Shown here piece by piece: positions 1-22,862 of a stretch of 22,862 nt of DNA. The notes below the pieces were generated by a model. It worked only from the letters and a program-made list of their open reading frames with translations, made no database searches and was not told where the DNA came from. Both the position numbers and the translations under genes were made by a program. Within the stretch, counting starts at the first letter, position 1, and every line of letters starts with the position of its first letter. The stretch is taken from positions 1 to 22,862 of the forward strand of contig JBHGNT010000493.1 of assembly GCA_043228905.1 (NCBI GenBank). Direction: 5' to 3'. The stretch is from Azolla caroliniana. Lineage: Eukaryota > Plantae > Polypodiophyta.

Positions 1-40
1 GTGTGTGTGTGTGTGAGCGCGCACATGTATTTGTGTGTGC
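1..40. repeat. (GT)n microsatellite, imperfect
   Basis: gtgtgtgtgtgtgtg at 1-15 followed by a degenerate gtgtgtg at ~33-39. Confidence 0.85.
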
Positions 41-1381
41 AAGTGACCGTAGAAAGGATGATGAGGAAAGGATGAAGACATACTTTCTTAGTTAGCGAGG
101 CATATTACATGTCTAACAATCAAGAGTTGGATATCTAGATCACTTAGATGTCACTCATCATTACAATCGAATGTACATAAATGTACCCATACCAATAATC
201 AATTATTAGAAAACTTGTTAGCCTATATTGAGGTAAATCCTCATGCACACAGACATGACGATTACAAGAGTGACTTGTCCAATGCATAGTCTCAATTTCT
301 CAAGGGATATTGAAGAATTTTGGTTCAATTTTGTGCCCCCCTTGTTTATTTAGTTGTTTCGTGAATAGAGTGGTATTGATTATGAAATAAAATAATTACA
401 AGCATGGTATTGAGATTTCAATTTGATCAAAGTCATACGGAAAAAAAGCAAATATGATGCTTTACCAAGTCTCATACTAGGATCTTCTCAACTTATAAAT
501 AGGTGATATTGATTATTAATCCTAACATATAAGGTTCATTTTCAAAACCAATTCCCAGCTCATGTGATCGTCGAAGAGTTGCTTTTGACCTTTCTGTGTG
601 ATCCTTGATTTAAGGAATTAGGGAATGAAATTATGGATAGAAATTGCCAATAACAACAATGCAACCTTGGCATACATACATGTTTCAAGTTCCAATCACA
701 TTATAATCTAAAGAAATCTCGGTCGGTCATCAAGAAACACCAATATATAACCAATGCCTTGAAATTAGACATGATATGGGTGATTATCAAGATTAGAAAT
801 GCATCCATCTCACTTTGTGGTGTTGTCAAACATGTGACATTGCAAATTCTGACACCATAGGCTTGGATTGAATATGTAATGGAACCTTTGACAACCACAA
901 ATGACCAAGATGGGATGAAATAATGAATGATTAAAGAGGCCAAAGAAATGATGATTGAATGAGTAAATGGCATCAAATGGAACACACGTAAGAAGGTTCC
1001 TAATTTAACCGAAATGAAGAATGAAATAGATTGGAGAAATACCAATACTGACACCAAAGTTGCAATGCTTGAGGATCCGGTACATCCACAAACTCTATAG
1101 TCTTAAAGCATTTGAAGGCCGGGTAGATGTACCCACACCACAATCTAGAAGTATATGGTTACCATTTCCATAAAAGAAAAGAATGAAAAGAAAAGCAAAA
1201 AACATAAGCCATCATTGAGAAAAGAAAAGAATTAGGAAAGGGGTTCTCACATCAAGAGCCTTGTCAACAAGGTGGCCATATTCCACCAAAATAAGAAGAA
1301 GAGGAAAATGATGTTTATGAAGATTAAGACCATTTATTTATTTCAAACACATTGCCCACTATAGAGACCTTTTTCCAATCA

Positions 1382-1625
1382 TTTTAAGTATATACCCTCC
1401 CCCTCATGAATCTATAGCAAAAACTTTCAAGTTACTTTTAAGTAGTATATACCCCCTTTTCCTATCCTTTAATCCATGGTAACTTTAAAATTGATTCTTG
1501 GTATATTCTCCTCCATACTCACTTTCTAATGGTTTGCATACGATACCCCCTTTTTCTTTCATTTTTTCAGAAACCTTATTAGTATATACTTATTTGTGTT
1601 AGTTTGTAGTAAGTATATACCTATT
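1382..1625. repeat. Degenerate cluster of AGTATATAC(C)n motifs, first units about 57 bp apart
   Basis: AGTATATAC at 1387, 1444, 1581 and 1612, with degenerate versions at ~1500 and ~1540, usually followed by C/T runs. Confidence 0.5.
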
Positions 1626-3011
1626 TTTATTCATCACTTCGTTCACATTTCCTTAATGCATTTAACCACTTGGTTCCATATCTTTTTGTTGGTTTATGTT
1701 GTTAATAGGCATGAATGCCTTTATTGACGTTGGCAAATTCTAGATTGGTTTTTGAATTTATACAGGATTCCTCCACTTTCAAAGGCATTGGAGTTTAATA
1801 AACAAGGACACTAAAGAGCAATGGGGTTTAGGATTACCTCTATATTGTGAGTCCAAAATGAGCTTTGGGCTTCGAGATTCACCTGACAACTAGCTTTGGA
1901 TCCAACTTCTATGCTATGCAGCAAAAATTATCTTTTTTGTGTTACACTACAATTTCAATGGTGCATCCAACAATCACACTACTCTTGATATCACAGAATA
2001 TTAACCACTACCTCTTTCCTTGGCCACTAGCCTTAGAAGCTCTACCTTGAATTACTTATCCATAAAGAGAATCAAACTAATAGTAAACAATCTATATCTT
2101 TAATGTGTTGCTCCTATTAATGTGTCCAACAACCCATCTTATGTGAATGGGCCATATACTAATGACATACATATACATGGAAATTCTATTTCAAAATAGA
2201 GAAGACAAGGGAAACAAGAGAAATTAGAGAATGCAACGCTAAATCGGAGAGATCAAACTTCAACCCATTCTACTTCCTCCACCAAAGCCTCTTGCAACCA
2301 CCAAACGTTGCCACCTTGGGAACCCCTACCCTTGTAACTCCTTATGTGCAATGAATCTTTGGTGGTATTCTTGCTTTGTCAAGTTCAATAATTAGATGTT
2401 TTTTGCTCATGTTTCATCTTTGAATACTCTAGTTTTCAAGAACAAGATGACCTATCTTGTTTATTCCTTAATAATGAATAGTTTTTTGGCCTCATCATTT
2501 TTCTCTCCAAGAGCATGAGCATCTTCACATCAAATAGTATGGTGTATTATGCTTTCCTTCTGTTCTACTACCGTCGTTTTACTTTCAAGTAACTAGCATT
2601 TTATCACTTTTGCTTCATAATAAAGTTACATAGCGCCAGAGATATTTCCAACCACCTCATTATAAAAGCTAACGATCCTGATCAAGGCACACTTTGAGAA
2701 TGATTTCCCAACTTGTCGTGATAGTGACCCTGGATGAAACCATACATGGAAGGTGAACATTGACTTCATTAGTAAAATTTTATTGCAATGTAACTGTAGT
2801 TGAAACATATTTTGAAGTAGAAAAGAGTAGTACAAATTATTCATGAAGGTACATGCCATGCAAACAAAATAAGGGGCAAAAAATGAGGCTTGGAAAGGAA
2901 AACATGGCATGTACACATTTACATTGACCTCTTTGGGACCAAATGTCATATTTGTAAATAGCCAAAATGTCATATATTTATAAATATGACTTTGGGCAAT
3001 CACTTTATGTT

Positions 3012-3031
3012 GTATATATATATATATATAT
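3012..3031. repeat. (TA)n microsatellite in the probable 3' UTR of the P-loop gene
   Basis: tatatatatatatatata run about 90 nt downstream of the stop codon at 3121. Confidence 0.85.
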
Positions 3032-3120
3032 TATTTACTAAACCTGCTCTATTTGAAGGTTATGACAAGAACCCATATTTATAAGCTCTTAGAAAAATAA
3101 GGAAAAATACTGTTTCCCCT

Positions 3121-3174
3121 TCACTCATTTTTATCAGGAGAATTTGCTGTGAACTGACACCCCTCCTCGATGCG
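3121..3174 (-). CDS. P-loop NTPase gene, last coding exon (RIEEGCQFTANSPDKNE*)
   Basis: Acceptor ttacag at 3175-3180 on the minus strand, 18 codons ending in TGA at 3121-3123. Confidence 0.85.
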   Translation of the reverse strand, partial: RIEEGCQFTANSPDKNE

Positions 3175-6100
3175 CTGTAATAAACAGATATTATACAATT
3201 TTGATCATAATCTCCTCAGCTAAAATATTATTCTCATGATAGAATACATGAGAAGACAGCAGAATACCCCTCGTTTTTGGGATATTTACCAGAATATCCT
3301 AAGCTTTCAAAACCTACCAGAATTTTCGAAAACATATAATTATTCTGGTAAACATCTGAAACAACTATGGGTATTTTTATACTGGCTAAGTTGTTATTTG
3401 AATTTTCTACCTGGAGAAGATAGCTATGTAGTGAATCCAATGTTTGTGGAAATGTTGTAGCTGATATGTTCTTGACAATAATACCCTAACAAGAAACAAA
3501 CAAGAAACAAAATTTTCTTAATTGAAAGGTAAGCTTTGGGTTTATGTTGTATAAACGGGTGGTTTCACTAGAAATTCTCTCTTAGAAAAGAGGCGCTGAA
3601 ATAATTTGTGCAAGATTGCTTTTGGAGATAAGGATCATACACAATACGTAGAAATTGTAAACACAAGATTGAACTGTATTTATACTGCTGCAGTGTTTAC
3701 GAATAAGACTACAATTAAATCTTAAAGAAAATTTACAAATTTAAAAGGACATGTATGGACGAGATTGTGAGTGAAGAATGGTCTTAAACCCAAATTTAAG
3801 AGTCCAGAGATGCAAAAGAGGGGAAATTTAAGAGTCCAGAAAATGTCATCTATAATGACATATAGGTAATTTCTAACAGAAACTGACCTTTCTTATTTAC
3901 AACTACAATGACATATAGGTAATTCTTATTAGAAGAGGTTTATTCAAGTTTTGTTTCACATAGTTCTGGTTTTATACAGTAACAAGAAACATAGAAAACA
4001 TACAAGTTTTGCATTCAGATCACAAACCTGACCCTTGAAGGAGCATAGGTAGTCCTGAATTGTCATTAGCCTGCTTATAATTGCCTCTTTCTCTGCCTGA
4101 AATATATGAAAAATAGTACAACACTTAGAAACATATCTAGGACATATCCTGTAGAGGTAGAGTTACTGGAACAGTATTCCAAGTCTGAAAAATTCTCAAA
4201 ATAAAATCATTGGTAGAAACCTCCTGCACTTTCTTAAAAACAGTAGAGGATCGTGATGATGTTGAAATTTTAAACAGCTTCAAAAAAATTCATACAAAGG
4301 CTCTTCCTACAATCTCAGTTTGGTGGGAAGAAATTCTGAGTTGGCTATTGCTTTCCGAGCACTATGGGTCATACACATGTCAACGTACCTCGGTCTCTGT
4401 ATGAATTCATTGTTTGAGAAGTTCATGAATGATGTTTGTAGTGGGTAATGTTTGGGGAGAAGGAAGGTTCCCCTGATGTGATCCCACCCTTCAATTGTTT
4501 AGTTTATCATTTGAGAGACGCATACGATATCGAAAGGGTGGCAAGTTCTTGCTGTTGATGCCATTGTCGTTGAACCACGTCACCCTATGAGTGCTAAGAT
4601 CTTTCTACATGTTATGTTGTTGCCATTTACTTCTTTAAGGTGGCATGGTTTAAATCCAGTTGATGAGATTCACAATCTGAAGTAATGCTTCTAACATCAT
4701 TGGGGGTGTTGTCGATTCACCACAAATGATTTCGTGTGGGTTGGTGCTTTACCAAATAACATCCATTTGTGTCATGGTTTAAATCCAGTTGATGAGATTC
4801 ACAATCTGAAGTAATGCTTCTAACATCACTGGGGGTGTTGTCGATTCACCACAAATGATTTCGTGTGGGTTGGTGCTTTACTAATGGATGGACACTCTAT
4901 TTGTGTCTACATGTACATGGAGCGCCCAGAAGCCCACACGGCTGCACCATTCATGAGGGCAAGAGTATAGTATTGAATGATCATACTTTGTGGTAAGGGG
5001 CTCCTGAACTGCGCTTGCTGGTAATTATTGTTCTAGCATGTCCAAAGAGTGAGTCAATCCTTGGCAGCTTGCATCATAGAGAAGTGCCCATTTGTGTGTA
5101 AATGTGACCCCTAGATATACACAGGAACCCACAATTTGCCACCTGATAGGGTAAAAAAAAGTTTGTCAGAAAGCCAATACAAATGTGTAGAAGATTGTGG
5201 CCCAAGTCTTTCCTAGGTTTACGGTGAGCTCTTTTTCATGGCAAACACCATTGAGGGCATTGAGATGTTGTAGATTTCATGATATTTCAGACACAAATTT
5301 ACGTCAATGTAATAAAGAATATGGAAGGATATACCTAATATGTCAATCCCTTCACCACCTCACAAGTGTGACATGGTCCAGTACCTTGTCAATGTAGTCT
5401 GTAGAGGGTGGGCAAGAGTCAGCATCCATGCTTCACACCAATGGTGCTTGTGATTACATTTCATAGCTCCCCTCAACATTCAGTTCATCACCACACTTGA
5501 CCAATTGACTTATGTAACAGGCATAATTGTGTACATGGTTCATATGCTGGGAAGGCCCCTTACATTCCTCTTTATGCCAAAACTTTTGGGGCATATTCTC
5601 AGGATTGTGGTGTATGGACAGAGTATGGTAAGGAAAACTATTGATGGCATAGGTATAGAGTATCGTAGAGAGTTGGGAGGTATTGCCATGAAGGGGTGTA
5701 GTTGGATCCAGATGGAAGAGTCCATGTTGGACAGGGTGACTATGTTTTAGCTAGAGCATGGATAAAGTGGATGATTGTGCATAGGGACGAGGTTGATTTA
5801 TGAGACAGAAGGTGGTTGTGACGGTCTGGTGTTGGCAAGGGTTATGGAAAGTGTAGCTGGCACCAATTGGGCAGGCTGGGATCGTGAAGGTTTTAATGGT
5901 GTGGGTGGCTTCCTATGTCCTAAGGATATAGTCAATTGTGCTCCTGCCACCTTGTGGGAAACATACATGCCACTACAAATTCATTGTGCATCCTATTGCA
6001 GATAACAAGTTGGTGCCAAGACCCTAGCTCCAGTAGATGTTTCCCATATCCTGATTCCTCCAAAGATATTGAACACAAGTCCTCCAAGTCATAAATACCA

Positions 6101-9100
6101 CATTTCTATCTTGGTGTGAAAACATATCCTGTGTTGTCAAGTTCTGAGTCATGTGAGCTCTTACTTGTTCCTGAGTCCTCCAAAGATATTGAACACATCA
6201 TGCTTTGGGTCCTCTAAGTCATAAGTACCACATTTCTATCTTTGAGGAATACTTTACTCTAAATAGGACATTATATGGTGACCAATTTCTTCCTCTCTTA
6301 GTTGCTTGATTGTTTTCATTTACTTACTATGCATAAGTGATCCATTAGAAGGAAGTAACAAAGTAATTCTTTCACTGCTTCAGCCCAACCTTTCTTTAGT
6401 TGAGATTTGATGTTCTCTAGGACGTTCAGTTCAACTTCTCATGATAGGATGGGGAGGTCGGGGGTTTGGGTCAGGGGCAGGGGTCCGGGATCGGGGGTCA
6501 AGTGGGTGGTCATTGAGAGGGAGAGAAGCATGGTTACATGTGCATTAGAGAAAGAAGAAAGAAAGAAAGAAAGATATATTAACGTCTTTTAAGAGGCCAA
6601 AATGGCCTATAAGACCAAATAAGAGATTACATCTTGAGTGTTTTCTCGTCTTTGAGAACAAATCAAAATAAAATAAATATTACACAGTAAATATAAAAGT
6701 AAATAAGATGAAACGAGGGAATCTGGTTTTTGGCACATGTGAGATTCTCAAGTTAGGTATATTGTAGCTTTTGTCTTCGAAAGATCTCTAGCATAAGTCA
6801 ATCCAGAATAGAAATGTCTCCAACGCGAGGGAAGCACCAACGATGGTGGGAGATAATGGTTTTTATCTGTCGATGACAAGGGTGTCAAGGTCGTGGTCCA
6901 TGGGGCCGGGGCCTACGTGCACAGCAAATTGCTATTGCCCCATCAATTGTAACCCCTTTGTTATGTCCTGGTTTGGGCCCCATTTGTGTATCCCGTGATG
7001 GACTTGTATGTAGCATTAGGAGTGATGGGGCTAAAGAAAGTTGGGATTGTTCTTTGTGTATGAGCTCGTGAGGCTATATTCTTCAACAACTTTTCCCGAT
7101 GTCTCTTGAGCTCTAGAAAGAAAAGTCCTAGGCATCGTTGGTCATCATATTCCATTACCTTGCGTAGTGGGCCAAAGCCTTGTTTAAAGAGGCAATGGTA
7201 TCTCCCTCTGATTTCATAAAAGACACGACAATGACAAACATAATGTTCCTTAGATTCCACTCCTTGATGACACAATTGGCAAATTCTCTCTTCTAGATGT
7301 AGTCATGTATATCTGCCTACCTCAATCTATAGCTAATGTGATGAAGTTCGCAGCTGGCCTATCACACTACACAGCGCATAGGATAGATGTATGTCCATAT
7401 AAGGTGGCCTGATAACGAATCCATCCTCCGATGTATGTAAGAAGTGTGTCTTATAGTGGACCATCTTTGTACCAAGTGGTATTTTGGGGCTGATCCATGT
7501 TATCTTGTTTTCCAAGTTAATAATATCAGTTCGAATCACTTTGTTCTTTCCCACTTTGATCATATTTAGATGGGGACAGTCCAAGCTATATTGAAACAGG
7601 GGTAGTGCATTTATACTCATGCCATGTGATTCGAACCATTGTTGCATTTCAGAATACCAACAATGAGTGTCTCCATTTTCAGCCAGCTGTCTTGATGACA
7701 TAAGTGCCAACCTTGGGTACCTTCGTTTAGGGAGCTCCCAAAGACATTGGATAAATGTCACTGATCGGAACAATGCCTCGGTTATTATCGGTGCTGGTCC
7801 CATCTCTGCCCGGATTATATCGTGGGGCACCGATGCTTTGCTCCTTATCATGTGAGCAATCATTGACACTAAAGGTCTCTCTAAATCTTTCCAATGATTT
7901 GCCTTGTTAAGACTCAGTCCCCCTGTTTCTACTCCACAGAGAAGAGTTGGTGTCACAAGTGTATCAAATAACCATAACTTAGTCCATGGCTCTTAGAACT
8001 GCAAATGTGCACATTGTCTCTCGAGAGCACCAAGGGTTGCATATCCACAAGAAAGTCGGGCACAAGCAGCCTCCTGTAAGGAGAACCTAGGTCTTGTAAA
8101 TGTTACTCCTAGGTATGTGTAGGAGCGTGTGTATTCCACCTTTTCCTCTCCCAAGAAGAATTCTGGTTCTGATCTTGTTACCCATGCTTGAGTGGTGTTA
8201 AACACCATCACTTTAGTTTTGTCCATGTTGATTAACAAACCTTTGTCCGCACAAAATAGTTTTAAGGCATTTAGATGTCTTTGTAGTCCCTCCAGAGAGT
8301 CAGAAATCAGCACAATGTCATTAGCATATAGTAATATTTGTATAGCTATACCTGCTAGGCGTGCTCCGGAACCCCCGAATCTCTCTATGTAATGTGATAC
8401 CTCATCTATATAGAGACCAAAGAGAGTGGAGGATAGTGGGCATCCTTGCTTCACTCCAATTGTGCTAGCCACCACCTCTAACAAGCCCTTGGAAGACCGG
8501 ACTTTTCCTAACACGGATTCATAGAGTGCATAGATTCCCCATTACATATGTGTATGAACACCAAGGGCTTCTAGCCGCTGCATAAGCCGAGCACGTGGCA
8601 GTGTCAAAGGGTTTTCGGAAATCCACAAAGCAGCAATAAATCCTCTTATTGTGGGCTCCGCCCTCCTCAATAAGGGCCCGAAGGGTGAATATGTGATCCA
8701 AAGTTGTGAACCCCTTCCAAAAGCTTGCCTGTCCAACTGAACGACAACCATTCTGCTCTGCCCATATACTCAATTCTAAATCTAGAATCGACCCATATAG
8801 TTTAGCCAAGTAATGACCAATCATGATTATCCTATAGTTGCTTGGCATCATTGGGTCTCCACTCTTGAGGATTGGCACGATGGTATGCTGAGTCCACCTA
8901 GTAGGGAAACCTTCACACATGGCTCTATTAAATATGTGTGCTAGCAATGGGAACAAGGTGTCAGGGGCATAGATAAAGTGCTCACCCACCAATCCATCAT
9001 GATCTTGGGCCTTCCCAAATTGTAGTTGATCAATGGTATTTCTTACATTTTCTGGTGTAAAGAAGGTTGATTCATGTGGACGTGAGGCATTCGGGTGGGG

Positions 9101-12100
9101 AAGAGGAGGTTGCCCCGGGATATCATATAGAACCTTTGCATATTCATGCCACACTTGTGGTGAGGTTAATTGTGTGGTGGGTTGCCTCTCATTAAACATT
9201 TTCCATGCTCTTTTACTCTCTTGTCCTAGAAACAAGCTATACAAATGATCTTCAAATTTAGCCAAATGCAATCTCTTCTTCTTCCTTACGAGGCGTTGGA
9301 AGGTTGCTCTCACTTGGTTGTGTGTATAAATGCCCCGTGTCACATCACGCCGCAAGCATCTCCTTGTATCACGACATTCCTCATCATACCAACTATTTTG
9401 TATTACTCTACCAAGTTTGGGGGGATTAGCCGATGTGTGAGGGAAGGCATTTGTGGCTGCTTTATGCAATGATTTGGACAATCCTTGGGTAAGTTCTTCA
9501 AGGGGTGCGAAAGGATCCAAATCTAGCATGCCATTGTATACACTACAACTATACACATCAAATACACATCAATTGTCTCGCGAGTAAATAGATACTTACC
9601 CAGCCCACTCTCCTTAGCATATACATCCTTTGTGCATCCATCCTTTACCTTGAAGCGTAGATATGCCTGATCTGCTGCCAAACCAATAGGTCTACCTGAT
9701 ATTGTGAACATTGTTATTTCAGGTATAAGAGATGGAGATCCCATTAGATAATCGATTGTGCTTGCACCCCCTTTTGGGTTCCAACATGTCAAAGCATCTG
9801 ATCCAGGCCATTGTGACAAGCCATTATATATCACAAATCCATGCTCACCTCCCAAGGCTAGAAAGTGTTTTTCATATTCAGTTATAGCACTCATATCTTG
9901 ATCTTGTCGTTTTAGACCAACCTCTTCTACCATAACTTCTCCATAAACAGCCTCGTTGGTGTTAAACATAGTTGGTTGTTCATTCTTGGTCCGTGCATTA
10001 AAATCTCCTAATAGTATTGTCCCCCATAGTAGCAAATCTTATGATATCATCATATAGTGGTAGATATGCTCATTCACCTAGAGGTGCAAACCTTGAGTAG
10101 GCAAGTGGAAAGTAGCAAATTGCAATATATAACTCCCTAAGATCCCCTCGTTTTATTCGTATCCACATGTAGCATGCATCACATCCTTATGGACAACATG
10201 CACTCTATCATGGAACTCCTTTTTGTATAGCACAGCCACTCCTCCCGAACCTCTAGTGCTTCCTCATGTCCAAGGTTGGGGGCAACATATTGACTCCCAG
10301 CTATATCCTTGTACCTCGGGGAGTTTGCTACCTATGCATTGGTGAGTTTCTATATACATAGCAATATCTGTGTTTTTCAATGTATCTTCAAAATATCCGA
10401 CATCTGTCCGTAGAGAGCCGTTGCAATTCCATATGGTCATGTGTAGGGTCTCATAGGCCATATATCGTCATGTGCTCCTCTTCTCTATAATAATGACCTT
10501 GCCATCTCTATAAACGGCTTATTTTCCTTCCTTTCTTGCATCAAGCACTCGTGGCATGTTTTCTTTGCGGTGTGCCACTTGGGCTAGAGTGAGATCGTCA
10601 TCTAAGTATATTTTTTCACCCTTGAGTACCTTTCTTTTAGAGAGGAAAGCTTTTTTCTTGTCAATGTCCATCAAGCGGATGAGAAGGGCTTTAGCTCTAA
10701 ACTCATCTCTTCCCACCCTCCACACTGAAGCAAATGGAATATCTTATGCTCCAATCTTTGTTTTGAGATTCTTGGCATCTTCTTGTGGACTTCCTTTTTC
10801 AGCCCAACCAACCACTCGTACATTTAACACACGAGCTTTCCTCTTGGCTTCTTCTTCTAATGTAGCATTCATCATTGTTATCCTATCCATGGATGTTCCT
10901 TTTTGCTTTTTCACTACCTCTATCCAAGGAGCTTGCTCTTGCTTTAATTTCGTTTTGGGCGTGCTCAGCTTGAGCTTTGGCATCTTTGCCATGTCTGCCC
11001 ATGTTTGCATTTCCTTAGTGACATTCGCTTTCACTTTAGAGATGCATCTTTCCACTGCTTCTTGTCCTTTTTCGAAATCCACTTTTATAGCTCCTAACTT
11101 AAACCTTACTTGAGGATATTTTATCCTTAAGGCATTGTGCCAGAAATGCAACAGATCATAAAATGCAGGGAAATAAACATTTCAAACAAGACAAGAAAGA
11201 AACCCTACATATGTAGGGTTAACAAAACCAAACGCAGCATGAGACCTTAAAATGCTGAACTTTAAAATGTACAAGAAACCCTAAAAAGCAGTAGGAAAAC
11301 TTAAAATGAAAGACGCGTAAATTGCAGCAACAAATCCTGAAACACATTAAGGAATCCAAAAACGCAATGAGGTATTAACATCTGTTAAGAGGCCGAAAAG
11401 ACCAATAGGAACAAACATGAGATTACATCTTAAAATGTTGTCTCATCTTTAAGAACAAATCAAAATAGACGTAACTAAACATAGTTTACTAAAGAATCTC
11501 GTCATCTAATCACTGCAATTTTGAAGTTAGATTGAGTAAACTTCTGCCTTCGAAGAATCTCAACGATGGACTGCGCAAATATGAACACATCTCCAAAGGG
11601 AGGCACCTTTGGTGCTAGGTGATAATTTATTTGTCAATGATAAGAGTAACACGGCCATGGTCCGGATGGTCGTGGCCTACACGTACAAACATTCTATGAG
11701 TTGATCTATTGTAACCCCATTCACATCCCCTGGTTGAGACCCACTTGTGTACATCAAGAAAGAAAGAAAGAAAGATATATTAACGTCTTTTAAGAGGCCA
11801 AAATGACCTATAAGACCAAACAAAAGATTACATCTTCAGTGTTGCTTCGTCTTTAAGAACAAACCAAAATAAAATAAAGATTACTCCGTAAATATAAAAG
11901 TAAATAAGATAAAAAGAGATGAGGGAATCTGGTTTTTGCAAAGCACATGTGAGATTCTCAAGTTAGATTAATTGTAACTTTTGACTTCGAAAGATCTCTA
12001 GCCTAGGTCGATCCAAAATGGAGAGGTCTCCAGCGCAAGCGAAACACATGCGATGGCAGGAGATAATGGCCTTTATGTGTCAATGACAAGAGTGTTGAGG

Positions 12101-15100
12101 TCATGGTCCATGGGGCCAGGGCCTACATGCACGACAAATTGCTATTGCCCGATTTATTGTAACCCCTTTGTTATATCTTGTTCGGGAGGCCATTTGTGTA
12201 TCTCTTGATTGACTTGTAGCATTAAGAGTGATGGGGCTAAAGAAAGTTGTGATTGTTCTTTGTGGATGTGGTTGTGTGGCTGTATTATTGTCCTTCAACA
12301 ACTTTTCCCTATGTCTCTTGAGTTCTAGCAAGAAAAGTCCTAGGCATCGTTGGTCATCATATTCCATTACCTTGCGTAGTAGGCCAAAGCCTTGTTTAAA
12401 GAGGCAATGGTATCTCCCTTTGATTTCATAATAGACACTACAATGACAAACATATTGTTCTTCAGATTCCACTCCTCAATGACACAATTAGCAAATTCTT
12501 TTTTCTAGAGGTGTTCGTGTATATCTGCCTACCTCAATCTCTAACTAATGTGATGAAGTTCGCAACTACCCTATCACATTATGCAATGCATAGGATAGAT
12601 GTATGTCCAGATAAGGTGGCCAGATAATGAATCCATCGTCCAATGTGTGTAAGAAGTGTCTTGTAGTCGGCCATCTTTGTACGAAGTGATATTTTGGGGC
12701 TGATCCATGTTATCTTGTTTTCCAAGTTAATAATATCAATCGAGATCACTCTATTCTTTTCAATTTTGGTCATATTTAGATGGGGAGAGTCCAAGCTATA
12801 TTGGAACAAGGGTAGTGCATTTATACTCATGCCATGTTACTAGAACCATTGCTGCATTTCAGCATACCAACAATGCATGTCTCCATTTTCAGCCAGTTGT
12901 CTTGATGAAATAAGTGCCAACCTTGGATACCTCCGTTTGGGGAGTTCCCAATGACGTTGGATACATGTCACTGATCGGAACAATGCCTCAGTGATTATAG
13001 GTGCCGCTCCATCTCTACACGGATTATATCATGGGACACCGATGCTTTGCTCCTTATCATGCAAGCAATCATTGACACTAAAGGTCTCTCTAAATCTTTC
13101 CAATGATTTGCCTTGTTAAGACTCAGTCCCTACGTTTCTACTCCATAGAGAAGAGTTGGTGTGACGAGTGTATCAAATAACCACAACTTAGTTCGCGGCT
13201 CTTGGAACGGCAAATGTGCACATTGCCTTTCGAGAGCACCAAGGGTTGCATATCCACGAGAAAGTCAGGCACAACCGACCTCCCGTAAGGAGAACCTCGG
13301 CCCTGTAAATATTACTCCTAGGTATGTGTAGGAGCGTGTGTATTCTACCTTTTCCTCTCCAGAGACGAATTCCGGTTCTGATCTTGTTACCCATGCTTGA
13401 GTGGTGTTAAACACCATCACTTTAGTTTTATCCATGTTGATTGACAAACCTTTGTCCGTACAAAATAGTAATATAGTCCCTCCAGAGAGTCAGAAATCAG
13501 CACAATGTCATCAGCATATAGTAATATTTGTATAGCTATACCTGCTAGGCATGCTGAACCCCCGAATCTCTCTGTGTAATGTGATACCTCACCTATATAG
13601 AGACCAAAGAGAGTGGGGGATAGTGGGCATCCTTGCTTCACTCCAATTGTGCTAGCCACCGCCTCTGACAAACCCTTGGAAAACCACACTTTTCTTGACA
13701 CGGATTCATAGATTCCCCATTGCATATCTGTAGGAACACCAAGGGCTTCTAGCCGCTGCATAAGCCGAGCACGTGGCACATGTGGCACAAAGAGAGATTA
13801 ATGTCTTTTAAAAGAGAACAAAATGCCCAATGAGATCAATATTTGAGTTACATTCACAGAAAATGTTGTTAACAATGTCAGTTTATTGTAGGATAAATAA
13901 AAACTGTCCACCATCTCAGTAATCAAGACTTCTTCCCGAGTTGTATCCTTACATCAACCTACATTAGGAATGACAAAACTTGATTTGCATCTGAAAATGC
14001 TGACCCATCTTGGAGAACAAGCCAAATATATATAAATACATAAGTTAAACTGTCAATAGCTCTCTCTCAAGCATTTTTCTAAGAGTGTATACATTTAGAC
14101 ATTCCATGCTTTTGCAAAACGATTTTGTTCGCCAAGCATACAACAATTGTCAATGTAAGCTTAAATGAACAGAAACAATTGACTTCTAAATTTCTTCCAC
14201 ATGGGCTGGTCTAAGATTGACATATCTCTGAAGAGAGGAAAGTACATTCTTATCAGATGATAATGGCCTCGCATCCATAGGTTCATCCATAAGGAATATT
14301 CTTATGAAGAAATGGAATACTATTACTCTGCCCTTGTTCATGCATGAATGCAAAATCAGTACATATGAGTTTAAGAAATCAGATCGTGCAAGTGATCCAA
14401 GAACATACTAAAGCGATGCAAACTCAGAATGAATACACTTGCAAAAGTTGATAATCATGCTTGCTTATATTATAGAGAAAAAAGTATGTAATTGTTCATA
14501 CCTCCTCTATGAAAGCGCCCTTGTTTGACCTGCATACAACCCACTCTTCCAGTAGTGTCTGGAAAAACAAGAAAATATCAAGCCACGAATATCGAAGGCA
14601 CAATTATGAATATGTGTGATGCAGTACCTTATGATCAAACTCATCCATTTTCAGTACAATCGGGATAATAATGGCTTTAGTGGATGCTTTCTTAGCAGCC
14701 TTTTCAGGTGATTGATCATTAACAGCATTGGTGAAATTTGGCGACTGACCTTTCACTGCATTCACTTTTAGTTGATTCAGAATAATTACTTCCCTTTTGT
14801 GTGTAGCTAAACTATGATAGTTAGCAGAAAATAAGGATTTCCAAAAGCACAATAAATAAAACTGTATAATACCAAATGAAGATGAATTTATAATTGATGC
14901 ATAATGAGGTTCCTGACATGAATCAACTGATGACGCAATGCCCCTGGAACCCCCGACAATTTCGGCCTTAATATTTTCTTCTGAAAATCTTGTGCTTTCA
15001 ATATTGGTGGTAACTTCTGCATTGATATTCTGTCCTTGTTTGGTGCTAGATATCACTTTTTCTGTTTCTCTAGCTGTAGGAATGTCTGCATGGCTTGTCT

Positions 15101-18100
15101 TACCGTTACTTTCCTCATCCATAAGATAGATACTAGGATCCAAATGTATGCCCTGAAAGTACATAAACAAGTCCAACCCCTAAATCTATAAATCTAATTG
15201 ATTGCATTGACTTCTGATAAGCAAATTTTAAGAAACACGTTACTTCAAGTAGTATCTCAGCACATGTTCTGTACATACTACATATTTGTTCCATGTGATT
15301 TCTTGGAAAACAATTATCCTAAATGTATGAAAGAAAAAATTCTTTTCAGGGAGTCATTTTTGGTAGACATTTCTGTCCAAACAATGAATCCTCTGTCCAA
15401 GCACCAATCAATTGTTTCCGCCACTTCTTCCACATCTTACTAACAAAGACTATCGTATATAATCTATGTGGGATTTTTTTTGCCTCAGTTTTAAGCAGTC
15501 ACAGGTTGAGTGAGCCTGAGCCAGAGCCAGTGAATTGTTTTCCAAAACTCACAGACCCAGTTCATTGTTTTCCAGCCTGCATTTGCTATGAGCCAGAACC
15601 AGTATATTTTTGTTGGAAGAAGCAGTTTCATTCAAATACAAATTAGATCGACCGAGCACTGCATGTGCCACTACTGCTTCTATGAAATAAAGTAAATGGG
15701 CGGAAAGCCAACCTGCTTTCTACAAGGAGTATAGGAACATGGCCTTTTAGGACTTAATCTTATATAGAATAATATAACTACTACTGCATCATATCTAATC
15801 AACTGTGCGTTAAAAATTTTCATTTCAAAATATCCTAAAATATAATATTCACAACAAAGAAATATTCTCCAGATAGATAACAGACCTCAATTATAATTGG
15901 TTTTCCATCCTTCATAGCTTTCTTCAAGTCTCCATGCAGCCCTGAAATTCATAGCAGTCTGTTGGCAAGGCATCACAATTCTGTGTAATTCAGGTAAACG
16001 TTTATGGACCAAAACGTTTATACCTTTTCTCAGAATCCTGCATTCTCTTGCAAACTCTGTAACAAGTTCCTCCTGAGATGAGAAATCCCTTTCCCAAACA
16101 GGCGTTGAAGGGAGGGGAGCACTATAAGCATTAAATAAACTGCATCAGAATGTTTGTTGCATCTCCTCTTCTTTTGTAATCTACACAGCCTTGTAAAATT
16201 AAACTTTCCTACAGTCTCCATGGAAACCTACCATGAACAACATTATAAGAGAGGAAAAAGATTTGCAGTTTGTGTATCGGTGCATACCCAGACTCTGCTA
16301 ATAAATTAAGAAGACAGCTCATAATGGCCCACATCATTATTCTTCGAGAATCTGGAGGAATTATTATGAATATACAGGAAATATGTGTGGTTTGAATTTA
16401 ATGTTTAAATTTGTGGGTTTCACTACATCACTACATTGAGAAGATCATAACAGTAGTTACACGGATATATTTATTCCAGAGTTGGAATCAGCCATTGTAT
16501 ATGTATATACATTAGCTTTGTGATAACTTATGCATGGGACTTTGACCTTTAAATCTCAATAAAAAACCCCAACAACAAGCGAATAACATTATTTTACACA
16601 AGCATGGGACTATATAACCAGAAACTATTGACAATGCTGTGAGATGAAAGATTGTTATGAACTTAGAATGATGACGGTCCCGATGAACGATTGGAAATTA
16701 GATTTGTATAGAGGACACATAAGCTCATTACACATCATCTTATTAGTGTCAGCTTTCTGTTGGAAGCAGATGGTAGTTGGAGCTATAAAGTCAATCTTTT
16801 ATCCAACTACATTGTTTCTTTGAGAGCAGATTAATTGGCAAGTGGACACTTGAGAAATCTGTTACCTAGACACCCTAGGTATCAATACATGTAAAGACAA
16901 CTGGGATCTATAATGTTAGGGTATGTATACTTTATCGAAATAGATAATTTGCCTATGGACATCGTTTCAACCAAAATTTCAGCAAATCAAACATCTCGAG
17001 CAGAAGTCTCTCTTTACATATCAACAAATGTAGGTTCCCTAAATAACCTCAAAACAACATCAACCATAAGTTCTTGCACCTTAGGTTGATGATATGTACT
17101 TTCCTAGATCGACCTAGAAATTCAATTCCTTAGAAAATAGAGTATCGTTACCAAAAGGATGATTCCTGAATCCAAGCTGACATATGAAATGAATATAAGA
17201 ACTCGCTGGTTCTTCTATGGGGTAGGACCATACAAAGGGATATCATAAACGAGCTCTGTTCTATATAGTTGCGAATACAAAAGCATGAACATTTGAAAAT
17301 AATGAAGGATTAACTTGGAGTACACTTGAGTCATCTCTAGAAAAAAACTATGGGTGGCTTATGTAAAATCAGGATTAATGGCTTTGGTAAGTATCCAAAA
17401 GCAGCCTTTCATGTCTCATAGGAGATTCCATATTTCTCAGTCATATACTGTTCTTTCATGTATCTCCTAGAGGCACTCACACATGTTCAGATGATGCTTC
17501 CCAGACTGACTTCACTCTAAAGAATATTTATAAAGAAAAATAGATACCAATACTTTCATGCAGTTTCATTGAATCTATACACTTTTATGTTAATATGAAT
17601 ATAATACACAGCTCAATTTTTAAAGAAGAGAACATACTCTGTAGATGTACGGATCAGTTCATAAACCATATCTGTCTGCACAACACATATATCTAGTAAG
17701 TTTAACAGAATTAAAATACTTTTCCATGCAGTTTAGGATCAAACTTCTGTAATTTACAACAATTTTGGACAACAATGATTTTCAGTGTAATTTTCATCGA
17801 AACTCCATGTTCTCTAAACTGAAAATCGCTATTATAGATTAAAGGATCATCCAACTTTCACACTTGTTTTGCTCCTAATACTTATACTGTTATTTTGAAG
17901 AAAGGAGATATTTGTGGTCAATTTCTCAAATAGATACAGTTCTATTACCTAAACCCATTCACTTTGGGCATCAGCCTAAGGTCAGCCCATATAAATAATT
18001 GTCTTAACAGATTTGACAGATGGAAAAATAACTGCCCATTGGACATTCAGCATAAACCCATCGGCATATCCACACTATATAATGACACCCAAATGCAGCC

Positions 18101-19395
18101 TATACTCTCTGGTATGTTTCCATCTCAAGCATGGAATTCAGGTATATGTCTAGATGCTGCAGTGAGGATGCAAAACTCTTAATGTTCTATTTCCTACCTA
18201 TGTCTACAAAGAGCATATATAATGGTATCGGTGCTCAGTCTTTGCATCATGTATGACTCCAATCTCAGCCTCCATCCATTCAGTGAGTTTTATTCTCTTA
18301 TGGCAAGTCATATCTAGTCTTTGTGGTACAGTGCTTGTAAGGTAGCACTAATCCCATCTCTACCTCCAAGGTACACTAAATGTTGTTACTAGTACAGCAT
18401 CCTCGATGAAGGCACTATGTGGTCTATGCCACATCAGTATGTAATTCTGCAGACTGATAGGGCCTCCACGACTTCTATCAATGGTTTCATGTCATTGCAG
18501 GTGCTTGCAGCCAATTGATATTCAAGTTTAAATAAGAAAGTGTTCTAGATATAGAAAAATGTAAAACAAGTTCATGAATCTATAACATCACAGTTATTAT
18601 GTACAGATAAGAGGCTATTTGAATTCTCATTTTGCACTAAAAAGAAAACGAACTGAATTCTCAGACTGCCTACCTGTAACACATTAGGTAAGTTCAGACG
18701 CTGCGCAAGCTGTGTTGCAACAGTTGATTTTCCCACACAGGCAGTTCCACAGACAAGAATGACTAATGGAACCCTTTGATGATGAAACCTGTAAATTTGA
18801 TGATGGCATGATAAATTTAAAGACTTTCCTAGTCCTATTTCAAATTTCCAACGTTTTAAATAGTTCTAGATTCTTGACACACAAACAAACCTTGTCATCA
18901 TTTTGTACCGATTGATATATTCTTCACCATAACCACGCCGTTCCATAAGCTTATGAAAACGATATTGTAAATGCTTACTCTTTAGACACAATTTTAAGCA
19001 AGAGAACCAATAAAGAAAACTCTTACTTTGAAAAGGTTGGCCTCCAAGTCTGTTTGTGACCTACAGCATACATCATGATATTAAGGAAATGAATCATATT
19101 AGAGATTTTTTTGAGTATGACATTTATGCATTGCTTACATACACGTCCAACAGGCTATTATCGATAAGAAGTTTTTTCAGCTCAAGGGATATTTTAATCG
19201 CAACATGATTTGGTATCTGCAAAAAGTATAGAGATAGTAAGTGCCCACAATCAACCCATAAAAGCCAGGACTGAACATCTAGATATGCCATCATCATTGT
19301 GAAGAGTATACCTTGGTCACAGTGAGCATTCTGCTTAGTAAAAATCTTGAGAGAACATAATAATGGTCTGCATTCTCTCCCAGCCAAACCCGAAC
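3121..19395 (-). CDS. P-loop NTPase, 2-phosphoglycerate-kinase-like plant protein (At5g61450 / LPA1-related family); spliced gene, 5'-partial
   Basis: Exons 19312-19395, 19143-19216, 19027-19060, 18891-18949, 18674-18788, 17638-17675, 16024-16121, 15886-15941, 14628-15152 (possibly split by a 66-nt intron), 14502-14558, 4028-4096, 3411-3485, 3121-3174 join in frame with GT-AG ends into 445 aa (423 aa if the 66-nt intron is spliced). Walker A GTACVGKS is present. Family recognised from memory of VWLGENADHYYVLSRF, FHHQRVPLVILVCGTACVGKST and DLKKAMKDGKPIIIEG. Confidence 0.93.
3411..3485 (-). CDS. P-loop NTPase gene exon (GIIVKNISATTFPQTLDSLHSYLLQ)
   Basis: tag acceptor, gtagaa donor, 75 nt, phase 0/0, conserved SATTFPQTLD motif. 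Confidence 0.92.
4028..4096 (-). CDS. P-loop NTPase gene exon (AEKEAIISRLMTIQDYLCSFKGQ)
   Basis: tttcag acceptor, gtttgt donor, 69 nt, conserved TIQDYLCSF. Confidence 0.92.
4644..4881. repeat. Direct duplication, 109 bp x2, period 129 bp
   Basis: catggtttaaatcc...ggtgctttac at 4644-4752 and 4773-4881, one mismatch seen. Confidence 0.95.
6050..6243. repeat. Imperfect direct duplication, period 120 bp
   Basis: cctgaKtcctccaaagatattgaacaca...gtcctcYaagtcataaRtaccacatttctatctt at 6050-6112 and 6170-6243, with an indel. Confidence 0.85.
6547..6573. repeat. (GAAA)n = (TTTC)n 3' tail of LINE copy 1
   Basis: agagaaagaagaaagaaagaaagaaag directly followed by the conserved terminus atatattaacgtcttttaagagg. 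Confidence 0.9.
6753..10461 (-). pseudogene. LINE ORF2 (APE endonuclease - reverse transcriptase - CCHC zinc finger - C-terminal extension), frameshifted
   Basis: ORF pieces 10264-10461 (WNCNG, ETH), 9523-10035 (GDFNAR, TIDY), 8519-9556 (NYR, FVDFRK), 7993-8514 (GVKQGCPLS, YAND for YADD, YTYLG), 7333-7956 (LRTSSH), 6961-7275 (CHQGVESKEHYVCHC). Catalytic YADD is mutated. Confidence 0.92.
10468..11151 (-). pseudogene. LINE ORF1 (helical region plus L1-ORF1-like RNA-binding C-terminal part), frameshifted
   Basis: ORFs 10744-11151 and 10519-10725 (LNVRVVG; LIRL..KGEKIYLDDDLT..RK..ARKEGK), read-through AVYRDGKVIIIEKRST to TGA at 10468-10470, 6 nt before the ORF2 ATG. True start uncertain. Confidence 0.75.
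11369..11755 (-). mobile_element. 5'-truncated 3' fragment of a diverged sister LINE family (unit F1)
   Basis: gtattaacatctgttaagaggccgaaaagacc...gagattacatctt...aagaacaaatcaaaata aligns to the copy 1 terminus; translation GVTID..RPRPSGPWP..EILRRQK matches the ORF2 C-terminal extension. Confidence 0.85.
11756..13789 (-). mobile_element. 5'-truncated LINE copy 2, same family as copy 1
   Basis: (GAAA)n tail at 11756-11774 then collinear with 6570-8600. RT GVKQGCPLSPTLF and YADD in 13417-13788, CCHC region in 12101-12472, several frameshifts; truncated at VPRARL. Confidence 0.93.
13790..13860 (-). mobile_element. Very short, old 3'-terminal remnant of a related LINE (unit F2)
   Basis: agagagattaatgtcttttaaaagagaacaaaatgcccaatgagatc..gagttacat aligns by eye to aagatatattaacgtcttttaagaggccaaaatggcctataagacc..gagattacat. 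Confidence 0.65.
14502..14558 (-). CDS. P-loop NTPase gene exon (TLLEEWVVCRSNKGAFIEE)
   Basis: ttccag acceptor, gtatga donor, 57 nt, conserved LLEEW. Confidence 0.9.
14628..15152 (-). CDS. P-loop NTPase gene long exon (GIHLDPSIYL...variable insert...IIIPIVLKMDEFDHK); may contain a 66-nt in-frame intron at 14807-14872
   Basis: Within ORF 14604-15176; tttcag acceptor at 15153, gtactg donor at 14627; conserved ends flank a low-complexity middle. Confidence 0.88.
15886..15941 (-). CDS. P-loop NTPase gene exon (GLHGDLKKAMKDGKPIIIE)
   Basis: tttcag acceptor, gtctgt donor, 56 nt, phase 1/0. Confidence 0.93.
16024..16121 (-). CDS. P-loop NTPase gene exon (DAPLPSTPVWERDFSSQEELVTEFARECRILRK)
   Basis: ttatag acceptor, gtataa donor, 98 nt, phase 2/1. 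Confidence 0.93.
17638..17675 (-). CDS. P-loop NTPase gene exon (TDMVYELIRTST)
   Basis: gtgcag acceptor, gtatgt donor, 38 nt, phase 0/2. Confidence 0.92.
18674..18788 (-). CDS. P-loop NTPase gene exon with Walker A (RFHHQRVPLVILVCGTACVGKSTVATQLAQRLNLPNVLQ)
   Basis: ttacag acceptor, gtaggc donor, 115 nt, GxxxxGKS motif. Confidence 0.95.
18891..18949 (-). CDS. P-loop NTPase gene exon (LMERRGYGEEYINRYKMMT)
   Basis: cataag (AAG) acceptor, gtttgt donor, 59 nt, phase 0/2. Confidence 0.9.
19027..19060 (-). CDS. P-loop NTPase gene exon (VSQTDLEANLFK)
   Basis: ctgtag acceptor, gtaaga donor, 34 nt, phase 2/0. Confidence 0.92.
19143..19216 (-). CDS. P-loop NTPase gene exon (IPNHVAIKISLELKKLLIDNSLLD)
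   Basis: ttgcag acceptor, gtatgt donor, 74 nt, phase 0/2; visible at the end of ORF 19124-19387. Confidence 0.93.
19312..19395 (-). CDS. P-loop NTPase gene exon (VRVWLGENADHYYVLSRFLLSRMLTVTK), most 5' exon in the window
   Basis: gagcag acceptor, gtatac donor, 84 nt, phase 0/0; starts at an acceptor, so an upstream exon is needed and none was found in the window. Confidence 0.93.
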
Positions 19396-19970
19396 CTGCT
19401 CAAACATAAGCCCATCACTGTTTATGTAAGTTTTCAACATTAGCAAAACAGAATTCAGCTTTAGTCTTGTAGTTTTACAACAACACTTAGCTTTTGAGCC
19501 ATATTAAGAAAATAACCTTTATTCACAACCCAAGTACTTCTCCTGAGAGCAACTTGCCTTATAATTTTGACCTAATTATCTATTATTATGTATTTGAAAC
19601 AAACCTGATTTTAACTTTCAGCTACAGAATCAAAAAGTGAAGAATGAAAAGGATGGCTACAATAAAAGGAATTAAAAATAGCCAAGGTAAAGAGACAACT
19701 GAAATATGTCTCAAGAAGATGATTGATGGTGGATGTAATAAGAGGAAGATATTGTGACAAATAGCTGTGTGGAGGATGAGAAGCATCTTATGAGTGGGTT
19801 GTTAAACACAAGGAAGTTGAGGCACATTGAGAAACTAAGAAATAAGATGCTCGCATATTAAATGTCGAAGACTAAAGTGTGGGGAACTATTGACAGGGCT
19901 CTAAAATGTTTGTGAAGATTGGTGACCCCTCTAGAGCCTAAAACAGCCAAAAACTAGAACAAAAAAGACT

Positions 19971-20289
19971 AGAAAGAAAGAAAGAAAGATATATTAACGT
20001 CTTTTAAGAGGCCAAAATGGCCTATAAGACCGAATAAGAGATTACATCTTAAATGTTTTCTCGTCTTTGAGAACAAATCAAAATAAAGTAAATATTACAC
20101 AGTAACTATAAAAGTAAATAAGATGAAAAGAAAAGAGACGAGAGAATCTGGTTTTTGGCACATGCGAGATTCTCAAGTTAGGTATATTGTAGCTTTTGTC
20201 TCCGAAATATCTCTATCATAGGTCAATCCAAAATGGAAATGTCTCCGAAGCGAGGGAAGCACCTACAATGGCGGGAGATAATGGCTTTT

Positions 20290-20290
<1 letters not shown>
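19971..20290 (-). mobile_element. Short 5'-truncated LINE copy A (320 bp)
   Basis: (GAAA)n tail then collinear with 6570-6865 of copy 1. Confidence 0.92.
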
Positions 20291-20320
<30 letters not shown>

Positions 20321-20636
20321 AAGAAAGATATATTAACATTTTTTAAGAGGCCAAAATGGCCTTTAAGACCAAACAAGAGATTACATCTCAAGTGTTGTCT
20401 AGGCTTTGAGAACCACAAATCAAAATACAATAAATATTACTCCGTAAATATAAAAGTAAATCAGATAAAAAGAGATGAGGGAAACTGGTTTTTGGCACAT
20501 GTGAGATTCTCAAGTTAGATGTATTGTAACTTTTGTCTTCGAAAGATGTCTAGCATAGGTCAATCCAGAATGGAAAGGTCTCTGACGTGAGGGAAGCACC
20601 TGCGATGGCAGGAGATAATGGCTTTTATCTGTCGAT
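20291..20636 (-). mobile_element. Short 5'-truncated LINE copy B with (GA)13(GAAA)n tail
   Basis: (GA)13 at 20291-20316, GAAA repeats, then collinear with 6570-6874 of copy 1; shares ttactccgtaaa and aaaagagatgaggg with copy 2. Confidence 0.92.
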
Positions 20637-20869
20637 AGATGCTAGAGTAAGAATTAACATGGAACATTACAGAAAATAGATGCTAACAGAATCCTGTTCT
20701 TAATAACCAACACCATTTGCAATATTCCAGCAAAAATATTAAATTATGAGGGAAGCAAATGATAAATTGTGGTTGAAAGCAAGTGTCAGATATCAGAGCA
20801 GATGACAGTGGAATGTAAAAGAGAAAAACTGAGAAGCAAATAGGAATTCAAATGGCTGAACATCGCACA

Positions 20870-21438
20870 TGCAAAGTGACTACATTCACCTCTTCAATTT
20901 CAACATTGCTATCCTTAGGTGGACTCTCTTTCATCTCTTCTTCAGTAGCATTTGTCTTCTTGCCCTTTCCTTTCACTTTCTTCCATTTGTAGCAATCATG
21001 TTTAAGGTGAACCTTCTTGCTACAATGATGGCATTCAATATCTTTACCATGTGATTTACTAGAGCCTTGACGATCAGATTTGCCTCTCTATGTGAAATGC
21101 CCCTATTATGCAAAGCACAAGAGGACTTACAAGATGCATTGTTCTGCCAATTCATCTCTTCGATGTGAAGAGAACTCTCTACATCAACAAACAAGAGCAT
21201 CACATTTAAATTGCTAATGGCAGTTCTAGAGATATCCCAGCTCTTTGGCAAAGTGCAAAGCAAAAATATAGCCTTAAAACTCATCATCAATGACAAATTT
21301 CAAGGGGCACAACAGCTGGCTAATAATAGAATTAAACTCACTCAAGTGAGTTGACATGGGTGGCCCTCTTTCATACGCAAATCCATAAGCTTTTTCAGCT
21401 AATAAACTTTGTTAGTTGCACTCTTCTAGGCATATCGT
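20870..21438 (-). mobile_element. Ty1/copia gag remnant (UBN2-like region plus zinc knuckle), decayed
   Basis: Minus strand KSATNKVY*LKKLMDLRMKEG..STHLSEFNSIISQL, FLLCTLPKSWDISRTAISN..VESSLHIEEMN (ORF 20973-21296), and CHHCSKKVHLKHDC (CX2CX4HX4C) in another frame. Confidence 0.85.
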
Positions 21439-21541
21439 TGTTGGGGTAAAGGCCCTAAATGACCCCCTTATAGTGTGTACATGTGTATAAGCTTGTTTAT
21501 AAAGGCCAGTAGTCACTTATCACTTTTTCATTATTTTTGGG

Positions 21542-22862
21542 CAGATCGTTCTAAATGGTCTTCCTGATTCATATCAAAGTTTTGCTTCTACTCTTCATTT
21601 AATGATGAAAGGTAATCCCAATGCCTTATCATTCAAGGAGTTAGTTTCTGTTTTGTTACAGGAAGATCAATCTAGACAAAACAGGTCTATTACACATGTT
21701 GCAGATCAAGCTTTCCTAGCTAGTCAGAAGGGCAAAGGTAAATGGAACTCTTCTGTTAGCAAGCAAAGTTTTGCTAATACTTCACAAGTGAATGAAAAAA
21801 AACAAGAGCAAAAACAGAAACTATTTTGCAAATACTGTAAAGGAACTTATCAAATTATAAAGAACTGTCCAAAATTGGTTGCAAAAGAGGCAAAGAAAAA
21901 AGAGGCAAGACTGGTTGCTGCAGAAGTGTCTACACCGAAAACGGAATCTGCAAATCTTGTGCAAAATGAAGAATGGGCATTTACTACTATTTGCAGTTTT
22001 GACCCATCTTCACTTGAACAATGTATGCCTACTATAGAATCAGATGTTTGGTACTTCGACAATTGCGCAACCAAACATATTACCTCCCAACGCAATTTCT
22101 TCTCTTCATTGGAGCCTGCCCCTATAGGGAATACTGTCACATGCGCCAACAACTCATCTTATCCAATTATGGGTGTTGGTAAGATCATTTTGACTACTGC
22201 AAATGGCATTTTGTTTGTGCCAGGGATCAAGAAAAATCTGTTGTCAGTTTCAGCATTAGCCAAGATTGGCTTGGTTGTTAAATTTGTTGATGACAGGTGT
22301 ACAATTCATGATCTGTCCAATGGCGATGTTACTATTGCTTCTAGTGTTTTTTGTCGTGGATTGTATATGCTCATAGATTATGAAAGATCGATAAATGATT
22401 CAGCATGTGCAATACAAGATTCTCAAGCTATTTTAGACGCAAAGATGTGGCATGCACGCTTCGGTCATCTGAATTTTGCAAGTTTGCTTTGCCTGCAAAA
22501 ATCTGAAATGGTGTCCTCCTTGCCCAAACTTGAGGCACCTCGGAAGCATGTTTGTGAAGTTTGTATTTTGGGCTAAATTTAGCGTTCATCCTTTCCAAAA
22601 GATGGTTCAGTTAGAGCTACACAAAAATTGCAGATTGCTTATAGTGATGTCTATGGTCCTATGCATGTTTGTGAAGGTTGTATTTTGGGCTAAATGCAAC
22701 ATTCATCCTTTCCAAAAGATGGTTCAGTTAGAGCTACACAGAAATTGCAGATTGCTCATAGTGATGTCTATGGTCCTATGCAGACACAATTCTCTTGGGA
22801 ACTATCTTTACTTTGTGACTTTCATTAATAACTTTTCTAGACATGCATGGGTATATCCATTG
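21542..22862 (+). pseudogene. Copia gag-pol pseudogene (gag C-term, zinc knuckle, protease, start of integrase)
   Basis: QIVLNGLPDSYQSF, CKYCKGTYQIIKNC (His lost), WYFDNCATKH (DSG altered), WHARFGHLN..CEVCILG* with premature TAA at 22574-22576, then LQIAHSDVYGPMQT. Confidence 0.9.
22546..22782. repeat. Tandem duplication, 117 bp x2, inside copia integrase
   Basis: gcatgtttgtgaag...ggtcctat at 22546-22662 and 22663-22779, about 7 mismatches, gca microhomology at the junctions. Confidence 0.95.

What the first reader, a model, noticed from the sequence alone, without database searches (positions are those of the whole stretch)
4300..13860. Head-to-tail array of five LINE units: candidate self-tail-targeting retrotransposon system
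Seen: E0 (4300-6545), copy 1 (6547-11368), F1 (11369-11755), copy 2 (11756-13789) and F2 (13790-13860) are all on the minus strand with essentially no spacer. At each of the four junctions the 5' end of one unit meets the 3' terminus or (GAAA)/(GA) tail of the next; none interrupts another's coding body, as random nesting would. Young copies alternate with diverged ones. Inference: the family primes reverse transcription in pre-existing (TTTC)n/(TC)n tails, so each insertion provides the next landing pad and an old E0-F1-F2 chain was later invaded by copies 1 and 2. Known analogues are Zepp nested arrays, HeT-A/TART arrays and microsatellite-specific non-LTR elements; I do not know of this being described for a land-plant RTEX-like family.
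Basis: partly seen in the sequence, partly recalled or inferred. Interest (0 to 1): 0.85.

Follow-up and report, generated by a model that had tools for sequence, protein, structure and literature searches.

The report
Fern LINE copies stacked head-to-tail
A chain of same-strand copies of an abundant fern LINE retrotransposon, each starting at or near the end of the copy before it, most likely because the family tends to insert into T/C-rich DNA such as its own (CTTT)n tails; this is a new example of a known behaviour, not a new kind of system.

Summary
The array is real. On the minus strand, F2, copy 2, F1, copy 1 and E0 follow one another, and a second pair lies at 19971-20636. Independent contigs from the same organism and from a close relative bridge three junctions.

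- F2 runs to about 14290, not 13860.
- E0 is an old LINE of another family, without a recognisable 3' end.
- The first 170-230 nt of copy 1 match no other copy, so they may be a private 5' UTR or a spacer.
- Divergence is not age: F1 belongs to another abundant subfamily.

The tail-targeting idea is partly supported. I sampled 106 distinct copies from metagenome contigs.
- 6 of 57 have another unit's 3' terminus just upstream on the same strand, against 0.9% at control positions and none on the opposite strand.
- 12 of 57 have a same-strand TC run upstream and none has a GA run.
- About 80% of copies are solitary, so this is a preference, not an obligate target.

Relatives in Ceratopteris, Adiantum and one unidentified ENA contig share the conserved 3' terminus. 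They also stack through (TC)n tails, and full-length copies often start just after a tail.

The clade is unassigned, so "RTEX-like" is untested. Other windows of this genome carry similar, unchecked first-reader notes.

The parts
13790..14290 (-). F2: oldest-looking unit. It is a diverged 3' fragment of about 500 bp with an internal extra stretch of about 135 bp (about 13861-13984) and a short tail (sense CTCTCTTT, 13790-13797). It is the upstream end of the chain.
   Evidence: nhmmer hits 14269-13985 and 13853-13790; alignment A1; 58-63% identity to the other units; only single-copy depth in the read sets.
11756..13789 (-). Copy 2: a unit 5'-truncated inside RT, with a (CTTT)n tail at 11756-11775. 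Its 5' end abuts F2's tail.
   Evidence: 88% identity to 6555-8600; tblastn collinear with copy 1 pieces; C2/F2 junction bridged by a contig of organism B (record 16).
11369..11755 (-). F1: a 387-bp 3' fragment of another subfamily, with terminus GTTAATAC(CTC) and no (CTTT)n tail. Its 5' end abuts copy 2's tail.
   Evidence: 67-69% identity to the other units; F1/C2 junction bridged by contigs of organisms A and B (records 3 and 13).
11140..11368 (-). Presumed 5' UTR of copy 1. It is private to this locus, so it is either a variable 5' UTR or a spacer between F1 and copy 1.
   Evidence: Depth falls from about 1000 to single copy at about 11200. No blastn or tblastx similarity to other near-full-length copies before copy-1 position about 230.
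6547..11139 (-). Copy 1: a degenerate full-length LINE. Parts: ORF1-like 10519-11151; APE endonuclease 9523-10461; RT 7993-9556; C-terminal region 6961-7956; 3' UTR 6575-6960; (CTTT)n tail 6547-6574.
   Evidence: ORFs; Pfam RVT_1 2e-17 and weak Exo_endo_phos; fern homologues at 51-85% identity.
6583..6615 (-). Conserved 3'-terminal two-tier stem-loop: GUCU..GGCCA-UUU-UGGCC..AGAC. It is followed by GTTAATATAT and the tail.
   Evidence: Same fold predicted in most of 15 copies from the window and three other ferns. Inner stem 95% paired with little covariation. z = -2.4 for the last 87 nt. Motif alignment.
4311..6546 (-). E0: an old LINE remnant of a different family, with internal deletions and a 129-bp tandem duplication. 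Its C-rich 5'-proximal stretch (6440-6546 is 67% pyrimidine on the sense strand) abuts copy 1's tail. Both boundaries are uncertain.
   Evidence: tblastn and tblastx collinear hits from 6420 to 4311; no terminus found; composition.
20290..20636 (-). G2: a 3' fragment of about 310 bp with a (CTTT)3(CT)13 tail at 20290-20328.
19971..20289 (-). G1: a 3' fragment of about 300 bp whose 5' end abuts G2's tail. Its own (CTTT)n tail lies at 19971-19989. Its closest relative is copy 1 (93.5%), not G2 (87.9%).

Best explanation
The region is a pile-up of separate insertions of an abundant fern LINE lineage. The elements have an APE endonuclease, an RT, an ORF1, a conserved 3' stem-loop and a (CTTT)n/(CT)n tail.

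Inferred mechanism: target-primed reverse transcription starts most readily where the nicked target strand can pair with the RNA's (CUUU)n tail, or where the endonuclease prefers such sequence. That means DNA which is T/C-rich on the element's sense strand. Every insertion leaves a new (CTTT)n tract, so earlier tails are small but strongly favoured targets, and same-strand trains build up.

Proposed history here: F2 came first. Later units landed in or at the tails upstream of them, and the tail of the last unit ended against the C-rich start of an older, unrelated LINE (E0).

Shown: the anatomy; the assembly across three junctions; the enrichment and strand specificity of stacking and of T/C-rich upstream flanks; and the same habit in related ferns.

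Inferred: the priming or cleavage mechanism, and the order of events.
For: - Anatomy and junctions.
- Junctions bridged by independent contigs of organism A and/or a close relative.
- Local duplication excluded, since neighbours are never closest kin.
- Sample of 106 distinct copies: same-strand terminus within 120 nt upstream in 6/57 against 9/963 controls (p = 8e-5), 0 on the opposite strand. TC run within 60 nt upstream in 12/57 against 6.5% of controls, GA run in 0/57. The last 12 nt are 59-83% pyrimidine, and 'TC' is the last dinucleotide in 13/58.
- Relatives: the Ceratopteris L001 chain (fragment, full-length, fragment, all joined by (TC)n); the Adiantum L002 chain; L003 and L006 5' ends next to a same-strand (CT)n; and L126, where a full-length element starts about 30 nt after another element's (TC)n tail.
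- F2, the upstream-most unit, is the only one without close paralogs, as sequential stacking predicts.
- Copy 1's 5' junction bin has depth 0 and 2.2 in organisms C and D, while F2 and its flank are present there.
- Established background: the 3' microsatellites of RTE-type LINE RNAs are thought to pair with the target or steer the cleavage site (PMC6007223), and LINEs specific for (TC)n and other microsatellites exist (PMC3812793).
Against: - About 80% of sampled copies are solitary, so tails take only about a tenth of insertions.
- Downstream of tails, LINE DNA is as frequent in the opposite orientation (7/94) as in the same orientation (5/94), both above the 1% control. General LINE-in-LINE nesting or regional clustering therefore also occurs, and at least one same-strand case (L055) is a plain nesting.
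- No clear target-site duplications were found, so individual events cannot be delimited.
- F1 has no tail, and the next 170-230 nt cannot be shown to belong to copy 1.
- The metagenome contigs could not be tied to the window's own genome.
- The absence in organisms C and D rests on contig depth only.
Confidence: 0.6

Rival explanations
1. Some or all junctions were made in a single retrotransposition event. The reverse transcriptase reached the end of one LINE RNA, jumped to the 3' end of another LINE RNA of the same or another subfamily, and continued. This gives a head-to-tail chimera.
For: - End-to-end template jumping is a known property of non-LTR RTs (literature titles seen: PMC2104539, PMC8857657).
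- F1 is joined to the start of full-length copy 1 without any (CTTT)n tail.
- Partners often belong to different subfamilies.
- (Near-)full-length elements lie directly after another unit's 3' end in the window, in L001, L002 and L126, and in three metagenome contigs. A jump at the RNA's 5' end would give exactly this.
Against: - Copy 2 and F1 are truncated at internal positions, which would require jumps from broken templates.
- F2 has no close paralogs while its neighbours have thousands, which suggests different ages.
- Copy 1's junction appears absent in organisms C and D although F2 is present there.
- The general pyrimidine bias upstream of solitary copies is not explained by jumping.
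Confidence: 0.2
2. The chain is ordinary clustering. The family is so abundant, and LINE-rich neighbourhoods so permissive, that copies nest into and next to each other. The window is an extreme but chance example.
For: - Summed contig depth reaches about 1e5 at the 3' end, against about 20 for single-copy flanks.
- LINE DNA is enriched next to copies in both orientations.
- Most copies are solitary.
Against: - All seven units in 22.9 kb share one strand.
- Junctions fall exactly at termini or tails and never split another unit's body.
- The upstream-terminus enrichment is strand-specific (6 against 0) and about 12-fold over control.
- The same pattern recurs in other ferns.
Confidence: 0.1
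3. The array arose by unequal crossing-over, by tandem duplication of one unit, or by retrotransposition of one composite read-through transcript.
For: - Tandem Repeats Finder reports 19971-20627 as 1.9 copies of a 337-bp unit.
- In Ceratopteris L001, 264-bp direct repeats that are 97% identical flank a full-length element.
Against: - G1 is closer to copy 1 (93.5%) than to G2 (87.9%), and copy 2 is closest to G2.
- Units differ in truncation point and subfamily.
- The F1/C1 junction is single-copy in four read sets.
Confidence: 0.05

Closest known systems
Microsatellite-specific APE-type LINEs: Kibi (TC)n, Koshi (TTC)n, Waldo (ACAY)n, Mino (AC)n, Dong (TAA)n (listed in PMC3812793)
   Same: - An APE-type LINE whose copies sit in a pyrimidine microsatellite of the same motif as the tail.
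- In Ceratopteris, Adiantum and contig L126, units are flanked by (TC)n on both sides.
   Different: - Those elements are described from fish, insects and a snail, and as sequence-specific.
- In the sample taken here only about 10-20% of copies lie at a tail or TC run.
- The tail in this genome is (CTTT)n.
- The host is a fern.
- Kinship with Kibi was not tested.
RTE-clade LINEs and their SINEs, whose 3' microsatellite correlates with the target or cleavage site (PMC6007223)
   Same: - A stringent-type 3' hairpin followed by a short microsatellite.
- A target bias that matches the tail.
- Extreme 5' truncation.
- Weak or absent target-site duplications.
   Different: - Plant RTEs are reported there with (GTT)n tails and a T-stretch signature.
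- This lineage has an ORF1 and (CTTT)n/(CT)n tails.
- Head-to-tail trains are not described there.
- Clade membership is unassigned.
Zepp arrays (Chlorella) and HeT-A/TART arrays (Drosophila).
   Same: Same-strand chains in which each element follows the tail of the one before.
   Different: Those arrays build or heal chromosome ends and use poly(A)-type tails. This array is interstitial, lies among other repeats, and shows only a partial target preference.
Chimeras made by LINE RT template jumping (PMC2104539)
   Same: Directly fused copies of different RNAs in one orientation. The tail-less F1/copy 1 junction would fit.
   Different: Those chimeras are made in one event and usually involve cellular RNAs. 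Here several units look different in age.

Membership tests
APE-type non-LTR retrotransposon (LINE) | Encodes an AP-endonuclease-like domain and a reverse transcriptase in that order | tested here: met
   RVT_1 at 2e-17 in copy 1. Exo_endo_phos at 2.9e-8 plus RVT_1 at 2.3e-30 in the Ceratopteris relative, which is collinear with copy 1.
APE-type non-LTR retrotransposon (LINE) | Copies share the 3' end and are variably 5'-truncated | tested here: met
   Median unit length is 101 nt in 58 sampled units, and all share the terminus. Summed depth falls from the 3' end towards the 5' end.
Stringent-type LINE (specific 3' RNA recognition) | Conserved 3'-terminal stem-loop next to the tail, kept across diverged families | tested here: inconclusive
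   The motif and fold are conserved across this genome, Ceratopteris and Adiantum. Covariation is no better than in shuffles. No functional test was made.
Microsatellite-specific LINE (Kibi-like) | The great majority of copies are flanked on both sides by the target microsatellite | tested here: not met
   A TC run lies within 60 nt upstream in only 12/57 sampled copies. The feature is met for most evaluable units in the few Ceratopteris, Adiantum and L126 loci, but that sample is too small to count.
Microsatellite-specific LINE (Kibi-like) | Endonuclease cleaves the microsatellite specifically | not testable with these tools
   Needs an in vitro nicking assay.
RTEX / RTE group | RT-domain phylogeny places the element inside the clade | not testable with these tools
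   No reference RT set was at hand. The RT scores about equally against R2 (3e-23) and L1 ORF2p (8.5e-18). The endonuclease has no hit to L1 endonuclease. This argues weakly against L1/Tx1 and says nothing for RTEX.
RTEX / RTE group | Non-poly(A) microsatellite 3' repeat | tested here: met
   (CTTT)n/(CT)n tails. RTE and RTEX families are tabulated with non-A repeats in PMC3472496. The feature is shared with other clades.
Template-jump chimera | The whole chain was inserted in one event, with one pair of target-site duplications and units always present or absent together | tested here: inconclusive
   No target-site duplications were detectable. Read depth hints that copy 1's junction is absent in organisms C and D where F2 is present.
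Local tandem duplication | Adjacent units are each other's closest relatives | tested here: not met
   G1-C1 93.5% against G1-G2 87.9%; C2-G2 88.6% against C2-C1 87.3%.

The most novel reading that the evidence does not exclude
A LINE lineage conserved across leptosporangiate ferns seeds (CT)n/(CTTT)n microsatellites with its tails and then uses them twice. They serve as preferred landing pads. They also supply a pyrimidine-patch-like upstream element that lets the next full-length copy be transcribed. The second use would explain why full-length copies with almost no 5' UTR start right after another unit's tail in L001, L126 and L002, and perhaps copy 1 here. It would be the first microsatellite-seeking, self-propagating LINE system described in land plants.
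Probability: 0.12. Interest if true: 0.7.

Novelty: new member of a known kind. Interest (0 to 1): 0.38.

Why it matters
If the preference holds genome-wide, this lineage both creates and consumes (CTTT)n/(CT)n microsatellites in fern genomes. That would explain LINE trains inside introns and intergenic DNA, and part of the origin of TC microsatellites there. It also gives annotators a rule for splitting such arrays into separate insertions.

The terminus conserved across distant ferns is a ready handle for finding partner SINEs and for testing 3'-end recognition. It does not open a long-standing question. The principle that LINE tails pair with their targets, and the existence of (TC)n-specific LINEs, are already known.

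Tried and rejected
- Pfam on ORF1 and the C-terminal pieces gave nothing usable.
- PDB sequence searches and the ESM Atlas did not place the element in a clade.
- E0's 3' end: no terminus or tail between 3300 and 4473.
- I tested whether the DNA upstream of F2 continues E0, which would mean the chain had inserted inside E0. No similarity was found.
- Target-site duplications: none consistent in 48 sampled units.
- The three similar 5' ends of G1, G2 and F2 are not a hotspot in the sample, so I treat them as coincidence.
- Covariation in the 3' hairpin is not above shuffles.
- Local tandem duplication was rejected.
- A recurrent composite F1-copy 1 element was rejected, because the junction is single-copy.
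- Joints in the read table with sides under 30 nt were not counted as evidence.
- No tRNA-like head was found in the window.
- Literature searches found no description of fern LINE trains. The library is incomplete, so this is not proof of novelty.
Full report
**What is there**

The window is AT-rich plant-like DNA. Its LINE proteins find their best named relatives in the ferns Ceratopteris richardii and Adiantum nelumboides at 51-65% identity, and unnamed ENA fragments at 82-85%.

Self-comparison and a profile of the 3' ends define seven co-oriented units. On the minus (sense) strand, 5' to 3', the main chain is:
- F2, 14290-13790.
- Copy 2, 13789-11756.
- F1, 11755-11369.
- Copy 1, 11368-6547.
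- E0, about 6546-4311.

A second pair, G2 (20636-20290) and G1 (20289-19971), lies 6 kb away.

Copy 1 has an ORF1-like part, an APE endonuclease, an RT and a C-terminal part, all broken by stops and frameshifts. Copy 2 is 88% identical to it and is cut off inside RT.

Each unit ends in a conserved motif, GGTCTTATAGGCCATTTTGGCCTCTTAAAAGACGTTAATATAT, followed by (CTTT)n or (CT)n. The motif folds into a two-tier stem-loop. Covariation in that stem does not rise above shuffles.

**Corrections to the observation**

- F2 is about 500 bp long, not 71 bp.
- E0 belongs to a different, distant LINE family and is heavily deleted. Similarity is traceable only from about 6420 to 4311, and no terminus or tail was found.
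- Copy 1's tail ends against a C-rich stretch (67% pyrimidine on the sense strand). That stretch may be E0's 5' region.
- F1 has no (CTTT)n tail.
- The 170-230 nt between F1's terminus and the first base of copy 1 that resembles any other copy are private to this locus. They may be a variable 5' UTR or a spacer.

**Is the assembly real?**

One contig of a second study of the same organism spans the F1/copy 2 junction with 1 mismatch. Contigs of a close relative (organism B) span the copy 1/F1, F1/copy 2 and copy 2/F2 junctions (records 3, 12, 13, 16).

**How common is the family?**

Summed contig depth reaches about 100,000 at the 3' end, against about 20 for the single-copy flanks. It falls towards the 5' end, as expected for 5'-truncated LINEs.
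- The F1 region also draws depths in the thousands at 88% likeness or more. F1 is therefore a member of another abundant subfamily, not simply an old copy.
- F2 draws only single-copy depth and does look old.
- The bin holding copy 1's 5' end has depth 27.9, 9.2, 0 and 2.2 in organisms A, B, C and D, while F2 and its flank are present in all four. This hints that copy 1 arrived after F2. It rests on contig depth alone.

**Not a local duplication**

Over the shared 300 nt, G1 is closest to copy 1 (93.5%) rather than to its neighbour G2 (87.9%). Copy 2 is closest to G2.

**Test of the tail-targeting idea**

A scan of public metagenome contigs with 25 nt of the terminus returned 118 contigs and 119 units at 106 distinct places. 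The contigs presumably hold host DNA of this or a related fern. None overlaps the window itself.

What the sample looks like:
- Units are mostly tiny, with a median of 101 nt.
- Tails have a median of 19 nt.

Immediately upstream of the 5' ends:
- Another unit's terminus lies on the same strand in 6/57, against 9/963 control segments (Fisher p = 8e-5), and never on the opposite strand.
- A TC run lies within 60 nt in 12/57, against 6.5% of controls. A GA run was seen in 0/57.
- The last 12 nt are 59-83% pyrimidine, and 'TC' is the commonest last dinucleotide (13/58).

So there is a real, strand-specific preference for T/C-rich targets, with tails as its extreme case.

Limits of that preference:
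- About four in five copies are solitary.
- LINE DNA is also enriched next to tails in the opposite orientation (7/94 against 1% in controls), so plain nesting or clustering contributes.
- No consistent target-site duplications were found.

**Relatives**

- Ceratopteris locus L001: a 3' fragment, a full-length element whose ORF1 ATG follows the (TC)n at once, and another fragment, all joined by long (TC)n tracts.
- Adiantum locus L002: a full-length element followed in its tail by a truncated one, and a further unit-tail-element series.
- L003 and L006: 5' ends lie beside a same-strand (CT)n. L004 and L005 show no clear array.
- ENA contig L126: one element's terminus plus (TC)n is followed about 30 nt later by the ORF1 start of a full-length element.

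The habit and the 3' motif are therefore properties of the lineage, not of this locus.

**Mechanism**

The best reading is sequential target-primed reverse transcription. It would be favoured where the nicked strand can pair with the RNA's (CUUU)n tail, or where the endonuclease prefers such sequence. This matches what has been proposed for RTE-type elements (PMC6007223) and resembles the microsatellite-specific LINEs (PMC3812793).

RT template jumping remains a serious rival for tail-less junctions such as F1/copy 1. It would also explain why (near-)full-length elements so often sit right behind another unit's 3' end.

E0 in particular cannot have been a landing pad through its own tail.

**Classification**

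The RT scores about equally against R2 and L1 proteins of known structure. The endonuclease finds no L1 endonuclease. This argues weakly against the L1/Tx1 group and leaves 'RTEX-like' untested. Ceratopteris repeat tables list RTE-X, L1-Tx1 and L2 elements by the thousand (PMC6890710), which does not decide it.

**Verdict**

This is a genuine, well-supported head-to-tail LINE train, produced by a partial target preference that follows a known principle. It is a new member of a known kind, found in ferns, and of moderate interest.

Other windows of this genome carry similar first-reader notes. I did not check them and do not count them as evidence.

Noticed in passing
L001:8188-8449 and L001:13710-13973 (Ceratopteris): Two direct repeats, 97% identical and 264 bp long (3' terminus plus (TC)n tail of one subfamily), flank a full-length element of another subfamily. 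The arrangement looks like a pseudo-LTR. They may be copies of a short non-autonomous partner, or a product of jumping or recombination.
   Followed up: partly
L001:8457, L126:about 4300-4366, L002:19826: Full-length relatives begin directly, or within about 30 nt, after a same-strand (TC)n tract and have almost no 5' UTR. This raises the question of how they are transcribed.
   Followed up: partly
window 4640-4881: A 129-bp tandem duplication (1.9 copies, 98% match) lies inside the old LINE remnant E0.
   Followed up: no
window 20973-22782: Ty1/copia-type remains: a minus-strand ORF with a weak gag-like match (Retrotran_gag_2) at 20973-21296; a plus-strand ORF at 21602-22576 with Pol_BBD and GAG-pre-integrase domains; and a 117-bp tandem duplication at 22546-22782.
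   Followed up: partly
window 11794 (read table 7): 30-40 contigs per run share the last 22 nt and the tail but then switch to a different hairpin arm (GGGCCAATTTTGGC). A second subfamily therefore shares only the extreme terminus.
   Followed up: no
L002:6650-7260 (Adiantum): Inverted GAAACG-rich repeats bracket an AT/CA-microsatellite block inside the presumed 5' UTR of a full-length element. It looks like a small foldback (MITE-like) insertion.
   Followed up: no
L055 (metagenome contig): A 214-nt unit sits inside the RT coding region of another LINE, in the same orientation. It lies right after a CCCTCTC stretch that encodes the conserved PLSP motif, so a T/C-rich coding site served as the target.
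   Followed up: partly
window 7033-7056: An earlier first-reader note reports a PIP-box-like motif near the C-terminus of copy 1's ORF2. I did not examine it.
   Followed up: no
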